A program made the translations under genes and the position numbers. From assembly GCA_019058445.1 (NCBI GenBank), contig JAHPZA010000004.1, forward strand, positions 354,184 to 418,183: a DNA stretch of 64,000 nt, given 5' to 3'. The notes under the pieces were generated by a model that saw nothing but the letters and a program-made list of their open reading frames with translations, was not told where the DNA came from and did not search any database. This DNA comes from Promethearchaeota archaeon (GTDB lineage: Archaea > Asgardarchaeota > Lokiarchaeia > Sigyniarchaeales > SOKP01). Within the stretch, counting starts at the first letter, position 1. Each line of letters begins with the position of its first letter. Below are positions 1 to 64,000 of the stretch, one piece after another.

Positions 1-358
1 CTGTACTCCCAATCCTCGGTTTTAAGCTTTTTAGTTCTGCATCTTTTTCTTTTCTCTTCTCTATCATATATGCTTTCTCTCCTAGAGAGGACTCGATAGC
101 TTGAGCCGTTTTTTCCATCTCTGGTTTAATCTTTTTTAATTGTGCATCCCTCTCTTTTTGCTTTTCGATATTCCAAGCTTTCTCACTGACAGATTTTTGA
201 ATTTGTGATTTACTTGTTTCAAATTTCTTTTTTCTATCCACTTCAGTGTTCTTTAAATATTCTTCTCTTTCTTCCTTTTCTTTTTTATACAGATCTTCGA
301 CAATTTTCTTCTGTTGTTTAATTTCTTCTGAAGACAACGGTTTATCATTATCACTCAA
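1..358 (-). CDS. Partial (runs off window start) highly charged, Lys/Glu-rich coiled-coil protein with an internal repeat
   Basis: Hand translation from TTG at 358 (GGTG upstream): MSDNDKPLSSEEIKQQKK...; repeats EKAWNIEKQKERDAQLK and EKAYMIEEEKKKDAELK; no stop before position 1. Confidence 0.6.
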   Translation of the reverse strand, partial: MSDNDKPLSSEEIKQQKKIVEDLYKKEKEEREEYLKNTEVDRKKKFETSKSQIQKSVSEKAWNIEKQKERDAQLKKIKPEMEKTAQAIESSLGEKAYMIEKRKEKDAELKSLKPRIGST

Positions 359-501
359 TATTCTAACACCCTTTCTAATTATAACATTTTTTCTAAAATA
401 ATTATGAGAACAGATATATATTAATTTACTTATTCGATGGAGATGCAAGAAATTAAGATTCCTAAGGAGTTAAACTTGAAGCTTTCTAGAGGGTTTATAA
501 C

Positions 502-1245
502 TTATCCTTCAGCCTTTTTGATGGGGATTGGTTCATAAGACTCATCAACAGATTCCATTAGGCTTAAAACAGTCAGTTTCATTGCTAACATTTCATTTAC
601 TTCTTTTAATAGCTTTGAATATATCTCAGATTGCATTGAAAGATTACAAGAAAGCACTAAACTATCATAAACCTCTTTTAATTTTATTCTTAATTCATCT
701 TGGTTGTTTAAGCTGATAAATTGAGAGTCTAGCCATTTGTCTATTTTTTTCTTAATTTCGATTTCATTCGCATCGTTGAGGATATAGCTTACTTCAATTT
801 CTTCATAGTCCTTAATTTTATTTAAATAAACTTCATCAGAATACATAGGTTTGAGGATTAATCCAAGATTAATAATCAAAGGCTGAAGCTCTAACTTTCC
901 TAATGATTGGGCTAAAAAGTTGAGGATTTCTTCTTTTTGTGATAAGTTAGAATAGGTTATATACTCTTGGAGAAACCTCATTATAGCGTTTTTAACTAAA
1001 AGTTCTTCATAATCATTGATCTCCGCTTGAATTTCTAAGGTTTTCTTGATGCAAATATACACGGAGTTCATAAACGGCTTTAATTCTTTGAACATATAAA
1101 AGTTTTGGATAAACTTTAGAACTTTATCGAGCACTGCGTGTTTCTTGTCTTCGGGCCAATTGAAAATAACTTGGTCTAAATCGAATTTCCCATCATTTAT
1201 TGCTAATAGTGTTTTTATTTCGGAATATTTAGATTCAAGTTCCAT
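502..1245 (-). CDS. Hypothetical helical protein
   Basis: 247-aa ORF with normal composition; no motif recognised. Confidence 0.7.
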   Translation of the reverse strand: MELESKYSEIKTLLAINDGKFDLDQVIFNWPEDKKHAVLDKVLKFIQNFYMFKELKPFMNSVYICIKKTLEIQAEINDYEELLVKNAIMRFLQEYITYSNLSQKEEILNFLAQSLGKLELQPLIINLGLILKPMYSDEVYLNKIKDYEEIEVSYILNDANEIEIKKKIDKWLDSQFISLNNQDELRIKLKEVYDSLVLSCNLSMQSEIYSKLLKEVNEMLAMKLTVLSLMESVDESYEPIPIKKAEG

Positions 1246-1456
1246 TGATGAGAGAAAAAAAGTAAATTAAAATTTGGTAACAGTTTAAATAATTATCTCC
1301 TTAATTATTTAAATAGCTTTTGATTGGATGATAATTTTGTTCTATAGAGACATATTTTTTATTTGAAAATTTTTGAATTTATTTATCAACTTTCTCGTTT
1401 AGTCATTGCTATATATCTAAAGATTAAAATTCAATGGGGATATTATTTCTTTTATA

Positions 1457-3070
1457 ATGAAGAAACGACATATAACAAAAGAGATTCTTTCCAGTGCCGA
1501 AATAATTGCTGGCTTGGAATTCAGTGATGAGAAAAGGGAAAAAATGTTAGGTTTTCTTAAAGTATTTCTTTCTAATTATATAGAACAAAGGAAAGAAATT
1601 TTGGGATTTAATAAAGAACCTCCTATTTATTTTAATCCACAATTGCCAGGTATTAGTTATTTTAAAGAACCAAAACAAAATAATTATAGTATATTAACGA
1701 GTGTAGAATTACCCTCAAATACCGAAGAAGTTGCTTTTTATTCTCTTATTCAACTCTCTTGGTTATTAAAGGAACAAAAGATAAGTTCAATGGAACTAAC
1801 GAACATGTATCTCCAAAGGTTGAAAAAATTTAATTCTAAACTTGAATGTGTTATTACATTTACAGAAAATATTGCGTTAGAACAAGCAGAAATAGCAGAC
1901 AAGGAAATCTCAGAAGGAAAATATCGGGGCCTTTTGCATGGTATTCCATATGGAGTAAAAGATTTATTTGCATTTCCAAGCTTTCCTACAACATGGGGTG
2001 CAGAACCATACAAAAATCAAATAATAAATGAAAAAGCCACAATTATTAAGAGATTAGAAAAAGCCGGTGCCATCATGATAGCTAAGTTGTCTACGGGTGA
2101 ACTAGCATCTGATCACATCTGGTTTGGAGGTAAGACTAAATCACCTTGGAATTTGGAAAAACCAGCGGGTGGTTCCTCTTGTGGACCTGCTGCAGCAGTA
2201 GCAGCAGGATTAGTAGGATTTGCGATTGGTACAGAAACATGGGGTAGTATTATCAATCCATCAGAAAGATGTGGTGTTACGGGTTTGCGCCCTACTTATG
2301 GGCGAGTAAGTAGACATGGAGCTATGACATTAAGTTGGACAATGGATAAGATAGGGCCAATTTGTCGAACTGTTGAGGATTGTGCCATTGTTTTTAACAC
2401 CATTTATGGCCCTGATAAGTATGACAAAACTATTGTAGATATACCCTTTAATTGGAATGTTAATCAAAGATTATCTGATATAAGAATAGGATACACAAAA
2501 AATTTATTTGAAAGAGAGAGAGAGTCGAAAAAATATGATGATAAGACTCTTAATGTTTTAAGAAGATTAGGAGTAAATTTAATACCAATCAATCTTCCAA
2601 ATATATCGAATATAGCATTATATATTATAATCTTAGCTGAAGCAGCCACATTTTTCGAAGAACTTACTCTAACAGGAAAGGATGAATTACTAACTAATCA
2701 GAGTGAATATGGATGGGCAAATGAATTCAGAGTCGCAAGAATGATACCCGCAGTAGAGTATCTTAAAGCAAATCGGATTCGGAGATTAATTATGGAAGAA
2801 ATGCTTAAAATATTCACAAATACGGACGTATTTATTACGCCTACGATTGATCATTCGAATAATTTTTGGTCAACAACATCGAATTTCTTGACTAACTTAA
2901 CCGGTCATCCTGCCGTTGTAGTTCCAAATGGTTTTAAAGAAAATAATATGCCGTCAAGCATTACTTTTATTGGTGATTTATACAAAGAAGCGGAAACCCT
3001 AAGAGTAGCAAAAGCATATCAGGATGCAACTGATTTTCATATAAGAAGACCAAACTCATTTTTACCTTAA
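1457..3070 (+). CDS. Amidase-signature family enzyme
   Basis: LHGIPYGVKDL, GGSSCGPAAAV, IGTETWGSI and GLRPTYGRVSR motifs. Confidence 0.9.
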   Translation: MKKRHITKEILSSAEIIAGLEFSDEKREKMLGFLKVFLSNYIEQRKEILGFNKEPPIYFNPQLPGISYFKEPKQNNYSILTSVELPSNTEEVAFYSLIQLSWLLKEQKISSMELTNMYLQRLKKFNSKLECVITFTENIALEQAEIADKEISEGKYRGLLHGIPYGVKDLFAFPSFPTTWGAEPYKNQIINEKATIIKRLEKAGAIMIAKLSTGELASDHIWFGGKTKSPWNLEKPAGGSSCGPAAAVAAGLVGFAIGTETWGSIINPSERCGVTGLRPTYGRVSRHGAMTLSWTMDKIGPICRTVEDCAIVFNTIYGPDKYDKTIVDIPFNWNVNQRLSDIRIGYTKNLFERERESKKYDDKTLNVLRRLGVNLIPINLPNISNIALYIIILAEAATFFEELTLTGKDELLTNQSEYGWANEFRVARMIPAVEYLKANRIRRLIMEEMLKIFTNTDVFITPTIDHSNNFWSTTSNFLTNLTGHPAVVVPNGFKENNMPSSITFIGDLYKEAETLRVAKAYQDATDFHIRRPNSFLP

Positions 3071-3105
3071 TTATAAAAAGGAGTTTGAAATAATTTTTTT
3101 AATTA

Positions 3106-4434
3106 TTACAAGGGTGTTAAGGCAGTACTTCCATGTTTTTGAGCTTCTTCAATTAAAGGCATAAGTTCTTCAGCCGGAATGGGAACCAAGTCAAAAACGG
3201 TCATTCCTGCTAATTTTAATATTGCTTTAACAGTTTCTGCTAAGTTATTACAATCCCCCGAAAAAAAAACTTTCCTCTTACCAAACGCTTCTACTAATTT
3301 TTCTCCAACTTCATCAATTGCACAATACCCCGCTACAAGACCTTTTTTAAATCCTTCAGCTTTTAATTGATCCACAAGATTTTCGTCATGGCCTTTACCC
3401 ATTATTACAAACCAACCTCCCTTGAATTTATCGGGATAATCATAGGCAAATCCTTGTAACGTTGCAAGTACATTATTTTTACATCCCTCTATACAAAGCA
3501 ACTCTTTTCCTTTAATGATTTTAACATCATTAGGAAATTCCTGTAATAAATCCCAATCATATTTCTCTTTGTATTCTTCTAAGTCTTTTCCAATAACATT
3601 GATTTTGCTTATATCTCCTTCTCCTAATCCTCGCTCATAGGCTATTTTTAAGTGAGGAACTTCATTCATAGATAATCCAAATATTCTTGCTCCTATGACA
3701 TCCACTGCTAAGGTATCTCTTCCTCCAATCAATATATTAAATGGAATGACGAGACGATCTGCAAAAGCAGTAGGAGGGTAATGCCCGTGAATTGTTCCTT
3801 CAATCCCATCAATGATGGTTATATCTGGTTTTATATATTCATACACATCAACCAGTTTTGAATGTAAATTGAAGTTATGATCTTTCCCACGGTCTTCATG
3901 TTGAGGAAAACCCCATTGATTCTTAATGCCAAGAGTTACTCTAGCCATAGAGTGCGTTTTAAGTTTCGGTATATTTATATATGTAATTGATTCTCTATTT
4001 TCCATAATTTTGATGATAGTCTGAGGCAATCTGAATGTTTTTAAATTATATCCCTTAGGATCATCTTTTACCGAAGCTTTTCCTTTAAATTCAAAGGTTT
4101 TGCTATCTTCCTCATCTAAATAGATAATGTCTGTTCCTGTTCTATCACATACATCTTTAAAGCCACTTATTGCGAAAACAATACGAGTCATATTTGCTTG
4201 TGTGGAGTTTTCCATCACATATACTTTTGCGCCTATACCTTTTAGATATTCAATTACCATTTCAAGTACTTCTGGGGATGTATACACATGTTTTTTGAAA
4301 TCTATACCATTAACTTTGATATAAACTTCTTTTGAGCTTTTTAAAATAGGACCAGATTTTTCTAAATAGGAAAATAGTTCTTGAACTGCTAAATTTATCC
4401 CTTTTTTTGTATCAACAATATATACATCTGTCAT
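3106..4434 (-). CDS. DUF362-family (Fe-S associated) protein
   Basis: IKVN, INIPKLKTH, TLGIKNQWG and IIDGI motifs; Cys residues in the C-terminal part. Confidence 0.8.
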   Translation of the reverse strand: MTDVYIVDTKKGINLAVQELFSYLEKSGPILKSSKEVYIKVNGIDFKKHVYTSPEVLEMVIEYLKGIGAKVYVMENSTQANMTRIVFAISGFKDVCDRTGTDIIYLDEEDSKTFEFKGKASVKDDPKGYNLKTFRLPQTIIKIMENRESITYINIPKLKTHSMARVTLGIKNQWGFPQHEDRGKDHNFNLHSKLVDVYEYIKPDITIIDGIEGTIHGHYPPTAFADRLVIPFNILIGGRDTLAVDVIGARIFGLSMNEVPHLKIAYERGLGEGDISKINVIGKDLEEYKEKYDWDLLQEFPNDVKIIKGKELLCIEGCKNNVLATLQGFAYDYPDKFKGGWFVIMGKGHDENLVDQLKAEGFKKGLVAGYCAIDEVGEKLVEAFGKRKVFFSGDCNNLAETVKAILKLAGMTVFDLVPIPAEELMPLIEEAQKHGSTALTPL

Positions 4435-4609
4435 GAACTAATCACCTTAGAATACTAAGTCATTCATCAAATAAAATTTTATTATTTCTTAAATTACCAA
4501 AATATTATTGGGATGTATAATTATAAATTTTAAGCCTTAATATTATATATTCTATTAAAATAACAGATTAATATATAAAATAAATTTTAAATAAGAAAGG
4601 ATAATTAAA

Positions 4610-5935
4610 TTGACTGAAAATATCATTGAGGTTAAAAATCTTACTAAAATTTATGAAGAGGGCAATGTTTTAGCTGTTGATAATATTAGTTTTAATATAA
4701 AAAGAGGGGAGATATTCGCTTTATTAGGACCTAATGGGGCAGGTAAAACTACTACCATTTCTATTTTAGCCACTCTGTTGTTTCCTACTGAAGGAACGGC
4801 TATTGTAAATAATTTTGACGTCCAAAAGAATCCAGATTATGTTCGAAGAAGCATTGGAATTGTATTCCAAGAACCCTCGTTGGACAGTGAAATGAAAGGT
4901 GTTGAAAATTTAGAAATACACGCTGTTTTATACGGAATGTCAAAAAATAAAAGACGAAAAAAAATTAAAGAGGTACTTAAGCTCGTTGATTTAGAAGATA
5001 AAGCAAGTGCATTTGTAAAGAATTATTCAGGAGGAATGAAAAGACGATTAGAAATTGCGCGAGGTTTATTACATGAACCTCATATTTTATTTTTAGACGA
5101 ACCAACTTTGGGCTTAGATCCTCAGACGCGACGAAAAATTTGGGAAAAAATTATGGAGTTAAATAAGGAGTTAAATATTACAATTTTAATTACAACCCAT
5201 TATATGGAAGAAGCAGATGAGCTGGCCGATAGAATTTGTATCATGGATCATGGTAAAATAATTGCTCTGGATTCTTCTGAAAATCTTAAAAAACAAATCT
5301 CCGGAGATATAATTGATATCCAATTCGAAAAATTTGAAGATAAAACTAGAATTCCTATGCTAATTACTCAGCTTAGAGAATTGCCAGGAATTAAAAATCT
5401 TACCTTTGGTAGTTTGAAAGATCTCACAGATGAAATCCCTGCGAGTCTTAATCTCCCTAAAAATATTCCTAATGTTAATCCTGAAATGATCAAAGCACGA
5501 GTAAGAGAGATAATATCAGATCCTAATAAACTTATAGCAGCATGGAAAAAATATCCAATGGCATCCCAAATGTTTTTAAATGCTCCCTTAGAAATGAAAA
5601 AAAGGGTTGCGAATCTTTTTACGGATGATCAATTAAATCAAATTCCAGAAGAAATTAAAGATGAGATTGTAAAAATCAGACAGGGAGAAATTACAGAGCT
5701 AGAAAATGAAACTGAGCCAATAATTTCTATTTCTTGTGAGAATGGAGGAAAAAGTCTTCCTCAAATTATTCAAAAAATCAATAATAATAATTTAATCATA
5801 AAAACGGTTAATATGCACCAGCCCAAATTGGAGGATGTTTTTTTGCATTTTGTGGGTAGAGCGATAAGAGAAGAATCGTCGAATCGTTCTAAAAATATAA
5901 AACAATTTATTCAAATGAGGCAATTAAGGAAGTGA
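4610..5935 (+). CDS. DrrA-type ABC exporter ATP-binding subunit
   Basis: GPNGAGKTT, YSGGM, LFLDEPT, TTHY, C-terminal LEDVFL. Confidence 0.92.
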   Translation: MTENIIEVKNLTKIYEEGNVLAVDNISFNIKRGEIFALLGPNGAGKTTTISILATLLFPTEGTAIVNNFDVQKNPDYVRRSIGIVFQEPSLDSEMKGVENLEIHAVLYGMSKNKRRKKIKEVLKLVDLEDKASAFVKNYSGGMKRRLEIARGLLHEPHILFLDEPTLGLDPQTRRKIWEKIMELNKELNITILITTHYMEEADELADRICIMDHGKIIALDSSENLKKQISGDIIDIQFEKFEDKTRIPMLITQLRELPGIKNLTFGSLKDLTDEIPASLNLPKNIPNVNPEMIKARVREIISDPNKLIAAWKKYPMASQMFLNAPLEMKKRVANLFTDDQLNQIPEEIKDEIVKIRQGEITELENETEPIISISCENGGKSLPQIIQKINNNNLIIKTVNMHQPKLEDVFLHFVGRAIREESSNRSKNIKQFIQMRQLRK

Positions 5936-6741
5936 GAAGAATGGCAGATTTAACTCAAATGGAAAGAAAATTTAATTATCAGGCCGTGTGGATTTTGGCC
6001 AAAAGAGAAGTGATGGAATATTTGAGAAGCAAACCTAGAGTTATATCATCATTAGCACAAGGTTTTCTTTTTTTATTAATATTCAGTGCCGGATTTGCAA
6101 TTATTAGAATTAATATTCAAGGAGTAGCTATCGATTCCAGAGCATTCATCGCTTCAGGAATTGCAGCTATAATGATACTTTTTACAGGGATTTTTGGTGG
6201 AATGGGAGTAATGAGGGATAAAATGTTTGGTTTCATGAAAGAATTAATCGTGGCTCCTGTTAGCAGAAAAACATTGATGATGGGTAAAACTTTAGGAGTA
6301 GGTTTGCAAACTTTAATTCAGGTTGAAATAATTGTGAGTTTAAGTGCAGTGTTAGGTTTTTTTGGTTATGATATTAGTTTAATTTGGCGCATGTTGTTAA
6401 TTATTCCAGTAGCATTCTTAGCAAGCATAGGTATTGTAGGTATAGGATTGACTATTAGTACAAGGATTAGGGACTTCCAATCGTTTGGATTAATACAAAC
6501 TTTTATCGTCATGCCCATGTTCTGGTTTTCTGGAGCACTATTTGCATTCAATAATGTCCCCTTTTTTATGCAAGTTATAATGATGTGCAATCCTTTCACT
6601 TATAGCGTCGATTTATTCAGAGCTGTATTATTAAATGTTTCATTTTTTCCCGTATGGTTGGATTTATTAGTTATGATTATGTTTGGAACCATATTCATCC
6701 TAATAGGAGCACGATCATTCAGTAAAATGGAAATTAGTTAA
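5932..6741 (+). CDS. ABC-2 type permease
   Basis: About 6 TM segments; KELIVAPVSR, FSGALF and NPFTY motifs; overlaps the ATPase stop. Confidence 0.9.
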   Translation: MRRMADLTQMERKFNYQAVWILAKREVMEYLRSKPRVISSLAQGFLFLLIFSAGFAIIRINIQGVAIDSRAFIASGIAAIMILFTGIFGGMGVMRDKMFGFMKELIVAPVSRKTLMMGKTLGVGLQTLIQVEIIVSLSAVLGFFGYDISLIWRMLLIIPVAFLASIGIVGIGLTISTRIRDFQSFGLIQTFIVMPMFWFSGALFAFNNVPFFMQVIMMCNPFTYSVDLFRAVLLNVSFFPVWLDLLVMIMFGTIFILIGARSFSKMEIS

Positions 6742-6832
6742 TATCGAATTTCTTTAACTTATTTTTTCGCTTTTTGGATTATTTTATTAAAAAAAATAGA
6801 ATAAAGATTATTAATTATTAGGTAAATTCAAA

Positions 6833-8038
6833 TTAAAGAAATTTCAAATATTTATAATTTTTCTTTTTTATTGTTCTATATTTCTGACAAATGGGCGTTA
6901 GAATAATCATTATTAAGATTGCGTAAATTATTACTAGAACATAGCTCGGAAAACTAAAAATTTGGATCAACAATACAATTAACCAAAAATGAATTACATA
7001 ATAAAACAATGGAGTAGAACCTGTAATTGATATTTTCTTTAGAAGCGAATTTAGTTTAAGTTTATTGTGGATTAGATTTTCAACAGTAAAGAATATGTAA
7101 AAGACAATAAAAGTTATACCTGTCCAAAATAGAAAAAATGGTATTGATGGGGGATACTTCGTAAGATAAAAGAACGTTATTAGATTATCTGGATCCCATT
7201 TATTATAGTTAATATTGATATTATTACCTATATATCTAAACGGAAAAAAAAGAAATAGAAATATGAGTCCTACATATAAGATATGTTTCATAGTAGTTTT
7301 ATGATCTTTATTTATATACCTTCCAAACATCATACCTAAAAAAAGGATGGACAACCAAGGAATGACAGGATAAGTTACATACAACCATTTTGACTGTCCA
7401 GCATAAAAAAACATTAACATAATAAAAGGAAAATCACTACTCGGGAAAGGATCTTTTGGAATAAAAAATATTGGACAGATTAATGAACTTATAATAAATA
7501 TTATAAATGGATATTCATATTTTTTTGATGGAATCCATTGAGCTAAAGCTCCAATGATACAACACATACCTGTCAGCCATAAGATACCTAAATAAATCCA
7601 TATCTCTTCATTTTTAGAAGAAATTGAGGTAGGAACACCATGTTCTGAAGGCGCAAAAAGCCATGCTATGTTAACAATTGTTAATTGTAATAAAATCAAT
7701 ATTAAACCGCGAATAAGAAGGTAATTAGTAAGTTCTTTTTTAATTATCAATCTCTCTTCCAAATCATCGCTTAAATAATATTTCTGATGTCTTAATGAAA
7801 TTGAAATCCCTAAAAGAAAAATAAAACCCACCGCTGCTACATGGGTAATGACTCTGAATATAAATTGGGGGGTTGAAGGATACATAAATTGAGTGCCCCA
7901 ATATTCCTTTCCATATAGCTCCATACCCATAAAAGAAGATATATGATCTAAAGTCATTAAAAAGATAAGAAAAGCTCGAAAAAAATCAATGTATAAATAT
8001 CTTTCTTTTGGTTTATTTATATTTATTATTTTATTCAC
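6833..8038 (-). CDS. DUF1624/HGSNAT-like membrane acyltransferase
   Basis: RYLYIDFFRA..IFLMTLDH, KYPPS and YPVIPW motifs; polytopic. Confidence 0.75.
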   Translation of the reverse strand: MNKIININKPKERYLYIDFFRAFLIFLMTLDHISSFMGMELYGKEYWGTQFMYPSTPQFIFRVITHVAAVGFIFLLGISISLRHQKYYLSDDLEERLIIKKELTNYLLIRGLILILLQLTIVNIAWLFAPSEHGVPTSISSKNEEIWIYLGILWLTGMCCIIGALAQWIPSKKYEYPFIIFIISSLICPIFFIPKDPFPSSDFPFIMLMFFYAGQSKWLYVTYPVIPWLSILFLGMMFGRYINKDHKTTMKHILYVGLIFLFLFFPFRYIGNNININYNKWDPDNLITFFYLTKYPPSIPFFLFWTGITFIVFYIFFTVENLIHNKLKLNSLLKKISITGSTPLFYYVIHFWLIVLLIQIFSFPSYVLVIIYAILIMIILTPICQKYRTIKKKNYKYLKFL

Positions 8039-8073
8039 CTAAAATATAATTAAAAAAATTTTAATTTTTAAAA

Positions 8074-8814
8074 TTAATCATTTTTGAGAAGTGTTTTTTT
8101 TAATTTTTCTGGTAAAAAGAGCCCAAATTCGTAAAATATTGAACTAGTAATTAAGAGAGCACCTACTAAAATCCATAGAATTGGCGGTAAAACAAACGAT
8201 TCTAAAATTGCTCCTGAGCAAAATAATATGAACCCAGACATCAAAAATCTTCCTCTCCAAACGGATTCCTTCTTATCTGACTTTAATAATTTATTAGAAA
8301 ACAAAAATCCTATTATTAAACCCGAAAAAACGGCGAAAATATTGAAAACAATAGTAACAAAAAGCTGATAAGAAACTAAAAATATACTTCTTCTAGTAGC
8401 CTCTATTTCTAATATTGTATTTTTATCTAAAAACATAAAAAACAAAATGAAATAAATTTCATACAAAATACAAATTACCAAATATATCGAAAGTAGTTTT
8501 ATTTTATATTTTTCATATATTAACGAAAACACTGAATATATCAAACAAATAATAGCCAAGGGAATAAAGATATTTTGAACTACTAGCATAAATAGACTAT
8601 CTAAGATAATTCCAAATAAAATATATAGAAAGAAACTCAAGGCTCCTCCCCACCATCCTGAGCACATAAAAATCCAAGCAAATCCAAAACTAGCTTGTAC
8701 TGTTTTATTAAGTACACTTCTAGATTTTATAATTATTCTTAATCCTATTCCGAGAGATATGATAACAAAAAGAAATACTATTCCTCCATACAATAAATCA
8801 ATAGAACTTACCAA
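8074..8814 (-). CDS. Polytopic (~7 TM) membrane protein
   Basis: Hydrophobic segments throughout. Confidence 0.7.
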   Translation of the reverse strand: MVSSIDLLYGGIVFLFVIISLGIGLRIIIKSRSVLNKTVQASFGFAWIFMCSGWWGGALSFFLYILFGIILDSLFMLVVQNIFIPLAIICLIYSVFSLIYEKYKIKLLSIYLVICILYEIYFILFFMFLDKNTILEIEATRRSIFLVSYQLFVTIVFNIFAVFSGLIIGFLFSNKLLKSDKKESVWRGRFLMSGFILFCSGAILESFVLPPILWILVGALLITSSIFYEFGLFLPEKLKKTLLKND

Positions 8815-8949
8815 TTTAAATCACCCTTGTTTTACAATTTTATTTTAATATGAAGAATAATTGATTCTTTTTATAGTTTAAATATATTATGATAATTTTA
8901 ATTATAATTTATCATTAATAAAGGAAGGAAATATATAGGTGAATGTTTT

Positions 8950-9543
8950 TTGAGTTTGAATATAAGTGAGGTAAATGAGGAGGATAGAGGATCGCTATCT
9001 CCTTGCGGGATCCTATGTTTAGGGTGCGATACTCATCTTGGAGAAGGTATTGAAGCAGCTAATAAACTTGTAGAGATGTGGGAAGGTTGGAACATGTTAG
9101 ATGTAGGTCCAGTTCTAGGATTAAACGAAAAAGGGATAAAAACAACTTTGAAAACATTGAAAAAATATATAAAAGCAGGTAGTAGAGGGCTATGTCCTGG
9201 ATGTTATATCAATCCAGGGCCACCATCAGCTATTTGTGGTATCGCAAATTGTGTAAAATCTAAGGGATATTGGACTTGTGCTGAATGTAGTGAATATGAT
9301 CCTGACTCAGAAACTCCGTGTCCAAATATCGATGAAAATGCTATGCCGATTGCAGATAAAGGTCAAATGAGTAAAATGATTTGCGCTCGATATAGTAGGG
9401 ATACTGCTGAGAATTTAAAGAAATGCCGTGATGTCGGTTATTCTGAGTTTATAAAAGAGGCTAAGGAAAAAGTCAGAAAAGGCTGGAGAACTTGGCAAAT
9501 CATTAGCGATGAGAAAGTTTTTACAAATACAATGAAGAAATAG
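8950..9543 (+). CDS. DUF3795-family Cys-rich protein
   Basis: PCGILCLGC, CPGC, CGIANC and TCAEC motifs. Confidence 0.75.
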   Translation: MSLNISEVNEEDRGSLSPCGILCLGCDTHLGEGIEAANKLVEMWEGWNMLDVGPVLGLNEKGIKTTLKTLKKYIKAGSRGLCPGCYINPGPPSAICGIANCVKSKGYWTCAECSEYDPDSETPCPNIDENAMPIADKGQMSKMICARYSRDTAENLKKCRDVGYSEFIKEAKEKVRKGWRTWQIISDEKVFTNTMKK

Positions 9544-9640
9544 ATTAATTGAAATAATGATTTAGCTTTTTTTTTATTAATTTTATTTTATTTGTTTCAT
9601 TCTTGAGTACAAAACTAATTATATTAAAAAAACAGATATT

Positions 9641-10411
9641 ATGCCATTTTTAGAATATAAAGAAAAGAAAATATTTTATCAAATTAAAGAAGCTGAGACT
9701 AATAAAGCTATTATTTTTATACACGGCTCAGGAGGTAATTCTTACGTGTGGTATAATCAATTAGCTAATCTTGGTTTGAATTATAATATTATAGCAATTG
9801 ATTTACCTTCTCATGATCAATCTGACAAGTTTTCAGAACTTTCCCTTGAACTTTATGTAGGGGTTGTTAAAACCCTAATTGAAACTCTAAAGATAAAAGA
9901 AGTTATTCTCGCAGGTCATTCTTTAGGTGGAGCAGTCATTCAATCTTATTATTTCAATCATCCCGATGACGTATCTGCGCTAATTTTAGTAGGTACAGGT
10001 GCTAGATTAAGAGTCAGTCCAATAATACTTACATCACTACAAAACGACTATCAAGAATTTTTAGAAGGACTGCCAATCGGAGCTTTTTATCGCAAAACAT
10101 CTAAAGATTTAATTAATGAATATTTAGCTGAAACATCAAAAACGAATCCTCGAGTAACTTACAACGATTTTAAAATTTGTGATGGGTTTGATGCGATGGA
10201 CAAGTTGAGCTTAATTGATGTTCCATGCCTGATAATATGTGGTAAAGATGATAAGCTTACTCCACCTAAATATTCGAAGCATTTCCATGAAAATTTAAAG
10301 ATATCTGAACTGGTGATTATAGATAAAGCTAGTCATATGGTTATGCTTGAGAAACCTGAGGAAATGAATCAAGCTATAGAATTGTTCATAAAAAAATATT
10401 TATCAGTTTAA
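9641..10411 (+). CDS. Alpha/beta hydrolase
   Basis: FIHGSG, GHSLGG nucleophile elbow, GKDDKLTP, SHM. Confidence 0.9.
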   Translation: MPFLEYKEKKIFYQIKEAETNKAIIFIHGSGGNSYVWYNQLANLGLNYNIIAIDLPSHDQSDKFSELSLELYVGVVKTLIETLKIKEVILAGHSLGGAVIQSYYFNHPDDVSALILVGTGARLRVSPIILTSLQNDYQEFLEGLPIGAFYRKTSKDLINEYLAETSKTNPRVTYNDFKICDGFDAMDKLSLIDVPCLIICGKDDKLTPPKYSKHFHENLKISELVIIDKASHMVMLEKPEEMNQAIELFIKKYLSV

Positions 10412-10424
10412 AAAAGGGGCAGTG

Positions 10425-11039
10425 TTATTTTCGCAACATAGCGAAAATCCGAAGGTTTGTATGGGGAGTTATATCTTCTTCAACAAGATCAAAACCTAAA
10501 TGCTGATAAATAGGAATATTTTCTACGTCATGAGTTTCCAAATAACAGGGAATATTTTGCTCCTCACATTGAGCCAATTTCGGTTTTAATAATTTGCTCG
10601 CATAACCTTTACCTTGGTGTATAGGGTCTACGCCAATAGAGCTTAAGTACCAATGAGAAAAGTCTGCTGTATGGCGTTTATGGAGTAAAACTTTGTGACT
10701 TTCACAAATTTCTAGTCTTTTAAAGTATTCATCTCCCATCTTTTCATAGAAAGAATTAAATCCCGCCTTCCTTATTTTTTTTGCCTTCATTTCTGCTTCC
10801 CAGTACGGAAGCCAAATCGCAATGCCCTCCATATTATGAGATGTAGTATATACCTCACCAAATAAAGTCCCATATCTTAACATAAACTCAAAAATATATG
10901 GATTTTTTTCTATTCTGTCTTGACTGTCGGGAAGAGTATATACAGTGAATGGTTCTTGTTGAAATGCTCTGCTCATAACTTTCGCAGCCGTTATAATTTT
11001 TCCTTCGGGTAAACAAAACGGGCTATTTGGATCTAACAT
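10425..11039 (-). CDS. GNAT acetyltransferase
   Basis: WYLSSIGVDPIHQGKGYA and CYLET motifs. Confidence 0.88.
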   Translation of the reverse strand: MLDPNSPFCLPEGKIITAAKVMSRAFQQEPFTVYTLPDSQDRIEKNPYIFEFMLRYGTLFGEVYTTSHNMEGIAIWLPYWEAEMKAKKIRKAGFNSFYEKMGDEYFKRLEICESHKVLLHKRHTADFSHWYLSSIGVDPIHQGKGYASKLLKPKLAQCEEQNIPCYLETHDVENIPIYQHLGFDLVEEDITPHTNLRIFAMLRK

Positions 11040-11219
11040 TAAAAGATCTCACTCTATGAGGATTACTTCTGTTAAATAAAGATCTAAAATATAAAAATAT
11101 GCTCTCATATCAAATAATTTTAATATAAAATAGCAAGAATACATGTATATTTATATAATTAAATTAATTATCACTTCCCAATTCAATGTTAACATTCTTC
11201 TAAAACAAGGGAAGATAAA

Positions 11220-12227
11220 ATGAATAGTAATGGAGAATTATGGACCGATAGAGAGAAAAGCAAACTTGAGAGAAAAATTTTCAACGAATTTGTAAAAAGA
11301 AATGATTTATCTAAATTTGATAAAGAAACATTAAGAAAATGGAAAGTGATTTTGAATTTTAACTACGGTTTTTATAGAGGTGAGTTTTATAACTATTTAA
11401 TGGATAATCAAACATCCTTTAATAATTTCATTAACAAATTGGATAATGAAAGTAAGGAAGTAGTAAATTTGATAATTAAAGATGTTGAGTATATCAATAC
11501 GCATAGTTTTATAGAACTACTTCAAGATATTTTAGATAAGGAAGAAAAAATTATGGATTACTTAGAAGTAATGAAATCATTCACACATCTAAAATTACAT
11601 GAAAATGTCTATGAACAATCTGTATTTGGTTATAGGCATGGTTTAGTCTATTTACCAGAAGATATTCTAAAGTTCTTAAATAATAAAGATTTCCTTGATT
11701 GTGGGGCTTATATTGGCGATTCAGCATTAATTTTTGAAAAATATTATAATCCGAGGAAAGTCTATTCTTTCGAACCAGATGATGAGAATTATAATTTACT
11801 TTTAAATACCATGAAGTTAAATGACTTAAAGAAAGTTAAACCTATTAAATTAGGTGTCGGTTCGTATGATAACTTTGCAAATTTTTTTCATTCTACAGGA
11901 GCTTCACATATTACTGATGAAAATAGCGAAACCCAAATTAAAATTACATCAATTGATAAATTTGTTTTTGATAACAACATAGATGTAGGTTTAATTAAAA
12001 TAGATGTGGAAGGGTATGAATTAGAAGTACTAGAAGGTGCAAAGAGAACTATAAAAGAATTTAAACCTGTCTTATCAATATCTATATACCATAATGCTGA
12101 GCAATTTATCCATACAATGGATTTTATCCAAGATTTAGTCCCTGATTATAAATGTATCATTAGGCATTTAGAGGATATTCTTCGTGTTTCTGAAACTTTA
12201 TTAATAGTATGGATAAATAATGATTAA
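11220..12227 (+). CDS. FkbM-family methyltransferase
   Basis: FLDCGAYIGD, SFEP, IKIDVEGYE and ISIYH motifs. Confidence 0.88.
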   Translation: MNSNGELWTDREKSKLERKIFNEFVKRNDLSKFDKETLRKWKVILNFNYGFYRGEFYNYLMDNQTSFNNFINKLDNESKEVVNLIIKDVEYINTHSFIELLQDILDKEEKIMDYLEVMKSFTHLKLHENVYEQSVFGYRHGLVYLPEDILKFLNNKDFLDCGAYIGDSALIFEKYYNPRKVYSFEPDDENYNLLLNTMKLNDLKKVKPIKLGVGSYDNFANFFHSTGASHITDENSETQIKITSIDKFVFDNNIDVGLIKIDVEGYELEVLEGAKRTIKEFKPVLSISIYHNAEQFIHTMDFIQDLVPDYKCIIRHLEDILRVSETLLIVWINND

Positions 12228-12424
12228 TTCAATTTTTTTTCTAAATTTATTTAATAAACGACTTTTAACTCTATATTAAAATTATTATTGAAATAAGCTA
12301 AAGATATAGAAACGCAATTCACATATATATCATCCAATTAATATTTAAAAAATAGAAAATCTTTTTGGATTAAATTTTATAATTATAAAAGGTTAATTTG
12401 ATTAAATCAAATTTAATATAGCAA

Positions 12425-13225
12425 TTGAATTTTTTGAGAACATATACCTATGGACCATTTCAGTCGAGACGTTTAGGACTATCCTTAGGCATCAATATTT
12501 TACCCAAATATAAATTATGTACCTTTAATTGTGTGTATTGTGAAATAGGTTCCACCGACCAATTAGTTTCTCCGAATTATCGAATAAAAGCCCCTCCTTC
12601 TCCGCTATTTCGGAAAGAACTTAAAGACATCTTGAAATTTTTTCCCCATTTAGATTCAATTACTTTCGGTTATAATGGTGAGCCTAGCTTGAATGAAAAT
12701 TTATTAGATTTCCATAAAATTGCATCAGATGTAAGAGAGGAGGTCGAATGGACTCAGAAAAAGCCTCTACTTACACTTTTTACTAATTCCAGTACATTAC
12801 ACATACAAGATATAAGAGAGAGAGTAAAACAGTTTGATTTGGTTTTAGCGAAGTTAGATGCTGCGATAGATGAAGATTTTCGAAGAACAAATAATCCTCA
12901 TCAAGAAGTTCCAGATATCGAAACTTTAATTGATTCACTTGTGAAGTTAAAAGAAGAAATGCCAACAAATCATAAATTAGCTATTCAAAGTTTAATTTAT
13001 GATTCCTATAGAGAAGATTTTATTCCTAATAAGAATCCTACGAATATATCGAAATTGGCTCTGGCAATCAAGAAGATTAAACCAGATATAGTTCAAATCT
13101 ATTCCGTGGCAAGAATCCCCGCAAATTATTTTGTATTTTCTATTGATACCACAAGAAAAAAGCAAATCGTTCAAGAAATTCAAAAAATCGTGAATGATCA
13201 AAATGTTGAGATATCTTATTATTGA
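12425..13225 (+). CDS. Radical SAM protein
   Basis: YGPFQSRRLGLSLGIN, CTFNCVYC, NGEP. Confidence 0.88.
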   Translation: MNFLRTYTYGPFQSRRLGLSLGINILPKYKLCTFNCVYCEIGSTDQLVSPNYRIKAPPSPLFRKELKDILKFFPHLDSITFGYNGEPSLNENLLDFHKIASDVREEVEWTQKKPLLTLFTNSSTLHIQDIRERVKQFDLVLAKLDAAIDEDFRRTNNPHQEVPDIETLIDSLVKLKEEMPTNHKLAIQSLIYDSYREDFIPNKNPTNISKLALAIKKIKPDIVQIYSVARIPANYFVFSIDTTRKKQIVQEIQKIVNDQNVEISYY

Positions 13226-13301
13226 TAAGATCTATCTATTTTTCTTAATAAGTTATAAAGGAAAATTCAAAAATTACATAAATTTATGTTTGTTTGTATA
13301 A

Positions 13302-14720
13302 GTGCAGATGGAGAAAAAAGATTTAATACTGAAATTAAATGAAATTAAAGGAAACATTGGTACAAAATTAAATCCCTCGATAATTAAAGATATTGCTTCT
13401 ATCTATGGATTATGGCTTAGAAATCATGGTAATCAAGCGATAATCGGAAGAGATACAAGACCGAGTGGGGATTTAATTCAGAATGTAATAATTGAAGGTT
13501 TACATTCTGTGGGGTGTAAAGTTAATAATTTAGGAATTTGTCCTACTCCGATAGTTTTCTATTTAAAAAATAAATTCGAGATAAAAGGAGGGATTTTAAT
13601 TTCAGATTCTAATAAACCTATTAACTGGAATAAAATAAAATTAGATATTGATGAGGATTACTTATATACTATTGAATTAAAAGAAGAATATAGAAATCAA
13701 AATAAAGAGTATTCAAAACATTATGATTATATCCAAAAAAATCAGATATTACAAAATATTAATCCCATTTCTACTTATATTGATGATTTATTAAATAATT
13801 TTAATGTTGAAAGAATTCAAAGTCAAAATAAACTTCGGGTAATTGTAGATCCAGGTGCAGGCGCAGGTAAAATCGCTACTCCAAATATATTGGAGAGATT
13901 AGGATGCGAAGTCTTAGTGATCAATAAACAATTTGATAAGAACAATGAATATCCTCGAGAATTAAAACCTATAAAAGAAAATTTAAAAGATTCAATTTTA
14001 GCATTATGGAAAGGGAATTTAGATATAGGTTTTGCTCATGATTGTGATGCTAATAAGGTAACTGTAATTGGAGATGATTTTGAATGCTATTCTGAGGATG
14101 TCATATCAGCCCTCATCATAGATAATTATCTTACTTCGAAAAATGCGAGTGAAAAAAATTTTATTTTCTTTTTAAATTTGGCTTCATCTCTGCGATTTGA
14201 ACATCTTGCTGAACGTTATAACATTCAAGTATTAAAATCTTATAATGAAAACCAATATATGGAACAAAATATGGAAAAAATCCTTAATGAAAAAGAATAT
14301 ATTGTGTTTGGATCTGAAGGATTATGTGGAGGACCAATTTTTCCTAATTTTAATAAAGTTAAGGATGGATTTTTTATAACTGCTAAATTAATAGAAATTT
14401 TAGTCGATTCTGAGAAGAAACTATCGACTCTTATTTCCAAACTTCCTAAATTTTATTCATATCAAGAAAAGATCCCTATAATAAAACAACAACTTGAATC
14501 TCTCATAAAAGGAGTATATGAGGAGTTATCTAAAGAAGGAGAGACTGTAAATAAAGTGGGTAATATTTTAAGGTTTGGTCATAACAAAGACTGGTTTGTA
14601 TTAATTTACCCTTCAAATTATTACATTAAAGTGTATAGTGAAGCAAAAAGAGATTCACTAGCGAGACTTTATTGCGAAACTGCAACAGAATTAATAAAGA
14701 TGATTATTTCTAGGACATGA
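13302..14720 (+). CDS. Alpha-D-phosphohexomutase (PMM/PGM) fold protein with degenerate active site
   Basis: IGRDTRPSG and LGICPTP are conserved, but SDSNKP replaces TASHNP and DCDANK replaces DxDxDR. Confidence 0.8.
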   Translation: MQMEKKDLILKLNEIKGNIGTKLNPSIIKDIASIYGLWLRNHGNQAIIGRDTRPSGDLIQNVIIEGLHSVGCKVNNLGICPTPIVFYLKNKFEIKGGILISDSNKPINWNKIKLDIDEDYLYTIELKEEYRNQNKEYSKHYDYIQKNQILQNINPISTYIDDLLNNFNVERIQSQNKLRVIVDPGAGAGKIATPNILERLGCEVLVINKQFDKNNEYPRELKPIKENLKDSILALWKGNLDIGFAHDCDANKVTVIGDDFECYSEDVISALIIDNYLTSKNASEKNFIFFLNLASSLRFEHLAERYNIQVLKSYNENQYMEQNMEKILNEKEYIVFGSEGLCGGPIFPNFNKVKDGFFITAKLIEILVDSEKKLSTLISKLPKFYSYQEKIPIIKQQLESLIKGVYEELSKEGETVNKVGNILRFGHNKDWFVLIYPSNYYIKVYSEAKRDSLARLYCETATELIKMIISRT

Positions 14721-15140
14721 AAAGGGATTCCTTTTAAACACAACTTTTAGATTTTCCCATAGTATTCCCACTAAATTACTCCAATAGGCAAAATCGCACG
14801 ATAGATTTATAAATTATGCAATTAAATAAAGTCTTAATCTACAAAATTGTTGAGATTATCATGACTCTTAAAACAACTCTCGGACTTTGGATTAGAACAC
14901 GAACCGTATTAATCCGTACTCCGATTGCTTATAATCCTACCGTCATGATAAATGATTCATTCCTTTTAGGAATGTTCATTATCTAAAATAATTTTGGCGA
15001 CTCGACTACATTCCCTCTTTATTATTAGCAATATTTCCTCATTCTTCTTAGATATCATATCTCTCAATCATAGAAATCTATATGCCAAAATTGTTTTATT
15101 GCGATATTATTAAAAAATTTTTAAAAAAAGGTGTGAAAAA

Positions 15141-16379
15141 ATGTCAGAATTGGAAAAAATCAAAGAAATTGGAAAGGATTTAGCAAAAACAGATAAAATT
15201 TTCAAAGGAATCAGTTTTGAGGCTAATATATGGAAGTCATATTTAGTATCATTTTTTAGGGGTTTCCATTTTGTCTCAGGAGTGCTTTTACCATTCTTTT
15301 TAGGATGGGGTAAATTATCGTTTTTCCAAATAATGCTGTTACAGAGTTATTTTACGATTATGATTGTACTATTTGAAATTCCTTGTGGAGCAATATCAGA
15401 CTATATAAGCAGAAAATTTTCATTATTCCTTGGTGCACTAGCAATGGCATTGGCAGCTTTAATCTATTCATATTTGCCAAATATTTTTTTGTTTATTCTT
15501 GGAGAAACTTTATTTGCATTGGGATACGCTTTAGTGTCTGGAACTGATGAGGCTTTTATATTCGATACATTAAGAAAAATGGAAAGAGAGAATGAAATGC
15601 CTAAAATAATGGGAAAATTAAGAAGTTTTTTCTTAGCAGGAATTGGGATATCAGCGCCTATTGGATCTATGATAACATTGTTTTTTCCGATTCGGTATTC
15701 TATGACATTTATGTTTTTTCCCTTTATCATAGCAGCTTTAATTTCATTATCTCTTAGAGAACCCAATCATGATTTAGAGAGAGAGCCATCAAATTATTTA
15801 TCTGTTGTTCAATTAGGATTCAAAGAACTTAAAAAAAACAAAAATTTGAGAATTCTGGCATTTGACTTTATCATTATTGATGTGTTAGTTTTTCTCTTAT
15901 TATGGACTTACCAGCTATATCTTGATGTACTATCAGTACCTTTAGTATTTTTCGGTTTTGTCGCAGCATCGATGACCCTTACACAAATTATATTCTTTAA
16001 TATAATACCAAAACTTCAACAACGTATCAAAAATAAAAAAATGTTCCTTAAAATTTATACCATTATACCAGGTATAGCATATATTCTCATAGCATTCATT
16101 ATATTTACTCCAATGAGTATTGCTTTAATGTTAATTATCATTGGAGTAGGATTCTCACGCAATATTATATTCGTTGGGGGAATTAACAAAAATATAGAAG
16201 AAGAGAACAGAGCCACTGTTTTAAGCACAATTAGCATGATTCGCAGCTTTATAATTACAATACTCTATCCAATTATAGGATTACTTGCTATGTGGAATTT
16301 AAATTATACATTCATAATCTTAGGAATATCGATAATACTAGTTGCATTAATTTCCAGAGTTAAAAATGAGCATCTATAA
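15141..16379 (+). CDS. MFS transporter
   Basis: FEIPCGAISDYISRK, SGTDEAFIFD and RATVLS motifs; ~12 TM. Confidence 0.88.
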   Translation: MSELEKIKEIGKDLAKTDKIFKGISFEANIWKSYLVSFFRGFHFVSGVLLPFFLGWGKLSFFQIMLLQSYFTIMIVLFEIPCGAISDYISRKFSLFLGALAMALAALIYSYLPNIFLFILGETLFALGYALVSGTDEAFIFDTLRKMERENEMPKIMGKLRSFFLAGIGISAPIGSMITLFFPIRYSMTFMFFPFIIAALISLSLREPNHDLEREPSNYLSVVQLGFKELKKNKNLRILAFDFIIIDVLVFLLLWTYQLYLDVLSVPLVFFGFVAASMTLTQIIFFNIIPKLQQRIKNKKMFLKIYTIIPGIAYILIAFIIFTPMSIALMLIIIGVGFSRNIIFVGGINKNIEEENRATVLSTISMIRSFIITILYPIIGLLAMWNLNYTFIILGISIILVALISRVKNEHL

Positions 16380-16499
16380 ATCAATAATTAATTTCTTTTT
16401 TTTAGGGTATTATAATAATACTTAAATGATTTTATAAAAGGTAAAAGATTTTATAAAAAAAGAAATCTATTCCTTAATCAGGTTGTAGGTAATTTATAA

Positions 16500-16949
16500 T
16501 TGCTTGTAATTAGAAAATTTGAAGATGATGACGCATTAGAAGCATCAGATTTAATCAGAAAAACATTATCTGAAGAAAATAGTAAGTTTTATCCTAATTC
16601 AGTTATAGATTATATGTCTAATGAATATTCTCCTAAATTTTTAATTGAACTTTCAAAAGAGCGAGAATTTTTTGTAGCGGTTGCAAATACTAAAATCATT
16701 GGAACTATTACCATCATCGATGATTACATCGGTACCGTTTTTGTAAATCCTGAGCATCATAATAAGGGCATTGGTACAAAATTGATGGAGACCATTGAGA
16801 ATTTGGTACGAGAAAAACGTATTAAAAACCTCAGATTAGAATCAAGTATTAATGCTGTAGAATTTTATGAGAAATTAGGATATAATAAGAAAGAAAAGAA
16901 AGATGATAGAGATTATGGCATAACCTATATAATGACTAAAAAACTCTAA
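16500..16949 (+). CDS. GNAT acetyltransferase
   Basis: VFVNPEHHNKGIG and NAVEFYEKLGY motifs. Confidence 0.88.
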   Translation: MLVIRKFEDDDALEASDLIRKTLSEENSKFYPNSVIDYMSNEYSPKFLIELSKEREFFVAVANTKIIGTITIIDDYIGTVFVNPEHHNKGIGTKLMETIENLVREKRIKNLRLESSINAVEFYEKLGYNKKEKKDDRDYGITYIMTKKL

Positions 16950-16954
16950 ACCTT

Positions 16955-17191
16955 ATGATTGAAGCTAAATTTTATTTCTATATAGGTTTAATATTTTTTA
17001 TTATTGCTGTAATTGGTTCAGGATTTCTAATATTTGGTATTTATATAATTTCTGCATATAAGCAACCAATATCCATCGCTTTTAACATCATCATAGTAGG
17101 AATAGTACTTTTACCTATAGGGGTGATTTTCGCAATAGTGTTTTTTAAGCAAAGTATATCAACTCGAAAGAAAGCGAAGAAAACTGAATAA
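16955..17191 (+). CDS. Small two-TM membrane protein
   Basis: Two hydrophobic helices and a basic C-tail. Confidence 0.6.
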   Translation: MIEAKFYFYIGLIFFIIAVIGSGFLIFGIYIISAYKQPISIAFNIIIVGIVLLPIGVIFAIVFFKQSISTRKKAKKTE

Positions 17192-17273
17192 TTTAATGAA
17201 ATATCAAAAATTTTATTTTTAATAACTCTTTTACTAACTCATTGAAAATGCATTAAAATATAATAGAAAAAAT

Positions 17274-17459
17274 TTGATAAGTATGGTAAAATGTGAATGT
17301 CCCTCATGTTATTTTGAAATTCAATTAGATGAGGGTACAATTGAAGGAGAAGTTATTCCATGCCCTGACTGTGGAGTGGATTTAGAAATAACCAAGATTA
17401 ATGGAGAAGTAGCTAAAGCTGAAATAGCTGAGATGGCTGAAGAGGATTGGGGTGAATAA
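17274..17459 (+). CDS. lysW: Amino-group carrier protein LysW
   Basis: CPSC...CPDCG Zn ribbon and C-terminal EDWGE. Confidence 0.95.
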   Translation: MISMVKCECPSCYFEIQLDEGTIEGEVIPCPDCGVDLEITKINGEVAKAEIAEMAEEDWGE

Positions 17460-17553
17460 ATCTCTTCCTCGATTAATTACATTTTCATGCTAATTAGATA
17501 CTCACTATTTCAATCTCTTTTTTGAAAAATATTTAACAATCTTTATATATATC

Positions 17554-19377
17554 TTATTTTAAATTGCTAACTAAGAGTTCAGCTAACTTTTTCCCGACAA
17601 CTTGAGTTAATTCTTCTATAGAAGCATTTTTAACTCCTTCATAACTTCCAAAATGAGTTAAGAGTTTATTTCTAGTTGCGGGACCTATACCCTTTATTTG
17701 ATCTAATACAGAACCTGTTATTTTCTTCATTCTCTGTTTTTTATGAAGTTTTACTGCAAATCTGTGTGCCTCATCTCTGATTCTTTGAAATAATTTTAAT
17801 AAGGGAGAGGAATTCGGTAAAATAATTGGCTCTTTTTCTCCAGGAATATAAATCTCTTCGAAACGTTTGGCCAGACCAATAATTGATACACCTTCAATTC
17901 CTAACTCCTTTAAAACAGAAACACCTGCATTTAATTGTCCTTTTCCACCATCTACTAAAATCAAGTCCGGTAATTCATAACCTTTTTCTATTAAAAAAGT
18001 ATATCGTCTCTTTATCACTTCTTTCATCATTGCAACGTCATCCGGTGTCGATTTCGAACGAATATTATAATGGCGATAATATTTGTTATATGGCTTCCCC
18101 TCGAGAAAGTAGACCATTGAACCAGTTGCATTTGTCCCTTCTATGTTTGATATATCAAATCCTTCAATAATTCTTGGCTCATCAGGTAAGTTTAGAATTT
18201 CTTTTGCCTTTTGTAGGGCAAATTTTATTTGATCATCTTCTTTTTGCCTGATATCTTCCATTTGAATCTGCTGTTCTAATATCACTTTCGCATTCTTTAA
18301 TGCTATCCGCATTAAACCAATTTCATCAGCTATGGGTGTTCTAATTTCAATTGATTTTTTTATTTCTTTTAACACATCTTTTAAAAGGTTAATTCCCTCA
18401 TCCTCTTTTGGTATGACAATAATATCGGGAAGACTGTATTTAATATCTTGATAATATTGCCCTAAAACAGAAACGAATATTTCTTCCCTCAAATCTAGTT
18501 TTTCTCTTAAGTCAAAATTAAAGGAACTCTTATTTGATATTTTCCCCTCACGAATATGAATGATAGCTAAGGCAGCATAACTTTTATTGCTCGTATACCC
18601 AATTATATCCTTATTTACTTCATGATCTAAAAGAACATGTTGGCTTGCTGTAGAATGATCAATCGCTTCTAGTTTGTCTCTCCAAAATGCTGCCACTTCA
18701 TAGTCTTGGTTATCAGACGCATTTTCCATCTTTTGTTTGATCTGGCTTTTAAGCTCTTCAGTTTCACCTTTCAAAAATAATTCAATTTGTTTTACATTTT
18801 CTAGATAATCAGATTTCTTAATTGCGCTTATACATGGCCCTGGGCATAATTTCAATTGATAATATAAGCATGGTCTTTGCCTTTTTTGCACTTTCTTAGT
18901 ACATGAGCAATAAGGAAAAATTTTTCGTAAATCCCGTAAAATTCTTCGGATCTCTTTCTTATCGGTATATGGTCCCAAGAAAAGATTTTCCTTCGAATAC
19001 CATTGAGGATTTCTTAAAATTTTAATTCGTGGAAAATCTTCAGAGTAAAATATTCCAATCCAAGGGTATGATTTAGAATCTCGCATAATCACATTGAAAC
19101 GGGGCAAATGTTTCTTTATTTGAATATTTTCCAGTATTGATGCTTCTTTTTCATTTTCAGTAACAAAATAGTCTATAGTATTGATTCTTTTAACAAGATC
19201 TTTTATTTTATCCTCATAATATGGATCATTGTATGTGGATTTTACAAAATATTGTGATACTCGTTTTTTAAGATTACGCGCTTTACCAATATAAATGATT
19301 TTATCATTTTTATCTTTAAATAAATATACTCCCGGTTCATTTGGTAAACTTTTTCTTTGTAATTCTAAATCGGACAT
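17554..19377 (-). CDS. uvrC: Excinuclease ABC subunit C
   Basis: PGVY...IYIGKA GIY-YIG domain, EGFDISN, LVDGGKGQ, RDEAHRFA, C-terminal HhH. Confidence 0.96.
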   Translation of the reverse strand: MSDLELQRKSLPNEPGVYLFKDKNDKIIYIGKARNLKKRVSQYFVKSTYNDPYYEDKIKDLVKRINTIDYFVTENEKEASILENIQIKKHLPRFNVIMRDSKSYPWIGIFYSEDFPRIKILRNPQWYSKENLFLGPYTDKKEIRRILRDLRKIFPYCSCTKKVQKRQRPCLYYQLKLCPGPCISAIKKSDYLENVKQIELFLKGETEELKSQIKQKMENASDNQDYEVAAFWRDKLEAIDHSTASQHVLLDHEVNKDIIGYTSNKSYAALAIIHIREGKISNKSSFNFDLREKLDLREEIFVSVLGQYYQDIKYSLPDIIVIPKEDEGINLLKDVLKEIKKSIEIRTPIADEIGLMRIALKNAKVILEQQIQMEDIRQKEDDQIKFALQKAKEILNLPDEPRIIEGFDISNIEGTNATGSMVYFLEGKPYNKYYRHYNIRSKSTPDDVAMMKEVIKRRYTFLIEKGYELPDLILVDGGKGQLNAGVSVLKELGIEGVSIIGLAKRFEEIYIPGEKEPIILPNSSPLLKLFQRIRDEAHRFAVKLHKKQRMKKITGSVLDQIKGIGPATRNKLLTHFGSYEGVKNASIEELTQVVGKKLAELLVSNLK

Positions 19378-19605
19378 CCTTAACTTCTAGCGTTTATATT
19401 GAAAAGAGAAATTGCGAGATTCATTGATTTACTTATTTTACAACAAAATGCTTTTTCTTAGCATATCTCTATTATACTTTTATATTAAAAAGGATTAATA
19501 TTTATGTGTTATACGGTATAAATTTATTAAAAAGGTGTAATATTACCTTATTTCTAAAATTTTTAATGAAACTAATAAATCTAATGAGTATTTCTTTACG
19601 ATAAG

Positions 19606-19806
19606 ATGACAAAAATTAGGCTGTGTCCAAAATGTAAGAAACCAACCTTAAGAAATGCCACGAATGTCAGTGGATGGCTAGCCCCGAGTATGTTTGAATG
19701 TAGTGATAATAAGTGTGGCTATGTTGGATATATTTATATTGAAGTGGACCCAAAAGATTTTAAACTTGATGGTGAGGATAAAGTAAGTGAAGATGCAAAA
19801 GAATAA
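19606..19806 (+). CDS. Small Zn-ribbon protein
   Basis: CPKC...GWLAP..FEC...CGYVG. Confidence 0.65.
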   Translation: MTKIRLCPKCKKPTLRNATNVSGWLAPSMFECSDNKCGYVGYIYIEVDPKDFKLDGEDKVSEDAKE

Positions 19807-19866
19807 AACCCTATAGATTCATAATATTAATAATATGTACAGTAATTCTTCAAATAGTGAGGAGAA

Positions 19867-20805
19867 ATGAACCAACTATTAAAAGATGCAGAAAAAATTA
19901 AATCTTTAGAAATTCAAGGAGCGACTAACGTGGCTCTGAGTGCAATTGATTTTTTAAGTAGCTATGCAAAAAGGCTGAAATATAAAGAAGTTGACAGTTG
20001 CTTAGGAGATTTATACAAAGCAAGAGAGATTTTGATTAATACAAGGTCTACAGAACCTGCAATGAGGAACGGATTAAATTATATCATGAATAAATTAGAG
20101 AAGGAAAAAAATGAATGCAGCTTAGACGAATTACCAGCAAAAATTGAAATTTATAAAAACGAATATCATGAAATGCTTCTAAATTCCAAAAAAAGAATTG
20201 CTGAAATCGGCGCTCGTAGAATCCCTGAATCGGATAAGAAATTTATTGTTATGACTCATTGCCACTCATCTTTAGTAACTGCAATCCTATTAGAAGCTAA
20301 AAAACAGAATAAAAAGTTCACAGTAATAAACACAGAAACTCAACCAAGACTACAAGGAAGAAAAACCGCGACTAAATTATTAAATGCGGATATAGATGTC
20401 ATTCATGTCGTTGATAGTGCAATGAGATGGGCTATTAAACATTTTCAAGTAGATCTGATTATAATTGGAGCTGATTCAATTACTTCAGAGGGTACTGTTT
20501 TGAATAAAATTGGTTCACGATTACTTGCTCTCGTTGCTCATGAAGAAAATATTCCTTTTTATGTGGCATCCCCCTTATTAAAATATAATCCTGAAACAAA
20601 TTTAGGGACTTTAGAAAAAATAGAAATGAGAGACGCAGAAGAAATATGGAAAAATCCTCCAAAGGGGAAAATCCAAATTTTAAATCCTGCTTTTGAAACG
20701 ATAAGAAGAAGATATATAGATGGTTTAATAACTGAAGCCGGTATATTTGCCTCTAGTCATGTTCCAAATTATTTCGCTAAATTTTATCCCGAATTGGCAG
20801 AATAA
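19867..20805 (+). CDS. Ribose-1,5-bisphosphate isomerase (eIF2B-like family)
   Basis: IQGATNVA, MTHCHSS, TETQP, GADSI, NKIGS and NPAFE motifs; near RuBisCO. Confidence 0.85.
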   Translation: MNQLLKDAEKIKSLEIQGATNVALSAIDFLSSYAKRLKYKEVDSCLGDLYKAREILINTRSTEPAMRNGLNYIMNKLEKEKNECSLDELPAKIEIYKNEYHEMLLNSKKRIAEIGARRIPESDKKFIVMTHCHSSLVTAILLEAKKQNKKFTVINTETQPRLQGRKTATKLLNADIDVIHVVDSAMRWAIKHFQVDLIIIGADSITSEGTVLNKIGSRLLALVAHEENIPFYVASPLLKYNPETNLGTLEKIEMRDAEEIWKNPPKGKIQILNPAFETIRRRYIDGLITEAGIFASSHVPNYFAKFYPELAE

Positions 20806-20890
20806 GTTAATCACGTCTCTATTTGTTAATTACTTTTTTATATTCATTTTTTTTAGAAAAGATTTTTACTAATTATCGTATTTCATACAT

Positions 20891-22105
20891 ATGGATCAAT
20901 TCGAATTAGCAATTGATTTAATCTTTAAAACTCCTTTATATGCGCATCTTTATAAATCACATGGAATCAAAAGAAGTGACATCAAGAGCAAGGAAGATTT
21001 AACAAAATTACCAACTGTGTCAAAAGAACACATAAATGAGGACTATACAAAAGCTATCGCAAAACCAGAAGATATAATTAAGTATCATACAACATCTGGA
21101 TCCTCAGGAAATCCCACCATTGTCGCATATACGAAAAACGATTGGGAAATCTATACACGACAAAATGCAAAATGTCTCCAACTGATTGGAGCAACTAAAC
21201 ATGATACTTTTTACAATACTACTCCTTATGGTATGTTCTTTGCTGGAATGGTATTGCATGATGGAGCTATTAGATTGGGTGGAAAGGTTGTTCCTGCAGG
21301 AACGCTTTCGACAACAGAAGCACATTTACAGCTCATTAAGAGATTTAATCCTACAGTTTTTATAGGTATTCCTCAGTTTTTACTTAAACTTGGCAAAATC
21401 ATTAGGGACGAAGGAAATGATCCTAGAGAATTGTCAATTAAGAAAGCATACTGTTTGGGAGAACCCCTACCTGATAAAAAACGTGATCTAATTGAAGATT
21501 TATGGGATATTGATATTTATTTAGGATATGGTCTGTCAGAAATAGGTGCTGGAGCAGAATGCAGTGAAAAATTGGGCTATCATTGGCCTACTGATGATGT
21601 GTTAGTAGAAGTACTAGATGAAAAAAATGGTAAAGGAGAATTTACGTACACAACTCTTACTAAGACGGGTACGTTAGCTGTACGTTTTAGATCAAGAGAT
21701 CTGGGATATATTTTTGATGAACCATGCCCCTGTGGAGAAAAAACCCCTTTAATTTCTCATATTGAAGAGAGAATAGATGATCTGGTTAAAATAAAAGGAA
21801 CATTAATTAGTCCTTTTGCTGTTGATGCTGCATTGTATTCTTTTAAAAATGTAAATAATTATCTATTCATAATCGATGATGATGAAGGGATTGATACAGT
21901 AAGAGTATATGTAGATGGAAGTGAAATAGATCCCTTGAGAATTAAGAAAGCGATATATTCAAATATATATATTACCCCTAATTCAATAAAATCGGTAGAA
22001 AAAGACTCAATCCCTTTAATTAGTCGTAAAGGTAAGCGTTTTATTGATTTGCGAAAGGACAATCCTTATAATAATCAAATTAGAAATTTTGAAAAGCGAG
22101 TCTAA
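20891..22105 (+). CDS. Phenylacetate-CoA ligase-like adenylating enzyme
   Basis: TTSGSSGNP, YGLSE and RIDDLVKIKG motifs. Confidence 0.85.
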   Translation: MDQFELAIDLIFKTPLYAHLYKSHGIKRSDIKSKEDLTKLPTVSKEHINEDYTKAIAKPEDIIKYHTTSGSSGNPTIVAYTKNDWEIYTRQNAKCLQLIGATKHDTFYNTTPYGMFFAGMVLHDGAIRLGGKVVPAGTLSTTEAHLQLIKRFNPTVFIGIPQFLLKLGKIIRDEGNDPRELSIKKAYCLGEPLPDKKRDLIEDLWDIDIYLGYGLSEIGAGAECSEKLGYHWPTDDVLVEVLDEKNGKGEFTYTTLTKTGTLAVRFRSRDLGYIFDEPCPCGEKTPLISHIEERIDDLVKIKGTLISPFAVDAALYSFKNVNNYLFIIDDDEGIDTVRVYVDGSEIDPLRIKKAIYSNIYITPNSIKSVEKDSIPLISRKGKRFIDLRKDNPYNNQIRNFEKRV

Positions 22106-23385
22106 CTTTTTCCCCATTTCTCAAGAGCTCTCCTCAGTTCAGAATTTGTCTTCGCCTTTTGCTCCAAAGTTGATCCTTCTAAAATGGCTTCAACTGCTTG
22201 TCTGATAGCTTTAGCTCCTGATAAAGTCCCATCGGGATGACCATGACAACCCCCACCAAATTGGTAAACCATATCTATTCCTAATTTTTGGATGAGTTCA
22301 GGAACATGGAGAGGACTTAATCCACCAGAGGCAACAGGCAGGACTGGTTTAATGTTGCCCCAATCTTGATCAAGTAAGGTTATATTGTTGCCTTGAATTT
22401 TATTTTTAGTAATGACTCTATTTATTTCAAGCACTTCCTGTTCTCCACCTTCCATTTTCCCTATAATAGTTCCTGTATGGAGTTGATCCATTCCTAATAG
22501 CCTCATAATTTTCCCGAGAACCAACATTGTCATCCCATGCTTTTTGTTTCGAGTAATTGCTGCATGCATCGCTCTATGAGCATGGATAATAATATTTTTA
22601 CCCTCAAGATAATCTCTTATTTCTTGAAGTGCAGAAAAACCAACCGTTAAAATATCTAACATAATATATTCACCCCCATGACTAATTACAAAGTCAGCTC
22701 TTTTTTTCATAGTACTCACAGGAGCAGTTATGTTGGGCATGTAGATTTTCTTCTCACCAGTTTCACTTTCTATTTTATCTCTTATTTTTAAAGTTTCTTT
22801 GATCCTCTTTTCAAATCTATTAAATTTCATGCTAGTTAAGTTTTCATCATCTTTTACTACGTCTAAACCTCCAATCCAAGCCTCTCCACATACTTTTGCG
22901 TGTTCTATCTCATTCAAACCAACTTTAGGTTTGACAATCGTTCCTAAGAGGGGTCTTTTTTCTATTTTTGTGAGTTTTCTAATTCCTTCAATTCCAAATT
23001 TTGGTCCGGGATAAGCGCTAACAATATCTCGAGGAAATGTAATGTCAAGTAATCTTAGATTTTTAAGAGCTTTCATTCCATAAATGTTTCCTGCAATCGC
23101 ACTTAGAATTTGAGACATATTTTCCGCTTCGAATAAATCTTGCGTATATGCGATCTTAACTATATGATGATCTTCATCAATATAATAAGCAGAGGGCCTT
23201 AACTTTTCTGCTATTTCTTTTGACATAGTTATTATATCTGTCCATGTTCCTATTGAGCTTTCTTTAGCAATTTCTTCACATGCTTGTTCAAGACTAGGAC
23301 ATTCTTCTGGAGTCCTCTCAACATAATACATCGCAATTAAGTCCTTATCATTTGGGGAATAATTTTTATCTACATAATGTATCAT
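22102..23385 (-). CDS. rbcL: RuBisCO large subunit, form III (archaeal)
   Basis: ESSIGTW, GTIVKPK, KDDE, HAHRAMH, GKMEG, SGG and GGG.HGHP motifs. Confidence 0.95.
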   Translation of the reverse strand: MIHYVDKNYSPNDKDLIAMYYVERTPEECPSLEQACEEIAKESSIGTWTDIITMSKEIAEKLRPSAYYIDEDHHIVKIAYTQDLFEAENMSQILSAIAGNIYGMKALKNLRLLDITFPRDIVSAYPGPKFGIEGIRKLTKIEKRPLLGTIVKPKVGLNEIEHAKVCGEAWIGGLDVVKDDENLTSMKFNRFEKRIKETLKIRDKIESETGEKKIYMPNITAPVSTMKKRADFVISHGGEYIMLDILTVGFSALQEIRDYLEGKNIIIHAHRAMHAAITRNKKHGMTMLVLGKIMRLLGMDQLHTGTIIGKMEGGEQEVLEINRVITKNKIQGNNITLLDQDWGNIKPVLPVASGGLSPLHVPELIQKLGIDMVYQFGGGCHGHPDGTLSGAKAIRQAVEAILEGSTLEQKAKTNSELRRALEKWGKS

Positions 23386-23504
23386 TTTATATCGCTCGAT
23401 CTACTAATAATCAGTAAGTAAATTTTGCTACTTATAATTCTAAATAGTTTTGAAACCATAAAAAATTTATAGCATATTTAATTATCAAAAAGAGTGGTTA
23501 TATA

Positions 23505-23813
23505 ATGAGTGAATTAACAAAACAGATCTTTTTAGATATTAAGGATTTAAGTTTCAAGAGTGAACAACTAGTTGTTGATTTATTGAGATATTTAACTGAG
23601 GCTTTACCACAGATAGATATAAACCGCGAAGGTTTTGATGTTGATATAACCGTGCCAAAAAAGCTATCAAAAAGAGCAATTAAGCTCCGGATTAAAAAAT
23701 TTTTACATAAAAAAGGAATTAATAACGATTATAGACCCATTTCGCTAAAAGATGTTGATAAGGATGGGTATAGGATTAAGGAAAAAAGGATGGTAGAGTT
23801 AAGTTATTATTAA
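23505..23813 (+). CDS. rpl22e: Ribosomal protein eL22-like
   Basis: LSKRAIKLRIKKFLHKKG..DYR resembles eukaryotic eL22 (SKRYLKYLTKKYLKK); size fits. Confidence 0.7.
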   Translation: MSELTKQIFLDIKDLSFKSEQLVVDLLRYLTEALPQIDINREGFDVDITVPKKLSKRAIKLRIKKFLHKKGINNDYRPISLKDVDKDGYRIKEKRMVELSYY

Positions 23814-23874
23814 TTTTTTAAAAAGAGTGCTTTCCTTAATAATAATTAAATAATTTAATAATTTAATTTTAAAC

Positions 23875-24846
23875 GTGTCTTTTAAAGAAAATCTCATTTT
23901 GCACATCAAGTCTATTGATGACTTGATGCGATGCATAACTTTAGCCAGTTCATTAGAACTATCTGGATGGCCCAAACCGGGTAATGTACATAGAACAAAA
24001 GATTTTGAAAGCACGAGATTTGAGCATTTTTTAGCAGGAATCGCTTCAATTCAACCTAACTTTAGGGATTTGTGTCAAAGAGTCTATAGAAATTCGAAAA
24101 CTACGAGAGAAAACTATAACTATATTAATCTAGGGATTTTTTTTAAAGAAGCCTCTAAAGAAATGATGAAATGGCAGAAAGGAGGAAATGTTTTATTAGG
24201 GCATATCTTAATTTTAGGGCCTCTGGCAGCTGCCGCAGCTATTTCTTTAAAAACAGAAAAGATGACCTTTGACGAGTTTAAAGCGAATTTAAATAAAATA
24301 ATTGAAGACTCTACAGTTGAAGATACTATCGATTTATATAAGGCTATTAGAATATCTAATCCAGGGGGCCTTGGAAGAATAGATAAATATGATGTATATA
24401 ATGAAAATTCAGTAATACATATAAAAGAAGAAAAAATTAATCTTAAGAAAATATTTACCTTTTCTAAAGAGTACGATTCAATTAGCCTTGAGTACTCACA
24501 GGGATTTAAAATTATCTTGGAAGAAGGATTGCCCTACTTTTTTGAGAGATTTGACTCAACGAAAGATATTAATACGGCAACAGTAGATACATTTCTTAAA
24601 ATTCTTTCTGATTATCCTGATACATTAATAATAAGAAAATCAGGGTTATCTAGCGCATTAAATGTTTCTAAGGAAGCTTCAGAAATTTTAAAATTGGGGG
24701 GTATCTCATCTGACGCGGGATATAATTTGATTAAGCAATTAGATCTTAAATTGCATGAACAAAAGGGCAAACTGAATCCGGGAACTACGGCAGATCTCTT
24801 AGCAGGAATAATATTTTGTGCTCTCTTATTTGGATTAAGTTTTTAA
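23875..24846 (+). CDS. CitG/triphosphoribosyl-dephospho-CoA synthase family protein
   Basis: PKPGNVHR, PDTLIIRK and NPGTTADL motifs. Confidence 0.85.
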   Translation: MSFKENLILHIKSIDDLMRCITLASSLELSGWPKPGNVHRTKDFESTRFEHFLAGIASIQPNFRDLCQRVYRNSKTTRENYNYINLGIFFKEASKEMMKWQKGGNVLLGHILILGPLAAAAAISLKTEKMTFDEFKANLNKIIEDSTVEDTIDLYKAIRISNPGGLGRIDKYDVYNENSVIHIKEEKINLKKIFTFSKEYDSISLEYSQGFKIILEEGLPYFFERFDSTKDINTATVDTFLKILSDYPDTLIIRKSGLSSALNVSKEASEILKLGGISSDAGYNLIKQLDLKLHEQKGKLNPGTTADLLAGIIFCALLFGLSF

Positions 24847-24930
24847 ATTATTATCAAAAGTTTTTTGTAGGAAGATATCCTTTTTTTCATAATAGAGACA
24901 AATTTAGACATATCTGGAGTTTGAAAAGCA

Positions 24931-25284
24931 ATGGTGGAATTTTGTGATGAATGCGGAGGAATGATGCTTCCCTCTAAGAAAGATGGTATTAAAATCTTTA
25001 AATGTAAATGTGGAGCGATTAAACCGTTTACTGAAGAGCAAAAGGACTCATATAAGCTGAAAACAAAAATAGAACATTCAATTCGAGATGAAGTTACAAA
25101 CCTTTCAGATGTGATGAATTGGAAAGAGAAAAATTTAAAAAGCACTATTAAAAATTTTAAATGCCCAAATTGCGGATATAACAAGGCACATTTAGAGACG
25201 AGACAAACGAGAAGGGCTGATGAGGGTATGACTCATTTTATTATATGTTTGAAATGTGGACGTCATATTAAGATTGGTAGTTAG
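24931..25284 (+). CDS. tfs: Transcription cleavage factor TFS (RpoM/TFIIS-like)
   Basis: N-terminal FCDECG..M.P and C-terminal CPNC..QTRRADEG..C..CG. Confidence 0.9.
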   Translation: MVEFCDECGGMMLPSKKDGIKIFKCKCGAIKPFTEEQKDSYKLKTKIEHSIRDEVTNLSDVMNWKEKNLKSTIKNFKCPNCGYNKAHLETRQTRRADEGMTHFIICLKCGRHIKIGS

Positions 25285-25293
25285 CTAAAATAA

Positions 25294-25590
25294 TCAAGTG
25301 GTCAATTTTTTCATAATCTCCTCTACATGAGTTTTCCTATTAAAATTCAGCTTAATTATTTTATTATTACTTTTTAGACCTGATACAATTTGGACTTGAT
25401 TTGATGCAATATTAAATTTCTTTCTTAATATATTAATTAATTCTTTATTTGCCTTGTTTTTAGTGGGTTTTGAGAGAAGATGCATAGTGAGAAATTTCCC
25501 ATCCTCTTCAATAGTAACCTTTTTAGAATTTGGTTTCACATTAATATGAAGGAAATAAGTATCATTCGTTTGTTTTTCAATAAAAGTCAT
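25294..25590 (-). CDS. DUF167 (UPF0235) protein
   Basis: VKPNS, KANKELI and IVSG.KS..K motifs. Confidence 0.85.
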   Translation of the reverse strand: MTFIEKQTNDTYFLHINVKPNSKKVTIEEDGKFLTMHLLSKPTKNKANKELINILRKKFNIASNQVQIVSGLKSNNKIIKLNFNRKTHVEEIMKKLTT

Positions 25591-25631
25591 TTTCTTGATT
25601 AATTTACTATAAAACTGAATTTAATTAGAAT

Positions 25632-27011
25632 TTAGAGATAATCTGAAATATTTTTTTTTAATCGGTTAAAAGATGGTTTGGATAAGCGAAGTCCACCCGC
25701 TAGTTTATGTCCTCCTCCCATACCGCCTAAATCTTCTTTAATCCTTTGTATTATCATGTTTACTCCATTACCTTCATGCTCAGCTAAATATTTCCTTGTA
25801 CATCTAATACTTAATTTTATAGTATGGTTCTTATGCTCCTCATCGCCTAAAAATAAGATTTTATAAGGATCAAGAAGTTCATTTACCATACTAAAACTGG
25901 CGGTGTCTGACCAATTAGACGCAGGAATACTTTTACCAGCTTCAATAAAAATAGCATTATTTGTCTCGTAACGAGGTAATTTCACTAATGTTCTTAAATT
26001 TTTGACTAAATTAAAAATATACTCGTAATATATTCCCTTTGCATAAAAAGTAGTTGATTTTCGCTGAATAATTGACACCGCAGCATTAATATTTTTAAAG
26101 CATAGGATATTTAATAAAAGAGCGTGTTCAAAAGCAAATTTGAGTATTCCTTGTTTCTGGGGTAAAATTGCATAATGTCCATAACTATTGAAATTTCCCT
26201 CATCTTGAATTTTTTGAATTTCCGTAGGGGTTAAATCAACAATCTTTTTATTAGGATTTATTTCTAGAGTTTTTAAGAAGGGTTTGATGGTATCGTCTTC
26301 TTCACCACCTAATCCTTTAATAAAAGGAAGTATTGAATATTTCAAACCATTTTTTATTGACTCATACATACTTCCAAATAAGATCAATCCTTTTTTATCT
26401 TCAATAAGTTCTTCACTTATTAACTCCTCATAAACTTCTTTATTAAATGATTGGAGTTTGTCTGTTGATCTTAAGGTATCACCCGCAATCCCTATAATTG
26501 TCAACCACCCTAATTTTCTCACTGGAATAGGTTTGATTTTTTTCGCAAACATATATGCTAAAGTTGAGCCTGCTATATGATCCAACCCATCATATCCTGC
26601 AGTAGTAGGATTTACGAAGAATAAATTATCTGGAACACTTATTTTGTTAATATCTACATCTACTTCATGATGATCTAAAATATAAAAATGTTCCCTTCTC
26701 TGTTTTATAATAGGTATTAATTCTGTGAGATTAGAGCCAACATCAGTAAAAATCAAGGCTGTTTTATTGGTTTGATTTTTAGATAATATTCCCTCTAAAT
26801 AATTTGCCCAAGAAACAGATCGATTATAAATAAAATAGTCATATGAAAGATTCATCCTATATAGTAAATTTTGAATAATATGCAGGGCACTAATTCCATC
26901 CGCATCATTATGGGAAATGGCTATTACTTTATCGTATTTATAATCAATAAACTGATCAATTGCATTATTAAGGGCTTCTAAAAATCTACTTCGATTAGGA
27001 ATTTCAGTCAT
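25632..27011 (-). CDS. DHH/DHHA1 phosphoesterase, RecJ/GAN(Cdc45)-like
   Basis: SHNDADG, FTDVGS, LDHH and GGGHKLAGG motifs. Confidence 0.85.
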   Translation of the reverse strand: MTEIPNRSRFLEALNNAIDQFIDYKYDKVIAISHNDADGISALHIIQNLLYRMNLSYDYFIYNRSVSWANYLEGILSKNQTNKTALIFTDVGSNLTELIPIIKQRREHFYILDHHEVDVDINKISVPDNLFFVNPTTAGYDGLDHIAGSTLAYMFAKKIKPIPVRKLGWLTIIGIAGDTLRSTDKLQSFNKEVYEELISEELIEDKKGLILFGSMYESIKNGLKYSILPFIKGLGGEEDDTIKPFLKTLEINPNKKIVDLTPTEIQKIQDEGNFNSYGHYAILPQKQGILKFAFEHALLLNILCFKNINAAVSIIQRKSTTFYAKGIYYEYIFNLVKNLRTLVKLPRYETNNAIFIEAGKSIPASNWSDTASFSMVNELLDPYKILFLGDEEHKNHTIKLSIRCTRKYLAEHEGNGVNMIIQRIKEDLGGMGGGHKLAGGLRLSKPSFNRLKKNISDYL

Positions 27012-27273
27012 TCATCTCAATTAGTATTTTAAATAAAAAACGAATAATCTTATATATATAATTGTTTAGGAGAAATAAATTTATATTCTTACTTTTCTTT
27101 AATTTTTTATTTAAAAAATTGTCAAAAAACCTACTTATAAACCTAATAATTATTGAGTTATTTTCCTAAAAATAATAAAATACAAAAATAAATTAATAAA
27201 AATTAAAATCTTAAGAAAAATTATTTAATGTTACTTAATTTTGTGTTCTAACTGAGAATAAATAAAGATATAT

Positions 27274-29031
27274 ATGATGTTACCGTTGCGTAAGAGTAGA
27301 ACATCTCTGAGGAAACTCTTATTTATATTTATATTACTAAATATATTCATCCCAGTATTATTTAATAGTTTAAACAATACAACTTCTCCTAACTTTACAA
27401 GTTACACTTCTAATGATAATATGAGTGTTCCTAAGACGCAAGCGTTTTCAAAAGATGAGTACGAACCTATCCTTGAGGAAGAAAAGCAAGCTCTTGGCGA
27501 TATCAACATCACAGATTTAGATTTTAGTGAAATAGGAATAAATCTTTCAAAAAGTATGGATAATAAGTACAAAGATGATTTATTATCTGGAGCAATTGAT
27601 ATGATTTATAGAGGAACTCAGTTTTCAAACACTATCAGATTAGCTCAAGTTGATAATATAAATGAAAGCATTACAGATTATAAAAAAATAACAGTTTTAA
27701 TAAACGAATCAATAAGCGTAGCATATGATAACTCAATTCAAAGCTTAGAAGGATATTTATTTTATGCACCACGATTAAACCCCTTCTTAAGTGCTGAATT
27801 ATGGGTTGAAAATGATACAGGAGGTTCAGGAGACAGGATTCAGCTAAAGCAGGTAAATGTGGGAAACTTTTCAATTCAAACCATTGATAAAATCAACTTT
27901 GTAAGATTTAAATATAAGGAGTATTTTAAATATAACGCTCTCAACTTTACCTTACATCTTCTCTGGCAATATAATTTCACAATTCAAAATTGGAAATTAA
28001 CACAAGAAATTGACCAAGAATTATTTTTGGATGATGAAGAAGATAATATTATACGTCCTAATTTTAATTATGAGTTTAAAATAATTGGGAATAAATATAA
28101 TCGATATGCTAATGAAACTATTTTAGCAGATAATTTAGAAGTTAATCTCACGATAAATCTTCCAGATAAACGATTATTAGGGAACATAAAATTCAAAATA
28201 AATTCTAAAAATCAAAATAATTTTTTAGCAACAGAGAATTCCATAGTTACTCGTGGGCAACTCGTTAAAGTAAACGGAAGTCTAATCGAAATAGCCTTTT
28301 ATGCGAGCTATAGAATATTATTTGTTGACCCTGTGAAAGATACATGGGGTATAGATAGACTTGTGGAAGATACCGATATAAGAGAAAGAATTTATTTTCC
28401 GTATATCTCTTCAGGTCCCGCACGAATATATATCAAATATGTGAATGTTATAGATAAGACCGTTTCATTTGAACAAGTCATAAGTACTAGTTCTTTATTT
28501 GGGAGGTCTATCTTATATGATGAGGTAAACGTTACACAATTTGAAGAGGATATAAAAAATAGCTTGATCTTTAATGCAAATGCTACGAAAAAGGCGGGAA
28601 TCAAAATCACCTTGCCCTATTTAATTAAGGGGGAAATCTGCCCATTTACTATAAAATATGAAACAGAATTAGATTTGCATATAAAAATTACGGATAATAT
28701 TCGGATGCCTGTTTCTGGTTTAGATGTTAAAATTTACTATTACGGAGAATTATATGGAACATATATATCAAATGAGAAGAGCCAACCAATCGGGAAAACA
28801 ATTACAGATGAGAACGGCGAAATAATGGTTAAAGATGTCCCCAATGGAAATTATACAATTAAGGTATATCAAGGTGAAACTTTAATAAAGGAAGCTGAAG
28901 TGAGCGCCTACATAGAATTAAATTATGTGATTACTCCAATTTTTCATATTCCTTTTGTAGTTATGATTTTAGGGTCGATGTACGGATTAATTTTTAGTAT
29001 TGGGTATTATATTTTTCGTAAAAAAAAATAA
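27274..29031 (+). CDS. Membrane-anchored extracellular beta-rich protein (C-terminal carboxypeptidase-regulatory-like domain)
   Basis: N-terminal TM/signal, many NxS/T sequons, TDENGEI...PNGNYTIKV, C-terminal TM plus basic tail. Confidence 0.7.
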   Translation: MMLPLRKSRTSLRKLLFIFILLNIFIPVLFNSLNNTTSPNFTSYTSNDNMSVPKTQAFSKDEYEPILEEEKQALGDINITDLDFSEIGINLSKSMDNKYKDDLLSGAIDMIYRGTQFSNTIRLAQVDNINESITDYKKITVLINESISVAYDNSIQSLEGYLFYAPRLNPFLSAELWVENDTGGSGDRIQLKQVNVGNFSIQTIDKINFVRFKYKEYFKYNALNFTLHLLWQYNFTIQNWKLTQEIDQELFLDDEEDNIIRPNFNYEFKIIGNKYNRYANETILADNLEVNLTINLPDKRLLGNIKFKINSKNQNNFLATENSIVTRGQLVKVNGSLIEIAFYASYRILFVDPVKDTWGIDRLVEDTDIRERIYFPYISSGPARIYIKYVNVIDKTVSFEQVISTSSLFGRSILYDEVNVTQFEEDIKNSLIFNANATKKAGIKITLPYLIKGEICPFTIKYETELDLHIKITDNIRMPVSGLDVKIYYYGELYGTYISNEKSQPIGKTITDENGEIMVKDVPNGNYTIKVYQGETLIKEAEVSAYIELNYVITPIFHIPFVVMILGSMYGLIFSIGYYIFRKKK

Positions 29032-29046
29032 AGCGAACAAATAGAA

Positions 29047-29382
29047 TTGATAGTCATATTCGTAGACAATATTGAAGATTTTATCTCATTCTTAAATAAG
29101 CGGGTTATGAATGAAGTATTTTATGAGATAAAACGATCAAAATCGAAAGACGATCTTTCCAGTGATGTTAAAATTGAGTTAATTTTACATTTTCTTTCGA
29201 AAGTAGAAGAGTTCATGGTACTTTTCGAAACAAAAGTCGAAATCTCTAAATCAAGGGATCCAACTTCAAAGGAACCTCAAGAAATCATTGATGAGTTACA
29301 AAAAATTATCAATCAAGTAGATTCATCAATAAGCTTAATTAAGGGAAAAATAAGGGAGATTTATCTTTCATTCTCAACATAA
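29047..29382 (+). CDS. Hypothetical protein
   Basis: 111-aa ORF co-oriented with the previous gene. Confidence 0.6.
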   Translation: MIVIFVDNIEDFISFLNKRVMNEVFYEIKRSKSKDDLSSDVKIELILHFLSKVEEFMVLFETKVEISKSRDPTSKEPQEIIDELQKIINQVDSSISLIKGKIREIYLSFST

Positions 29383-29455
29383 ACGATATCTTTTATTATT
29401 GCTTTAGATCATATTAGAAATTAGAAATTAAATTGTAATTATAATATTATTACTT

Positions 29456-31059
29456 CTATTGATTGTGATTTAGGTTTACACCATACCCAATCAATCTATA
29501 TCTTCTATTGATAATTCTAGAAATAGCAAATATAAAATTTTCAGCAGGACAGATTGGGGGATTTAATTTAATAACAACACTATCTTTTAATAATTTGGTA
29601 ACCACTCCTCCAGTTTTTTCGGTACCCACAACTAACAATAATTTTTCATTATGTTTAAGCGCATGGACTTTAATCATATTTTCTGAACCTATTACCCTGT
29701 CTAATAGGTGGACTTTCAATTCAATTTCTGAAAGGATTTCCGGTAAATTTCCCGGTTTTCCAACTAAATGTCCAATTAAGGAGTCTCCCTTAGTAAGCGC
29801 AGGATCTAATTTTGTGCCAAGACCTATAAGACCCCCAGGTTTAGCTTCTTCTAAAAGATTATTACCTTGACTAATGCTTACAACAGTAGTTTTTATGGGA
29901 ATATATTCATCCTTTATATGCAATCCTGGTCGAATTTCAATTTGATCACCTACTTTAATTTCTCCCTTTAATACTGATCCACCAATTACCCCTCCTTTAA
30001 GTTCCTCAATATCTTTCCCGGGTCTATTGATATCAAATGAACGGGCGATCAAGAATTGGAATTCCTCTTCTTTACTCAGCTCTGGAGAAGGTATTATCAG
30101 TTCAAATGCTTCAACCACAGCATCGATATTTGATCCAAAAACAGCAGAGGTGGGAATAATAGGTGCATTTTCGGCTACAGTCCCCCTTACAAATTTTCTA
30201 ATTTGATTGTAATTCTCCAAAACTCGTTCTCTTGAAACAGCATCAATTTTATTTTGGATAATAATAATGTTTTTTATTCCAGCTATATTTAAAGCTGCTA
30301 AATGCTCTCTTGTTTGAGGTTGGGGACAAATTTCATCTGCGGCAATCAATAGACACGCCCCATCCATTAGCGAAGCGCCACTTAGCATAGTTGCCATCAA
30401 TATTTCATGCCCAGGAGCATCTACAAAAGAAATATTTCTCTTAAATTCCAATTGCCCTTTACAATCGGGACAGGAAAATCTGGGTTCACCCTTTTTTCTT
30501 TCTTTTTCGGCCATATATGCAGTTAAATAAGAATCACAAGAAGGGCAATAGAGAATAGTAGCATTTGAATAACCCAATTTTATTGAGATTCCCCGTTCTT
30601 GTTCTTCTGAGTGCCTATCAGTCCAGTCCCCTGTTAAAGATTGAACCAACGTGGTTTTTATGGGAAATGCCGAAACGACATTATCATACCATGGTCAACA
30701 TGACCGACTAGACCGATATTGCATTCAGCTTGCCTTTTTATAAGGTCCTTAAGATTAGTGGCCTCCTTAGAGGGTTTTCTTTTTACTGATTTTTCCTCTT
30801 TCGTGATTGCATCTGCTTTTTTTGGCTCTTTTTTTTGAGTTTTGTCTTTACCTTCTTTATGTTCTAATTCTTTATGTAATTTTTTAGCGCTATTAATGTA
30901 TTTTTCTGCGGTAGCCTTTCCGATACCTTTAATTTTTAACTTTACTAAATCTTCGGGCTTCAATGAAGCTAATTTTTGAACCGTATCTATTCCAGCCGCT
31001 TTCATTCTTTCAGCAGTTGCTTTTCCAATGCCACTAACATTTTCCAAGCGATCTTCCAT
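29456..31059 (-). CDS. eif2g: Translation initiation factor aIF2-gamma with N-terminal (HhH)2 extension; spliced CDS = complement join(30687..31059, 29456..30657), 524 aa
   Basis: Exon 1 ends QAECNIGLVGHVDHG; exon 2 continues KTTLVQSLTGDWTDRHSEEQERGISIKLGY, DAPGHE, QPQTREH, QNKID, RSFDINRPG, RLIGYG; 373+1202=1575 nt in frame. Confidence 0.9.
30658..30686 (-). other. 29-nt BHB/BHL-type mRNA intron in the aIF2-gamma P-loop
   Basis: Central helix AUGG/CCAU, bulges UA^U and AA^A, intron hairpin GA(U)AAUGUCG-UUU-CGGCAUUUC; removal gives GGU AAA ACC ACG (GKTT). Confidence 0.85.
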
Positions 31060-31191
31060 AATATTTTATTATACGTTATTATAAATAATTTTTATTGAAA
31101 ACCATATTGTCAAAATCTATCTATATTCAAAATGGAAAAGAATTCAAAGAAAAATATATAAAATTTACCTTCAAAATCATACTATAATATT

Positions 31192-31440
31192 CTAAATTTC
31201 AATGTCCCAATCATCGGATAATTGCTTAACTGTATTTCTACCCACATTATACTTTTCGCCTAATTTTATGAGAAAATTTTCCTTAACTAAAGTTTGCAAA
31301 TTTTCTCTGCTTCCTATCTTACGTTTTAACTTTTCTTTTGCTGAATACAAACTAACATTTATTTACTTTTCGTCTATAAGAGCTTCATGGGCCTTTTATC
31401 CTGTTTTCAATTTCATTATTGCCTTATCTCTACCATAAGT
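31192..31440 (-). pseudogene. Relic of an HTH-containing (possibly homing-endonuclease-like) gene
   Basis: One frame reads YGRDKAIMKLKTG*KAHEALIDEK*INVSLYSAKEKLKRK...KLGEKYNVGRNTVKQLSDDWDIEI*, with an HTH-like C-terminus. Confidence 0.4.
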
Positions 31441-31569
31441 TTTGATTACCGAACTCAAAAAAATTAATATAATTATTATGTAATAATCATTAATTATAAT
31501 TGGATGATTTAAATTATAGCTCTTATAATGTAAAAAAAGTAGTATTACAAAAATAATGGTGTTTATTAA

Positions 31570-32268
31570 ATGGCAAAGAAAAAGGATGCAAAAGAGAAAA
31601 ATAAGTATAACGAGCTCTATGATATTGGTCTAACGGATTCAGTACTTAAAAGATTAAAACAGTTCAAGAAAATTATTGATATAGGTAGAGAACTATTTGG
31701 TTCACGAGGCTCATACGGATTTAGTACACATGAATTAGCAAAACAATTACATATGTCACAAGGGAATATATACAATTATGTAGAGAGTAAGAGAGAATTA
31801 TGGTTAGCGATAAGGAAACAAGATTATAAAGAATATAAAAATGAAATCAAAAGTATGATAGACAACCATGAAGGTTCTTATATTTCACTTTTTAGAAAGT
31901 TGGCAGTCTTTTTTCTTGACTTTGCCAAAAACGAGCGCCATAAATTTCAAATGATGTATTTAATACCTGTCCCTCCTTCTAAAAAACTTGGAAAAATAGA
32001 AATAAATTATGAAGCACATTATCCACAATATCTCTTAAAGGAAGTCATAGAGAAAGCAATCGAAGCAAAAGAAATAATCGATGTTGATAGTACTAAACTC
32101 TCATGTTTATTGTTTGCTATGATGTATGGCATCGCAGCAGCAGAAACAGGACTTAGCTTAAAAAATCCTATTCAAGAACCTTTATTTGCTCCTGAAGATG
32201 CAATTAATCCCCAAGAATTTAGAGAATTTTCCTTAGATTTTATATTTGATATTATCAAAAGGAAATAA
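31570..32268 (+). CDS. TetR/AcrR family regulator
   Basis: FSTHELAKQLHMSQGNIYNYVESKRELW HTH. Confidence 0.88.
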   Translation: MAKKKDAKEKNKYNELYDIGLTDSVLKRLKQFKKIIDIGRELFGSRGSYGFSTHELAKQLHMSQGNIYNYVESKRELWLAIRKQDYKEYKNEIKSMIDNHEGSYISLFRKLAVFFLDFAKNERHKFQMMYLIPVPPSKKLGKIEINYEAHYPQYLLKEVIEKAIEAKEIIDVDSTKLSCLLFAMMYGIAAAETGLSLKNPIQEPLFAPEDAINPQEFREFSLDFIFDIIKRK

Positions 32269-32467
32269 CTGCTTTATTTATTTCTTTAAATTATTCTTAA
32301 GAATACTTAAATTTACCATATAAAAATAAAAACTACTACTCATTTTTAAACTACTTTAGGACAGTAATATTTAAATATGAAGTCACTGATTAGTAATTAT
32401 TTTATCATAATTATTAATTATTAGGAAATAATTAAAAATTGATATAAAAATCAGAAAAAATCTTGGT

Positions 32468-32710
32468 TTGAGTGCAAAAATGAATGAAGTAGAATCTGAA
32501 ACAAAGTATGAACCATTTAACAATAAACGAATGTTCGCATTTAGCCTTGGAGTACCAATAATAACATTGATGTGGAGCATACGGGCAATGATCCAACTAT
32601 ATGCAGAAAAAGGGTTAAAATTGTCTATATTTGCAGTATTAATAATTTTAGCTATTTATGCTATCTGGGATGCTAATTTTTTGAATTTAAAGTCGAAAAT
32701 CATCATATAG
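32468..32710 (+). pseudogene. Truncated N-terminus of a GPH/MFS_2 sugar:cation symporter
   Basis: Two TMs ending AIYAIWDA, where family members continue with xNDP; the sequence breaks and abuts a convergent gene. Confidence 0.55.
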
Positions 32711-32939
32711 TCTCGATGGTTTTAATATCGCGTCCAGTTATTGATTTTTTCTTACCAAGTTCTTTATATGAGACTCGCAATAAGCTATCTACGTAAAATG
32801 TAGATGTTTTGTTGCACGATTCATCCTTATGTAATATATAAACAGGAGCAGGATAGAGAGATTGATCAATATCTTCCTTCTCTATTTTAAATACGATTCT
32901 TTTATTACAATATGGGCAATAATTATAGCGCGTGGTCAT
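32703..32939 (-). CDS. Small Zn-finger-like protein
   Basis: CPYC...YPAPVYILH....C...FYVD..LRV. Confidence 0.65.
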   Translation of the reverse strand: MTTRYNYCPYCNKRIVFKIEKEDIDQSLYPAPVYILHKDESCNKTSTFYVDSLLRVSYKELGKKKSITGRDIKTIETI

Positions 32940-33047
32940 TAATATAAAAATCGTTTATTTTTACATATTAACAAATAAATTATTATTTTTATATTCTTAT
33001 TTCTATAAATAATAAAAGTCAATTTACTTTTTTATCATTGATACTAA

Positions 33048-35231
33048 ATGTTTAAAATTTCTTCTAAAAAGTCCCTCTATTTACTGTTTCTATTGTTTAT
33101 TATATTCCCATCCGTAATTCTTAATTATTCTCTTTTAGAGGGAACTATTCCAAATTCTTCGATTTATATAAATGTTGTAGCAGATAGTGAACCTGATGTA
33201 GATATGAGGGAATTGCCAGATTTTCCTTACGATGAATTAAATGAAATGTGGTATGATCCAAAAATTGAAATGCTTATTATCACACCAGATGGAAGACAAG
33301 ATTTTGTGAATGCTTGCAAACCATTAATGGAGTGGAAGAATGAGAAAGGAGTAAAAACAATTATTTTAAGCAATTTCTCTAGTTACCCGGGAAGAGATGA
33401 TCAAGAGAGAATTCGTAACATGATCAAATCTTATTATGAAGAAGAAAATATTCAATGGGTTCTTCTAGCAGGAGATGCCCAAAGTGATTTAATCCCTATA
33501 AGAGAAGTGCTAAATGATGATGTGGGATTTTGGGGTCAATCGGAAAAAGTGGGGGGTGATAATTATAAACCGACAGATTATTATTATGCTGATTTAACAG
33601 GTACCTGGGATAATAACGGTAATGGTGTATATGGTGAGTCTACATTTAAAACTGGAGGGCAAGATGAGATCGATTGGATCCCTGAAGTCTATGTCGGTCG
33701 TTTACCTGCTAGTAATGCAATTGAACTTAGTGAAATGATTAATAAAACTCTGAAATATGAAACAGATCCATATATTGAGAATTGGATGGGCAATATGCTA
33801 CTTGCTGGTGGTGTTTCAGATGTACCAGGAGAAGATGATGATGTTGATGGTGAGGATGAAGCCCGTTTAACAACATATATCTGGCAACATTATACTCAAT
33901 ATGAAATGAATTTCACTCATCTTTGTAATTATAATGCCGCCTATTATACACCTCCAGGCACTCATTCAGAATTAAATCAAAATAATTTCACTAATTCATT
34001 TAATTCTGGCTATTCCACTGTATTATTTGCAGGTCACGGTGATATTGGAGCATATTCAGATAAGATCGGTGTAAATACTTTTCGCACAATTTATACCTCT
34101 ACCGATGCTAGTGCAAGCAGCAATATAGACATGCCATCATTGATATATGCTGATGCTTGTAGTACCTCCACTTTCGATTATAATGATAATAGCATTGGAG
34201 AGATTTTAATAAAGAGGTCTAATTCAGGAGCTATTGGATATGTTGGTTCCCTGCGAGTCACATGGTATATACCAAATGATTTGGATCTAGAAATTTTGAA
34301 TAGAGCAAACGCAAAATTATTTTGGGAGGAATTTTTTCAAAATAAAAAATTTCAGCAAGGTAAAGCATTATATGACTCAAAAGTTACATATATGAATAGC
34401 GATTATTTTAAAGACGAGCGTGTTAATGCTGAGGACTATGATGAAGCTGAAAGAAAAAATCTATTAACTTATTGTTTATTAGGCGATCCCGAAGTTGATA
34501 TTTATACAGATAAACCTGCGAATGCCTCAAATCCATTCACTCAAGACATTTACGAGGGTCAATTAATAACTACAATAATAAGAAACATTAATGGTAAAGC
34601 GGTTCCTTATGCGAGAGTAAATTTAAAAACAACTGATAAAAAATATCGTACTGTTTATAGTGATATCAATGGTAGAATAAGCTTTCGCCTTCCGGCTCAA
34701 GCGTATGAAAATTATAATGTAACAATAACGGGACACAATTTGATCCCCACTTATTTCAATTTCACGACTTTACCGGATAATAGCAAACCTAACTTTATTG
34801 ATGAAAAATGTACTCCTAAAGATCCTACAGTATCCGATAATATATGTTTCGAAATTGAAGTCGATGACTCTGAATCCGGAATTGAAAATGTGTATTTGTT
34901 ACAATCTAAAGATAAAGACTTCGAAACGTTTAGCTATTATAAGATGGTACATCGTTTCGAAGATAATAAAGATGAGTTTAAATATACGATAAATAAATTA
35001 GATCCGGGGAAATATTACTTTCTAGTCGTTGCGAGAGATTGGGCTAATAATAAAGAAATATTAGAGGATAAGAGTTTTAAAATCTTAATACAAAATCCTA
35101 TTATGGATTATGTACTCGTTACCTCATTAATTATGGTAATAGCTTTATTATGTATATCAATTTTTACAAGTTATAATGGAAGAAAACAATATCAACGCAA
35201 AATCAATAAGTTAAAATTAACTAATAATTAA
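33048..35231 (+). CDS. Membrane-anchored peptidase C25 (gingipain) family protein
   Basis: VLLAGD, TDYYYADL, VGRLP, catalytic FAGHG and ADACS, LLGDP; N-terminal signal and C-terminal TM. Confidence 0.88.
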   Translation: MFKISSKKSLYLLFLLFIIFPSVILNYSLLEGTIPNSSIYINVVADSEPDVDMRELPDFPYDELNEMWYDPKIEMLIITPDGRQDFVNACKPLMEWKNEKGVKTIILSNFSSYPGRDDQERIRNMIKSYYEEENIQWVLLAGDAQSDLIPIREVLNDDVGFWGQSEKVGGDNYKPTDYYYADLTGTWDNNGNGVYGESTFKTGGQDEIDWIPEVYVGRLPASNAIELSEMINKTLKYETDPYIENWMGNMLLAGGVSDVPGEDDDVDGEDEARLTTYIWQHYTQYEMNFTHLCNYNAAYYTPPGTHSELNQNNFTNSFNSGYSTVLFAGHGDIGAYSDKIGVNTFRTIYTSTDASASSNIDMPSLIYADACSTSTFDYNDNSIGEILIKRSNSGAIGYVGSLRVTWYIPNDLDLEILNRANAKLFWEEFFQNKKFQQGKALYDSKVTYMNSDYFKDERVNAEDYDEAERKNLLTYCLLGDPEVDIYTDKPANASNPFTQDIYEGQLITTIIRNINGKAVPYARVNLKTTDKKYRTVYSDINGRISFRLPAQAYENYNVTITGHNLIPTYFNFTTLPDNSKPNFIDEKCTPKDPTVSDNICFEIEVDDSESGIENVYLLQSKDKDFETFSYYKMVHRFEDNKDEFKYTINKLDPGKYYFLVVARDWANNKEILEDKSFKILIQNPIMDYVLVTSLIMVIALLCISIFTSYNGRKQYQRKINKLKLTNN

Positions 35232-35232
35232 T

Positions 35233-35799
35233 TTAACTCGTTTTAGAGGGATTTTTTATTGCTTCTTCTTTTTTTAAATGAATAAGATATTGAATAGATC
35301 TATATGTAGAGAGCCCACCTTGACATATTAAAGCCAAACATATAAAAAGTATTGCGATTAAATCATTGAATATAAACAAAAATAACAGAATTAGAATCCC
35401 AGAGAGAGTAAATGTGAAGATAGATGAGATTTCACCAAAAATTATTTTCCAAGATTTTGATTTCTTTATATGCACCTTCAATTCTTCTTGATATTTCTCC
35501 TCACCAACTTGTTTAACATACCAACTACCTTCTATATTATTGGCGAACAAAAAGAGACTCCAAAAAAAAATAAAAAACGCAAAATAAAAGTCTAAACACC
35601 CAAGAATAATGAGCGGAACTTGGATAATAACAATACCCTTCCAACCAAGTTTTCTGGCAATTTTATTAGTTTCCAGTTTTAATTCTTTAGTAACATATCT
35701 CGTTGAGAGGATGTCAAGAGATCTGCCAAGTATTACAATAAAAGCATTTATGAGATATTGGTACCATTCAGTGGAATGAAATATAAGTTGGAGTATCAT
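35233..35799 (-). CDS. Polytopic membrane protein
   Basis: Several hydrophobic segments; D..ST...L.LE.N motif. Confidence 0.7.
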   Translation of the reverse strand: MILQLIFHSTEWYQYLINAFIVILGRSLDILSTRYVTKELKLETNKIARKLGWKGIVIIQVPLIILGCLDFYFAFFIFFWSLFLFANNIEGSWYVKQVGEEKYQEELKVHIKKSKSWKIIFGEISSIFTFTLSGILILLFLFIFNDLIAILFICLALICQGGLSTYRSIQYLIHLKKEEAIKNPSKTS

Positions 35800-35983
35800 C
35801 TTAACTGATATTCTAATAATGATTTATAAGTTTAATGTTTTTCGTTTTAATCTTTAATTCTTTTAAAAAGAAAGATTCAATATCAAAAATTTAGAAATTA
35901 TCCTCCAAAGTTAATGGAATTAGAGTATTTTTGAATACTTTTGGACTGTATAGATTTAAATAACAAGGTAAATATAGAGAGCT

Positions 35984-37324
35984 GTGAAAGAGAAAAAAGA
36001 TTTGCAATGTAAATATGAGAATTGTACAAATAGGAAGATAGATTACAACGAAAAAAATACTAATTCTAATCTATTGTTTTTGGATATCTTCGAAGATAAG
36101 AAGACTTTAGAAGACTATGTTATTGAACAAATTCAGTATTATTCTAGAACAGGTGAAAGATTATATCAACAAGAAGACATTACGAAAGCACTTAAATTTA
36201 GAATGGCTGATTTCAAGCCTAAAGTAATGAATATAATTAGAAGTATATTTTACACAAAAAAAGAGGATATTATTCAGACTATCTACGATATGACTTTTGG
36301 GAAAGTTAGATTTGCAATTCAGAAATTACGACATTGGGCTTCGCAAAATGGAATGGAAGTATTAACGACATCTCAAGAATGGTTTGATATGGTACTTAAT
36401 AGAGATGAATATCTCAAAACTGGACCTAAAAAGACAACAGAATTTTTAAAAGTTTTAATAAAGTGTGCTCAAGGCCATATTTATGTTAAATATGCAAGGG
36501 AAATTTCAAAGGGATGTAAACATTGTCAACCGTATAGGGTCGGTATTGCATATACTCGTACTTTAGAAGAATACTATGAATATATAAAGGATGTCTGCTC
36601 AGTAAGAGGTTATGAATTAATAACTACGAAAAAAGAGATTATATTAAAATTAAAGAAATCCAGACAGATTAAAGATCGTACTAGTTTTGAAGGTCGTGAT
36701 GAAAATGTTGGGATAGAAGTGAGACATAAAGGATGTAATCATGAATTTAAAATTCGTTTTAAAGCTGTTTTGTATAATCCTGGATGTAAATTCTGTATTT
36801 CACACAAAAAACAAAAAATTGTACAATTAATAATAGAAGAGATGTTAGGAGAAAAATTTGAACCTGAGGTACAAATTCATAGAGTATTTAATAAAGTGAA
36901 GCATAAAGAAGTAAATGATTTCGATTTTAGAGTCAAATTGGATATGTTTAAAAAGGTAGGAATTAGAGATAAAAATGGAAATTTTATTAAATTGGCTATT
37001 GAAAGACATGGCCAACAACATGAGCCCACACTAAAAGGATTCAAAATCTATTTAAAAATAGCTAAACATCCTGATATAAAAAGAGGAAGTAAAATATATA
37101 AAACATTATGGAAGAAGTGGATGAAACAGTTAAACACTGATAAAAAAGAAATAGAGATATTTCAAAAATATAATGAAAATGGTTATTATTTAATTGTAGT
37201 GCATCATAAGATTAAAAATCATCAAGTAGAGCAATTTATTATTAACGAATTGATGAGACAAACAGGCAATAAAATTAGCTATATAGGTATTCAATGGCAA
37301 ACCTTATTTAATAAGATAAAGTAA
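35984..37324 (+). CDS. Zn-ribbon plus PD-(D/E)xK/Vsr-like (EDxHD-type) endonuclease, free-standing homing-endonuclease-like
   Basis: C..GH...GCKHC and H..C.H...GCKFC modules; KLDMF..., LAIERHGQQH, D.KE.E....NGYYLIVV. Confidence 0.65.
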   Translation: MKEKKDLQCKYENCTNRKIDYNEKNTNSNLLFLDIFEDKKTLEDYVIEQIQYYSRTGERLYQQEDITKALKFRMADFKPKVMNIIRSIFYTKKEDIIQTIYDMTFGKVRFAIQKLRHWASQNGMEVLTTSQEWFDMVLNRDEYLKTGPKKTTEFLKVLIKCAQGHIYVKYAREISKGCKHCQPYRVGIAYTRTLEEYYEYIKDVCSVRGYELITTKKEIILKLKKSRQIKDRTSFEGRDENVGIEVRHKGCNHEFKIRFKAVLYNPGCKFCISHKKQKIVQLIIEEMLGEKFEPEVQIHRVFNKVKHKEVNDFDFRVKLDMFKKVGIRDKNGNFIKLAIERHGQQHEPTLKGFKIYLKIAKHPDIKRGSKIYKTLWKKWMKQLNTDKKEIEIFQKYNENGYYLIVVHHKIKNHQVEQFIINELMRQTGNKISYIGIQWQTLFNKIK

Positions 37325-37338
37325 AAAATTTTTAAAAA
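37323..37338 (-). terminator. Oligo-T terminator for the 5S precursor
   Basis: T5 and T6 runs on the minus strand directly after the processing stem. Confidence 0.45.
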
Positions 37339-37357
37339 TAGTCATATAACTTAACGT

Positions 37358-37538
37358 TTCCGGGTTCCCGAACCATCCATAAATCAGATGATTTTTCGGA
37401 TGGGACCGGGTACTATCCTCGATAGCCATGACCGTAAGCAAACTTATGCTTGCGTTGCAATACACAACGCAATTTACAGTTTGATAGTTCCCACAGATTG
37501 CAACTGCAGTACTATTATCAACGCGTATCGAGTTTAAC
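37358..37538 (-). rRNA. rrf: 5S rRNA gene, circularly permuted and intron-containing; mature order = 37437-37395, 37364-37358, 37538-37474
   Basis: Helix I UUACGGU/ACUGUAA; helix II GCUAUCGAG/CUCGAUA(C)GC; helix III ACCCGG/CCGG(AA)GU; loop C UCCCAUCCGAAC; helix V UUGAUA/UAUCAA; loop E AGUA/GAA; helix IV CUGCAG/CUGUGG; total 115 nt. Confidence 0.88.
37365..37394 (-). other. 30-nt BHL intron in 5S rRNA loop C
   Basis: Central helix UCCG/CGGG, bulges AA^A and AA^C, intron stem AAUCAUCUG/UGGAUGGUU. Confidence 0.85.
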
Positions 37539-37599
37539 CTTCGGCGTTATGCGAAATGCTTTGTTATATGATTATATTATAAAAAAGAAAAATTATGAA

Positions 37600-37620
37600 G
37601 AATAATAAATTTTATCATTT
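37600..37620 (-). promoter_or_regulatory. Candidate BRE/TATA for the 5S precursor
   Basis: Minus strand GATAAAATTTATTAT ~25-30 nt upstream of the outer stem; the AT-rich background makes this weak. Confidence 0.3.
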
Positions 37621-37717
37621 TTTAAGAACTTAGATGTCTATGTAATTCATAAATTAATTTTTTATGCGATAAATTATATCATTAAATATCTTAATAAAGC
37701 CAAGTACGGATGATTAG

Positions 37718-38338
37718 ATGCCTAACAAAATTGTAATCTTATTGAAAAGAATTCTAAAATTTTGGTTTATCGCCCTTATCGTAGCTATTCTTATAGTATA
37801 TCTTTACTATCCGAATTATGCAATATGGATGACTGTGATTAGCATAATTCTGATAGTTTTATCATTTATCCCCAGTCTCTATTTTCGTTTTAGATTAGTG
37901 AGGTTTATGAAAGAATATTATAGAATAGATGATAAAACAATTGCAAGATATTTTAAGAAACCACTGAGAAAAATACAAAACAAAATGTTTGCGATGTCTC
38001 AAAAGCAAGAAGGTAAAAGTTGGTGGAAAAGGCTTCTCGAAAGACTTCTAAAAAAGGAGGCTGAACCAACATTAAAGCTAGACAAAAAAAAATGGCTTAT
38101 TATTTTCTTTAATAGACAATATATCTTTTACCACATGGAAACTATTGAAAAAATAAAAGAACTCTTTATAAAGGGCTATAACGACAAAGAAATGTTAGAA
38201 GATCTTAAAGAATTTGAGATAAAAAATAGAGATGAGATTAAAGCAATCATTCAGACGCTACTAAAAAACAAAAGAATTAGTGAGAGGACCACGAGTGTTA
38301 AAGAACGTCAGGAAAAAAAGCGTTTTGAAAATTTATAA
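37718..38338 (+). CDS. Hypothetical protein, two N-terminal TMs plus basic cytoplasmic domain
   Basis: Hydropathy of the 206-aa ORF. Confidence 0.7.
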   Translation: MPNKIVILLKRILKFWFIALIVAILIVYLYYPNYAIWMTVISIILIVLSFIPSLYFRFRLVRFMKEYYRIDDKTIARYFKKPLRKIQNKMFAMSQKQEGKSWWKRLLERLLKKEAEPTLKLDKKKWLIIFFNRQYIFYHMETIEKIKELFIKGYNDKEMLEDLKEFEIKNRDEIKAIIQTLLKNKRISERTTSVKERQEKKRFENL

Positions 38339-38396
38339 AGAAAATAATTGAAAAACATAAAAAAATAAGTGTAGTATTAGTTCTCCATATTTATTA

Positions 38397-38530
38397 TTAT
38401 TTATCTCCAAATTCTATATCAAAGTTATAATACTTCCTTACGGGCTTCTTAACTTTCCAAACATATTGTAATCCTTTTTCAAATTGGACAAGATCTCCTT
38501 TTACAAACTCCATTTTCTCTTCAGTATCAA
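38397..38530 (-). pseudogene. Orphan 3' half of the cupin gene at 45051-45341 (direct repeat)
   Basis: Translates DTEEKMEFVKGDLVQFEKGLQYVWKVKKPVRKYYNFDIEFGDK*, versus ETGEKIEFGKGDLVQFEKGLKCIWKVKKPVRKYYNFDIEFGNI* in the intact gene. Confidence 0.85.
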
Positions 38531-38826
38531 TTTATATGAAAAACTTTTGTATATTTAGGAGTATCTTTTGCATAATAATTATAGAATGTAAAACGAGGGT
38601 GTATAGTGGGATTAATAGAACCCCCAATGATAAAAGCAATTGGAGTGGGGCCCGCATCGTAGCGTGTAATAGGGCAACCGTAAACTTTTTAGTATCATCT
38701 CTTCTAATGCATGAGGATTATTCTCGCAAAGTAATAGATTATTCAATAAGATATGCTTAAAACAGCTCGAATTTTTTTAGCTTTAAAATTTTACTTATTC
38801 AAAATCAGTAATGGAACTTAGTTTTT

Positions 38827-40140
38827 TTATTCTTTATCTTTTTCTTCATTTAATTCATTAAAATCTTCTTTAGGAATTCGATCAGTTTCAATGCTCAACT
38901 CTTCATAAAGATTTAGAAACTCTTCAGTTGTATAAATCGGGGATTTAAGAATTTCAGATTTTATATATTCATATTCCTGCCCATCTGTAAAAATATATTT
39001 AAGTTTGTCTTCTAATTCTAAGGGTATTTCTGCATATTTCCCTGATAATAATAATGGATGGGATTTACTAGGAATAATTCTAAATGGAAAGTTAGAAAAG
39101 TATTTATCAATTAAGAAATAGGCGGGTTCGTATGCGGACATATCTCTAATGGATTTTTTCAGTTCTCTTCTAAAAAATTGTTGAAATTCATTAGAAAAAT
39201 TAACCAGTGACTCTCTTAATAATTTAGAAGTTTTAGACGCAACTAAGCCTACTGTAACTAATTCTGATTCATACAATATGAGGATCCCCTCTTCCAAATT
39301 AATGTTTACAAGTCCACCGATGTTCATAACCTCTTCACTCATCAGCTGTACCGCATTTATAAAACCTGTAAACATCATTTCATCAATATTAGATTCAGAC
39401 CAATCATGATCAAATAAAGGATATCCTTGTTTATCTTTAATAAGAATTCTATTAATGGTGAAAGGCAAGATATAAAGAAGTTTAGGTTCTTTTAAAATAA
39501 AAACCATAAATATAATCAATCCAAGCGCTAGAGTTATATCTGCTAAAAGGATTAAAGAGGGTATCCAATAGGAAAAAAAGTAAATTGAAAAAGTAATTGG
39601 AACGACAAAAATTATTCCTATCATAAAAAAATTAGCATCCCTTTTGATTAAAAAGGGTGCATTAATCCAGGTTTTTAATCCCCAATAAAAAACAGCACAA
39701 GCCACGTAAAATTGGAAGATATTTCCAACAATAAATAATAAATCTCTCCAAATTATTGTTGGATAGCCATATTCACTACTATGTACAATCATTCCAGGTT
39801 GAAACGTCAAATAAACTAATGGAATTCCTAAGCATAAAATTGGGATTAAATTTATAGAAAGAAAATTTTCTTTCATAGTATAATTAATTCCTATTAAAGT
39901 AAAGAGAGCGGCAAAAAAGATTGTAATGGTGTGAATTTGATTTAATAATATACTGCCAAAAATAAATGAGAAACCTTCCAACAGGAGAAATATTCCCATG
40001 AACATAATACCTAACCTTAAATAAAATAGCGATTTTATTTTTTTAGTCTTTGGTGCAATATAAGTTAATATTGAGGCTGAAAGAATAATTATTGCCACTA
40101 TCAAATCCACTATTGCTTCAGGAGTCCAGTTTAAATTCAT
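38827..40140 (-). CDS. ~7-TM membrane protein fused to a longin-like cytoplasmic domain
   Basis: TM helices, then ILIKDKQGYPLF...MFTGFINAVQLMSEEV...GLVAS...L..FSNEF longin-like pattern. Confidence 0.65.
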   Translation of the reverse strand: MNLNWTPEAIVDLIVAIIILSASILTYIAPKTKKIKSLFYLRLGIMFMGIFLLLEGFSFIFGSILLNQIHTITIFFAALFTLIGINYTMKENFLSINLIPILCLGIPLVYLTFQPGMIVHSSEYGYPTIIWRDLLFIVGNIFQFYVACAVFYWGLKTWINAPFLIKRDANFFMIGIIFVVPITFSIYFFSYWIPSLILLADITLALGLIIFMVFILKEPKLLYILPFTINRILIKDKQGYPLFDHDWSESNIDEMMFTGFINAVQLMSEEVMNIGGLVNINLEEGILILYESELVTVGLVASKTSKLLRESLVNFSNEFQQFFRRELKKSIRDMSAYEPAYFLIDKYFSNFPFRIIPSKSHPLLLSGKYAEIPLELEDKLKYIFTDGQEYEYIKSEILKSPIYTTEEFLNLYEELSIETDRIPKEDFNELNEEKDKE

Positions 40141-40211
40141 TTCTTTTTCTCATTTTATAATTATTTTTAAAACTCTTATATTTATCATTCAAATTTATTT
40201 AATTGTATTTT

Positions 40212-40910
40212 TTATTTAGTATTTAATATTCGAACTATATTTTCTCTATTTTCTGGATATAGATATATTTTATTAGCTTCTACTTCATCTAAGGAGATTA
40301 TATCATTATTTATTAGATTATTAATGCGATAATACACATATTCTCTTTTCTCATTTATAAGCTTGTAAATTTCAGACTTTTGGATTGGTTCTTGTTCAAT
40401 TAAAGTCTCAAGAATTTTTTTATTTATAGGATCGCTTATTAAGAAATAAATTATTCCTAAATCGTCCTCTATCTCAATTGGGAGAAAGATCGTATAATAT
40501 CCAACTTTAATTTTTTTAATGTAATTAAACCTAATTAACAATTCTAAATGCCAGATCAGTTGACCTGCGCTTCCAGTACCACCTTCCTTGGACAAAACTT
40601 CGTCTCTTATAATAGAAAAATGAGCACCTAAATTAGACTTAATATACTTATAAATCCTTTTTCTATGCGGATTTGAAATTACTGATTCTTTGGTAAATTT
40701 TGAACCCTCAACTAATATTCTTTTATTGAATAATAATTGAATTATGGAAATAAGTCCCCTTTTAGATAACTTTAAACGCTTTCTTGCTGCATTATAGAGT
40801 ATCTCTGTATTTAAAGGCTTATTTTGATTTATGATCTCTTGGGCAATTTTGATTACTCCTTGAACACTCGGATGATTTAATCCATTGGAACCTATCAATG
40901 ACAGCGCCAA
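40212..40910 (-). CDS. Multi winged-HTH transcription regulator
   Basis: RKRIYKYIKSNLGAHF...QLIWHL..L and a second wHTH (YYRINNL). Confidence 0.75.
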   Translation of the reverse strand: MALSLIGSNGLNHPSVQGVIKIAQEIINQNKPLNTEILYNAARKRLKLSKRGLISIIQLLFNKRILVEGSKFTKESVISNPHRKRIYKYIKSNLGAHFSIIRDEVLSKEGGTGSAGQLIWHLELLIRFNYIKKIKVGYYTIFLPIEIEDDLGIIYFLISDPINKKILETLIEQEPIQKSEIYKLINEKREYVYYRINNLINNDIISLDEVEANKIYLYPENRENIVRILNTK

Positions 40911-41191
40911 AAGCGAACCCTCTCATTAAGTTCTATTTTTAAAAAGTCGATCTCGATATAATAAATTCATAAAAGGAAATATAAACTTTATTATCCATCA
41001 ATATGGATTTCCTTTTCGATTCCTTTCTTTCTCTGCGAGAGATATGATAATTTGAGATTTAATTTGCCAAAATCATAGTTTTGTAAAAAATCAGTCCTAG
41101 TGCATTTATATATTCAATATAAAAGGTGGTTCTTAAAAATCTAACAAAAATGTAACAATCTTACCTTTTTAAGCGTAAAAATAATCAAAAA

Positions 41192-44100
41192 ATGTTAAAA
41201 GGTGAAAATAAAACGAAATCTAAACAAAAAGTAAAACTAATTATATTCGTCTTAGGGCTGATGTTGGCTATTTCAGTTTTGAATATCAACAAAACTGCGG
41301 AACAATCTCAAACTGAGCCAGAATTTAAAGATATCACAAAGGAAGAGGATGATATAACCGATGAGAACCCTTCAAGTTCAGGGGTAGAATATGTTGGAAT
41401 CGATAAGACGATAACTAAGGGAAGCCAAGGAATTGGGATTGAAGATAACATAAAGTATGATGATAACAACATTGATGCCACCAACTTCAAGAGGATTACT
41501 AGAAAGGTTAAAACAGAGGCGTTCTCTCATGCATGGCCGTGGGACCTGTGGCCCTTAGCACACCCACAATTTTTTACAACAGACGATTTATATATAATTG
41601 ACGCTTTAGCCAATGATGATAATAAATATCTTGGTATGGATTGCCAGTATGCCTCTATAGGCCACGTATGGAGTTGGAATGTTTTAGGGTTTGGAACCCG
41701 GGTAGGAGCCCCATTTGTAAACAATCCTGAGAAATACCGGGGAGTAAATCAAGTGCAGATAAAATACGAGATGGTATATACTAAGAGGGAACCTAATATA
41801 ACCCCTAATGCTGATAATATTCAGATAAGATTCAGGGCTGGTAATGGTTTAACTTCTATATCTAGCCATGATCTCGGTGAAGGAATTATGTATCAGAATG
41901 GCATTTGGAGCGATTGGGTATTAGTCGATGATAATCCCATTCACGGAGAACGCTGGACTAGAACGATTACGATAGATGGGTCGCAACATTCCGAGATATT
42001 AGCTGCTATTTGGCAAGGTTCCTATATAGATTGTATGGAAGTTCAAGTTAAGAATCCTGAATATCCTACTGTTCTCAGATCTAGGATTCGCGTTGACTGG
42101 GTTGACATTTTCTATCATTATATGGAACAACAGGTCGATTTTCAGTATGAACTGGAAATTAAGGAGTGTGAAATACCTGATTTTCAACAATTCAAATCAA
42201 CTGCTACTTTTACTGTTGATCTAGAAGATAGTTCACCTAATGTAGATTTATATCTTTATGATGATAGCAATTCAAAATGGGATAAATTCGGAACAACTAG
42301 CTCGTGGGACTCAGAAGTAATCCATTTTACCGTTGAGAGGCATATAGAAAACTATTTCAGCAACGAGAATAAAACACGAATAAGATTCTATAGACCCAAA
42401 TTTTTTCGCTATACAACCTTAACGCGTTTATGGGTGGACACGATTGAGATTGACTTCACAACAGGGATAATGTTTGATATACATTCTCCAGAGAATAAAA
42501 CATACTACAAAGATTATTTTGATTCTCATATGGATGGATATTATCTTTCGACAAATGGATTTGAAAACGATGAACCAGGCACCGAACCCGAATGGTTTAA
42601 ACAGGTAGGTACAGCCGGCGGTACTGTAGAAGTTATTGAAGAATTGGACCAACATAAAAAAGTCTTAGAATTGAATGATACCTCCTCCTTGCTTCAAAAT
42701 GCTCACGTGAGCAAAGATTTTTCTACACCACAGACGAATGGTACAATAGAATATTGGATGCAATCAGATGATGTCTCCAAAGTGAATGGATTTTTGGTAG
42801 AAAATGGGGGAAATTCTCTTGTTCGTATAAGAACTTGGAATAATAATTTACAAGTAAGAAATGGAAGTGTTTGGCAAGATGTAGTGCCCCTTCAAAATAA
42901 TACTTGGTATCACATACGGGTCGATTTCGAGTGTACTTCGGGTTTATATTCGGGGCTGTCGCAATATAATTGGTGCATTTATGTTGATGGTGTAAAATAT
43001 GGTAATTACAAATTTATTAGTAATGAAGTTCAGGCTGACCGAATCTGGTGGTTTACTGATTACTTAAATTTTATGTCTGGTTATATCTATTACATTGACG
43101 CAATTGGGGTGTCTTGGGATTCTGATTATAATATTGGGGAAAATTTTAACGAGGGATTATTGCTCAGTTTTACCAATTATACCAATTTAGATTGGATGGG
43201 ATTTTCCTTGGACAATCAGGATAATAAAACGATTTTAGGAGATTTTACTATACCTATACCTGATATTGGAACACATACTATTCAATTCTTTGGAAACGAT
43301 TCATTTGGAATAATGTATCATTCTGAAAAAAGATACTTCGCAGTCAGTTCTGCCATACCTAACATTACCATTAAAACTCCTGAACCTATCATATATACAG
43401 AGCCAATGTTGGGCTATTATCTTGCGACTTATGGATTTGAAAACGATGTTTACTGGTCGGAACCGGAACAGTGGACTAGTCCGGCAGCTCTTTCCAGAGG
43501 TACTGTGATTCGGTCTCTAGGGAATCATGAAAAAGTAGTCGAAATTGATAATATTGATTGGAAATATTACTACATAATAAATTCTTTTGAAGGACAAGAA
43601 AATGGAACGATAGAATTTTGGTTGAGAATAACAGATTCCGGTGAGGTATATCAAATGGGATGTTTAGGTCCAAATGGTGGCCCTGGACCTACGTTTAAAA
43701 TCGTGAATAATAAATGGCGATATAGTCATTCGGGAGCAACGGGTACTTGGAGTGATATTAACAATCTACCAGCTCCATTAAACAATACTTGGATGCATAT
43801 TACATTAGAATTCGAATGCGGTAATGGTGGATATAAAGGTTTAGCCCCTGATACCTATAGGATTATCATGAATGAAAATTCTTCAGAAGATTTACCTTTT
43901 AGATATGAAACTGTTAATCTCACTACATTTTATGTCTCTACAGGAATAGATTTTTTTCATGATAACTACAGGGTATATATTGATGCAGTAGGCTATTCCT
44001 GGGATGTTCATTATGAGATCGGAGATAATAAGAATGAAGGATTGCTGCTAGATTTTACTCTCCCTATTGAATTAGACTGGATAGGATATTCATTAGATGG

Positions 44101-44986
44101 GCAACCAAATAGGACCATACTAGGGGATATCGTTATTCCATTCCTTGAAGATGGAAATCATTCAATTCAAATATTCGGAAGAAATCCTCATAATAAAATT
44201 ATTAAATCTCCTGTGAGACACTTCATAACAGATGCCAATGCACCTTCAGCGTCAATCTCATTCAATCCTTATAAGGGAGATAAAATTGTGAACCAAACCA
44301 CCTTATTTGCGATAAATGCAGATGATGATGCGGGTTCCGGAATTGATACAATCAAATATAAATTGAATAACACAGAATGGTTAGATTATAAGGACCCTTT
44401 TGATTTAAATTACTATGCTCCCGGACTTTATAATCTCTTATATTATGCCACCGATCTTGCGGGGCATGCTGGAGAAGTACAAAATATTACCATTGAATTG
44501 TTAAGGGTCTCAATAATAGACATCGATATTCTGGATCATATGTATTCCATCGAAGTGTTTAACATCACGCTTTTCCTATGCAATGAGTTCGGTAAGGGAA
44601 TCAATTCCGCTACAATACAGTCGTGGTGGGACGGTAATCAGGTGTCTCAAAGTGATATTACGAACCTCGGAGGAGGATTATACGTCCTATCGCTTACACC
44701 TATCACTGTGGCTCCGGGGGGAGATCGGATACTTTTAAACATGACAATCACTGCCGAAGACTGCTTTGCGAAATATTATAAGACCTATCTTGCGGTTGAT
44801 CCTGATAGCATTGATAAAGGCCCTCCGTTTTCGTCTTCAAAGGGGGACGATAAAGATGACAATGAGAAAAAGGGAGTAGATCCTACAATTCCTCTCATTA
44901 TCCTTGGAATCTCTATTGCTGGCTGTTGTATAGTGGTTATTGTTGCATGGAAAAAAGAGTTGCTAAAGAAATTCAATAGAAAATAA
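41192..44986 (+). CDS. Large cell-surface protein with two tandem LamG/ConA-like modules and a C-terminal TM anchor
   Basis: Duplicated GYYL.T.GFEND...NGTIE.W...NNTW.HI...FEC...YIDA.G.SWD..Y.IG.N.NEGLLL.F...LDW.G.SLD.Q.N.TILGD; signal peptide and C-terminal TM. Confidence 0.75.
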   Translation: MLKGENKTKSKQKVKLIIFVLGLMLAISVLNINKTAEQSQTEPEFKDITKEEDDITDENPSSSGVEYVGIDKTITKGSQGIGIEDNIKYDDNNIDATNFKRITRKVKTEAFSHAWPWDLWPLAHPQFFTTDDLYIIDALANDDNKYLGMDCQYASIGHVWSWNVLGFGTRVGAPFVNNPEKYRGVNQVQIKYEMVYTKREPNITPNADNIQIRFRAGNGLTSISSHDLGEGIMYQNGIWSDWVLVDDNPIHGERWTRTITIDGSQHSEILAAIWQGSYIDCMEVQVKNPEYPTVLRSRIRVDWVDIFYHYMEQQVDFQYELEIKECEIPDFQQFKSTATFTVDLEDSSPNVDLYLYDDSNSKWDKFGTTSSWDSEVIHFTVERHIENYFSNENKTRIRFYRPKFFRYTTLTRLWVDTIEIDFTTGIMFDIHSPENKTYYKDYFDSHMDGYYLSTNGFENDEPGTEPEWFKQVGTAGGTVEVIEELDQHKKVLELNDTSSLLQNAHVSKDFSTPQTNGTIEYWMQSDDVSKVNGFLVENGGNSLVRIRTWNNNLQVRNGSVWQDVVPLQNNTWYHIRVDFECTSGLYSGLSQYNWCIYVDGVKYGNYKFISNEVQADRIWWFTDYLNFMSGYIYYIDAIGVSWDSDYNIGENFNEGLLLSFTNYTNLDWMGFSLDNQDNKTILGDFTIPIPDIGTHTIQFFGNDSFGIMYHSEKRYFAVSSAIPNITIKTPEPIIYTEPMLGYYLATYGFENDVYWSEPEQWTSPAALSRGTVIRSLGNHEKVVEIDNIDWKYYYIINSFEGQENGTIEFWLRITDSGEVYQMGCLGPNGGPGPTFKIVNNKWRYSHSGATGTWSDINNLPAPLNNTWMHITLEFECGNGGYKGLAPDTYRIIMNENSSEDLPFRYETVNLTTFYVSTGIDFFHDNYRVYIDAVGYSWDVHYEIGDNKNEGLLLDFTLPIELDWIGYSLDGQPNRTILGDIVIPFLEDGNHSIQIFGRNPHNKIIKSPVRHFITDANAPSASISFNPYKGDKIVNQTTLFAINADDDAGSGIDTIKYKLNNTEWLDYKDPFDLNYYAPGLYNLLYYATDLAGHAGEVQNITIELLRVSIIDIDILDHMYSIEVFNITLFLCNEFGKGINSATIQSWWDGNQVSQSDITNLGGGLYVLSLTPITVAPGGDRILLNMTITAEDCFAKYYKTYLAVDPDSIDKGPPFSSSKGDDKDDNEKKGVDPTIPLIILGISIAGCCIVVIVAWKKELLKKFNRK

Positions 44987-45050
44987 TTAAATTTCAAATA
45001 AATTTTTTTTTTTATTACATTTTTATTCTAAAATTGAAAAAAAAAAGGAA

Positions 45051-45341
45051 TTAAATATTCCCAAATTCTATATCAAAATTATAGTATTTCCTTACTGGTT
45101 TTTTAACTTTCCAGATACATTTTAACCCTTTTTCGAATTGGACGAGATCTCCTTTTCCAAATTCAATTTTCTCTCCGGTTTCAGGATCGGATACTTCTAC
45201 TTCTCCTTCTAAGATATAGCAAGTTTCAGTATCTCCATATGACCAATCAAACTCACTTGTTTCTTTAGACCAAGTACCCCATGATTTAACCTTTAATTTA
45301 TTCAATTCCTCTTCTGAAGGGATTTTTTTTTTCATTTTCAT
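45051..45341 (-). CDS. Cupin_3 (DUF861) protein
   Basis: WGTWSKE.SEFDWSY..ETCYILEGEV, GDLV.F.KGL.C.W. Confidence 0.88.
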   Translation of the reverse strand: MKMKKKIPSEEELNKLKVKSWGTWSKETSEFDWSYGDTETCYILEGEVEVSDPETGEKIEFGKGDLVQFEKGLKCIWKVKKPVRKYYNFDIEFGNI

Positions 45342-45667
45342 ATTATTTCACTTCTATTTTACAAATTTTACCTATTTTCATTTGATTTTAAGATATTTTA
45401 TTATAAGATAACTCAAAATTTATAATTTTAAGTAAAATCGTAATTTTAATATGAATAAAAAGAAATTCTAATTTTTTTTTTGAAATTATGATTTTTCTCT
45501 TTCGTTTAAGATAATTTTTAATAAGGATATTATTATTAGTGAATTAAAAAATTTTTAAAAAAAAACACAAATATAAAAAATTTTATTTAGAATTAAGGTA
45601 AATAAAAACTATCCTTAATAAAGATTTATATAAATTTAATTGCATAAAAAAAGTTAAATCAGAATAA

Positions 45668-46201
45668 TTGGGTACTTCGATGACGAAAAAGTTCATACTA
45701 AAAATCCTTACTGCAGGGGAAGGAGGCGTGGGTAAAACTACATTGCTACATCGTTACGTTGAAGGTAAGTTCAGTGCAGATACTAAAATGACAATAGGAG
45801 TGGAATTCTTTTTAAAAGAAATTGATCTTGATGGAAAACAATGTACTCTCCAACTTTGGGACTTTGGTGGACAAGAACGATTTAGATTTTTATTAGAGAG
45901 TTATGTACTCGGAGCTAAAGGAGCTCTATTAATGTTTGATTTAACTCGGCCAATGACATTGGAAAATTTGCAACAATGGGTAACTATTTGTCGTAAAGGT
46001 GATCCAAACCTTCCTATCTTATTCTTGGGAACTAAACTGGATTTGGAAAATGACATAATGGTTGATGATGATTATGCTTTCACGTTCAAAGAACAGTTTG
46101 AGCTATTTGATTATATGAAAATTTCCTCAAAATCAGGACAAAATGTTTCAGAAGCATTTGAATTATTAACAAAAAAGATATTAGAGCGACAAACCTATTG
46201 A
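45668..46201 (+). CDS. Rab-like small GTPase
   Basis: GEGGVGKT, TIGVEF, WDFGGQERF, TKLD, SSK. Confidence 0.92.
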   Translation: MGTSMTKKFILKILTAGEGGVGKTTLLHRYVEGKFSADTKMTIGVEFFLKEIDLDGKQCTLQLWDFGGQERFRFLLESYVLGAKGALLMFDLTRPMTLENLQQWVTICRKGDPNLPILFLGTKLDLENDIMVDDDYAFTFKEQFELFDYMKISSKSGQNVSEAFELLTKKILERQTY

Positions 46202-46647
46202 GTTTCCCAAAAAAAAAAGAGATTAATGTTGTAATATTCGATTCTAATTTTATTTTACTTCCTTACCAATTTAAAATTGACTATTTAAGTGATATTTATT
46301 TAAAATTAGAAGGAAGAACCAGGTTTTATGTATTTAAACAAAGTTTAGACGAGATTGAAGCAAAAATTAAAAGGGATCCTAAAACTAGAAAATTAAAGAG
46401 ACAGTTTAAGGGGAGTATGTCATATTTAGATAAAAACGAGAAGATTTATCCAATTTATTTTATTAATGAAGTTAAGGATGCAAATGAAACTACAGACGAT
46501 TTTCTATTAAAATGGTGTATTAGTTTTAAAAAAGAATTTAAAAAAGTTTTTTTAGCAACGAATGATGCAGCACTTCGTAGAAGAGCAAAAAAATCTAATG
46601 TAAATCTCATTTTTCTCAGACAAAAAAAATATTTAGTTATAGAATAA
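46198..46647 (+). CDS. PIN-domain nuclease, Fcf1/Utp24-like
   Basis: FDSNFILLP..FKID, TDD, LATNDAALRRR, LRQKKYL. Confidence 0.8.
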   Translation: MSFPKKKEINVVIFDSNFILLPYQFKIDYLSDIYLKLEGRTRFYVFKQSLDEIEAKIKRDPKTRKLKRQFKGSMSYLDKNEKIYPIYFINEVKDANETTDDFLLKWCISFKKEFKKVFLATNDAALRRRAKKSNVNLIFLRQKKYLVIE

Positions 46648-46999
46648 AGCTAAATCGGTTTGTATTGAACTTGGTCTTGATTAGCTTCAAATTGCTTAAC
46701 TAATTCTTATCCTTTTTGAATAAACTCATTTTAAGGTTAAAACTTAGATCTGGATAAGATTAAATAAAGCAAAAACCATAAATAAAAAATTTAAGATTAA
46801 TTTTTTAAGATACATAAAATTTACTTAATAAAATTATCTATTCAAAAAAGATAGGAATACTATCAGATTGTTCAAATTAAAGTTGTGGGTACTTATGGAT
46901 TTCTAAGTGGGATATTATTTACAAATATTACAAATTTTAACACAAGGTAATCGATTAATAAAAAATTAAATCAATAATAAAATTGAGGAGATCTTCCTA

Positions 47000-47518
47000 A
47001 TGAGTAAGCCAATCGTCTTAAAAGTGCTAACAGCAGGGGAAGGTGGGGTTGGTAAAACAACTTTACTTCATAGATATGTTGAGGGAAAATTCTCTTCTGA
47101 AACTAAGATGACAATTGGCGTAGAATTCTTTTTAAAAGAACTTAATATTGATGGTCAAAAAGTTATGCTGCAGCTTTGGGATTTTGGTGGACAAGAACGA
47201 TTCAGATTCTTACTTGAAAGTTATGTTATTGGAGCCCGTGGAGCATTACTTATGTTTGACTTGACTAGAACGATGACTTTAGAAAATATTGATCAATGGG
47301 TACAGATTGTACGCAAAGAAGACCCAGAATTACCTATTTTGTTTTTGGGATCAAAATCTGATTTGGAAGATGATCTATGCGTGAAAGATGATTACATCGA
47401 AGAGTTTAAACAACACTTTAACTTGTATGATTATTTACGCATTTCCTCAAAAACGGGTGAAAATGTAGAATATAGCTTCGAAAATTTAACTAGAGAAATA
47501 TTAAAGAAAATTTTATAG
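47000..47518 (+). CDS. Rab-like small GTPase (paralog of 45668-46201)
   Basis: GEGGVGKT, TIGVEF, WDFGGQERF, SKSD, SSK. Confidence 0.92.
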   Translation: MSKPIVLKVLTAGEGGVGKTTLLHRYVEGKFSSETKMTIGVEFFLKELNIDGQKVMLQLWDFGGQERFRFLLESYVIGARGALLMFDLTRTMTLENIDQWVQIVRKEDPELPILFLGSKSDLEDDLCVKDDYIEEFKQHFNLYDYLRISSKTGENVEYSFENLTREILKKIL

Positions 47519-47553
47519 CGTGAATTAGGAAAAAAATCAGTCTAGTTGGAAAA

Positions 47554-48741
47554 TTATAACCTGTTTAAAATTATTGTTTCTATATCCTTATCGTTTAAAT
47601 TAACAGGATTATTTTTTAAACCCGCTTTTTTCACTATTTTTTCAATGTGTTCAGAAGTTATTCCATACTTTCCTAATCGGTCTATCTTCAGTTCTTCAGT
47701 CCATTTTTCAAGGGTACTAATTAATATCGAACAATTTTCATCAATTTTTCCTTCGCCATTCAATTTATTACCAGATAATAACGCGCCAATATTAGCATGT
47801 TTTTTTAATCCCGCCTTTCCGGCAACACTTAGTTCTTTAAGCTTTTTAATATTCATCCTTGTTGCTTCGGCTAAAAGCGTACCGCATACTACTCCGTGAG
47901 GGATATCAAAAAAACCTCCAATGGGAGAAGCAAGTCCGTGAACGATTCCTAACCCCGCATTCGCAAGCGTAATCCCAGACATAAGAGAGCCATAAGCCAT
48001 CGCAGCTCGAACATTCACATCTGAAGCTCCGCCAAAGCATGCCGGAATCATGTTTTTGTTCATATATTCCATTCCACTATACGCTAACGCATCCGTCATA
48101 GGACTAGCCTTAGTTGACACATAAGCCTCAAGTAATTGGGTAAAGGCGTCCATTCCGCATGCCCCCGTTATTGAAGGAGGGCAAGAAATCATAAGCTCTG
48201 GATCTATTAATGCAATATTAGGAATTAAATTATCATGTCGAAGAGATTTTTTAAAACCTTCGGAACCTATATCTGAAATAACCGCATTTTTAGTGGCTTC
48301 ACTGCCAGTTCCTGACGTGGTTGGAATTGCAATATAAGGTATTTTTTTTCCGTCATGTATTTTTGTACCAACTCCCTCAAGATAATTTTTAATTGAATCT
48401 TCTTTAGGAATCATGGCAGATATCGCTTTACCTGCATCAGTAACGCTACCTCCACCAATTCCAATAATTAAATCAATATTTTTGTTCCGAAAATTTTCAG
48501 CAATCTGGTCTACGATCGGTGGGGAGGGTTCGCCTTTAACTGAAACTGAAGTATAGGTAATTGATTTGTTTTCCATTGAGGAGGAAATTTCCTTCCATTT
48601 GCCTGATCGTTCAAGAGAACTTCCACCGATCACAAATAAAACATTATTACCGAATTTTGGAACGATTTCATACAATTCATTCAGCTTCCCAGCACCAAAA
48701 ATTATATGCGGAATGCTTGCAAAATTAAAATTTTGAATCAT
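47554..48741 (-). CDS. Iron-containing alcohol dehydrogenase
   Basis: GGGSVTD, PTTSGTGSE, DAFTQ, GIVHG, PHG. Confidence 0.9.
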   Translation of the reverse strand: MIQNFNFASIPHIIFGAGKLNELYEIVPKFGNNVLFVIGGSSLERSGKWKEISSSMENKSITYTSVSVKGEPSPPIVDQIAENFRNKNIDLIIGIGGGSVTDAGKAISAMIPKEDSIKNYLEGVGTKIHDGKKIPYIAIPTTSGTGSEATKNAVISDIGSEGFKKSLRHDNLIPNIALIDPELMISCPPSITGACGMDAFTQLLEAYVSTKASPMTDALAYSGMEYMNKNMIPACFGGASDVNVRAAMAYGSLMSGITLANAGLGIVHGLASPIGGFFDIPHGVVCGTLLAEATRMNIKKLKELSVAGKAGLKKHANIGALLSGNKLNGEGKIDENCSILISTLEKWTEELKIDRLGKYGITSEHIEKIVKKAGLKNNPVNLNDKDIETIILNRL

Positions 48742-48929
48742 AATACCTACCTTATTGTTGTTATCAAAATTAATTAATTTTTTACATGGTTTTTAAAGTT
48801 CATCCTAAAATATATATTATATTTAATTGAAGTATGACAAAAATTAAGTGTTTTACAATAATATTTATAACTTAATTAAAATAATTTGTTTCATAATAAT
48901 TAAAACCAAGGTGAACTATCATTAAGAAA

Positions 48930-49259
48930 GTGAATGAAAAGGATTTTGAGTATAGGAATAAAGACTCTGGCGTTAAATACCTAATGCGCGGTCCGAGTAT
49001 TGATTGGGGCTTGATTTTACTTAAACCCGGGGAACATATGGGTGGCAAACCACATGGTCATAACGAAATTGATGAGACATTCTACTTTATGGAGGGAGAT
49101 GGGGTAATGATTATTGATGGTAAAGAATATGACGCACCTCAAGGAAGTGTGTTCTTATGTGAGCCAAAAGAAATGCATAACATTCGAAACAGTTCTGATA
49201 AGCCCATAAAAATTGTTTTTATTAAGGGAGAATATAAACCAGACGATAAAATAGAATAA
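48930..49259 (+). CDS. Cupin_2 domain protein
   Basis: PHGH...DETFYFMEG.G and EPKEMHNIRN. Confidence 0.85.
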   Translation: MNEKDFEYRNKDSGVKYLMRGPSIDWGLILLKPGEHMGGKPHGHNEIDETFYFMEGDGVMIIDGKEYDAPQGSVFLCEPKEMHNIRNSSDKPIKIVFIKGEYKPDDKIE

Positions 49260-49297
49260 TAAAATATTTAACGAATTTTAAACTTGAGTAAATAATT

Positions 49298-49693
49298 ATG
49301 GCTAAAAAAAAGAAAAAACAGCAAAAAAGAGGGAAAAGAACTAAGGGATATCATGCTCCCGAAGAGATCGTTCCATCCAGAATTAAAATGCCAAACAAAA
49401 AAATGGGAGAATTGTTTGGTAGAGTTGTAGATATCCTTGGAAATGACCGGATGGAAGTATTTGCTGAAGATGGCAAACATTATATTGGTAGAATTAGAGG
49501 AAAGATCAAAAAGAGAGTATGGATAAGGAAAGGTGATCTTGTTGTTGTAAATCCCTGGGATTGGGCCACAGAAACAAAGGACGAACGTGGAAAATGTGAA
49601 ATCACGTGGAGATATATGAAAAGTGAAATTTCGTGGCTTTCACGTAATAATCGAGTCCCAGAGATTTTAGATATTAATAATATTCCTTTTTAA
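49298..49693 (+). CDS. eif1a: Translation initiation factor aIF1A
   Basis: LGNDRMEV, RIRGKIKKRVWIRKGDLVVV.PW, ITWRY. Confidence 0.93.
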   Translation: MAKKKKKQQKRGKRTKGYHAPEEIVPSRIKMPNKKMGELFGRVVDILGNDRMEVFAEDGKHYIGRIRGKIKKRVWIRKGDLVVVNPWDWATETKDERGKCEITWRYMKSEISWLSRNNRVPEILDINNIPF

Positions 49694-49873
49694 TGAAATT
49701 AGTTTATTCACTCCATTTTAGGAGTGTCTTCATTTCGTATTTATTATGCAGTCTTTAACTATATAGTTTCCCTTATAAAAAGCAAAATTTTATAATTTAT
49801 GATTACCTTGTGTAATATATACTTATTTTTCCAAGAAATTTTAAATTAAACCCAAATTAAATGAGGAAAAATC

Positions 49874-50638
49874 ATGTCAAACCATGAAGAGAAAATTGAG
49901 GAATCCGACGGAAATAAGGTAGATATAGATGGCGCGGTCAGTGAAGGACTTATCGAAGAAATAGAAGACTTAACTACGCTTTTTGCGGTAAGAACAACCA
50001 TTAATCAAGAGAGTAATATTTTAAAACAAATTTTTTATAGATTCCGCATTTTAGACACTATTCCGGATATCAAAGCGATGCTTGTAAGCCCTTTACTTCC
50101 AGGATATATCTTTATTGAAGCTTCACAGAAGCGCGACGTACAGATTGCTATACAAGGGATACCTCATATTAAAGGCCGCATTGTTGGACAGATAAAATTA
50201 AAAGAGATAAAACATGTATTAGTACCCAGAAGTGTAACTGAATTCTTAGAAGAGGGAGATACAGTTGAAATTATTTCTGGTGTTTTTGAGGGCTCGCGCG
50301 CCCTTGTCATGAGGATGCCCCATGATACTTCAAGTAGTGAAGAAGTTGTGGTAAGATTACTACAAGAAGAAACACCCATTACCATTAAAATTCATGGAGA
50401 CTACTTAAAACTGGTTGAAAAGAAGAAAAGACTAGAAGAGGAACCTATACCTGAAATTAAAGTAAGGTCCCCTGAAGAAATCGTCACAGATTTAGATCAA
50501 ATGATTACTTTTGATGATGAGATGGAGCTAGAGGAAGAACTTACTGAAGATTATGGAAACGATACATTCGAAGAATATGATGAGGAAATCGAAGAGGATG
50601 AGGAAGAAGATGAATGGGCAAAATTTGACGGTTTTTAA
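49874..50638 (+). CDS. spt5: Transcription elongation factor Spt5/NusG (NGN+KOW) with acidic extensions
   Basis: FAVRTTINQE, PGYIFIEA and GDTVEIISGVFEG KOW. Confidence 0.88.
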   Translation: MSNHEEKIEESDGNKVDIDGAVSEGLIEEIEDLTTLFAVRTTINQESNILKQIFYRFRILDTIPDIKAMLVSPLLPGYIFIEASQKRDVQIAIQGIPHIKGRIVGQIKLKEIKHVLVPRSVTEFLEEGDTVEIISGVFEGSRALVMRMPHDTSSSEEVVVRLLQEETPITIKIHGDYLKLVEKKKRLEEEPIPEIKVRSPEEIVTDLDQMITFDDEMELEEELTEDYGNDTFEEYDEEIEEDEEEDEWAKFDGF

Positions 50639-51050
50639 TCAAATTCCTCGAATTTATTTAATTTTTCTCTTATAAATCTTTTATCTCCTTTAGGAACTCT
50701 AGAACAATTAGATGCTCCGTGGTCTACAGGTTGGTCGTGATCAGTAATAAAGACTCATTCGTGAATAAATCCACGAGAATAGCAGCTCTATGGTCAATTC
50801 CATATTTTTCATGAAATTCTATTAGAAATTAACTATTTAATGAAAAAAGAAATAGAGTATTCCCGCTATATTGGGAGCAATCACATTTTACTACTCTAAT
50901 AGGATTTTTTTAACTTTATCCTCATTCGTATAAAATCCTATGATTTTTTTTCCTTGACTTCGAACTGATATATTTTAGAACAGATTTTTATATCAAAACT
51001 ATTATTAGACAAATATCAAATAGAAAAGTTTTGAAAAGGTTTATGAATTC

Positions 51051-51797
51051 ATGATTAAAAATATCTTCATCATGAAAGCAACCACGGGAGAATTAATTTT
51101 TCATAAATCATATGAGGATATTTTTGATGTGAAGCTGACCAGCAGCTTTCTTTCCGCTATTTTCTCGTTTGTAAAACAAACTCTTAAAACAGAAAAGCTT
51201 TCTGAAATCGAAGTAGGGCCATTTCGGTTTATTTTCGAAATTGAAAAAATTAAATCAGAAGAATTAATGTTTGCAATATTCGCAGATCGAACTGATAATT
51301 TAGTAGAGCTCAGGAACCAACTAAGAGAAGTTAAAGCGCAATTTTTAGATAAATTTGAATTAGCCTCTTTAACTGAATTTGATGGTGAAATTTCAAAATT
51401 TTTTGAATTTGAAAATAATATTGATGATATCATGGAAAAAAGTAAGCAATTAGTGTCTGAAGATATTCAAAAGGATTTATTAAATATTATTAACGAACTA
51501 CATACTTTTTCCTCATTTGTGATGGCTTCTGCGCTATTGACACAAACAGGAAGAGTTATTGTTTCTTATCTAAATCCTAATGTATTATCAGAAATAATTA
51601 AACTTCTCGAAGCACGTTTCTTAATTGGAAATAACAAAATTAATGAATTAATTACTTTAGAAAGCTTCGGAATTTTAAGTCTAGTAGGAATTAACTCCTT
51701 TATTTCAGTAATTCAGTTTAAGAATAATTGTCCATTTGAGACCGCACTCATTATCTCTAAAAAATTCTCATCTAGATTGCGAAATTTGATATTTTAA
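51051..51797 (+). CDS. Longin plus roadblock-like domain protein
   Basis: IKNIFIM...GELIF...LTSSFLSAIFSF longin pattern, then ASALLTQTGRVIVS roadblock-like pattern. Confidence 0.7.
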   Translation: MIKNIFIMKATTGELIFHKSYEDIFDVKLTSSFLSAIFSFVKQTLKTEKLSEIEVGPFRFIFEIEKIKSEELMFAIFADRTDNLVELRNQLREVKAQFLDKFELASLTEFDGEISKFFEFENNIDDIMEKSKQLVSEDIQKDLLNIINELHTFSSFVMASALLTQTGRVIVSYLNPNVLSEIIKLLEARFLIGNNKINELITLESFGILSLVGINSFISVIQFKNNCPFETALIISKKFSSRLRNLIF

Positions 51798-51946
51798 TTT
51801 TTAAAATCCAATTAACTATTTCAACATGATAATGATCTATTTTTATAATTTTATGTAAATAAATTACGTAAAAAAATTAAAAAACTATCAAAATCTCTTA
51901 TTCATAATATATTAGATATTAAATGTAAAAAAAAAAATAAAACAAA

Positions 51947-53248
51947 GTGGAAAAACAATTGTTAAAAAAAACTAGTTATGCTCAAGCAATAAATGACGAA
52001 ATTCTTGAGAAGCTTAGCCTGAAGAATAGATATGCCTGGGTGAATAATAATCTTCAATCGATTTTGACAACGGAACAATTTAATTTCTTTAGAAAAGTTC
52101 AAAGATTTTGTTTAAAATTTGAGAAGAAACACGATATTACTCATAAAACAGATGAGGATATTTATTCATGGATTCCCGAATTTGGAGCAGAAGGTTATAT
52201 TACCAGAGCTCATAGTTTTGAATGTTGTGATTTAAATCAAGACCCACATGGGGCAGTTCCTGACTTTTTAAGGAACCTGGCAATGGATATGTTCGATCCT
52301 CAATTTGCAATGGCAGGTGGGGCAACTGTTCTCGCAATCAACCCCGTTCATGAACATCATGAAAATATTCCCGTGAGACTCGAGGCTATGAAAGAATTGG
52401 CTACTGGTAAAACTCCAGGAGCGATTTGTATAACAGAACCTGAGCGAGGATCTGATGCGGTTCACATGCTTACTACTTGCGATGAGCAACCAGATGGAAG
52501 TTTTTTGCTTAATGGAAGAAAAATATTCAACACGAATGCGCCAAAATCAAAATGGATTGTCGTATATGCGACTTCTGAGCAAAATAACGGAAATACCATG
52601 GCACAATTCCTCGTTAATAGTGAATGGGATGGATGGAATTGTGAACGGGTTTTCATTCCGTGGGTTCCTAAAGTTCACTTAGGACATGAAACTTTTGAAA
52701 ATCTAAGAGTTCCAAAAGAATATATTTTAGGAGGTATCGGAAAGGGGCGTGAACACCTCTTTGAGGGTTTAGTACCTGAAAGAATAGGTATAGCCGCTAT
52801 GGGCATATCCGAGTCTTGGGGAGCTCTTTCTTTTGCCGCAATCTATGCAAATATGAGAAAACAATTTGACCAAGAGATTTTAAAATTCCAAGGTGTCGGA
52901 TTTCTCCTTTCAGAATTATGGGCAAAAACTACAAATCTCACATGGGGAATATTTAAGTTCATTGAAAATTATGACGAAAAAATGGAAAAATTTGGTGGTC
53001 AATTACCTCCAAATATCGCACGAGCATTAGTTGCTTCTGCATCCCAGTTTAAATTTCATTGTACGGCACTTACTAAGGAAGTATGTTATGAATGCGCCAA
53101 TTTGATGGGTGGAGCTGGCCTCTGTGATAATACCTTGATGCATGACCTTTTGAATATTTCTCGAATCCAAGAAATAGTAGGCGGTTCAAGGCAGATCCAA
53201 CAGTATATTATGAGTATGGCTCTCAGGCAATTATTTAAGATGATTTAA
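51947..53248 (+). CDS. Acyl-CoA dehydrogenase
   Basis: ITEPERGSD, LNGRKIF, RKQF..ILKFQGV, MGGAG. Confidence 0.9.
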   Translation: MEKQLLKKTSYAQAINDEILEKLSLKNRYAWVNNNLQSILTTEQFNFFRKVQRFCLKFEKKHDITHKTDEDIYSWIPEFGAEGYITRAHSFECCDLNQDPHGAVPDFLRNLAMDMFDPQFAMAGGATVLAINPVHEHHENIPVRLEAMKELATGKTPGAICITEPERGSDAVHMLTTCDEQPDGSFLLNGRKIFNTNAPKSKWIVVYATSEQNNGNTMAQFLVNSEWDGWNCERVFIPWVPKVHLGHETFENLRVPKEYILGGIGKGREHLFEGLVPERIGIAAMGISESWGALSFAAIYANMRKQFDQEILKFQGVGFLLSELWAKTTNLTWGIFKFIENYDEKMEKFGGQLPPNIARALVASASQFKFHCTALTKEVCYECANLMGGAGLCDNTLMHDLLNISRIQEIVGGSRQIQQYIMSMALRQLFKMI

Positions 53249-53581
53249 ATTCATTTATAGAAAAATTATTTTTCTATTTTTTTATTTTTAATCTATTTCG
53301 AAAAATGTGTCCATTCCAATATTTAGAGAATAGACCCATTTAAAAGTGACTATTTTTTTTTTAATCTTCTTTTGAATAGGAAAACTCTTAATTAGGAGGA
53401 ATAATTGGTAATTCGCAAAAAGAAATAGATGATTTTTCTACTTATTGTTTGCAGACCGATTCTATGGTATACTGATAATTTTTTAAAATCGTTTTTAGGA
53501 ATTTCAAGCCTAAAGGAGAGTAATATAAGATATAACACTTTAATAAAGAGAGAAAAAAAAAGTTTTTTTGAGTTTTTTAAA

Positions 53582-54877
53582 TCATACAGACATTTTATAT
53601 AATTGTCTCAAGGACATACTCATAATGTACTGTTGGATCTGCCTTGAACCGCCTACTATTTCTTGGATTCGAGAAATATTTAAGTAATCATGCATAAGAG
53701 TGTTATCACAAAGTCCAGCACCGCCCATACTGTTGGCGCATTCATAACACACATCTTTCGAAAGCATGGTGGCATGATATTTCAATTGGCTTGCACTCGC
53801 GACCATAACCTGTGCAATATTTGGAGGCAATTCCCCACCGAATTTTTCCATTTTCTCATCGAACAATTCGCAGAATTTGAGTAATCCTAAGGTTACATTA
53901 GTTACTCTCGCCCAGAGATCAGTTAATAGAAATCCGACACCTTGGAATAACAAGATCAATTTATCAAATTGTTTTCTTAAGTTTGCATAAATTACAGCAT
54001 GAGCTAATGAACCCCAGCATTGACTTATGCTCATAACCGCTATGGCAATTCTTTCTGGGACTAAACCCTCAAAGAGATGTTCACGTCCCTTTCCTACTGG
54101 TCCTAAGATATATTCTTTTGGAACCCTAGCATTCGTGAGAGTTTCTTTACCAAGAAAGAGTTTTGGCACCCATGGTATATATACTCGTTCGACATTAACA
54201 CCATCCCAAGAGGTATTTATCAGGAATTGGGCCATGGTATTTCCGTTATTTTGTTCAGCAGTAGCATATCCGACAAGCCATCTTGATTTAGGGGCATTCG
54301 TGCTGAAAATTTTAGTTCCATTAAGTAAAAAGCTCCCATCTGGTTGCTCATCGCAGGTCGTAAGCTGATGGACCGCATCTGAACCTCTTTCCGGTTCTGT
54401 TATTAGTATTGCTCCTGGGGATTTACCAGTGACCATTTCTTTTAGAGCCTCAATTCTTACTGGCACGTTATCATGGTGCTCATGCACGGGATTGATTGCG
54501 AGAACTGTTGCTCCTCCTCCCATGGCGAATTGTGGATCAAACATATCAATTGCGAGATTACGCATGAAATCCATTGCTAATCCATGCTCTTTATAGTTCA
54601 AATCACATTCAGTAAAAGGATGCATTCGCGTGATATAACCCTTTTCTCCAAAAGCAGGAACCCAATCATAAACATCCTCATCTGAATTATGTTTTATATT
54701 ATTTTGTTTTTCAAACTTAAGACAAAATCTTTGAACCTGGCGTAAGAATCCGAATTCTTCCGTTGATAAAGCAGAAGTTAAATTATTATTTAAAAAGTTA
54801 TATCGGTTTTTAAGGCTAAATTTACCAAGGATTTCATCATTTATCGCTTGAGCATATTTTGTTTTTTCTAATGGCAT
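53582..54877 (-). CDS. Acyl-CoA dehydrogenase (convergent paralog)
   Basis: Same motifs; aligns over the full length with 51947-53248. Confidence 0.9.
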   Translation of the reverse strand: MPLEKTKYAQAINDEILGKFSLKNRYNFLNNNLTSALSTEEFGFLRQVQRFCLKFEKQNNIKHNSDEDVYDWVPAFGEKGYITRMHPFTECDLNYKEHGLAMDFMRNLAIDMFDPQFAMGGGATVLAINPVHEHHDNVPVRIEALKEMVTGKSPGAILITEPERGSDAVHQLTTCDEQPDGSFLLNGTKIFSTNAPKSRWLVGYATAEQNNGNTMAQFLINTSWDGVNVERVYIPWVPKLFLGKETLTNARVPKEYILGPVGKGREHLFEGLVPERIAIAVMSISQCWGSLAHAVIYANLRKQFDKLILLFQGVGFLLTDLWARVTNVTLGLLKFCELFDEKMEKFGGELPPNIAQVMVASASQLKYHATMLSKDVCYECANSMGGAGLCDNTLMHDYLNISRIQEIVGGSRQIQQYIMSMSLRQLYKMSV

Positions 54878-55267
54878 TTTCTTTATATCCTTTTTTAAAT
54901 TTTTTTATAATTATATTAAATTATACTAATGGGAATGTGAATTTGTTTTTTAACTTTTTTTTCCACAATTTCAATTCTAATCAAATTGATTATTAATCAA
55001 TATATAAGTCCATAAGTAAGCTAAAAGCCATATTTAGATTAGACAAATCTTATCCATAAAAAATGGATTTTCTCATATTTGGTTAAGAAACTGAAGAGAA
55101 TTATACGAAATCTGTTGAATTGAGCCAAACTCTATTTCTTTCTATGGTTTTAAAAATTATAAACATGTAGGATCTTTATTATATAAGTAATTATGTAAAA
55201 ATTAAAAAGAAGTAAAATGATTTGATAAATAAAATTAAAATAAAAAGGTATTTTAAAAGATTAAGAT

Positions 55268-55489
55268 TTAGTCGTCTTCCTCTTCTTCACTCATGAGATC
55301 CTCGATTTTCGCTTCTAGTTCCTCGATTTTTTGATCGATTTCTTCAATTTTTTTAAAGACTTCACACGTTTCACATCCGTCATCTTCTTCACATTGGGGT
55401 AATGTATCACATTTTTCTTCTAAAGCATCTCTTTCATCCAATAAATTATCCACTTCTTCTTGAAGTTTCTCAACACTCATAATTTTCAC
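55268..55489 (-). CDS. Small acidic helical-hairpin protein with four Cys
   Basis: Heptad helices flanking C-x5-C-x5-CxxC; strong Asp/Glu bias. Confidence 0.65.
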   Translation of the reverse strand: MKIMSVEKLQEEVDNLLDERDALEEKCDTLPQCEEDDGCETCEVFKKIEEIDQKIEELEAKIEDLMSEEEEDD

Positions 55490-55568
55490 CTATTAAAAAT
55501 CAATGTTACTTCCTTTATTTTTTTTTTGATTAATATATTTGGATTAATAAACGGCTAATAACAATATA

Positions 55569-56381
55569 TTACGAAAAAGAAGGCAAGAAAAAAACAAGCA
55601 AGATAAGAGCGAATATTATTATGAGAGCTATGGAAAATAGTTTTTTTTTCCTTTTACGCTTATATTTCTGCATTAACTGGGGATCTTCTTTAGGATTTTC
55701 AATAATTCTTTCAACTGTTTCAGAATCTTCGGCAACTACCCTGGATATTTTTTCAAGTTTGCGAATTTCTTTAATTCTCTTTTTCTCATCTGCTATGGCA
55801 TTTTTAATTATCTCAAACGTTTCTTCAGGGAGATCTTCTTCAGCAAGCATGACATCTTTAACTAATAAATCCAATCCAACAGTTAATTTATAATTCATGG
55901 AAAAATTTTTGTCTACAAATTTTTTAATTAGAGAGCTCTTTCCTACTGAAGCGTCGCCAGCTAATAAGACCTTAAATCTAAAATGATTCGAATCAACAAT
56001 TTCACCTAATCGAGGCTTTATATTTAAAAGAGCAACAAGTGCTAATGTTTCAAAAAGTTTGTCTACATTAATATTGTTTAAAGCAGAGGTTTCTATATAA
56101 TCTATTAAATTATTACGATTTACTTTTTGAATTACGATATCTCTTTGAATAGATTCACCAATAGATTTAACTAAATCGATCTTATTACCAACCAAAATTA
56201 TTGGAATATTTCCTGAGCGCTCACGAATATCATCAAAATATATATCAATATTTTCGAATGTTTCATGACGAGTTAAATCGAAAACTAATCCAACAGCGGC
56301 AGTTCCTTTGAAGAAATCAGTTTTGAAAAAATCAAACCGCTCTTGCCCTCCAATATCCCATAAACTCAGAGTAATCCTCAA
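55569..56381 (-). CDS. Circularly permuted Rab-like GTPase (G3-G4-G5-G1-G2) with coiled coil and C-terminal TM anchor
   Basis: WDIGGQERF, GNKID and ETSAL precede GDASVGKS and LTVGLD; polybasic KRKRKKK then a hydrophobic C-terminal helix. Confidence 0.8.
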   Translation of the reverse strand: MRITLSLWDIGGQERFDFFKTDFFKGTAAVGLVFDLTRHETFENIDIYFDDIRERSGNIPIILVGNKIDLVKSIGESIQRDIVIQKVNRNNLIDYIETSALNNINVDKLFETLALVALLNIKPRLGEIVDSNHFRFKVLLAGDASVGKSSLIKKFVDKNFSMNYKLTVGLDLLVKDVMLAEEDLPEETFEIIKNAIADEKKRIKEIRKLEKISRVVAEDSETVERIIENPKEDPQLMQKYKRKRKKKLFSIALIIIFALILLVFFLPSFS

Positions 56382-56552
56382 ATATATTGCGCTCCTCGAA
56401 TCATTTATTTTTCACTATTTTTTCCTAAAAGGATAATGTTTTCAAGAAAATTATTGATATTATAATATTATGGAAAGTATAAATATCTTAAAGTTATTAT
56501 AAAATACTACGATAATGTGAAAAATGAGACTTGTTTTTAAATTTTTGTTGGT

Positions 56553-57275
56553 TTATTTTTCCCAAACTCCAATGAAATCATCGGTTAGTTTTAAAATTTT
56601 ATTAAAACCTAGGTTTTTATACAATTCCCTTAGACTCTTTTCATCATGTTGCCAGCTTGAGCGCTTGTGATATGAATTGATTCCATCATTATCGGCTAAA
56701 AAAAAATCTAAAAATTTAATTACTTTTTCAGGAAAAAATTTAGTTATAAACATTGTTGTTTTTCCAATGAAAGCATATGCATGCACATCCTGAGGCTTTA
56801 CCGCAATAGGCTCACATAAAATGATTTTATTCGCATGTTTTTTAGCATTCTCCACTAAATCAATGTGTCTATTTGTTTGAGCATCATAAATATGATGAAG
56901 AATATCACAGAAGACAATGACATCCTGAGGTTCTTTAGGATATTTATCATAATCGAAGATATTATTCTGTTTTAAAATTAATTTCTTTAGGTTAATTTTA
57001 CCGCTTTTCCAGTCTTTATGCATTTTTTTTAAAAATCTATGATTAAGGTCAAACCCAGTATAAGTAGTTGAGGAACTCAAAAATCTGGTGAGAAATCCAG
57101 TGCCACATGGCAGATCAAAAACTTTTTTTGATCCATTTCCTATTAATTTTGCAATTGTCGAATATTTCTCATATCTATCATACAGACAATCAGTAACAAA
57201 GTTATAAATAATCCCACTCCGATAGGGGAGACTTCTAAAACCCGCAAATCGTTGAAATCCCGTTTTAGTAGCCAT
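56553..57275 (-). CDS. Class I SAM-dependent methyltransferase
   Basis: VFDLPCGTG, GFDLN and DILHH motifs. Confidence 0.82.
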   Translation of the reverse strand: MATKTGFQRFAGFRSLPYRSGIIYNFVTDCLYDRYEKYSTIAKLIGNGSKKVFDLPCGTGFLTRFLSSSTTYTGFDLNHRFLKKMHKDWKSGKINLKKLILKQNNIFDYDKYPKEPQDVIVFCDILHHIYDAQTNRHIDLVENAKKHANKIILCEPIAVKPQDVHAYAFIGKTTMFITKFFPEKVIKFLDFFLADNDGINSYHKRSSWQHDEKSLRELYKNLGFNKILKLTDDFIGVWEK

Positions 57276-57518
57276 ATTGAACTCAATATCACAGTAATTA
57301 ATAAAAATTGGTTATTAAAAAAGTAGTTAAATTTTATTAAAAAGTTTATCTTTTTAATAAGCTAAAATTAGATAAAAATCACTTCATACTGAGCATATTC
57401 TCATAAATCTTAGGAAGTTGATAACCTTCTCAGATAATAATTTACTCATAAAATATGAAAAAAAATGAAAAAAGTTAAAATTGTTATGTTGGGAATGGTC
57501 ACTAATCCCTTATTCATA

Positions 57519-59570
57519 CTAAACTTTCAATTTCTCAATTTTTTCTTCTATCTCTTTATCGAGAGTTATCAATTCTTTTTCCAGATCTTTAATTTCTTGC
57601 GAGATGGTTTCAAATCGCTCTTCTTGGATACTTAGCTTTTTAATGTACTTCTCTTTTAAAGTATTTTCTTGAGAGGTATTGCCTAACACAGAAATATTTT
57701 CTCTCAGTCTTGCCTGTTCTTCAGTCATCTGATATTTTTCATCTTCTAACTTGGATTTCTTGGTATTAAGATCATTCTTTCTGCCTATTAGTTCACCAAT
57801 TTCCTTAAGTTGTGCTTCTAATTCTTGATTTATAAATTTTTGCCGGACATAAAAAGCGACTCGTTTGAGGAGATCTTCTTTTGTATAATTATAAAGATAA
57901 TAGCTCGAATAATCTTCCTTGCGTTCCTTGATTTCAAATTTAACAGCATCCTTAGGCTTAAGAGTTAATTTAAACCGCCAGAAATTAGGAGTCTCTTCTG
58001 GTTCAGTAGGACTTTCTAAAATTTTATACCCATACTGTTTGGGGTGATCTAAATAAAGTTCTTTATCTTCATTAGTTTTATTCTTGATTTTATAAAGTGT
58101 TCTTGAATTGGTATAATAGTATTCATAGCAATATGCTCCTCCAAATGAGATTCTATGAATGTCTTGATTCTGAGAAAAAGTTTCGTGAGTAATTACTACA
58201 GCTTGTTCTACAGCATAATTTAAAAGTCGGGTATCATCTTTATTTAAAAAAGGAATTATTGCTTCCCCGGCAAGGTTATTATCATAAATTATAGTTGCGG
58301 GGCCTCTCTCTAAAGTCAAACCAGAATCATTTGTAACCTCAATACAGGCATTTGGATTTTTATCGTATTCATTCTTATTATAAAGTAGAATTTTTTTTGC
58401 TTTTATTTCTTCAGTTAATATAGGAACAAGTGCACTATGCTTTCTTTTAATAGACACTGGATTTGAGATATTATATTCAAAAAGTTCACCAAGATCTTTT
58501 GTCTGGGTAGATGTTTGAGCCTTGACTTTATCCATTAAGGTTTCATCATCCATATCCGCAGCAAAACCCACGGTAGAGGCGGTCATTCTCCCTCCTGGAG
58601 CTGGTGGAGGCATTCCCCCTCGTGCTACTTGTTTAGCTTTTTCCAAGGCTCGCATAGGCATCGCTTCAGCTTCTTCCATTTTGTACTCTTTGAATTTATC
58701 CATTTCTAAGCCTTCCTCGATTTCAGTCGGTTTAGCACTTAATACGCGAGGAGGTTGAATTATATGTCTTTGAATATAAATAGGTCTATAAAAATCATAA
58801 ATAAACGATACAGGCATTCCAGCGACTAGAGATAATTCAATATCCTCCCAATCTACATTTGTAGTGTTTTCCACCAAGCTCCAACCAGAGAGCAAACATT
58901 TTTGGTCTAGAGCTTGTTGCTTACTCATAATTAACCTATAGGAAGTCTTCCATACTGGCGATTCTCTTATGAAACTGACAATAATTGTTCGTTCACCCTC
59001 TTGTCCTCCTGCTTCGCAATTAATTGTTATCTTTTTTGAATCCTTTTTTTTTCCAGCAATTACCGTGTCTAAGAAAAATTTTAAATCCTTTTGCAAGTCT
59101 TCACTTAAAATCTTAAAGGATGTTATTTCAGAAAAGGGAATCTTAGTAATAACACCATCATCCTTTAATAAAGCCAGTAATTTCTCAAGGACTTTTTCCT
59201 CTTTAACAAATTTTTCAACAAATTCAATTCCCATTATGGTGCCAGAGACTTTTTCACTACTTCCTATCGTTAAGTCTATTGCTGCACCTTTAATTTGAGT
59301 AATAAGAGATGACAGAGAATTTGTATCAGGAACGTTTAACATAATAGATTTTAACAATTGTGATGTCTCTAAAGCAGCATCATATGAAATAGATGAAATA
59401 TACCCTTTTTCGCTTGTATCTAAAACGAAAAGAGACTTCAAAACGTCATTCATTTCATCAATTTTAAACTCAAGTTCAAATGTACCAGTGCCTTTTATTT
59501 TTCCCTCATTTGTAAAGAATGATATTCCAGTTCTATGTATTATGACTTTTTTTACTTTTAATTTATTCAT
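57519..59570 (-). CDS. DUF4139/DUF4140-like protein with C-terminal coiled coil
   Basis: MNDVLKSL.VLD, PVWKTSYRL, VENTT..DW..I.LSLVAG.P.SF, GELFEY, SALVPI. Confidence 0.75.
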   Translation of the reverse strand: MNKLKVKKVIIHRTGISFFTNEGKIKGTGTFELEFKIDEMNDVLKSLFVLDTSEKGYISSISYDAALETSQLLKSIMLNVPDTNSLSSLITQIKGAAIDLTIGSSEKVSGTIMGIEFVEKFVKEEKVLEKLLALLKDDGVITKIPFSEITSFKILSEDLQKDLKFFLDTVIAGKKKDSKKITINCEAGGQEGERTIIVSFIRESPVWKTSYRLIMSKQQALDQKCLLSGWSLVENTTNVDWEDIELSLVAGMPVSFIYDFYRPIYIQRHIIQPPRVLSAKPTEIEEGLEMDKFKEYKMEEAEAMPMRALEKAKQVARGGMPPPAPGGRMTASTVGFAADMDDETLMDKVKAQTSTQTKDLGELFEYNISNPVSIKRKHSALVPILTEEIKAKKILLYNKNEYDKNPNACIEVTNDSGLTLERGPATIIYDNNLAGEAIIPFLNKDDTRLLNYAVEQAVVITHETFSQNQDIHRISFGGAYCYEYYYTNSRTLYKIKNKTNEDKELYLDHPKQYGYKILESPTEPEETPNFWRFKLTLKPKDAVKFEIKERKEDYSSYYLYNYTKEDLLKRVAFYVRQKFINQELEAQLKEIGELIGRKNDLNTKKSKLEDEKYQMTEEQARLRENISVLGNTSQENTLKEKYIKKLSIQEERFETISQEIKDLEKELITLDKEIEEKIEKLKV

Positions 59571-59737
59571 AGAATTATCACGATCTATTAATAATATAAA
59601 TTTATTCTTTGATTCAAAACTTTAATCAACCAAACAATTAAGAAAAATTATGAAAATCTCAATTAAATGCTCCAAAAATAATGAAAAATTAAATTACATA
59701 TAAAATAGATAAGTGGATACTCATTTTTCATGGTTAT

Positions 59738-61477
59738 CTAGATATAGTATCTACTAAAAATACTGTCAATTCCTTTTGGAGTGAAATTCTTATAAAGACA
59801 ATCATTTAACAATTTTTTATCTATACTTGGATAAATTTTATATAGTCGAATTAAAAATTGAAATAAATTAATAAATTGTCTAGGAGAATTATCTGCATAA
59901 TTTAAATCCTTTAAATCATCATATTCTTCATTCCAAATCTTTTTAATCACAGAATTAATTGTCACTCTCGTCTCCTTTAAATTCCGTGATAGCTCAATAG
60001 AAGTTCTGACACCGATTTTAATAAATTCTATTATCTTTGGCTTATAATAGTATTCCAATTTTGCTTCATTAAAAGTCATCTCTAAAGATTTAGCAATTCT
60101 TTGACTTATCGCAGAGTAATCCTTAAATTCAAACAATACTGAAATTGTTGTAGGAGAATGTCCATCTGATATTAATTTTATAAAGAAAAGACGTTCAATT
60201 TCTTCAAAAAAAAGTATTTTATTTATTAAATCATCAAAGTATGTTTTATTAATTCTTTGAAAAATACGAAATAATAATTGAGCTTCATAAAAAGTTAAAT
60301 CCCAGTATTCTCTTATACGTGCTCTTATAGTGACATTTGTCGTATTATAAAGTTCAGCAATTTTATATTCATCCAATCCCTCCTCTATAAGGTTCTTTAA
60401 CTCATTCTTAGGAATAAATACAAATTGGTAAGATTCTATGCCTCTTAATGCATATTCTAAATGTCTTTTATATAACCTTTCTTGATAAACATCCATAACT
60501 CCAAACAAGAACCGAACTTCCGTCAGATCTTTTATGCCTAGCGACTTCAGTCTTCGATATAATATTCCATGATTAATATTCAGTTTTTCACAGATCTCAT
60601 CATGAAATAATCCTTGTTCTATAAGTTCTATAAGCTTTTCAAGATCAACATCAATATAACCCCTAATTTTGAATGGAATCCACCCTCCAAAGGCTTTTCT
60701 TGCAGAATTAATAGTTGTAATTCCAAGATCCCCCCATAATTCTTTTATCTTAGAATTCACAGTAGAATAACCTATTTAAAACTCATTTGCTATATCTTGT
60801 GTGAAATAACCCGACTGTATCATCTTTTTAAGTTCATCTTCGGGAATATTTACATATCGAGGATTCAAAAAACCGTATAAAACAGGATATCCTGTGCCTC
60901 CACGATTTAGATTATATCCATATAAAGGTTTTATTTCTTGATTATCAAAAGTAAATTATTTGTAAACATAGGTTTTGTAAAATTCAATATATTATTTCTC
61001 TTTATTACAGTGGTCAATAAGATCTGTTGTATAATCAATAACTTGAATAGTAAACTCTCCTCCATCTGTTTGTGAGAATTTCTCATCTACAGTTATTACT
61101 TCAAAATCTTTGTTATACCTTTCAAATGCGTTTTGTAAATATTTATTATCAGAGGTTCTAATATGTTCCAAGAATCTTATCCTTAAACTACGAATAGTAC
61201 ATCCAATATAATACATTTCATGATCTAATGATTTATCTTTATTCTGATCGATAAGAATATAAATTACACCATAAAATTCACCCCAAAAATTATTGTCATT
61301 ACCATCATTTGTATTTCTGTTGGTGATTGTACGAGAATAGGTATTTAGAGGGTTGTTTATCTTCCTTACTGGTATTGTTGGATCTTTAATGGTATTTTTA
61401 AAAGAACAATAACGCTTTCTCATTTTATTATTTTTTTTTCCAATTTTTTCTGTTTTATAATTCGATTTATTATACAT
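59738..61477 (-). pseudogene. GIY-YIG endonuclease with multiple C-terminal HTH-like repeats; single frame broken by three TAA codons
   Basis: GVIY...YYIGCT, RFLEH, EK*YIEFYKT, GYNLNRGG; TAA at 60992-60994, 60956-60958 and 60776-60778; in frame with 59738-60760. Confidence 0.75.
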
Positions 61478-61804
61478 TTTTAAATAAAAAAATAAAAGGA
61501 GTGTGCAATAGATCTAGAAAATTTTCAATTTGAATCATTCTCTTTATAATAAAGTGGAAATGAGGAGTAATAAGTAATATATTAAAATTTTTGAAGACAA
61601 TGTCATGAACTGCTGAAAAGGTAAATTTAGAGACTGATTTCAATGAAAATTTGGTGAAAAAACTAAACTGAAACTAATGGCAATGAAGGTACAATAAAAT
61701 ATTAAAGATATCTATCATAATGAACTTATGTAAATATATTAGTCAAACTCATCAAGAGCTTGCCAGGCTAAGAACAAACATTAATAATAAAAAGGTGAAA
61801 CAGA

Positions 61805-62503
61805 TTGAATTTAAATGAAGAAATTCATCATAAGTTAATCTCTAAAGGCGCTTCAATAGTAGGTTTTGCAGATTTAAAAAATGTATCCTATCAAATAAGA
61901 AATGATCTAAGGTATGGTATAGTCATAGGAATAAAGTTAAATCCAAAGGTTATAAAAAAAATTAATCCAGGACCAAGTTTGGATTATTATAATGAATATG
62001 ACCATGTAAATGAAAGATTAAATGAAATTGGTGATTATACGGAATTACTTCTAAAAAGTAAAGGATATGATGCCTTTTCTAAAAGTCAAAAAAATATTTT
62101 TATAGATCAAAATACTAAAAGAACAGATTTACCTCATAAAACTGTTGCTACAAGAGCGGGTCTTGGATGGATTGGGAAATGTGCTTTGTTAATTACAGAC
62201 CAATTTGGTGCTGCAATTCGTCTTACTACTGTATTAACTAATGCTGAGATAAAGGTAGGGAGTCCAATAAATAGCTCGAAATGTGGTGAGTGTGAAGAAT
62301 GTAAAAAGATCTGCCCTGCAGAAGCCGTTAGAGGATATAATTGGGATATAAATCTGGAGAGAGATACCTTCTTTGAAGCTTTAAAATGTCGAGATAAAAT
62401 CATTGAAAGGGGAGAAAAATTAAAATTAAGAGAGGCTATGTGTGGTTTATGTATCTATATATGTCCATGGACGCAAAAATATCTAAAGAATATTGGGGAT
62501 TAG
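61805..62503 (+). CDS. QueG/epoxyqueuosine-reductase-like 4Fe-4S protein
   Basis: HKTVATRAGLGWIGK, CGECEECKKICP and CGLCIYICPW. Confidence 0.8.
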   Translation: MNLNEEIHHKLISKGASIVGFADLKNVSYQIRNDLRYGIVIGIKLNPKVIKKINPGPSLDYYNEYDHVNERLNEIGDYTELLLKSKGYDAFSKSQKNIFIDQNTKRTDLPHKTVATRAGLGWIGKCALLITDQFGAAIRLTTVLTNAEIKVGSPINSSKCGECEECKKICPAEAVRGYNWDINLERDTFFEALKCRDKIIERGEKLKLREAMCGLCIYICPWTQKYLKNIGD

Positions 62504-62708
62504 ACATAGGGTTTAAGATCTTATTTTTCTATCGTTTTTGAGAATTTTTTTTGCTTAAGAACAATTATAATTTATACTGAAATTATATTTAAGTAAAAAA
62601 TGGTTATTTCTTTGATAATGAAAGTAATAAAATCGCTGAGATAATTTTGATTTATGAAAAATAGAAGAGATCTGCTAAATTACTAAATTTAAAAAAAATT
62701 TTAAAATT

Positions 62709-63491
62709 ATGAAATGGAAGCATTCTTTACAAAAAAGACAGATTATTATCCTAATTCTAATTATAGGACTACTCACTGCAATAACTTCTTTAAATTTAAT
62801 TCAGATTGAATATCAAATGAGAAGAAAAAGTATTAAGATAATGACTTGGAACATACATAATGGAGTTGGGATTGATGATGAATATGATTTAAACAGAATC
62901 ACAACTATAATTAAAAGGAATCAACCTGATATTGTCGGTTTACAGGAAGTAGAAGAGGATATGGCTGAATATATTGCAGATGAGTTGAATATGGAATATT
63001 TTTTTGGGGCAGACTTTGATGATGATGAGGGGAATGCTATATTGAGTAAATATCCGATTGAAGATGTTGAAATTCTATATTTGTCTCCTGATAATAGCAG
63101 ATCACTTATAAGAGCAAATCTTATAATAGATTCTGAAATATGGTACTTATTTATAATTCATTTAACACTAAGACCTACAGAAGATAATTTAAGGCAAACA
63201 GAACAAATTTTATCCAAAGTATTAAAAGGGTATTCTAAACATGTTATATTAATGGGTGATTTCAATTTTGGACCCGATTCTGATCAATATGAAAAAATAA
63301 TGAATTATGAAAATATAGAATTTGTGGATACTTACAGATATTTAAATGAAGATCGTGGCCTTACTTTTAGAACAAATTATCTATTTAGGAGGATAGACTA
63401 TATTTTTTGTTCATCTGATCTGAAACCTATCAATAGTGAAGCAATTTATTCCCAAGCTTCAGATCATTGTGCTGTAATGACAACTTTCTAA
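62709..63491 (+). CDS. Endonuclease/exonuclease/phosphatase (EEP) family protein with N-terminal TM
   Basis: MTWNIH, LQEV, GNAILSKYP, GDFN, RIDYI, SDH. Confidence 0.9.
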   Translation: MKWKHSLQKRQIIILILIIGLLTAITSLNLIQIEYQMRRKSIKIMTWNIHNGVGIDDEYDLNRITTIIKRNQPDIVGLQEVEEDMAEYIADELNMEYFFGADFDDDEGNAILSKYPIEDVEILYLSPDNSRSLIRANLIIDSEIWYLFIIHLTLRPTEDNLRQTEQILSKVLKGYSKHVILMGDFNFGPDSDQYEKIMNYENIEFVDTYRYLNEDRGLTFRTNYLFRRIDYIFCSSDLKPINSEAIYSQASDHCAVMTTF

Positions 63492-63590
63492 AATAAAAGA
63501 ATCAAGTTGCGTTTGTCTTATTGTATTAGACCTTTAACTATAGCATAATTGTAAAAAGGAAAAAAAGGATAAAAAAAAACAGTGAAAATT

Positions 63591-64000
63591 CTAAATTTTC
63601 AATTGTTCTTTTTCTAATGTTAGTGTATAGGCTTCGTTCATTGCAATTTCGAAAATTTTAACTTTAAATCGATCATGCAGAGGGGAGATTTTACAACCCG
63701 CATAGGTTATTTTATATAAAAACTGTGTTAATTTTCCAACGCCACCAATCATTGCTGCTGCCCTCTCAAATTCTTTAAGAGTATTACTATCAAATCCGCC
63801 GAAAAAACCTGCAAGGAAAGCAAAAAAATACATAAAAACAAAAATACCGACAACGAATAATAATAACACGTTAATTATTTTATCTCCTAAAGGTATTTCC
63901 CATACTAATAAACTGACAAATCTTAAGCATACATACGTGATAATTGCGGCGATTCCAGGTGCGATAAACGAGGTCCAAGGATATAGTTTATAGTCGGAAA
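63591..64000 (-). CDS. C-terminal part of a membrane protein (runs off window end)
   Basis: ORF 63591-63869 stays open upstream to the window edge (DYKLYPWTSFIAPGIAAIITYV...). Confidence 0.55.
   Translation of the reverse strand, partial: SDYKLYPWTSFIAPGIAAIITYVCLRFVSLLVWEIPLGDKIINVLLLFVVGIFVFMYFFAFLAGFFGGFDSNTLKEFERAAAMIGGVGKLTQFLYKITYAGCKISPLHDRFKVKIFEIAMNEAYTLTLEKEQLKI

Follow-up and report, generated by a model that had tools for sequence, protein, structure and literature searches.

In the window (the whole stretch of DNA analysed, 64,000 nucleotides, which lies on a 498-kb contig of a 4.6-Mb assembly with 10 contigs and 92.6% completeness), the minus strand encodes the translation factor aIF2-gamma in two reading frames. 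The first frame reads ...QAECNIGLVGHVDHG and continues via MIMSFRHFP to a stop codon, and another minus-strand frame picks up the gene again at KTTLVQSLTGDWTDRHSEEQERGISIKLGY... (KTTLVQS). The uninterrupted ORFs at the locus have 133 and 397 residues, so that gene callers would give two genes. Deleting the 29 nt listed as the insert in Table 1 joins GGU-A to AA-ACC (GGU-AAA-ACC), restores the Walker A motif GHVDHGKTT and leaves one open frame of 524 codons plus the stop. The insert shifts the frame and contains an in-frame stop (UAA), and an unspliced message would have coding capacity for the 133-residue N-terminal fragment only. The predicted spliced RNA would read CAUGGUA^AAACCACG (^ marks a cut or a junction here and below), and the predicted product would contain the peptide ...VGHVDHGK/TTLVQSLTGDWTDR across the junction. 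An earlier note on this DNA had described the split at GHVDHG^KTT, the 29-nt insert that shifts the frame and brings a stop, and the GGU AAA ACC codons and 524-residue frame that result from a cut after the second base of each of two bulges; the two ORFs and their frames are as it described, the insert is present in the sequence, and the computed deletion agrees.

The part upstream of the insert (exon 1 in Table 1) encodes an N-terminal helix-hairpin-helix extension (Pfam HHH_5, E=2.5e-12), a charged linker rich in Lys and Glu, and the start of the P-loop (GHVDHG). The downstream part (exon 2) encodes the remainder of the G domain together with domain 2 and the C-terminal domain of eIF2-gamma (Pfam GTP_EFTU, GTP_EFTU_D2 and eIF2_C), and on its own it passes the aIF2-gamma equivalogs NF003077 (528 bits, cut-off 315) and TIGR03680 (519 bits, cut-off 514.5). 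Around the gene, the window encodes a TetR-type regulator, a C25 peptidase and ORFs that have no Pfam match. No homing-endonuclease gene was found near aIF2-gamma by Pfam in the 64-kb window; since the 29-nt insert is too small for such a gene and none adjoins it, the insert is not a mobile intron of the homing-endonuclease kind.

Table 1. The split aIF2-gamma gene and the predicted fold of its transcript around the insert (positions in the window; helices, bulges and cuts are predictions)
Feature	Position	Strand	Description
Exon 1 of aIF2-gamma	30687..31059	-	124 codons and the first base (A) of the Lys codon
Insert (putative intron)	30658..30686	-	29 nt, phase 1, within the Lys codon
Exon 2 of aIF2-gamma	29456..30657	-	the other two bases of the Lys codon, followed by TTLVQ... 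up to the stop
Central helix, 5' strand AUGG	30689..30692	-	His-Gly codons, exon side
Central helix, 3' strand CCAU	30660..30663	-	inside the putative intron
5' bulge UA^U, 3 nt	30686..30688	-	predicted cut 30687/30686
3' bulge AA^A, 3 nt	30657..30659	-	predicted cut 30658/30657
Inner hairpin	30664..30685	-	2 bp, one bulged U, 7 bp, loop UUU
Outer helix, exon-1 half GUUGACC	30693..30699	-	Val-Asp codons and the C of His
Outer helix, exon-2 half AACCAC	30651..30656	-	third base of Lys and Thr-Thr codons

The unconstrained minimum-free-energy fold of 76 nt consists of exactly the central helix, both bulges and the inner hairpin of Table 1, and thereby contains the AUGG/CCAU helix, the UA^U and AA^A bulges and the 9-bp inner hairpin that the earlier note had drawn. 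That note had also proposed a weak outer GUU/AAC helix. The weakness is confirmed and the pairing is one possible register; relatives use another register, between the Val-Asp codons and the Lys-Thr-Thr codons. In this genome the outer helix has 3 of 6 pairs, none directly beside the 3' bulge, and the family-consensus register pairs only G30699:C30651, U30698:A30652 and G30696:C30654. Because the codons here are GUU GAC and AAA ACC, the two outer pairs beside the 3' bulge that a strict hBHBh' motif, with helices of 2 bp or more next to both bulges, would have are missing (C.A and C.A), and the motif is of a relaxed, HBh'-like form. The strict outer helix is found in several relatives, those with GAU and AAG codons, and in loci such as L016, L017, L022 and L097 the outer helix has 6 bp and a single bulged A. 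A competing hairpin within exon 1 (CCAUG...CAUGG) beats the central helix in the unconstrained fold of 5 of 16 relatives. The fold energy of this one sequence is not more stable than that of its shuffles (z = -0.54), so the significance of the structure rests on 27 distinct homologous inserts at the same site, which are described below.

Inserts at the same site in relatives

Out of 109 aIF2-gamma loci that we fetched, 19 (16 distinct) are interrupted precisely at the GHVDHG/KTT boundary, by 29, 30 or 32 nt. We built a covariance model (R1) from the same-site inserts of this family and ran it over the family genomes; a scan for inserts at this position had been suggested by the earlier note, and 30 of the family's 135 species genomes, belonging to 9 of its 13 genera, turned out to be carriers. 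The family-wide inserts comprise 27 distinct sequences (again 29, 30 or 32 nt), all located between GLVGHVDHG and TTLV. In a phylum-wide sample, the model, which was trained on this family only, matched 9 of 25 genomes of its own family and 0 of 125 genomes of 26 other families. Every insert among the carriers stops or shifts the frame, and reading through the inserts would add 2–13 residues to the Walker A loop.

All three predicted helices covary. Across the 16 distinct sequences, 79.8% of the cells (positions expected to pair) are paired, as compared to 60% in shuffles (0 of 500 shuffles reach the observed value), and the pairing falls to 41–55% of the cells when the 3' partners are slid. 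With the outer helix counted, 80.6% are paired versus 65.9% in shuffles. For the central helix the paired share is 93.8%, and one double compensatory change (ACGG/CCGU) occurs in it, while all 9 pairs of the inner hairpin have changed on both sides among relatives, and the two inner pairs that close on the bulges are kept in 15 and 16 of the 16 sequences. Otherwise the sequence of the inserts is poorly conserved, as expected if only the shape matters.

The position of the junction can be narrowed down as well. Among the 27 distinct introns the 5' bulge is AAU, UAU, AAC or AAA, and five of them (including L012, L016 and L059) have no contiguous AAA or AAG (AAR) 3' of the insert; there the Lys codon can be rebuilt only as A^AG, with cuts after base 2 of each bulge. 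EndA cuts the BHB motif after the second bulge base (bioRxiv 10.64898/2026.10.13.758758, PMC5829648). This uniquely fixed junction in five putative introns is the strongest argument that the sequences offer for EndA.

The exon side of the motif is largely set by the protein. The Val-Asp codons (GUN GAY C) are complementary to the third base of the Lys codon followed by the two Thr codons (R ACN AC), and the invariant pairs of the outer helix are dictated by the encoded amino acids. Codon choice differs between loci with and without the insert: His is encoded by CAU in 15/16 carriers and 34/81 non-carriers (p = 1.7e-4), Lys by AAG, which closes the C:G pair beside the 3' bulge, in 11/16 carriers and 20/81 non-carriers (p = 1.1e-3), and the third-base pair between Val and Thr is formed in 56% of carriers and 30% of non-carriers (p = 0.048); these p-values are rough, as the carriers are scattered on the tree yet still kin.

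We placed the carriers on a quick maximum-likelihood gene tree of 97 distinct exon-2 proteins (from a short search; it is not a species tree). The 16 carriers need 15 state changes on this tree, at least 8 of which are forced by well-supported branches, and they are no more clustered than shuffled labels. One shallow clade (branch lengths 0.01–0.05) contains three loci with clearly related introns (L112, L109 and L104) and, nested among them, three loci without (L098, L103 and L114), with an exact 29-nt gap between genes whose exon 2 sequences are otherwise 92–98% identical. Since carriers and nested non-carriers share this clade, the intron predates it and has been lost precisely at least twice there. 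For the remaining patchy distribution in the family we infer similar losses. A sequence type UGA...UUUCG...CAUUUCCYAUAA, recognized by eye, occurs in several genera (g1, g2, g4, g8 and g11), which agrees with an old intron that was lost many times. Other types, such as the CGAGUUGG and 30-nt forms, may have arisen by fast divergence or by separate gains. As near-identical aIF2-gamma genes differ by an exact indel of 29 or 30 nt, presence and absence among them offer a natural system for the study of archaeal intron loss and gain.

Probable removal of the insert from the transcript

We consider it highly probable that the 29 nt are a BHB (tRNA-type) intron, carried by the pre-mRNA of the only aIF2-gamma gene of this Promethearchaeia (Lokiarchaeia-type Asgard) archaeon, and that EndA cuts it out and RtcB joins the exons. 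The transcript would fold with AUGG of the His-Gly codons paired to CCAU near the 3' end of the insert, leaving a 3-nt bulge on each strand; EndA, which is of the two-paralogue (alpha-beta)2 type in this lineage, would then cut after the second base of each bulge, and RtcB would join the exons to give GGU-AAA-ACC, the GHVDHGKTT motif and the 524-residue protein. Points that we counted against this explanation are the relaxed outer motif, the competing fold in 5 of 16 relatives, the fold energy close to that of shuffles, a catalytic EndA that was not found (see below), and RNA contigs that lie off the junction: in X20, the one metatranscriptome with a close relative, contigs 94–97% like the gene cover only 29606–30007 and 30881–31026.

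The genome encodes RtcB (574 bits) and one EndA paralogue (C9:770310-770918; TIGR00324, 89 bits). The catalytic triad of EndA, including a Tyr and a His, is that of the Methanocaldococcus jannaschii enzyme. The paralogue of this genome has Phe and Glu/Asp at the places where the higher-scoring, alpha-like paralogue of a relative has the catalytic Tyr and His, and from its sequence it looks like a non-catalytic, structural subunit. A catalytic paralogue was not found in the 92.6%-complete assembly by PF01974, PF02778, NF007085, phmmer, jackhmmer or tblastn (the last with the catalytic paralogue of the relative as query), as all searches gave only the locus at C9:770310-770918. Both EndA paralogues are present in 23 of 25 relatives, and we attribute the absence here, by assumption, to the ~7% of the genome that the assembly lacks. 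In a published description, EndA of Asgard archaea is an (alpha-beta)2 enzyme to which an L1 loop gives broad specificity, including for relaxed motifs (PMC5829648).

Excision in the cell and the identity of the enzymes that carry it out are what we infer from these data, and it is conceivable, though very unlikely, that another nuclease together with a ligase, or a self-cleaving activity, removes the insert and that its BHB-like shape is incidental. A reader who prefers this could point to the predicted status of the excision itself, to the missing catalytic EndA and to the weak outer helix in this genome. However, the features that are conserved are the ones that EndA reads (bulges of 3 nt with a 4-bp spacer between them, and cuts at the second bulge base), a ribozyme has no room in 29 nt and nothing but structure is conserved, and relatives encode both EndA paralogues while nothing points to another enzyme.

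Less probable still, and by a clear distance the poorer account when set against removal by EndA and RtcB, is translational recoding, in which the ribosome would bypass the insert or shift frame over it, as in the hopping on T4 gene 60. A stable hairpin does follow the Gly codon, and there is a stop codon within the insert or just behind it, but no GGU/GGN landing codon to match the take-off codon GGU lies where the insert ends on its 3' side, the three insert lengths (29, 30 and 32 nt) would call for different shifts, and a frameshift would leave 9–10 foreign residues inside GxxxxGK(T). The covariation of the His-Gly codons with the 3' end of the insert also argues against it, as hopping needs no such tie.

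Similarly improbable is a broken gene, whether as a pseudogene, as an artefact of sequencing or assembly, or as two separate polypeptides. It would suit the two ORFs that gene callers would report, and an intact second copy is conceivable at this completeness. The DNA contigs speak against an artefact: one contig from the probable source run contains the whole stretch, the insert is spanned gap-free by contigs of a second sample of the same study (X2 record 11) and by those of an unrelated soil study (X3 record 23), and a diverged aIF2-gamma copy with the insert lies on another contig of the source sample. As contigs of three samples cross the insert, it is not an assembly artefact, and inserts are present in 30 species. 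The genome has a single aIF2-gamma locus (the matches next in rank, with E = 1e-12 and 1e-9, are other GTPases), and the relatives have one match per genome, including 17 of 17 high-quality genomes. Purifying selection on exon 2 is strong: dN/dS between this gene and its closest intron-free relatives is 0.044–0.07 (about 0.04–0.07), as compared to 0.05–0.23 for other intron-bearing genes and 0.08–0.12 for intron-free pairs. In 15 of 16 loci with the intron, exon 1 is open over 111–148 codons and its N-terminus is conserved, and in the sixteenth (L113) the sequence ends within the open exon 1 frame. Two separate chains can be set aside, as a Walker A motif cut between G and K would be unable to bind GTP.

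The earlier note had named a check of the reads for the insert, a check that this is the only copy, and relaxed selection on exon 2 as matters that could overturn its reading; the insert is in the contigs of three samples, the locus is single in the 92.6%-complete assembly, and selection on exon 2 is not relaxed. Its proposal of a BHB intron of the EndA type is supported by the conservation of the site, the covariation, the fixed junctions, the selection, the single copy and the presence of the enzyme genes in the lineage. The dependence of aIF2-gamma synthesis on EndA and RtcB, which it had also put forward, would follow from a BHB/EndA-type intron in the only aIF2-gamma gene, with the excision itself being predicted. 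Regulation of aIF2-gamma by splicing is possible but unsupported.

If the BHB intron is read correctly, aIF2-gamma, an essential Asgard translation factor, cannot work unless the intron is removed exactly, and translation initiation in these cells would depend on EndA and RtcB. Gene callers split or truncate such genes, by which Asgard annotation and completeness estimates are affected.

Known introns of this kind and inserts in other genes

As judged from the sequences, the insert is a conserved BHB-type intron in an essential gene, of a kind that is known but very rare and that, among archaeal protein genes, has been published only for cbf5. A cbf5 pre-mRNA intron is reportedly present in Desulfurococcales and Sulfolobales, with splicing said to have been observed by RT-PCR in the work of Watanabe (2002) and Yoshinari (2006). 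Both genes would have a short BHB intron within the coding sequence of an essential protein related to RNA or translation. The cbf5 intron is removed by a tRNA-splicing endonuclease of the two-subunit type, and the same is predicted for aIF2-gamma. In contrast to cbf5, for which splicing has been demonstrated by RT-PCR, splicing of aIF2-gamma is a prediction; the gene is a different one, the phylum is Asgard and not Crenarchaeota, and the site lies within the Walker A codons. It also differs from cbf5 in that the same site is occupied in paralogous GTPases of relatives and in that similar inserts are found in other genes of the same genome. According to Yokobori (2009), the cbf5 intron of Crenarchaeota is spliced in vivo and has been lost in at least two lineages, and both introns are patchy with precise, lineage-specific loss (PMC2738675). 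A 2025 paper on archaeal splicing endonucleases cites only three cbf5 papers for pre-mRNA. Our search of the literature open without subscription gave no paper that reports BHB introns for aIF2-gamma or for any protein-coding gene of an Asgard archaeon.

BHB introns of archaeal tRNAs and rRNAs, said to have been surveyed by Marck and Grosjean in 2003, share with the insert their geometry (hBHBh' in relatives, relaxed here), their size class and their enzymes (presumed here). They differ in the host RNA: aIF2-gamma is encoded by a messenger, so the cuts must also keep the reading frame. A preprint on Asgard introns covers tRNA genes only, and the tRNA introns, like that of aIF2-gamma, have many gains and losses (bioRxiv 10.64898/2026.10.13.758758). 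A more distant likeness, in chemistry only and not in membership, is to the spliceosome-free mRNA splicing of HAC1 and XBP1, in which protein enzymes remove an intron that alters the frame. HAC1/XBP1 cleavage is carried out by Ire1 at two stem-loops as a stress-regulated switch, with ligation by RtcB in metazoans, whereas cleavage of aIF2-gamma is predicted to be by EndA at a BHB motif.

In relatives, the covariance model also has matches in other translational GTPases, at the corresponding H-G^K position (NCBIfam names): aIF5B in G024, EF-2 in G012, an EF-2 paralogue in G012 and G024, and EF-1alpha in G011. The P-loop site is therefore occupied in four paralogous GTPase families, a likely reason being that the codons supply half of the motif. 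Such recurrence means that exon sequence can predispose a site to an intron, which bears on intron spread in the lineage leading to eukaryotes. A bolder and more doubtful idea, which we put forward tentatively, is that the Walker A codons GAY-CAY-GG^A-AR-ACN are a hot spot for BHB mini-introns of 29–32 nt in Lokiarchaeia-type Asgard, with repeated gain in aIF2-gamma, aIF5B, EF-2, the EF-2 paralogue and EF-1alpha and with precise loss. If so, the closest prokaryotic relatives of eukaryotes would have an active pathway of intron insertion and deletion (for example, EndA and RtcB might insert introns by reverse splicing, with reverse transcription and recombination as later steps), and the core translation machinery and part of metabolism would be dependent on mRNA splicing.

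We scanned both strands of the whole genome for BHB cores that, once taken out, leave two open frames of 60 codons or more fused into one. This census gave 148 hits for the true structure versus 123–165 with slid 3' partners, a looser filter gave 783 hits versus 909 and 714 in the controls, and counting paralogues that span the junction gave no separation either (15 true, 8–12 in controls). The signal is swamped by noise from gene junctions, and therefore we give no intron count for the genome. One BHB candidate near 52,630 on the plus strand lies inside an intact 433-codon ORF, which we take, by reading its sequence only, to be an acyl-CoA dehydrogenase, and is a false positive. No copies of the aIF2-gamma intron were found elsewhere in the genome by blastn-short; a 20-nt match of 95% (C6:423833-423852) has no split frame and is a chance similarity.

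The scan did pick out three further clean cases in this genome, in which a Pfam domain is interrupted by a 30-nt insert built like that of aIF2-gamma (each with a 4-bp central helix, 3-nt bulges and a strong hairpin), and the Pfam profile coordinates continue across the gap. The inserts lie in switch I of EF-2, in MNPEEGELRPQ of a ChlD-like chelatase, and after ELHG in a Sir2-family protein.

Inserts at the P-loop and in further genes

Because BHB inserts of 30–32 nt are also found at the equivalent position in relatives' EF-1alpha, aIF5B, EF-2 and an EF-2 paralogue (loci L131 in genome G011, L132 and L135 in G024, and L133 and L134 in G012), the P-loop H-G|K site is a hot spot for such inserts, spanning four paralogous translational GTPase families.

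Other genes of the source genome are also split (see table). EF-2 is broken in switch I, between ...QLQMTD and SDDEEQERGITI..., by an insert with an ACAG/CUGU central helix, 3-nt bulges and a 9-bp hairpin without mismatch, and the Pfam GTP_EFTU profile runs on across the gap. The chelatase is interrupted between MNPE and EGELRPQ and the Sir2-family protein between ELHG and NMYYMKC; the latter insert shares with that of aIF2-gamma an AUGG/CCAU central helix on His-Gly codons.

Features in the window and on contigs C9 and C10 of the source genome (exon positions count within locus L117)
Feature	Position	Strand	Remarks
EF-2 insert	C10:684116-684145	minus	30 nt, BHB-shaped; L117
EF-2 exon 1	2347-2529	minus	L117
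EF-2 exon 2	250-2316	minus	L117
ChlD-like AAA+/VWA chelatase insert	C9:269043-269072	minus	30 nt, BHB-shaped; L118
Sir2-family protein insert	C9:775863-775892	minus	30 nt, BHB-shaped; L119
EndA paralogue	C9:770310-770918		sole one in assembly; L033
Possible hairpin, Gly-His-Val-Asp-His-Gly codons	window 30689-30703	minus	same place in relatives
aIF2-gamma N-terminal extension	window 30687-31059	minus	helix-hairpin-helix domain (HHH_5) and Lys/Glu-rich linker
111-codon ORF	window 29047-29382	plus	convergent with aIF2-gamma
TetR-type regulator	window 31570-32268		neighbour of aIF2-gamma
C25 peptidase	window 33048-35231		neighbour of aIF2-gamma

A competing hairpin and EndA

The P-loop codons may themselves pair: the source genome offers GGUCA...UGACC, and relatives that carry GGC or GGG offer CCAUG...CAUGG. 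In minimum-energy folds this exon hairpin rivals the central helix in 5 of the 16 relatives, and it might change how the RNA folds or when splicing takes place.

As it lacks the catalytic Tyr and His, the EndA paralogue looks beta-like from its sequence. A catalytic paralogue was not found in the 10-contig assembly of the source genome; 23 of 25 relatives have one.

Extension, neighbouring genes and a rejected match

The N-terminal extension of aIF2-gamma (~125 residues) is kept across the family, with frames of 520–540 residues. Among near-identical genes divergence is much quicker in its linker region, at 35–66% identity, than in the G domain, at 92–98%. The convergent 111-codon ORF has no Pfam match.

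A weak covariance-model match (C9:538121-538149, L121) is not an intron. The sequence there codes for a low-complexity His/Asp-rich protein, and the match lies in its repeated His-x-Asp-His units (HIDHIDHFDHIDHVDH...).

What the first reader, a model, noticed from the sequence alone, without database searches (positions are those of the whole stretch)
29456..37575. Three splice motifs in ~7 kb suggest a lineage-wide non-tRNA splicing system
Seen: the aIF2-gamma intron, the 5S intron and the 5S permutation junction share one design. Each has a strict 3-nt bulge beside a firm stem, a ~4-bp central helix, and a relaxed loop on the exon side. Both introns are 29-30 nt, end in AA, and sit in the most conserved motif of their host. 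Inference: a broad-specificity splicing endonuclease has allowed introns to spread into rRNA and mRNA in this Asgard lineage, so other apparently frameshifted core genes may be spliced. This bears on RNA processing in the ancestors of eukaryotes.
Basis: inference. Interest (0 to 1): 0.85.

Follow-up and report, generated by a model that had tools for sequence, protein, structure and literature searches.

The report
tRNA-type splicing of mRNA and 5S rRNA
In this Lokiarchaeial (Asgard) genome the essential aIF2-gamma gene and the only 5S rRNA gene are broken by ~30-base inserts, and the 5S gene is also circularly permuted. All three breaks fold into the motif cut by the archaeal tRNA-splicing enzyme and are conserved in relatives, so tRNA-type cut-and-join very probably also matures mRNAs and 5S rRNA here.

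Summary
All three motifs are real, at the stated coordinates, and far beyond chance.

- **aIF2-gamma.** A 29-nt insert (30686-30658, minus strand) splits GHVDHG|KTT. Sixteen of 85 distinct relatives carry a 29-32-nt insert at the same site, with compensatory changes. A 93%-identical congener has none.
- **5S gene.** The only 5S gene (37571-37342, minus strand) is circularly permuted: 3' half, linker, 5' half. It also carries a 30-nt loop-C insert.
- **Distribution.** A model of the permuted gene finds one full-length copy in 117 of 131 same-family genomes and none in 14 sister-family genomes, which keep ordinary 5S.
- **Processing motif.** Leader and trailer form a 3-4-3 bulge-helix-bulge. In 25 loci, rule-based cutting and joining gives a ~120-nt circle collinear with normal 5S. 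Of 36 tested pairs, 95.9% of cells pair and 23 pairs show changes on both sides.
- **Other genes.** EF-2, cooS, Sir2, a ChlI-like ATPase and acyl-CoA ligases are split the same way.
- **Enzymes.** RtcB is present. Congeners have a crenarchaeal-type alpha/beta EndA with the specificity loop. This assembly holds only the non-catalytic paralogue.
- **RNA data.** None exist, so splicing itself is inferred.

The scan had already noted similar introns elsewhere in this genome. I found no paper describing any of this.

The parts
30687..31059 (-). aIF2-gamma exon 1: (HhH)2 N-terminal domain, Lys/Glu-rich linker, and the start of the G domain up to GHVDHG
   Evidence: Pfam HHH_5. Relatives without the insert have one 515-540 aa frame.
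30658..30686 (-). 29-nt bulge-helix-bulge (BHB) insert in the P-loop codons. It shifts the frame and supplies a stop codon.
   Evidence: The same site is occupied in 16 of 85 distinct relatives. An independent contig bridges it.
30689..30692 (-). Central-helix strand AUGG (His-Gly codons), which pairs with CCAU at 30660-30663
   Evidence: A relative, L063, has ACGG/CCGU, a change on both sides.
29456..30657 (-). aIF2-gamma exon 2, from KTTLVQSL to the stop codon
   Evidence: Pfam GTP_EFTU positions 44-187, GTP_EFTU_D2 and eIF2_C
37539..37571 (-). 5S leader: outer-helix strand UCAUAUAAC (37571-37563), UAACG (37549-37545), central-helix strand CCGA (37544-37541), and bulge AG^G
37474..37538 (-). 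5S 3' half: GUUAAAC, helix II 3' strand, helices V and IV, helix I 3' strand
37438..37473 (-). 36-nt linker hairpin joining the native 3' and 5' ends. Most relatives have only a UUCG-type tetraloop here.
37395..37437 (-). 5S 5' half: helix I 5' strand, helix II 5' strand, helix III 5' strand, and loop C up to CCGAA
37365..37394 (-). 30-nt insert in loop C: central helix UCCG/CGGG, bulges AA^A and AA^C, 9-bp hairpin
   Evidence: It is present in 10 and absent from 15 of the 25 distinct family loci reconstructed.
37358..37364 (-). 7-nt exon CCCGGAA. Its CCGG forms helix III in the mature fold and the central helix of the junction motif in the precursor.
   Evidence: three-way covariation of columns 12, 148 and 166
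37342..37357 (-). 5S trailer: third bulge base A, CGUUA (37356-37352), and outer-helix strand GUUAUAUGA (37350-37342)

Best explanation
The three motifs are substrates of the archaeal tRNA-splicing pathway.

Proposed mechanism: an alpha2-beta2 EndA recognises a 4-bp helix flanked by 3-nt bulges. It cuts between the 2nd and 3rd bulge base on each strand, and RtcB joins the ends.
- In the aIF2-gamma pre-mRNA this removes 29 nt and restores the P-loop frame.
- In the 5S precursor it removes a 30-nt loop-C intron.
- At a second motif, formed by leader and trailer, it cuts off both flanks. Joining ...CCCGGAA to GUUAAAC... closes the RNA into a circle (151 nt here, about 120 nt in most relatives). 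This restores the normal 5S order across helix III and loop B.

The same pathway removes ~30-nt inserts from other mRNAs of this genome, such as EF-2 and cooS.

Shown here: the sequence geometry, the exactness of the rule-derived products, conservation, covariation, presence/absence polymorphism, and the presence of RtcB and of EndA genes in the lineage.

Inferred: that cutting and joining happen, which enzyme does it, the order of the two 5S events, and whether mature 5S stays circular.
For: 1. **Rule-based removal gives exact products.**
- It restores GHVDHGKT(T/S): the rule-derived candidate was recovered by an automatic structural search in 9 of 16 interrupted relatives. I read the other 7 by hand; all restore the frame, some through a 4-6-nt 5' bulge or a weak hairpin.
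- It restores the 5S consensus CCGAA|CCCGGAA|GUUAAAC.

2. **The processed 5S is a complete 5S.** Circles from 25 loci each give one collinear hit over positions ~3-115 of a profile built from sister-family 5S (own: 42.3 bits, E 2.8e-13). The genomic order gives only two half-hits in swapped order.

3. **Covariation.**
- 95.9% of cells pair, against 35-43% when partners are slid. Of 36 pairs, 23 change on both sides, and 0 of 500 shuffles reach this.
- All 3 leader-trailer pairs next to the motif change on both sides.
- The central helix switches between CCGG/CCGG, CCAG/CUGG and UCAG/CUGG, in step with helix III.
- The aIF2-gamma helix switches from AUGG/CCAU to ACGG/CCGU, and the hairpin has C-G to U-A changes.

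4. **Distribution.**
- The own genome has no canonical 5S and one permuted copy.
- The permuted model hits 117 of 131 family genomes. It hits 0 of 14 sister-family genomes, where 9 of 11 have ordinary 5S.

5. **Presence/absence polymorphism in single-copy essential genes**.

6. **Paralogue comparison that used no motif.** Four inserts of 29-30 nt have a 4-bp helix and 3-nt bulges of exactly the expected length. A fifth candidate (estimated ~42 nt) stayed unresolved.

7. **Split Pfam domains.** cooS Prismane is split 3-457 | 458-512, Sir2 at 103 | 108, and EF-2 GTP_EFTU at 33 | 48.

8. **Enzymes.**
- RtcB is intact.
- Congeners have a catalytic alpha subunit with Tyr, His and Lys and the loop GSPLGINKP, closest to the Aeropyrum alpha subunit.
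- The cutting rule is taken from PMC2738675.

9. **The tRNA genes are themselves heavily interrupted.** Of the 23 tRNAs ARAGORN finds, 18 are called with introns.
Against: - No RNA data exist for this organism, so no spliced or circular molecule has been seen.
- The catalytic EndA alpha subunit is not found in this assembly (92.6% complete). Only a paralogue with Phe and Ser in place of the catalytic Tyr and His is present.
- The exon-side helix is missing in all three motifs.
- The own junction helix has a C.A mismatch.
- The 7-nt exon would have to be held in place and joined on both sides.
- Some relatives' aIF2-gamma inserts have weak hairpins or a 4-6-nt 5' bulge.
- A motif-only genome scan showed no excess over shifted-cut controls, so the number of mRNA introns is not known.
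Confidence: 0.85

Rival explanations
1. The 5S leader-trailer motif is only a trimming site. EndA cuts, but the ends are not joined, or the circle is later reopened elsewhere. Mature 5S would then be linear: either a permuted molecule with its ends in loop B and helix I capped by the tetraloop, or a normal-order molecule opened at the linker.
For: Helix I is closed by a stable 4-nt loop in most relatives, so the fold does not need free helix-I ends. Permuted linear 5S rRNAs exist in organelles (PMC4267664). Archaeal circular pre-rRNAs are normally reopened (PMC8339473).
Against: The two pairs that span the junction are kept (G.U in 14 of 15, U-A or U.G in 13 of 15). This fits either form. In every studied case of this motif RtcB joins the exon ends, as for permuted tRNAs and the Thermoproteus SRP RNA (PMC3978253, PMC4731332). 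I saw no second processing motif at the tetraloop.
Confidence: 0.3
2. The inserts are not removed from the RNA. The mRNA inserts would be skipped by the ribosome (programmed bypassing, as in T4 gene 60), or the interrupted genes are pseudogenes.
For: Each insert carries a stop codon and a hairpin, as bypass elements do.
Against: The same design interrupts the untranslated 5S rRNA. No matching take-off and landing codons exist: GGU precedes the gap, while AUA/UAA precede the resumption. aIF2-gamma, EF-2 and 5S are single-copy and essential. The inserts are kept with compensatory changes in many genomes.
Confidence: 0.03
3. The inserts are removed by RNA processing, but not by EndA. Another structure-specific nuclease would recognise the hairpin, with RtcB or another ligase joining the ends.
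For: No catalytic EndA gene is in this assembly. The exon-side helix is absent.
Against: All 40 relatives searched carry an EndA homologue, and 37 carry the high-scoring (about 89-108 bits) alpha-type copy; I checked the catalytic residues in 18 of them. The 3-4-3 geometry and the cut position are exactly those of EndA substrates. The assembly is incomplete.
Confidence: 0.05
4. The inserts and the permutation are assembly or binning artefacts.
For: The genome is a metagenome-assembled genome of 10 contigs.
Against: The same architecture is found in more than 100 independent assemblies. Contigs from two other studies bridge the sites without gaps.
Confidence: 0.01

Closest known systems
cbf5 pre-mRNA intron of Crenarchaeota (Watanabe 2002; Yokobori 2009, PMC2738675)
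   Same: A short intron in a protein-coding gene, with a relaxed bulge-helix-bulge motif. The predicted cut lies between the 2nd and 3rd bulge bases. It is processed by a hetero-oligomeric EndA, and the intron is present or absent among relatives.
   Different: The host genes differ (aIF2-gamma, EF-2, cooS, Sir2, acyl-CoA ligases and others), and many genes are affected in one genome rather than one. The lineage is Lokiarchaeia. cbf5 itself is uninterrupted here. Splicing has not been shown experimentally.
Permuted SRP RNA gene of Thermoproteus (PMC4731332) and permuted tRNA genes (PMC3978253, PMC3218864)
   Same: The 3' half is encoded upstream of the 5' half. Leader and trailer form a bulge-helix-bulge motif. 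Cutting and joining would restore the functional order through a circle.
   Different: The RNA is 5S rRNA. The trait is fixed across a whole family. The breakpoint sits in helix III/loop B and has two alternative positions. An intron can lie 7 nt from the breakpoint.
Permuted organellar 5S rRNAs (PMC4267664)
   Same: 5S rRNA with swapped halves.
   Different: Those are organellar, with no bulge-helix-bulge motif or EndA pathway. Here the cut-and-join product is collinear with ordinary 5S.
Circular pre-16S/23S rRNAs, and circular or permuted 23S in Thermococcales (PMC7758197, PMC12918454)
   Same: A bulge-helix-bulge motif in an rRNA processing stem, EndA cutting, and RtcB circularisation.
   Different: In those cases the gene order is normal and the joint lies outside the mature sequence. 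Here the joint lies inside the mature 5S.
[quoted passage not shown]
   Same: The same lineage, enzyme type and motif.
   Different: Those studies cover tRNA genes only. mRNA and 5S substrates are not described there.
HAC1/XBP1 unconventional mRNA splicing in eukaryotes (own knowledge)
   Same: A short intron is removed from an mRNA without the spliceosome, by an endonuclease together with a tRNA ligase (RtcB in animals).
   Different: The nuclease is Ire1 and the RNA motif differs. This is an analogy, not shown homology.

Membership tests
Archaeal bulge-helix-bulge (EndA-type) intron | A 4-bp central helix flanked by two 3-nt bulges on opposite strands | tested here: met
   aIF2-gamma has AUGG/CCAU with UAU and AAA. 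The 5S intron has UCCG/CGGG with AAA and AAC, with the helix paired in 10 of 10 loci. The 5S junction helix is perfect in 22 of 25 loci; the own copy has one C.A mismatch.
Archaeal bulge-helix-bulge (EndA-type) intron | Cutting between the 2nd and 3rd bulge bases yields the functional product | tested here: met
   In silico only. The cuts restore GHVDHGKTT and the 5S consensus with full-length profile hits. The rule is taken from PMC2738675.
Archaeal bulge-helix-bulge (EndA-type) intron | Flanking helices on both the intron side (h') and the exon side (h) in the strict form | tested here: not met
   The intron-side helix is firm, with 3-9 bp. The exon-side helix is absent or displaced in all three motifs. 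They are therefore relaxed (HBh'/BHL-like) motifs, not strict hBHBh'.
Archaeal bulge-helix-bulge (EndA-type) intron | A splicing endonuclease able to cut relaxed motifs is encoded | tested here: inconclusive
   The own assembly has only a non-catalytic paralogue, with Phe and Ser in place of Tyr and His. All 40 relatives searched carry an EndA homologue, and 37 carry the high-scoring alpha-type copy. That copy has Tyr, His, Lys and the Crenarchaea-specific loop in the 18 I read.
Archaeal bulge-helix-bulge (EndA-type) intron | An RtcB-type ligase is encoded | tested here: met
   PF01139, 574 bits, in a 492-aa open frame.
Archaeal bulge-helix-bulge (EndA-type) intron | Spliced RNA is observed | not testable with these tools
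   No RNA run is listed for this organism.
Circularly permuted RNA gene matured through a bulge-helix-bulge motif | The 3' half lies upstream of the 5' half at one locus, and leader and trailer form the motif | tested here: met
Circularly permuted RNA gene matured through a bulge-helix-bulge motif | The joined product is collinear with the canonical RNA | tested here: met
   All 25 circles, plus 4 with the alternative breakpoint, give one full-length hit to the sister-family 5S profile.
Circularly permuted RNA gene matured through a bulge-helix-bulge motif | A circular RNA is detected | not testable with these tools
   No RNA data.
5S rRNA (Rfam RF00001) | The genomic sequence reaches the family's gathering score | tested here: not met
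   There is no hit in the window or the genome. Permutation plus the intron explain this.
5S rRNA (Rfam RF00001) | Helices I-V and loop C are conserved, with covariation | tested here: met
   helices I, II, III, IV and V pair in 88-100% of cells, with changes on both sides.
aIF2-gamma | GTP_EFTU domain, domain 2 and eIF2_C, with an intact P-loop after removal of the insert | tested here: met
Programmed translational bypass (T4 gene 60 type) | Matching take-off and landing codons flank the gap | tested here: not met
   GGU precedes the gap and no GGN precedes the resumption point. The same design also occurs in the untranslated 5S rRNA.

The most novel reading that the evidence does not exclude
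Ribosomes of a whole Lokiarchaeial family would carry a covalently closed circular 5S rRNA of about 120 nt. It would be made only by tRNA-type cut-and-join of a permuted gene. The same enzyme pair would carry out routine, possibly regulated, non-spliceosomal splicing of dozens of mRNAs, including translation factors. That would be an Asgard counterpart of HAC1/XBP1-type splicing.
Probability: 0.3. Interest if true: 0.92.

Novelty: new variant of a known kind. Interest (0 to 1): 0.85.

Why it matters
Until now, archaeal tRNA-type splicing of a coding region was reported for one gene only (cbf5). It was not known at all for 5S rRNA. This matters in four ways.

- **Annotation.** An entire Asgard family appears to have made 5S maturation dependent on EndA and RtcB through a permuted gene. 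This explains why 5S looks missing from these genomes. Core genes such as aIF2-gamma and EF-2 are called as split or frameshifted, which also affects completeness estimates.
- **Enzymology.** The sites are natural test substrates for the range of the Asgard EndA.
- **Ribosome biology.** It raises the testable possibility of a circular 5S rRNA in a ribosome.
- **Evolution.** It shows protein genes tolerating many small non-spliceosomal introns in the closest prokaryotic relatives of eukaryotes. This bears on ideas about early intron tolerance but proves no ancestry.

Tried and rejected
- **Rfam.** Gathering and E-value scans of the window and genome found no 5S, and ARAGORN found no tRNA in the window.
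- **Unconstrained folding.** The minimum-free-energy fold of the aIF2-gamma junction was not distinctive (z = -0.83). The motif shows only under the geometric rule and in comparisons.
- **Motif-only genome scans.** I looked for motifs that fuse two open frames. With loose or strict hairpin criteria they gave no excess over controls with the cut shifted by 1-2 nt (58,259 against 57,158-61,582; 248 against 192-264). AT-rich hairpins at operon borders swamp the signal, so I give no genome-wide count. The first two script attempts timed out or were too permissive.
- **Paralogue comparison.** It also returned operon borders next to fused paralogues (HdrA-like genes) and many in-frame stops with no insertion. 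I rejected these as introns.
- **Mixed 5S alignment.** MAFFT misplaced the last exon when rows with and without the intron were aligned together (A2). I used separate alignments instead.
- **Catalytic EndA.** tblastn with 18 relatives' alpha subunits found only the beta-like locus in the own genome.
- **RNA holders.** No RNA holder is listed, so no split-read test was possible.
- **Literature.** Searches found no report of permuted 5S or mRNA introns of this type in Asgard archaea. One paper reading failed on a term that was too short.

Full report
**Setting.** The window is G000:C4:354184-418183 of a 4.6-Mb assembly in 10 contigs, about 31% G+C and 92.6% complete. The closest records are MAGs labelled Promethearchaeota/Promethearchaeia, such as Loki_b31 and Loki_b32. 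The organism is therefore a Lokiarchaeial Asgard archaeon.

**aIF2-gamma.** On the minus strand the gene reads ...NIGLVGHVDHG, then 29 extra bases, then KTTLVQSLTGDWTDRHSEE in another frame.
- The His-Gly codons AUGG (30692-30689) pair with CCAU (30663-30660) at the 3' end of the insert.
- Each strand of this helix is followed by a 3-nt bulge: UA^U and AA^A.
- The interior forms a 9-bp hairpin with one bulged U.
- PMC2738675 places the EndA cut between the 2nd and 3rd bulge residues. Applying this removes 30686-30658 and gives GGU AAA ACC, that is G-K-T.
- Exon 2 carries GTP_EFTU (positions 44-187), domain 2 and eIF2_C. Exon 1 carries an HhH domain.
- An unconstrained fold is not distinctive, so the case rests on comparison with relatives.

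**aIF2-gamma in relatives.**
- In 55 of 61 family genomes the gene was found. Most have one 515-540-aa frame. About 15 have frames of about 396-439 aa that stop at the P-loop.
- Among 85 distinct sequences, 16 carry a 29-32-nt insert at exactly this codon boundary and 69 do not. A 93%-identical congener is among those without it.
- All 16 restore GHVDHGKT(T/S) on removal.
- An automatic structural search recovered the rule-derived candidate in 9 of the 16. In 6 of those it ranked first among structural candidates within about ±35 nt of the site, and in 2 it ranked second.
- I read the other 7 by hand. They have weaker hairpins or a 4-6-nt 5' bulge.
- L063 has ACGG/CCGU instead of AUGG/CCAU: a synonymous His-codon change matched by a change in the intron. 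The own hairpin and that of L048 differ by C-G to U-A.
- The inserts fall into several unrelated sequence classes at one site.
- A contig from another study bridges the insert without a gap.

**5S rRNA: sequence.**
- Rfam finds no 5S in the window or the genome.
- On the minus strand at 37571-37342 there are recognisable 5S halves in swapped order: GUUAAAC...ACUGUAA (3' half), a 36-nt linker hairpin, then UUACGGUCAUGG...CCCAUCCGAA (5' half).
- These are followed by 30 extra bases, CCCGGAA, and a trailer.

**5S rRNA: distribution.**
- RF00001 is found in only 1 of 24 same-family genomes, and weakly. It is found in 9 of 11 genomes of a sister family.
- BLAST with the own locus finds the same swapped order in relatives. 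In most, a UUCG-type tetraloop replaces the long linker.

**5S junction motif.** I applied one rule to 25 distinct loci.
- The leader ends ...GCG-CCGG-AA^G and the 5' half ends CCGG-AA^G-CGC....
- Twenty-two loci have a perfect 4-bp helix with 3-nt bulges on both strands, and 23 have at least 3 contiguous pairs next to it.
- The joint is always CC(C/U)(G/A)GAA|GUUAAAC.
- The circle is 119-121 nt. It is 151 nt in this genome and in three near-identical relatives.
- The own copy has CCGG/CCGA, with one C.A mismatch.

**Test of the processed product.** Doubled circles scored against a profile of sister-family 5S each give one collinear hit over positions ~3-115 (own: 42.3 bits, E 2.8e-13). The unprocessed loci give two half-hits in swapped order.

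**5S covariation.**
- On a 15-sequence alignment, my precursor structure pairs in 95.9% of cells, against 35-43% when partners are slid.
- Of 36 pairs, 23 change on both sides, and 0 of 500 shuffles reach this. The tool warns that related sequences can exceed every shuffle without any structure, so the slid-partner control carries more weight.
- All three leader-trailer pairs change on both sides.
- Column 166 of the 7-nt exon co-varies both with leader column 12 and with helix III column 148 (CG 11, UA 4 in each). The same CCGG therefore serves the motif in the precursor and helix III in the mature fold.

**5S loop-C insert and lineage spread.**
- The loop-C insert is present in 10 loci. Its UCCG/CGGG helix is paired in all 10 but invariant, so it gives no covariation. 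The hairpin shows some covariation.
- A covariance model of the permuted gene finds one full-length copy in 117 of 131 family genomes (12 of 13 genera) and in 0 of 14 sister-family genomes. It gives weaker full-length hits in two further families of the order.
- Four loci use another breakpoint 17 nt upstream (CCCGGUC|CCAUCC). They again have a perfect motif and 120-121-nt (150 nt in L033) circles that match full-length 5S.
- Contigs from a third study cover the own arrangement without gaps.

**Other genes.**
- A comparison of adjacent open frames with intact paralogues, made without using the motif, gave four inserts of 29-30 nt: EF-2, a Sir2-like gene and two acyl-CoA ligases. All four have a 4-bp helix with 3-nt bulges of exactly the needed length. 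A fifth candidate (estimated ~42 nt) stayed unresolved.
- Pfam shows single domains split at contiguous positions:
  - cooS: Prismane 3-457 | 458-512.
  - Sir2: 58-103 | 108-180.
  - EF-2: GTP_EFTU 2-33 | 48-187.
  - A ChlI-like ATPase is split at MNPE|EGELRPQ.
- Of 32 AMP-binding matches, three genes are interrupted.
- cbf5, the classic host of such an intron, is intact.
- A motif-only scan could not separate true cases from operon borders. I therefore give no total.

**Enzymes.**
- RtcB is intact.
- The only EndA homologue in this assembly has FRVF and DSAKF where the M. jannaschii enzyme has FRLY and EHSVY. It lacks the catalytic Tyr and His and looks like the structural subunit.
- All 40 relatives searched have an EndA homologue, and 37 have the second, higher-scoring copy.
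- In the 18 I read, that copy has Tyr, His and Lys and the segment GFYGSPLGINKPR. This aligns with the Crenarchaea-specific loop of the Aeropyrum alpha subunit.
- This agrees with PMC5829648, which reports an alpha/beta EndA with the L1 loop in Asgard archaea.
- The alpha gene is probably in an assembly gap. This is not shown.
- ARAGORN finds only 23 tRNAs, 18 of them called with introns. This fits the heavy interruption of tRNA genes reported in bioRxiv 10.64898/2026.10.13.758758.

**What is not shown.**
- No RNA run holds this DNA. Splicing, circularisation, the order of the two 5S events and the final form of 5S are inferences.
- The 7-nt exon is a mechanistic difficulty unless the two events are sequential.
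- The exon-side helix is absent, so the motifs are of the relaxed kind.

**Comparison and novelty.**
- The mechanism is the known EndA/RtcB pathway.
- The closest precedents are the cbf5 intron (PMC2738675), the permuted SRP RNA and tRNA genes (PMC4731332, PMC3978253), and circular or permuted 23S rRNA (PMC7758197, PMC12918454).
- The new elements are a family-wide permuted 5S gene, a 5S intron, and many mRNA hosts including translation factors in Lokiarchaeia.
- I found no paper describing these.
- Earlier notes of this scan had flagged similar introns elsewhere in this genome. I treated them as leads and tested several.

Noticed in passing
window 30687-31059 (-): aIF2-gamma carries an N-terminal (HhH)2 domain and a Lys/Glu-rich linker. 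Intact 515-540-aa frames in relatives show the fusion is conserved in the family. Unspliced mRNA would encode a 133-aa HhH-only protein.
   Followed up: partly
L033, L035, L041 and L038 (relatives' 5S loci): These loci use a second 5S permutation breakpoint 17 nt upstream (CCCGGUC|CCAUCC). The leader CUGG pairs with the other strand of helix III. The motif is perfect and the circles give full-length 5S hits.
   Followed up: yes
L033 (5S 3' half): An extra ~29-nt insert lies in the helix IV/V region of one relative's 5S, giving a 150-nt circle. It is probably another intron position.
   Followed up: no
G000:C9:770309-770918: The only EndA homologue in this assembly lacks the catalytic Tyr and His. 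The catalytic alpha gene, which nearly all relatives have, is missing from the assembly.
   Followed up: yes
window 29456-37575 and relatives (for example G003:C237, G005:C5, G009:C2): aIF2-gamma and the permuted 5S gene lie about 4-7 kb apart in several relatives, so the neighbourhood is conserved.
   Followed up: partly
G000, many loci: Many adjacent same-frame open frames are separated by a single TGA, TAG or TAA with no insertion relative to paralogues. ARAGORN also calls tRNA-Sec and tRNA-Pyl-like genes. These may reflect recoding, pseudogenes or antisense artefacts.
   Followed up: no
aIF2-gamma inserts in L043-L175: Inserts at the identical site fall into at least 4-5 unrelated sequence classes. 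This suggests either repeated gain at one site or fast turnover constrained only by structure.
   Followed up: partly
window 35984-37324 (+): A 446-aa open frame ends convergently a few bases from the 5S trailer stem. I did not examine it.
   Followed up: no
G000:C1:131435-131776: cbf5 (TruB_N), the only archaeal gene previously known to carry such an intron in its coding region, is uninterrupted here.
   Followed up: yes
G026, G027 and G029 (other families of the order): The permuted-5S model gives weaker but full-length hits (54-68 bits) in two further families that also lack ordinary 5S hits. The permutation may be older than the family.
   Followed up: partly

What the first reader, a model, noticed from the sequence alone, without database searches (positions are those of the whole stretch)
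37337..37575. Circularly permuted 5S rRNA gene closed by a BHB-like processing stem
Seen in sequence (minus strand): the 5S 3' half (37538-37474, GUUAAACUCGAUA...ACUGUAA) comes before the 5' half (37437 onward, UUACGGUCAUGGCUAUCGAG...), joined by a 36-nt linker. All five helices pair across the two halves. Leader and trailer pair (UCAUAUAAC/GUUAUAUGA, UAACG/CGUUA) and present CCGG-AA^A opposite CCGA-AG^G. Cutting after the second bulge nucleotide and ligating gives ...AACCCGGAA|GUUAA..., the conserved 5S helix III/loop B sequence. This motif is relaxed (one A.C mismatch in the central helix). Established: EndA/RtcB-type splicing matures permuted tRNA genes, and permuted SRP RNA genes are known in Thermoproteus. 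I know of no permuted 5S rRNA gene. Inference: 5S matures through a circular intermediate, and standard rRNA finders would miss this gene.
Basis: partly seen in the sequence, partly recalled or inferred. Interest (0 to 1): 0.97.

Follow-up and report, generated by a model that had tools for sequence, protein, structure and literature searches.

The report
Back-to-front 5S rRNA gene with mini-introns
This Lokiarchaeia-type Asgard archaeon encodes its only 5S ribosomal RNA with the back part first, between tRNA-intron-type cut signals and interrupted by one or two 30-base inserts. A normal 5S can arise only by cutting and rejoining the transcript, probably into a ring, which explains why gene finders report no 5S here.

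Summary
On the minus strand, 37538-37474 is the 5S 3' part and 37437-37358 is the 5' part. Leader and trailer form a relaxed bulge-helix-bulge (BHB) stem whose predicted cuts rebuild CCCGGAA|GUUAAAC.

Rfam finds no 5S in the window or the 4.6-Mb genome. A model of the permuted layout finds exactly this one locus. It also finds one locus in 117 of 131 sampled genomes of the same family.

The re-ordered sequence aligns full length to canonical 5S of the sister family (43 bits; 16 bits in native order) and folds into the 5S Y shape. Leader-trailer pairing covaries in exact register.

A second gene type in the family breaks 17 nt away. Each type encodes the other's predicted junction as continuous DNA.

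New for this window: a 30-nt BHB-type intron in loop C (37394-37365). The "36-nt linker" is a 6-nt cap plus a second 30-nt BHB-like insert (37473-37444). 181-30-30 = 121 nt, the family's standard size.

EndA and RtcB genes are present. This scan has already noted the same phenomenon on other Asgard DNA. I found no paper reporting it.

The parts
37572..37613 (-). A/T-rich upstream region with TATA-like boxes (AAATTTATTATT, TTTTATAATATAA). This is the presumed archaeal promoter of an independent transcription unit.
   Evidence: Sequence only. Relatives have TATA-like boxes about 22-30 nt upstream of the distal leader arm. Inferred, not tested.
37563..37571 (-). Distal leader arm UCAUAUAAC, which pairs with 37350-37342.
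   Evidence: 9 bp in the MFE fold of the 239-nt precursor. Relatives keep a distal arm with a different sequence, e.g. CCACAAAAG/CUUUUGUGG.
37550..37562 (-). Leader spacer with a small hairpin (GC-AUUUC-GC), conserved as UAGC-loop-GCUA-like hairpins in relatives.
   Evidence: Function unknown.
37545..37549 (-). Outer BHB helix h, leader strand UAACG.
   Evidence: Pairs with CGUUA at 37356-37352. The helix abuts the trailer bulge in exact register in 14 non-redundant genes: 60 pairs at register 0 against 17 or fewer at other registers, and 0 of 20000 leader/trailer re-assignments reach that sum.
37541..37544 (-). Central BHB helix H, leader strand CCGA. It pairs with CCGG at 37363-37360 (3 pairs plus one A.C).
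   Evidence: Relatives have 4/4 pairs with compensation (CCGG/CCGG, CUGG/CCAG, CUGG/UCAG).
37538..37540 (-). Leader bulge AG^G. The predicted cut is between 37539 and 37538, so G37538 becomes the 5' end of the excised RNA.
   Evidence: Geometry. Inferred from the rule that EndA cuts after the second bulge nucleotide (own knowledge).
37474..37538 (-). 5S 3' part: the helix III 3' base (GUU), helix II 3' strand, helices V and IV with loops E and D, and the helix I 3' strand.
37444..37473 (-). 30-nt insert in the helix I cap region, a candidate second mini-intron: CAAA-CUGU-AA^A, h' 10 bp, GCAU-AA^G-UUUG (H 3/4).
   Evidence: Only one of four equivalent registers gives the motif. Removal yields ACUGUAAGUUUGCUUACGG, identical to relatives such as G022. 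A homologous 31-nt insert occurs in G004/G006/G009. It is absent in G001/G003/G005/G007 of the same genus.
37438..37443 (-). Helix I cap GUUUGC (closing pair plus UUUG tetraloop).
   Evidence: tetraloop caps in 62 of 67 distinct family genes.
37395..37437 (-). 5S 5' part, first piece: helix I 5' strand, loop A, helix II 5' strand, loop B, helix III 5' strand and loop C up to CCCAUCCGAA.
37365..37394 (-). 30-nt BHB-type mini-intron in loop C: UCCG-AA^A, h' 9 bp, 5-nt loop, CGGG-AA^C.
   Evidence: Removal restores the family consensus CCCAUCCGAA|CCCGG. Eleven distinct relatives carry a 30-31-nt insert at the same site with the same H and bulges, and in ten of the eleven a 4-9-bp covarying h' (one, L087, has only 2 contiguous pairs). 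The score against canonical 5S rises from 29.5 to 43.3 bits on removal.
37358..37364 (-). 5S 5' part, last piece CCCGGAA. It holds the helix III 3' strand (also H3' of the terminal BHB, 37363-37360) and the AA bulge. The predicted 3' cut is after A37358.
37352..37357 (-). Third trailer bulge nucleotide (A37357) and outer helix h, trailer strand CGUUA.
37342..37350 (-). Distal trailer arm GUUAUAUGA.
37321..37340 (-). T-runs (UAUUUUUAAAAAUUUUUUAC), the presumed archaeal oligo-T terminator.
   Evidence: Sequence only. Canonical 5S genes of the sister family also end in T-rich tracts. Inferred.

Best explanation
Window 37571-37342 (minus strand) is the organism's single, functional 5S rRNA gene, written in circularly permuted order. 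It is transcribed on its own from an upstream TATA-type promoter.

In the precursor, the leader pairs with the trailer to form an h-bulge-H-bulge motif. The tRNA-splicing endonuclease EndA cuts after the second nucleotide of each bulge, between 37539/37538 and 37358/37357. RtcB then joins the new ends, which creates the conserved helix III sequence CCCGGAA-GUUAAAC and closes the RNA into a ring.

The same enzymes remove a 30-nt intron from loop C (37394-37365). They probably also remove a second 30-nt insert next to the helix I cap (37473-37444). The product would be a 121-nt 5S whose helix I is closed by a UUUG tetraloop, or 151 nt if the second insert stays.

Shown: gene order, uniqueness, 5S identity of the re-ordered sequence, conservation and covariation of the closing stem and of the loop C insert motif, and presence of EndA and RtcB genes. 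Inferred: cleavage, ligation, circularity, and that the ring is what the ribosome uses.
For: Identity as 5S:
- The re-ordered sequence hits a profile of Rfam-validated canonical 5S from the sister family over positions 3-116 at 43.3 bits. Native order gives 15.7 bits for one half.
- RNAalifold on re-ordered family genes plus canonical genes gives the standard helices I-V.
- The 121-mer folds unaided into the Y shape.

Only copy:
- RF00001 finds nothing in the window or the genome.
- The permuted model R1 finds one locus, this one, at 119.7 bits.

Not an artefact:
- One R1 hit each in 117 of 131 sampled family genomes, including single-contig assemblies.
- 65 of 66 exact-pattern hits among 185,579 species genomes are Promethearchaeota-type MAGs.
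- No f1 genome reaches the Rfam cut-off, whereas sister family f2 scores 53-69 bits.

Closing stem:
- RNAalifold predicts it on the native alignment.
- H covaries (CCGG/CCGG, CUGG/CCAG) and h changes with compensation.
- Register control: 60 pairs against 17 or fewer; 0 of 20000 permutations reach the sum.
- On 67 distinct genes, 94.1% of cells are paired against 78.5% in shuffles and 41.5% or less when slid; 23 of 35 pairs show double changes.

Exact cut-and-join:
- 24 distinct type B genes break in loop C (ACCCGGUC|CCAUCCGAAC) with their own h-CYGG-AA^C / CCGG-UC^A-h motif.
- The type A junction is contiguous DNA in type B genes, and the reverse also holds.

Inserts and cap:
- Loop C intron: 11 distinct genes share the same H and bulges; ten of the eleven have a 4-9-bp covarying h'.
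- 62 of 67 genes have a tetraloop cap on a 7-8-bp helix I stem, 8 bp in 60 of them.

Enzymes and precedent:
- EndA (202 aa, N and C domains) and RtcB genes are present.
- Precedent: the permuted SRP RNA of Thermoproteus is circularised at a site cut by the splicing endonuclease (PMC4731332).
Against:
- The terminal motif is relaxed in this genome. H has an A.C mismatch. There is no regular inner helix h' in the strict register; only GGUU/AACC forms if the leader bulge is read as 2 nt.
- The only detected EndA is a short, single-gene form. From my own knowledge, homotetrameric EndA enzymes prefer strict BHB motifs.
- Forming H requires the helix III 3' strand to pair with the leader instead of its mature partner, so a folding switch must be assumed.
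- The second insert's motif is weaker (H 3/4) and rests on only three distinct sequences.
- Stramenopile mitochondrial permuted 5S stays permuted and linear (PMC4267664), so ligation is not a logical necessity for the terminal ends.
Confidence: 0.75

Rival explanations
1. Circular intermediate only. The RNA is cut and circularised as above, then re-opened near the helix I cap, so that the ribosome receives a conventional linear 5S. This is what has been proposed for archaeal circular pre-16S and pre-23S.
For: The general archaeal rRNA pathway uses circular intermediates that are re-linearised (PMC12918454 background; PMC7758197 title and abstract). In this genome the cap region carries extra sequence (37473-37438) that could hold a processing site.
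Against: In 62 of 67 distinct family genes the two helix I strands are joined by only a tetraloop, mostly UUCG, UUUG or UUAG, on a 7-8-bp stem (60 of 62: 8 bp). That leaves no spacer to remove and looks like a selected stable hairpin. The extra sequence here has its own BHB-like motif whose removal recreates such a tetraloop cap.
Confidence: 0.12
2. Permuted in the final product. The closing stem only guides endonucleolytic trimming. The ends are not joined, and the ribosome uses a linear 5S with its termini at the helix III AA bulge, as in stramenopile mitochondria.
For: [quoted passage not shown] The helix I tetraloop cap is expected under this model too.
Against: The loop C intron in this very gene would leave two pieces unless ligated, so ligation is needed anyway. 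Ends made by EndA are the natural RtcB substrate (own knowledge), and RtcB is encoded. Type A and type B genes would give 5S molecules nicked at different places within one family, while their predicted ligation products are identical. Notes from this scan report the rejoined ring in environmental RNA for other Asgard genomes, which I did not check.
Confidence: 0.1
3. Not a working gene: an assembly artefact, a rearranged pseudogene, or a chance resemblance, with the true 5S lying in the unassembled 7% of the genome.
For: The genome is 92.6% complete in 10 contigs, so absence of a canonical copy is not proven.
Against: The same order is found in over 100 independent assemblies, including single-contig genomes, with one copy each and no canonical copy in any. 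Helices show compensatory changes in 23 of 35 pairs. The loop sequences needed for function are conserved.
Confidence: 0.02

Closest known systems
Permuted, circularised SRP RNA of Thermoproteus tenax (Plagens et al. 2015, eLife, PMC4731332)
   Same: An essential structured non-coding RNA of an archaeon is encoded in permuted order. The canonical gene is 'missing' from annotation. [quoted passage not shown]
   Different: The RNA is different (5S rRNA, a ribosome component). The feature spans a whole large family, and apparently much of the Asgard phylum, rather than a few species. Here the break point sits at the helix III AA bulge or in loop C, extra 30-nt introns are present, and there is no experimental proof.
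Circularly permuted tRNA genes (Cyanidioschyzon merolae, Soma et al. 2007, as cited in PMC4267664). Archaeal cases are from my own knowledge and were not checked here.
   Same: The 3' part is encoded before the 5' part. A BHB forms from leader and trailer. Maturation goes through a circular RNA made by cut-and-join. Permutation can coexist with introns.
   Different: tRNA circles are re-opened at the mature ends by RNase P and tRNase Z. Here helix I is closed by a tetraloop, so the ring probably persists.
Permuted mitochondrial 5S rRNA of brown algae and other stramenopiles (Valach et al. 2014, PMC4267664; Rfam mtPerm-5S model)
   Same: A 5S rRNA with its domains in permuted order that is missed by standard models.
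   Different: It is organellar and has no BHB. The product stays permuted and linear. The all-family Rfam scans gave no match here.
Archaeal circular pre-16S/23S rRNA, and permuted or circular 23S in Pyrococcus, Thermococcus and Methanosarcina (PMC7758197, PMC12918454)
   Same: BHB in a processing stem, the EndA/RtcB pathway, and circular rRNA species, some of which are kept in the ribosome.
   Different: Those genes are collinear. The cited paper states that 5S rRNAs are not part of this pathway. Here the gene itself is permuted, so joining is obligatory.
BHB introns in archaeal 16S/23S rRNA and at non-canonical tRNA positions (relaxed HBh'/hBH motifs; own knowledge)
   Same: The 30-nt inserts have a 4-bp H, two 3-nt bulges and an abutting h', and their removal restores the consensus exactly.
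   Different: They lie in 5S rRNA, where I found no report of introns. They are very short and uniform (30-31 nt) and patchy within one genus.

Membership tests
5S rRNA (Rfam RF00001) | Scores at or above the family's gathering threshold (38 bits) with the covariance model. | tested here: not met
   Native order gives no match, even at E<=10. This is expected for a permuted gene. The re-ordered sequence could not be given to the Rfam tool, which accepts only stored loci.
5S rRNA (Rfam RF00001) | Full-length sequence homology to bona fide 5S once the parts are put in canonical order. | tested here: met
   nhmmer against a profile of 8 canonical 5S genes (each 53-69 bits on RF00001): positions 3-116, 43.3 bits, E 5.5e-15 with the loop C insert removed; 42.7 bits for the 121-mer.
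5S rRNA (Rfam RF00001) | Three-way junction with helices I-V supported by covariation, plus conserved loop C CCGAAC, GUUAA and the loop E AGUA...GAA elements. | tested here: met
5S rRNA (Rfam RF00001) | Present as the genome's 5S gene (no other copy). | tested here: met
   One R1 hit and no RF00001 hit in 4.6 Mb. The genome is 92.6% complete, so this is not absolute.
Archaeal BHB splicing substrate (terminal motif) | Two 3-nt bulges on opposite strands separated by a 4-bp helix. | tested here: inconclusive
   The spacing is exact. In this genome H has 3 pairs plus A.C; 16 other family genes tabulated and 24 type B genes have 4/4.
Archaeal BHB splicing substrate (terminal motif) | Flanking helices h and h' on both sides (strict hBHBh'). 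| tested here: not met
   h is present (5 bp here, 2-7 bp in family relatives, 10-13 bp in other Asgard families). h' is absent in the strict register, or only GGUU/AACC with a 2-nt bulge. The motif is therefore of the relaxed hBH-loop kind.
Archaeal BHB splicing substrate (terminal motif) | The predicted cuts yield a sensible product. | tested here: met
   The junction CCCGGAA|GUUAAAC equals the contiguous DNA of type B genes and of canonical 5S.
Archaeal BHB splicing substrate (terminal motif) | Cleavage by EndA and ligation by RtcB are demonstrated. | not testable with these tools
   The genes are present.
BHB intron (loop C insert 37394-37365) | H of 4 bp, two 3-nt bulges, an abutting inner helix, and exact restoration of the exon consensus. 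| tested here: met
   UCCG/CGGG 4/4, bulges AA^A and AA^C, h' 9 bp. Only one of four equivalent registers fits. In 11 distinct genes H and bulges are conserved; h' is 4-9 bp and covaries in ten of them. The outer helix h is absent (HBh' type).
BHB intron (helix I insert 37473-37444) | H of 4 bp, two 3-nt bulges, flanking helices, and exact restoration of the consensus. | tested here: inconclusive
   H 3/4, bulges AA^A and AA^G, h' 10 bp, h 4 bp. Removal gives the relatives' tetraloop cap. Only three distinct homologous inserts are available, and two of them have weak h'.
Permuted RNA gene matured by circularisation (Thermoproteus SRP RNA type) | Junction-spanning RNA reads, or a circular RNA, are shown. 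| not testable with these tools
A metagenome scan for the joined sequence found only unrelated canonical 5S genes.
mtPerm-5S (permuted mitochondrial 5S, Valach 2014) | Match to the Rfam model. | tested here: not met
   The all-family cmscan gave no hit.

The most novel reading that the evidence does not exclude
The ribosome of this archaeon, and of most Asgard lineages, uses a covalently closed 121-nt 5S rRNA ring. In this genome the ring is made by three successive EndA/RtcB cut-and-join events on one transcript: one circularising and two removing 30-nt mini-introns. Because the product is a ring, the gene's break point is free to move. That would explain why two break points 17 nt apart coexist within one family, and why 30-nt inserts come and go at several sites.
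Probability: 0.5. Interest if true: 0.9.

Novelty: new variant of a known kind. Interest (0 to 1): 0.85.

Why it matters
5S rRNA is a universal ribosome component whose gene is normally trivial to find. Here it is invisible to standard models. That gives a concrete explanation for 'missing' 5S genes in Asgard genomes, including closed ones: Wu et al. 2022 state that 5S 'could not be predicted' (PMC8813620). It also affects MAG quality scoring that counts 5S.

If the ring is the mature form, a core rRNA of the closest archaeal relatives of eukaryotes is a circular RNA. The tRNA-splicing machinery would then be essential for ribosome biogenesis, and current reviews stating that 5S is not circularised would need revision.

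The coexistence of two break points and of patchy 30-nt mini-introns offers a natural system for studying how permuted genes arise from intron-containing ones. The model built here (R1), or simple half-models, could be used to annotate these genes.

Tried and rejected
- Rfam cmscan of the window at gathering thresholds, and of 37000-37900 at E<=10, gave nothing. RF00001 on the whole genome gave nothing. These are expected failures, not evidence against the gene.
- A metagenome-contig scan for the joined sequence GGTCCCAT..CCGAACCCRGAAGTTAAAC returned 40 hits. All are canonical-order 5S genes of unrelated GC-rich organisms on DNA contigs. My pattern lost its specific prefix because a variable gap needs four plain leading bases, so the scan says nothing about ligation.
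- An unconstrained BHB scan of the A/T-rich flanks returned many spurious motifs ranked above the true one. I replaced it with site-anchored tables and register and permutation controls.
- An off-by-one error was corrected.
- I first read the f4 gene (G031) as a different break point. One search shows it is the usual site plus a nested hairpin of about 29 nt.
- The f3 (CR_4) break point, between loop B and helix III, could not be fitted to a convincing BHB.
- Canonical 5S genes of the sister family were checked for flanking BHB stems. None were found; they have a TATA box and T-runs only. A 'circular 5S everywhere in the order' idea is therefore not supported.
- Complex prediction, structure prediction and protein searches were not relevant and were not used.

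Full report
**What is in the window.** The text below reads the minus strand of 37700-37200. The elements occur in this order:
- an A/T-rich stretch with TATA-like boxes;
- the distal leader arm UCAUAUAAC (37571-37563);
- a 13-nt spacer with a small hairpin;
- UAACG (37549-37545), CCGA (37544-37541) and AG^G (37540-37538);
- the 5S 3' part, GUUAAACUCG...ACUGUAA (37538-37474);
- 36 nt of spacer (37473-37438);
- the 5S 5' part from UUACGGUCAUGG (37437) to CCCGGAA (37358), interrupted by 30 extra nucleotides (37394-37365);
- A, CGUUA (37356-37352), A, GUUAUAUGA (37350-37342), and T-runs.

The locus lies antisense in a 393-nt gap between two plus-strand ORFs (35984-37324 and 37718-38338). Neither ORF has a Pfam match. 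No other rRNA or tRNA is detected in the window.

**Is it a 5S gene?** Rfam finds nothing in the window, in 37000-37900 at E<=10, or in the whole 4.6-Mb, 10-contig, 92.6%-complete genome. I could not hand a re-ordered sequence to the Rfam tool. Instead I built a profile from eight canonical 5S genes of the sister family f2, each scoring 53-69 bits on RF00001. The results were:

| Sequence tested | Profile positions | Bits |
|---|---|---|
| Re-ordered, loop C insert removed | 3-116 | 43.3 (E 5.5e-15) |
| Re-ordered, both inserts removed (121-mer) | 3-115 | 42.7 |
| Re-ordered, both inserts kept | 3-116 | 29.5 |
| Native order (one half only) | 58-115 | 15.7 |
| Mononucleotide shuffles | - | about 1 or less |

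RNAalifold on re-ordered family genes plus canonical genes returns helices I-V. The 121-mer folds by itself into the 5S Y shape.

**Is it real, and is it the only one?**
- In 24 genomes of the window's family (f1), no RF00001 hit reaches the cut-off. Only 26-nt helix III hits or weak ones occur, while f2 has ordinary 5S genes.
- Reading the DNA around those weak hits showed the same back-to-front order in every case.
- A covariance model of the native, permuted layout (R1) finds exactly one locus in the own genome. It is this locus, at 119.7 bits.
- R1 also finds one locus in 117 of 131 sampled f1 genomes, some of them single-contig assemblies.
- An exact pattern spanning '3' part, cap, 5' part' hit 66 records among 185,579 species genomes. 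Sixty-five are Asgard MAGs labelled Promethearchaeota or Promethearchaeia (including Loki_b32 and CR_4) or given other Asgard labels.
- Assembly artefact and pseudogene readings are therefore excluded for practical purposes.

**The closing stem.** Cut sites are taken as 'after the second bulge nucleotide', the established EndA rule (own knowledge). On that basis all 17 family genes tabulated read: leader h5'-H5'(CYGG)-AA^G, trailer H3'(CCRG)-AA^N-h3'.
- H shows compensation: CCGG/CCGG, CUGG/CCAG, CUGG/UCAG.
- h differs in sequence but keeps pairing: UAACG/CGUUA here, and GCGU/ACGC, CCCAU/GUGGG, CACUAAA/UUUAGUG, UAAACG/CGUUUA elsewhere.
- The leader tetramer is complementary to the helix III 3' strand, not identical to it. 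It is therefore not a duplication relic.
- Controls: summed contiguous h pairs are 60 in the proposed register and 17 or fewer in six shifted registers. None of 20000 random re-assignments of trailers to leaders reaches 60.
- RNAalifold on the native alignment independently predicts the leader-trailer stem together with helices I, II, IV and V.
- On 67 distinct genes, 94.1% of cells pair (shuffles 78.5%, slid registers 41.5% or less), and 23 of 35 pairs show double changes. That alignment was fitted to the model.
- In this genome H has an A.C mismatch. The inner helix h' is missing in the strict register. The MFE fold of the 239-nt precursor instead pairs GGUU with AACC and leaves a 2-nt AA bulge. 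The motif is thus a relaxed hBH-loop, not a strict hBHBh'.

**A reciprocal check on the cut sites.** Twenty-four distinct f1 genes, mostly from another genus, break at a different place, inside loop C (ACCCGGUC|CCAUCCGAAC). They have their own motif, h-CYGG-AA^C / CCGG-UC^A-h. The product predicted for this 'type B' is exactly what 'type A' genes such as the window's encode as continuous DNA. In turn, the type A junction CCCGGAA|GUUAAAC is continuous DNA in type B genes. Two gene layouts thus converge on one RNA sequence only if cutting and joining occur at the predicted bonds. This is the strongest sequence-only argument for ligation.

**Two 30-nt inserts.**
- *Loop C insert (37394-37365).* It reads UCCG-AA^A, a 9-bp helix, a 5-nt loop, then CGGG-AA^C. 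Of the four cut registers that give the same product, only this one forms the motif. Eleven distinct relatives carry a 30-31-nt insert at the same site. H and the bulges are conserved in all eleven, and in ten of them a 4-9-bp inner helix of varying sequence abuts H. Removal restores the family consensus.
It reads CAAA-CUGU-AA^A, a 10-bp helix, then GCAU-AA^G-UUUG (H 3/4, h 4 bp, one register only). Its removal gives ACUGUAAGUUUGCUUACGG, the exact cap sequence of relatives. A homologous 31-nt insert in three genomes of the same genus likewise collapses to the AAAUUCGUUU cap seen elsewhere.
- *Size arithmetic.* 181-30-30 = 121 nt. Family genes without inserts measure 119-122 nt.
- *Distribution within the genus.* Some genomes have neither insert, some have one, and this genome has both. 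This is the patchy pattern typical of introns.
- *My odds.* I rate the loop C insert as an intron at about 0.8 and the second insert at about 0.55.

**Ring or linear?** In 62 of 67 distinct genes the two strands of helix I are joined by a tetraloop on a 7-8-bp stem, 8 bp in 60 of them: UUCG 26, UUUG 15, UUAG 13, UACG 3 and others. No spacer is left to excise, so a conventional linear 5S with ends in helix I is unlikely. The remaining options are a ring or a linear molecule with ends in helix III.
- The linear form has a precedent in stramenopile mitochondria (PMC4267664).
- However, the intron in this gene needs a ligase anyway.
- EndA ends are RtcB substrates (own knowledge).
- The genome encodes one EndA (202 aa, N- and C-terminal domains) and one RtcB.
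- Canonical f2 genes have no such flanks, only a TATA box and T-runs.

**Wider distribution and prior knowledge.**
- An RF00001 scan of 151 genomes of the phylum found canonical genes over the cut-off in only a few families: f2, f9, f12, f14, f24, and one gene in f23 at 38.4 bits against the 38-bit cut-off.
- Loci with weak hits were read from f4, f5 (closed 1.4-Mb genomes), f7 (closed 3.1-3.3-Mb genomes), f8, f10, f11, f13 and f23. They show the same permuted order with long h helices of 10-13 bp (5 bp in one f7 copy), some with a nested hairpin at the junction.
- Wu et al. 2022 wrote that 5S genes 'could not be predicted' in closed Heimdallarchaeum genomes (PMC8813620).
- Full-text searches found no paper on a permuted archaeal 5S. 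A 2026 paper states that 5S, unlike 16S and 23S, is not circularised (PMC12918454).
- The closest precedent is the permuted, circularised SRP RNA of Thermoproteus (PMC4731332).
- This scan's own notebook already holds about 99 notes on permuted Asgard 5S genes in at least 70 other genomes. They include 30-nt loop C introns and, for some genomes, reports of the rejoined ring in environmental RNA. I did not verify those RNA claims. I reached the gene-level conclusions independently before reading them.

**Verdict.** This window adds a relaxed terminal motif with an A.C mismatch. It also adds a gene that needs up to three cut-and-join events, and family-level evidence for a migrating break point. 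What remains unproven is everything at the RNA level.

Noticed in passing
G000 whole genome (/data/genome.fa): ARAGORN with intron search calls only 23 tRNA genes in 4.6 Mb, and 19 of them have a predicted intron. It finds none in the 64-kb window. Many tRNA genes are probably missed because of non-canonical or multiple introns, or split or permuted layouts.
   Followed up: no
L134, L135, L136 (G255, G233, G251; family f9): These are canonical-order 5S genes of a Thor-like family. They carry an extra stretch of about 30 nt right after GAAGUUAAA and score below the Rfam cut-off (32-37 bits). They are candidate 5S introns in non-permuted genes.
   Followed up: no
L041:1501-1676 and L048:1501-1676 (G105, G124): A 30-nt insert lies in the helix IV loop of a permuted 5S gene. 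Its motif is UUGC-GA^U ... GCAG-AA^U (H 4/4, h' 4, h 3). This is a third insertion site for the same kind of mini-intron.
   Followed up: partly
L051:1501-1677 (G125): This 30-nt loop C insert sits at a different position and contains a copy of the upstream GGAUAAUACCCGGUCCC. The BHB fit is poor (H 2/4). It may be a duplication rather than an intron.
   Followed up: partly
L128/L129 (G176) and L130 (G205), closed genomes of family f7; L012 (G031, f4): G176 shows two permuted 5S loci: one with a plain BHB (GUGGU-CAGG-AA^A / CCUG-AA^A-ACCAC), the other with a hairpin of about 30 nt nested exactly at the junction. The fetched copy of G205 (L130) is of the nested kind; its second RF00001 hit was not fetched. 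The f4 gene shows the same nested arrangement.
   Followed up: partly
L010 / L118 (G026 = MAG CR_4, family f3): This permuted 5S has its break between loop B and the helix III 5' strand. I could not fit a convincing BHB to its flanks.
   Followed up: partly
window 37562-37550 (-) and the same position in relatives: A small conserved hairpin lies in the leader between the distal arm and helix h (GC-AUUUC-GC here; UAGC-GAAAA-GCUA and GUAGC-AUCUC-GCUAC elsewhere). It makes a three-way junction in the precursor. Its role is unknown.
   Followed up: no
window 35984-37324 (+) and 37718-38338 (+): The two ORFs flanking the 5S locus (446 aa and 206 aa) have no Pfam match at E<=0.01.
   Followed up: no

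Follow-up and report, generated by a model that had tools for sequence, protein, structure and literature searches.

BHB introns are established in 16S and 23S rRNA, in tRNA and in cbf5 mRNA, as is the EndA-dependent repair of permuted SRP RNA and permuted tRNA genes (PMC4496867, PMC2738675, PMC4731332, PMC3978253). In Asgard archaea EndA is reported to be of the (alpha-beta)2 form with an L1 insert, a form tied to broad specificity and the cleavage of relaxed motifs (Kaneta et al., PMC5829648), and a census of Asgard tRNA introns makes no mention of rRNA or mRNA (bioRxiv 10.64898/2026.10.13.758758). As for 5S rRNA, recent reviews and papers have the archaeal molecule, unlike 16S and 23S, bypassing EndA-dependent processing, a 2026 paper states that circularisation does not belong to its processing (PMC12918454), and searches of the published literature found no intron in the 5S rRNA of any organism and no permuted archaeal 5S.

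The locus described here lies in a window of 64,000 nt, the whole stretch of DNA analysed, from a Promethearchaeota archaeon (Lokiarchaeia; Sigyniarchaeales; SOKP01; assembly GCA_019058445.1, contig JAHPZA010000004.1, positions 354,184-418,183). Thirty nucleotides in loop C of its sole, circularly permuted 5S gene are, we think it likely, a spliced mini-intron of the relaxed BHB (BHL) kind, which would place a known mechanism, BHB splicing, in an RNA for which no published intron was found.

A permuted 5S rRNA gene

The 5S gene is circularly permuted, lies on the minus strand and forms a stand-alone transcription unit at 37560-37337, with the order TATA-like box, leader of about 20 nt, 3' two-thirds of 5S, 36-nt linker, 5' third of 5S and a trailer with T-runs. 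Its parts are listed below, where type A denotes the layout in which CCCGGAA meets GUUAAAC at the permutation junction and ^, here and throughout, marks a predicted cut.

37571-37586, minus: AT-rich TATA-like box, putative promoter, from sequence (a TATAAT-like hexamer ends at 37571)
37539-37560, minus: leader; its pairing with the trailer covaries among 49 distinct type A genes
37474-37538, minus: 3' part of 5S, encoded first; collinear with the canonical 5S of the sister family and conserved in relatives
37438-37473, minus: linker joining the native 3' and 5' ends, from sequence and comparison with relatives
37395-37440, minus: exon 1, the 5' part of 5S, from sequence and alignment with canonical 5S
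37365-37394, minus: candidate 30-nt mini-intron, exactly missing from 46 of the family's 71 type A genes
37358-37364, minus: exon 2, the 7-nt micro-exon CCCGGAA, from sequence, relatives and terminal-motif pairing
37323-37357, minus: trailer, whose first nucleotide completes the bulge AA^A, from sequence and fold

The TATA-like box, putatively about 25 nt upstream of the leader, would serve as promoter. The leader holds an outer-helix strand UAACG (37549-37545), a central-helix strand CCGA (37544-37541) and the bulge AG^G (37540-37538), with a cut predicted between 37539 and 37538, while CGUUA in the trailer (37356-37352) base-pairs with the leader and the T-runs at 37338-37334 and 37328-37323 are a likely terminator. 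The 3' part of 5S begins with GUUAAAC and includes the 3' strand of loop B/helix II, helices V and IV, loops E and D and, at its end, the helix I 3' strand; exon 1 comprises the helix I 5' strand, loop A, helix II, the helix III 5' strand and loop C through CCGAA. The linker folds as an 8-bp hairpin in this genome and in three relatives of the same genus, most members of the family closing helix I with a bare UUCG-type tetraloop instead, and a helix I closed in this way would fit a 5S that is never opened, that is, a circular one.

As encoded, the gene gives no Rfam 5S match at E<=10, either in the window or in the whole 4.6-Mb, 92.6%-complete genome, because it is permuted and interrupted. 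Rfam scans at gathering and permissive thresholds likewise returned no 5S, just a chance sRNA match, and BLAST found no second 5S copy in the genome. Unpermuted and spliced in silico, the product is an RNA of 118 nt that folds as a three-way junction and is collinear with the canonical 5S of the sister family, at 51-62% identity.

Two plus-strand ORFs flank the unit, one of 446 aa (35984-37324) that stops some 15 nt away from the 5S trailer and adjoins the 5S in the same-genus genome G007 too, the other of 206 aa (37718-38338). Neither contains a Pfam family, and an earlier suggestion, made from the sequence alone, that a homing-type nuclease might be a neighbour gained no support. ARAGORN detected zero tRNAs in the 64-kb window, and in the whole 4.6 Mb it gave just 23 candidates, many of which contain odd introns; SSU rRNA was not found in the assembly with Rfam.

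The insert in loop C

Between ...CCCAUCCGAA and CCCGGAA (37364-37358), in loop C, stand 30 nt (37394-37365, minus). The sequence-only reading had described them as an interruption folded into a 9-bp stem, AA^A, UCCG/CGGG and AA^C at an internal loop; its coordinates and letters prove exact, and all its pairings are present. UCCG (37400-37397) pairs with CGGG (37370-37367) to form the central helix, and the 5' bulge AAA occupies 37396-37394. The inner stem, 9 bp with three G-U pairs and the loop AUUUA, joins 37393-37385 to 37379-37371, and the 3' AAC (37366-37364) lies opposite UCCCA (37405-37401), beyond which helix III pairs CCGG (37409-37406) with CCGG (37363-37360). The candidate intron thus consists of one bulge nucleotide, the 9-bp hairpin with its 5-nt loop, CGGG as the strand of the central helix, and AA. 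Its 3' bulge faces five unpaired nucleotides, which makes the motif one of relaxed (BHL) form: UCCCA intervenes between the central helix and helix III, the outer helix, one pair of which covaries, and a non-contiguous outer helix is tolerated solely by broad-specificity enzymes.

Deletion of the 30 nt in silico gives the exact loop-C sequence of intron-less relatives, and the claim that cleavage by rule restores loop C is borne out by 46 insert-free relatives with that same product; a GAA repeat lets the splice junction shift over as many as 3 nt with the same product. BLAST of this insert, and of a second one in the aIF2-gamma gene (see below), against the whole genome revealed no further copies, and the insert is therefore not a repeat family.

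The minimum free energy fold of the window's own allele is a different, long hairpin (-20.8 vs -15.1 kcal/mol for the BHL fold, a preference of 5.7 kcal/mol), in which CCAUCCG of the exon pairs with UGGAUGG of the intron; CGGG could alternatively pair with CCCG or UCCC of exon 1, and the single-sequence z-score is only -1.9. As a selected structure the long hairpin was rejected, its pairing across alleles being that expected from shuffles, with no covariation, and it is treated as a competitor fold of the window's allele.

Distribution and covariation among relatives

Within the same order, family f2 has normal 5S genes (Rfam scores of 53-68 bits), and the window's family, f1, yields just weak partial Rfam 5S matches. 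A BLAST survey located the permuted 5S locus in 102 of 135 genomes of f1, and 99 of these loci were extracted and classified. Type A without an insert accounts for 46 of the 99, and type A with an insert of 30-31 nt at the identical loop-C position for 25, spread over four genera (g1, g2, g4 and g21). Among type A genes the site is hence occupied in 25 of 71, the other 46 having the same loop-C sequence unbroken; of the eight genes from the window's own genus, two have the insert and the remaining six read CCCAUCCGAACCCGGAA uninterrupted. Another 22 of the 99 have a type B layout, with the junction within loop C (CCCGGUC meeting CCAUCC), one has a 31-nt insert 4 nt further upstream, four are unresolved, and one, left unclassified by the script, looks like type B. 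Type B genes (carried by L092, L095, L104, L122, L128, L132-L140, L085, L119 and L007) start with CCAUCCGAAC... and end with ...ACCCGGUC, their leader being GCG-CUGG-AA^C and their trailer CCGG-UC^A-CGC; given these start and end positions, the permutation breakpoint varies among genera of one family.

Seventeen distinct alleles of the loop-C insert were aligned (alignment A1). Sixteen are exactly 30 nt long, the overall range being 30-31 nt, and the hairpin is highly divergent; the 3' end, CGGGAA, comprises the sole invariant positions of the intron, namely the central-helix strand and the 3' bulge, and invariance of CGGG and AA is what a BHB core would predict. In the window UCCG/CGGG is flanked by AAA and AAC, the arrangement by which a BHB intron is recognised, and the spacing is identical in all 17 alleles. 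On the structure drawn in the sequence-only reading, 93% of the cells of the alignment are paired, and two-sided changes occur at eight pairs, seven of them among the nine of the inner stem. The covariation score of 0.330, vs 0.185 in shuffles, was reached by none of 500 shuffles and collapses once partners are slid by one to three columns. RNAalifold, given no hint, agrees, returning helix III (CCGG/CCGG), a 5x3 internal loop, the 4-bp UCCG/CGGG helix, a 3-nt bulge and the hairpin with its inner stem. The central helix, whose covariation among relatives had been proposed as a check, is invariant at the loop-C site and has no covariation of its own there, since its exon strand is fixed by loop C; at other 5S sites the corresponding tetranucleotide pairs do covary. 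Loop-C nucleotides that are unpaired in the precursor are as conserved as in insert-free genes.

The micro-exon and the terminal motif

Exon 2 (37364-37358) ends, as had been noted and as the sequence confirms, at the permutation junction after only 7 nt. Its CCGG plays two parts: it is the 3' strand of helix III, within the outer helix of the intron motif, and it is also one strand of the central helix of the terminal motif formed by leader and trailer. This double use, already claimed from the sequence alone, is upheld by the relatives: of the 49 distinct type A genes, 43 have a leader tetranucleotide that pairs at four of four positions with CCGG or CCAG of exon 2, the compensated form CUGG/CCAG among them, and 42 have all three pairs of the terminal motif's adjoining 3-bp outer helix, with many compensated types. 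In the window itself the terminal central helix has three of its four pairs (CCGA against CCGG).

Whether the two reactions follow an order is pure inference. Sequential cutting and joining is favoured because both cuts before ligation would leave a 7-mer held by only 4 bp, an argument silent on which reaction precedes. The 7-nt length of the exon stands, and yet, with pairs of BHB introns separated by 7-8 exon nt known in Thermoproteales 16S rRNA (PMC4496867), the micro-exon is less exceptional than the sequence-only reading implied.

The same architecture at other sites

Eleven genomes of the family carry inserts of 29-30 nt in helix IV/loop D of 5S, at three positions and with several unrelated hairpins (L042, L048, L089, L092, L093, L099, L118, L128, L129, L130 and L136; L042 and L048 bear loop-C inserts as well). 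All 11 can be placed as exact insertions relative to an insert-free relative, and they follow one rule, exon N4 + 2 nt ^ 1 nt + hairpin + N4' + 2 nt ^, with N4 and N4' pairing at all four positions, the exon N4 standing 2 nt upstream of the cut and the intron N4' 2 nt before the 3' end of the intron. The tetranucleotides differ and covary (UUGC/GCGA, UUAC/GUGA, UUGA/UCAG, UUGC/GCAG, CUGC/GCAG and UGUG/UGCG), and the rule is obeyed also by those inserts that allow a single placement. The main loop D site has an uninterrupted outer helix in helix IV, so that its motif is a canonical hBHBh'.

The same design is seen in L091 (genome G097, at about 382+ as oriented), where a 31-nt loop-C insert 4 nt upstream of the usual site reads UCCC-AU^U ... 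GGGA-AA^C, with UCCC/GGGA as its tetranucleotide pair. The hairpin of this insert holds a 17-nt copy of the neighbouring exon (GGAUAAUACCCGGUCCC), a hint that the insert arose through local duplication.

Outside 5S, the gene for aIF2-gamma (29456-31065, minus), of which no second copy was found in the genome, contains an insert of 29 nt (30686-30658) that splits the P-loop codons, between GHVDHG and KTT, and shifts the frame. Its removal restores GHVDHGKTT and one continuous ORF, and its motif, AUGG-UA^U...CCAU-AA^A, is of the same design as the 5S insert. The aIF2-gamma insert, which would not be tolerable in the mRNA, is a candidate EndA-spliced mRNA intron; since the ORF needs it removed, the architecture must here be excised at the RNA level, and it is highly likely, judging from these genes, that the N4/N4' architecture represents a working intron class in this organism.

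Splicing enzymes and a proposed pathway

The assembly encodes RtcB and one gene of the EndA family (G000:C9:770313-770921; L079:1219-1827), which, relative to the M. jannaschii enzyme, has Phe and Ser at the catalytic Tyr and His positions, keeps the Lys, and looks like a structural beta subunit. A catalytic alpha paralogue was not found in the 92.6%-complete assembly by Pfam six-frame, phmmer or tblastn searches, an absence tentatively attributed to incomplete assembly. Two EndA genes are present in 28 of 30 relatives, and in G007, a genome of the same genus that also has the 5S insert, the alpha subunit keeps Tyr, His and Lys and aligns gap-free with the catalytic subunit of Aeropyrum pernix through the crenarchaeal-specific CSL/L1 loop, including its KPR motif.

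From the observed sequence, fold potential, covariation, distribution and enzyme genes we infer cleavage, ligation, the order of the two events and circularity as follows. In the precursor, the last six nucleotides of exon 1 would supply UCCG and AA, and the intron one bulge nucleotide, the 9-bp hairpin, CGGG to pair with UCCG, and AA. Each strand would then carry one 3-nt bulge, with 4 bp between the two; the inner flank would be a firm helix, and helix III, on the outer flank, would stand off by a 5-nt loop. The lineage's heterotetrameric (alpha-beta)2 EndA would cut AA^A and AA^C, and RtcB would ligate ...CAUCCGAA to CCCGG..., remaking a normal loop C of 12 nt. A second EndA/RtcB event on the leader/trailer motif 7 nt downstream would join CCCGGAA to GUUAAAC and so repair the permutation, a terminal cut-and-join that probably yields a circle.

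Alternative explanations

The intron reading is supported by exact presence or absence, a fixed length of 30-31 nt, a covarying inner stem, the invariant CGGGAA and recurrence at other sites, and its chief rival, which we judge improbable, is that the mature 5S keeps the 30 nt, which would then form a small expansion segment lengthening helix III/loop C. Retained inserts are documented in loop C of bacterial 5S (E. coli positions 34-37), where the loop is sterically unobstructed (PMC7812874), and elsewhere in bacterial and haloarchaeal 5S (PMC7812874, PMC7530397), and exon 1 and the window's insert are able to fold together as one long, unbroken hairpin. This hairpin, however, lacks covariation beyond that of shuffles, whereas the BHL inner stem covaries, and the insert lies after CCGAA, unlike those at the known 34-37 site. 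Retention also sits poorly with a length fixed at 30-31 nt and all-or-none occurrence, no graded lengths being seen, and with a CGGG that pairs with UCCG of the core in every allele, described expansion segments being without core complementarity (PMC7812874). Loop-C nucleotides that idle in the precursor are nonetheless conserved as in insert-free genes, and the identical architecture in aIF2-gamma cannot be retained.

Fragmented rRNAs occur in bacteria and organelles. They lend some precedent to another alternative, that the motif is cut and its pieces remain unligated, the 5S being composed of non-covalently held fragments and the permuted gene merely end-trimmed; the tetraloop-closed helix I of most relatives would moreover let a permuted linear RNA fold. 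We regard this as very unlikely: the exon CCCGGAA, held by only 4 bp, would be lost, the products of EndA are natural substrates of RtcB, which is present, and the two permutation breakpoints and several insert sites give the same consensus only when the pieces are joined. It is scarcely credible that the locus is a 5S pseudogene in decay, or a product of misassembly, with a meaningless insert: although Rfam does not recognise it, it is the sole 5S-like locus of its genome, and conservation of the gene, together with covariation in its helices, extends over about 100 genomes from independent assemblies, 25 of them with the insert. Beyond the spliced mini-intron, a broader proposal goes further, namely that the tRNA-splicing machinery alone matures the 5S of this family, through the excision of one or two mini-introns and a terminal cut-and-join that leaves the 5S of the ribosome a covalent circle, and that the inserts of about 30 nt are a single class of EndA-dependent mini-introns propagating in conserved rRNA loops and coding genes; this we put forward tentatively, with slightly more doubt than confidence.

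Significance and relation to known systems

If the splicing of the mini-intron is real, the sole 5S gene of an Asgard archaeon would need two EndA/RtcB reactions within 7 nt to yield a functional RNA, and BHB splicing would extend to the third rRNA. Together with the aIF2-gamma insert, it would suggest that protein-catalysed splicing in this lineage reaches well beyond tRNA, and on the broader proposal protein-spliced mRNA introns would be regular in some of the closest prokaryotic relatives of eukaryotes. A permuted and interrupted gene explains why standard tools report no 5S in such genomes, which bears on the scoring of genome quality, and the locus of about 220 nt offers a compact substrate for the ordering of relaxed and overlapping motifs.

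Among described systems, the hairpin-forming BHB introns of less than 50 nt in Thermoproteales 16S rRNA (Jay & Inskeep 2015, PMC4496867) resemble the candidate in being non-coding, in lying at highly conserved sites of rRNA, in their BHB motif and in their removal by EndA and RtcB, predicted in the candidate's case. They differ in their host, 16S or 23S rather than 5S, and in belonging to Crenarchaeota rather than Asgard archaea; the 5S motif, for its part, is relaxed on the exon-2 side, its companion motif is a permutation junction, and no partner intron bearing a homing endonuclease was seen at 5S. In having one strict and one loosened half, the 5S motif is like the relaxed hBH/HBh' (BHL) tRNA introns cut by (alpha-beta)2 or epsilon2 EndA (PMC3241643, PMC5829648), with which it shares a predicted need for a broad-specificity EndA with the L1/CSL loop and a sporadic pattern of gain and loss (PMC3241643, PMC5829648; bioRxiv 10.64898/2026.10.13.758758), unlike them in that its substrate is no tRNA. 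The permuted SRP RNA of Thermoproteus (Plagens et al. 2015, PMC4731332) and permuted tRNA genes (PMC3978253) likewise have BHB termini beside a functionally important loop, which the tRNA-splicing machinery joins, as proposed for 5S, and they are the setting in which the micro-exon is to be seen; unlike them, the 5S gene has a candidate intron as well, 7 nt away from its junction. The BHB intron of crenarchaeal cbf5 pre-mRNA (PMC2738675), an EndA-type intron outside tRNA and rRNA that has been gained and lost, parallels the aIF2-gamma insert, yet concerns another gene in another lineage and bears on 5S by shared architecture only. The expansion segments of Halococcus morrhuae and Thermoanaerobacterium 5S (PMC7812874, PMC7530397) also add nucleotides to 5S, some of them in loop C, but they stay in the rRNA, are longer, vary in length and lack complementarity to the core, whereas the window's insert combines the geometry of a splice motif and a clean presence or absence among relatives with a fixed length.
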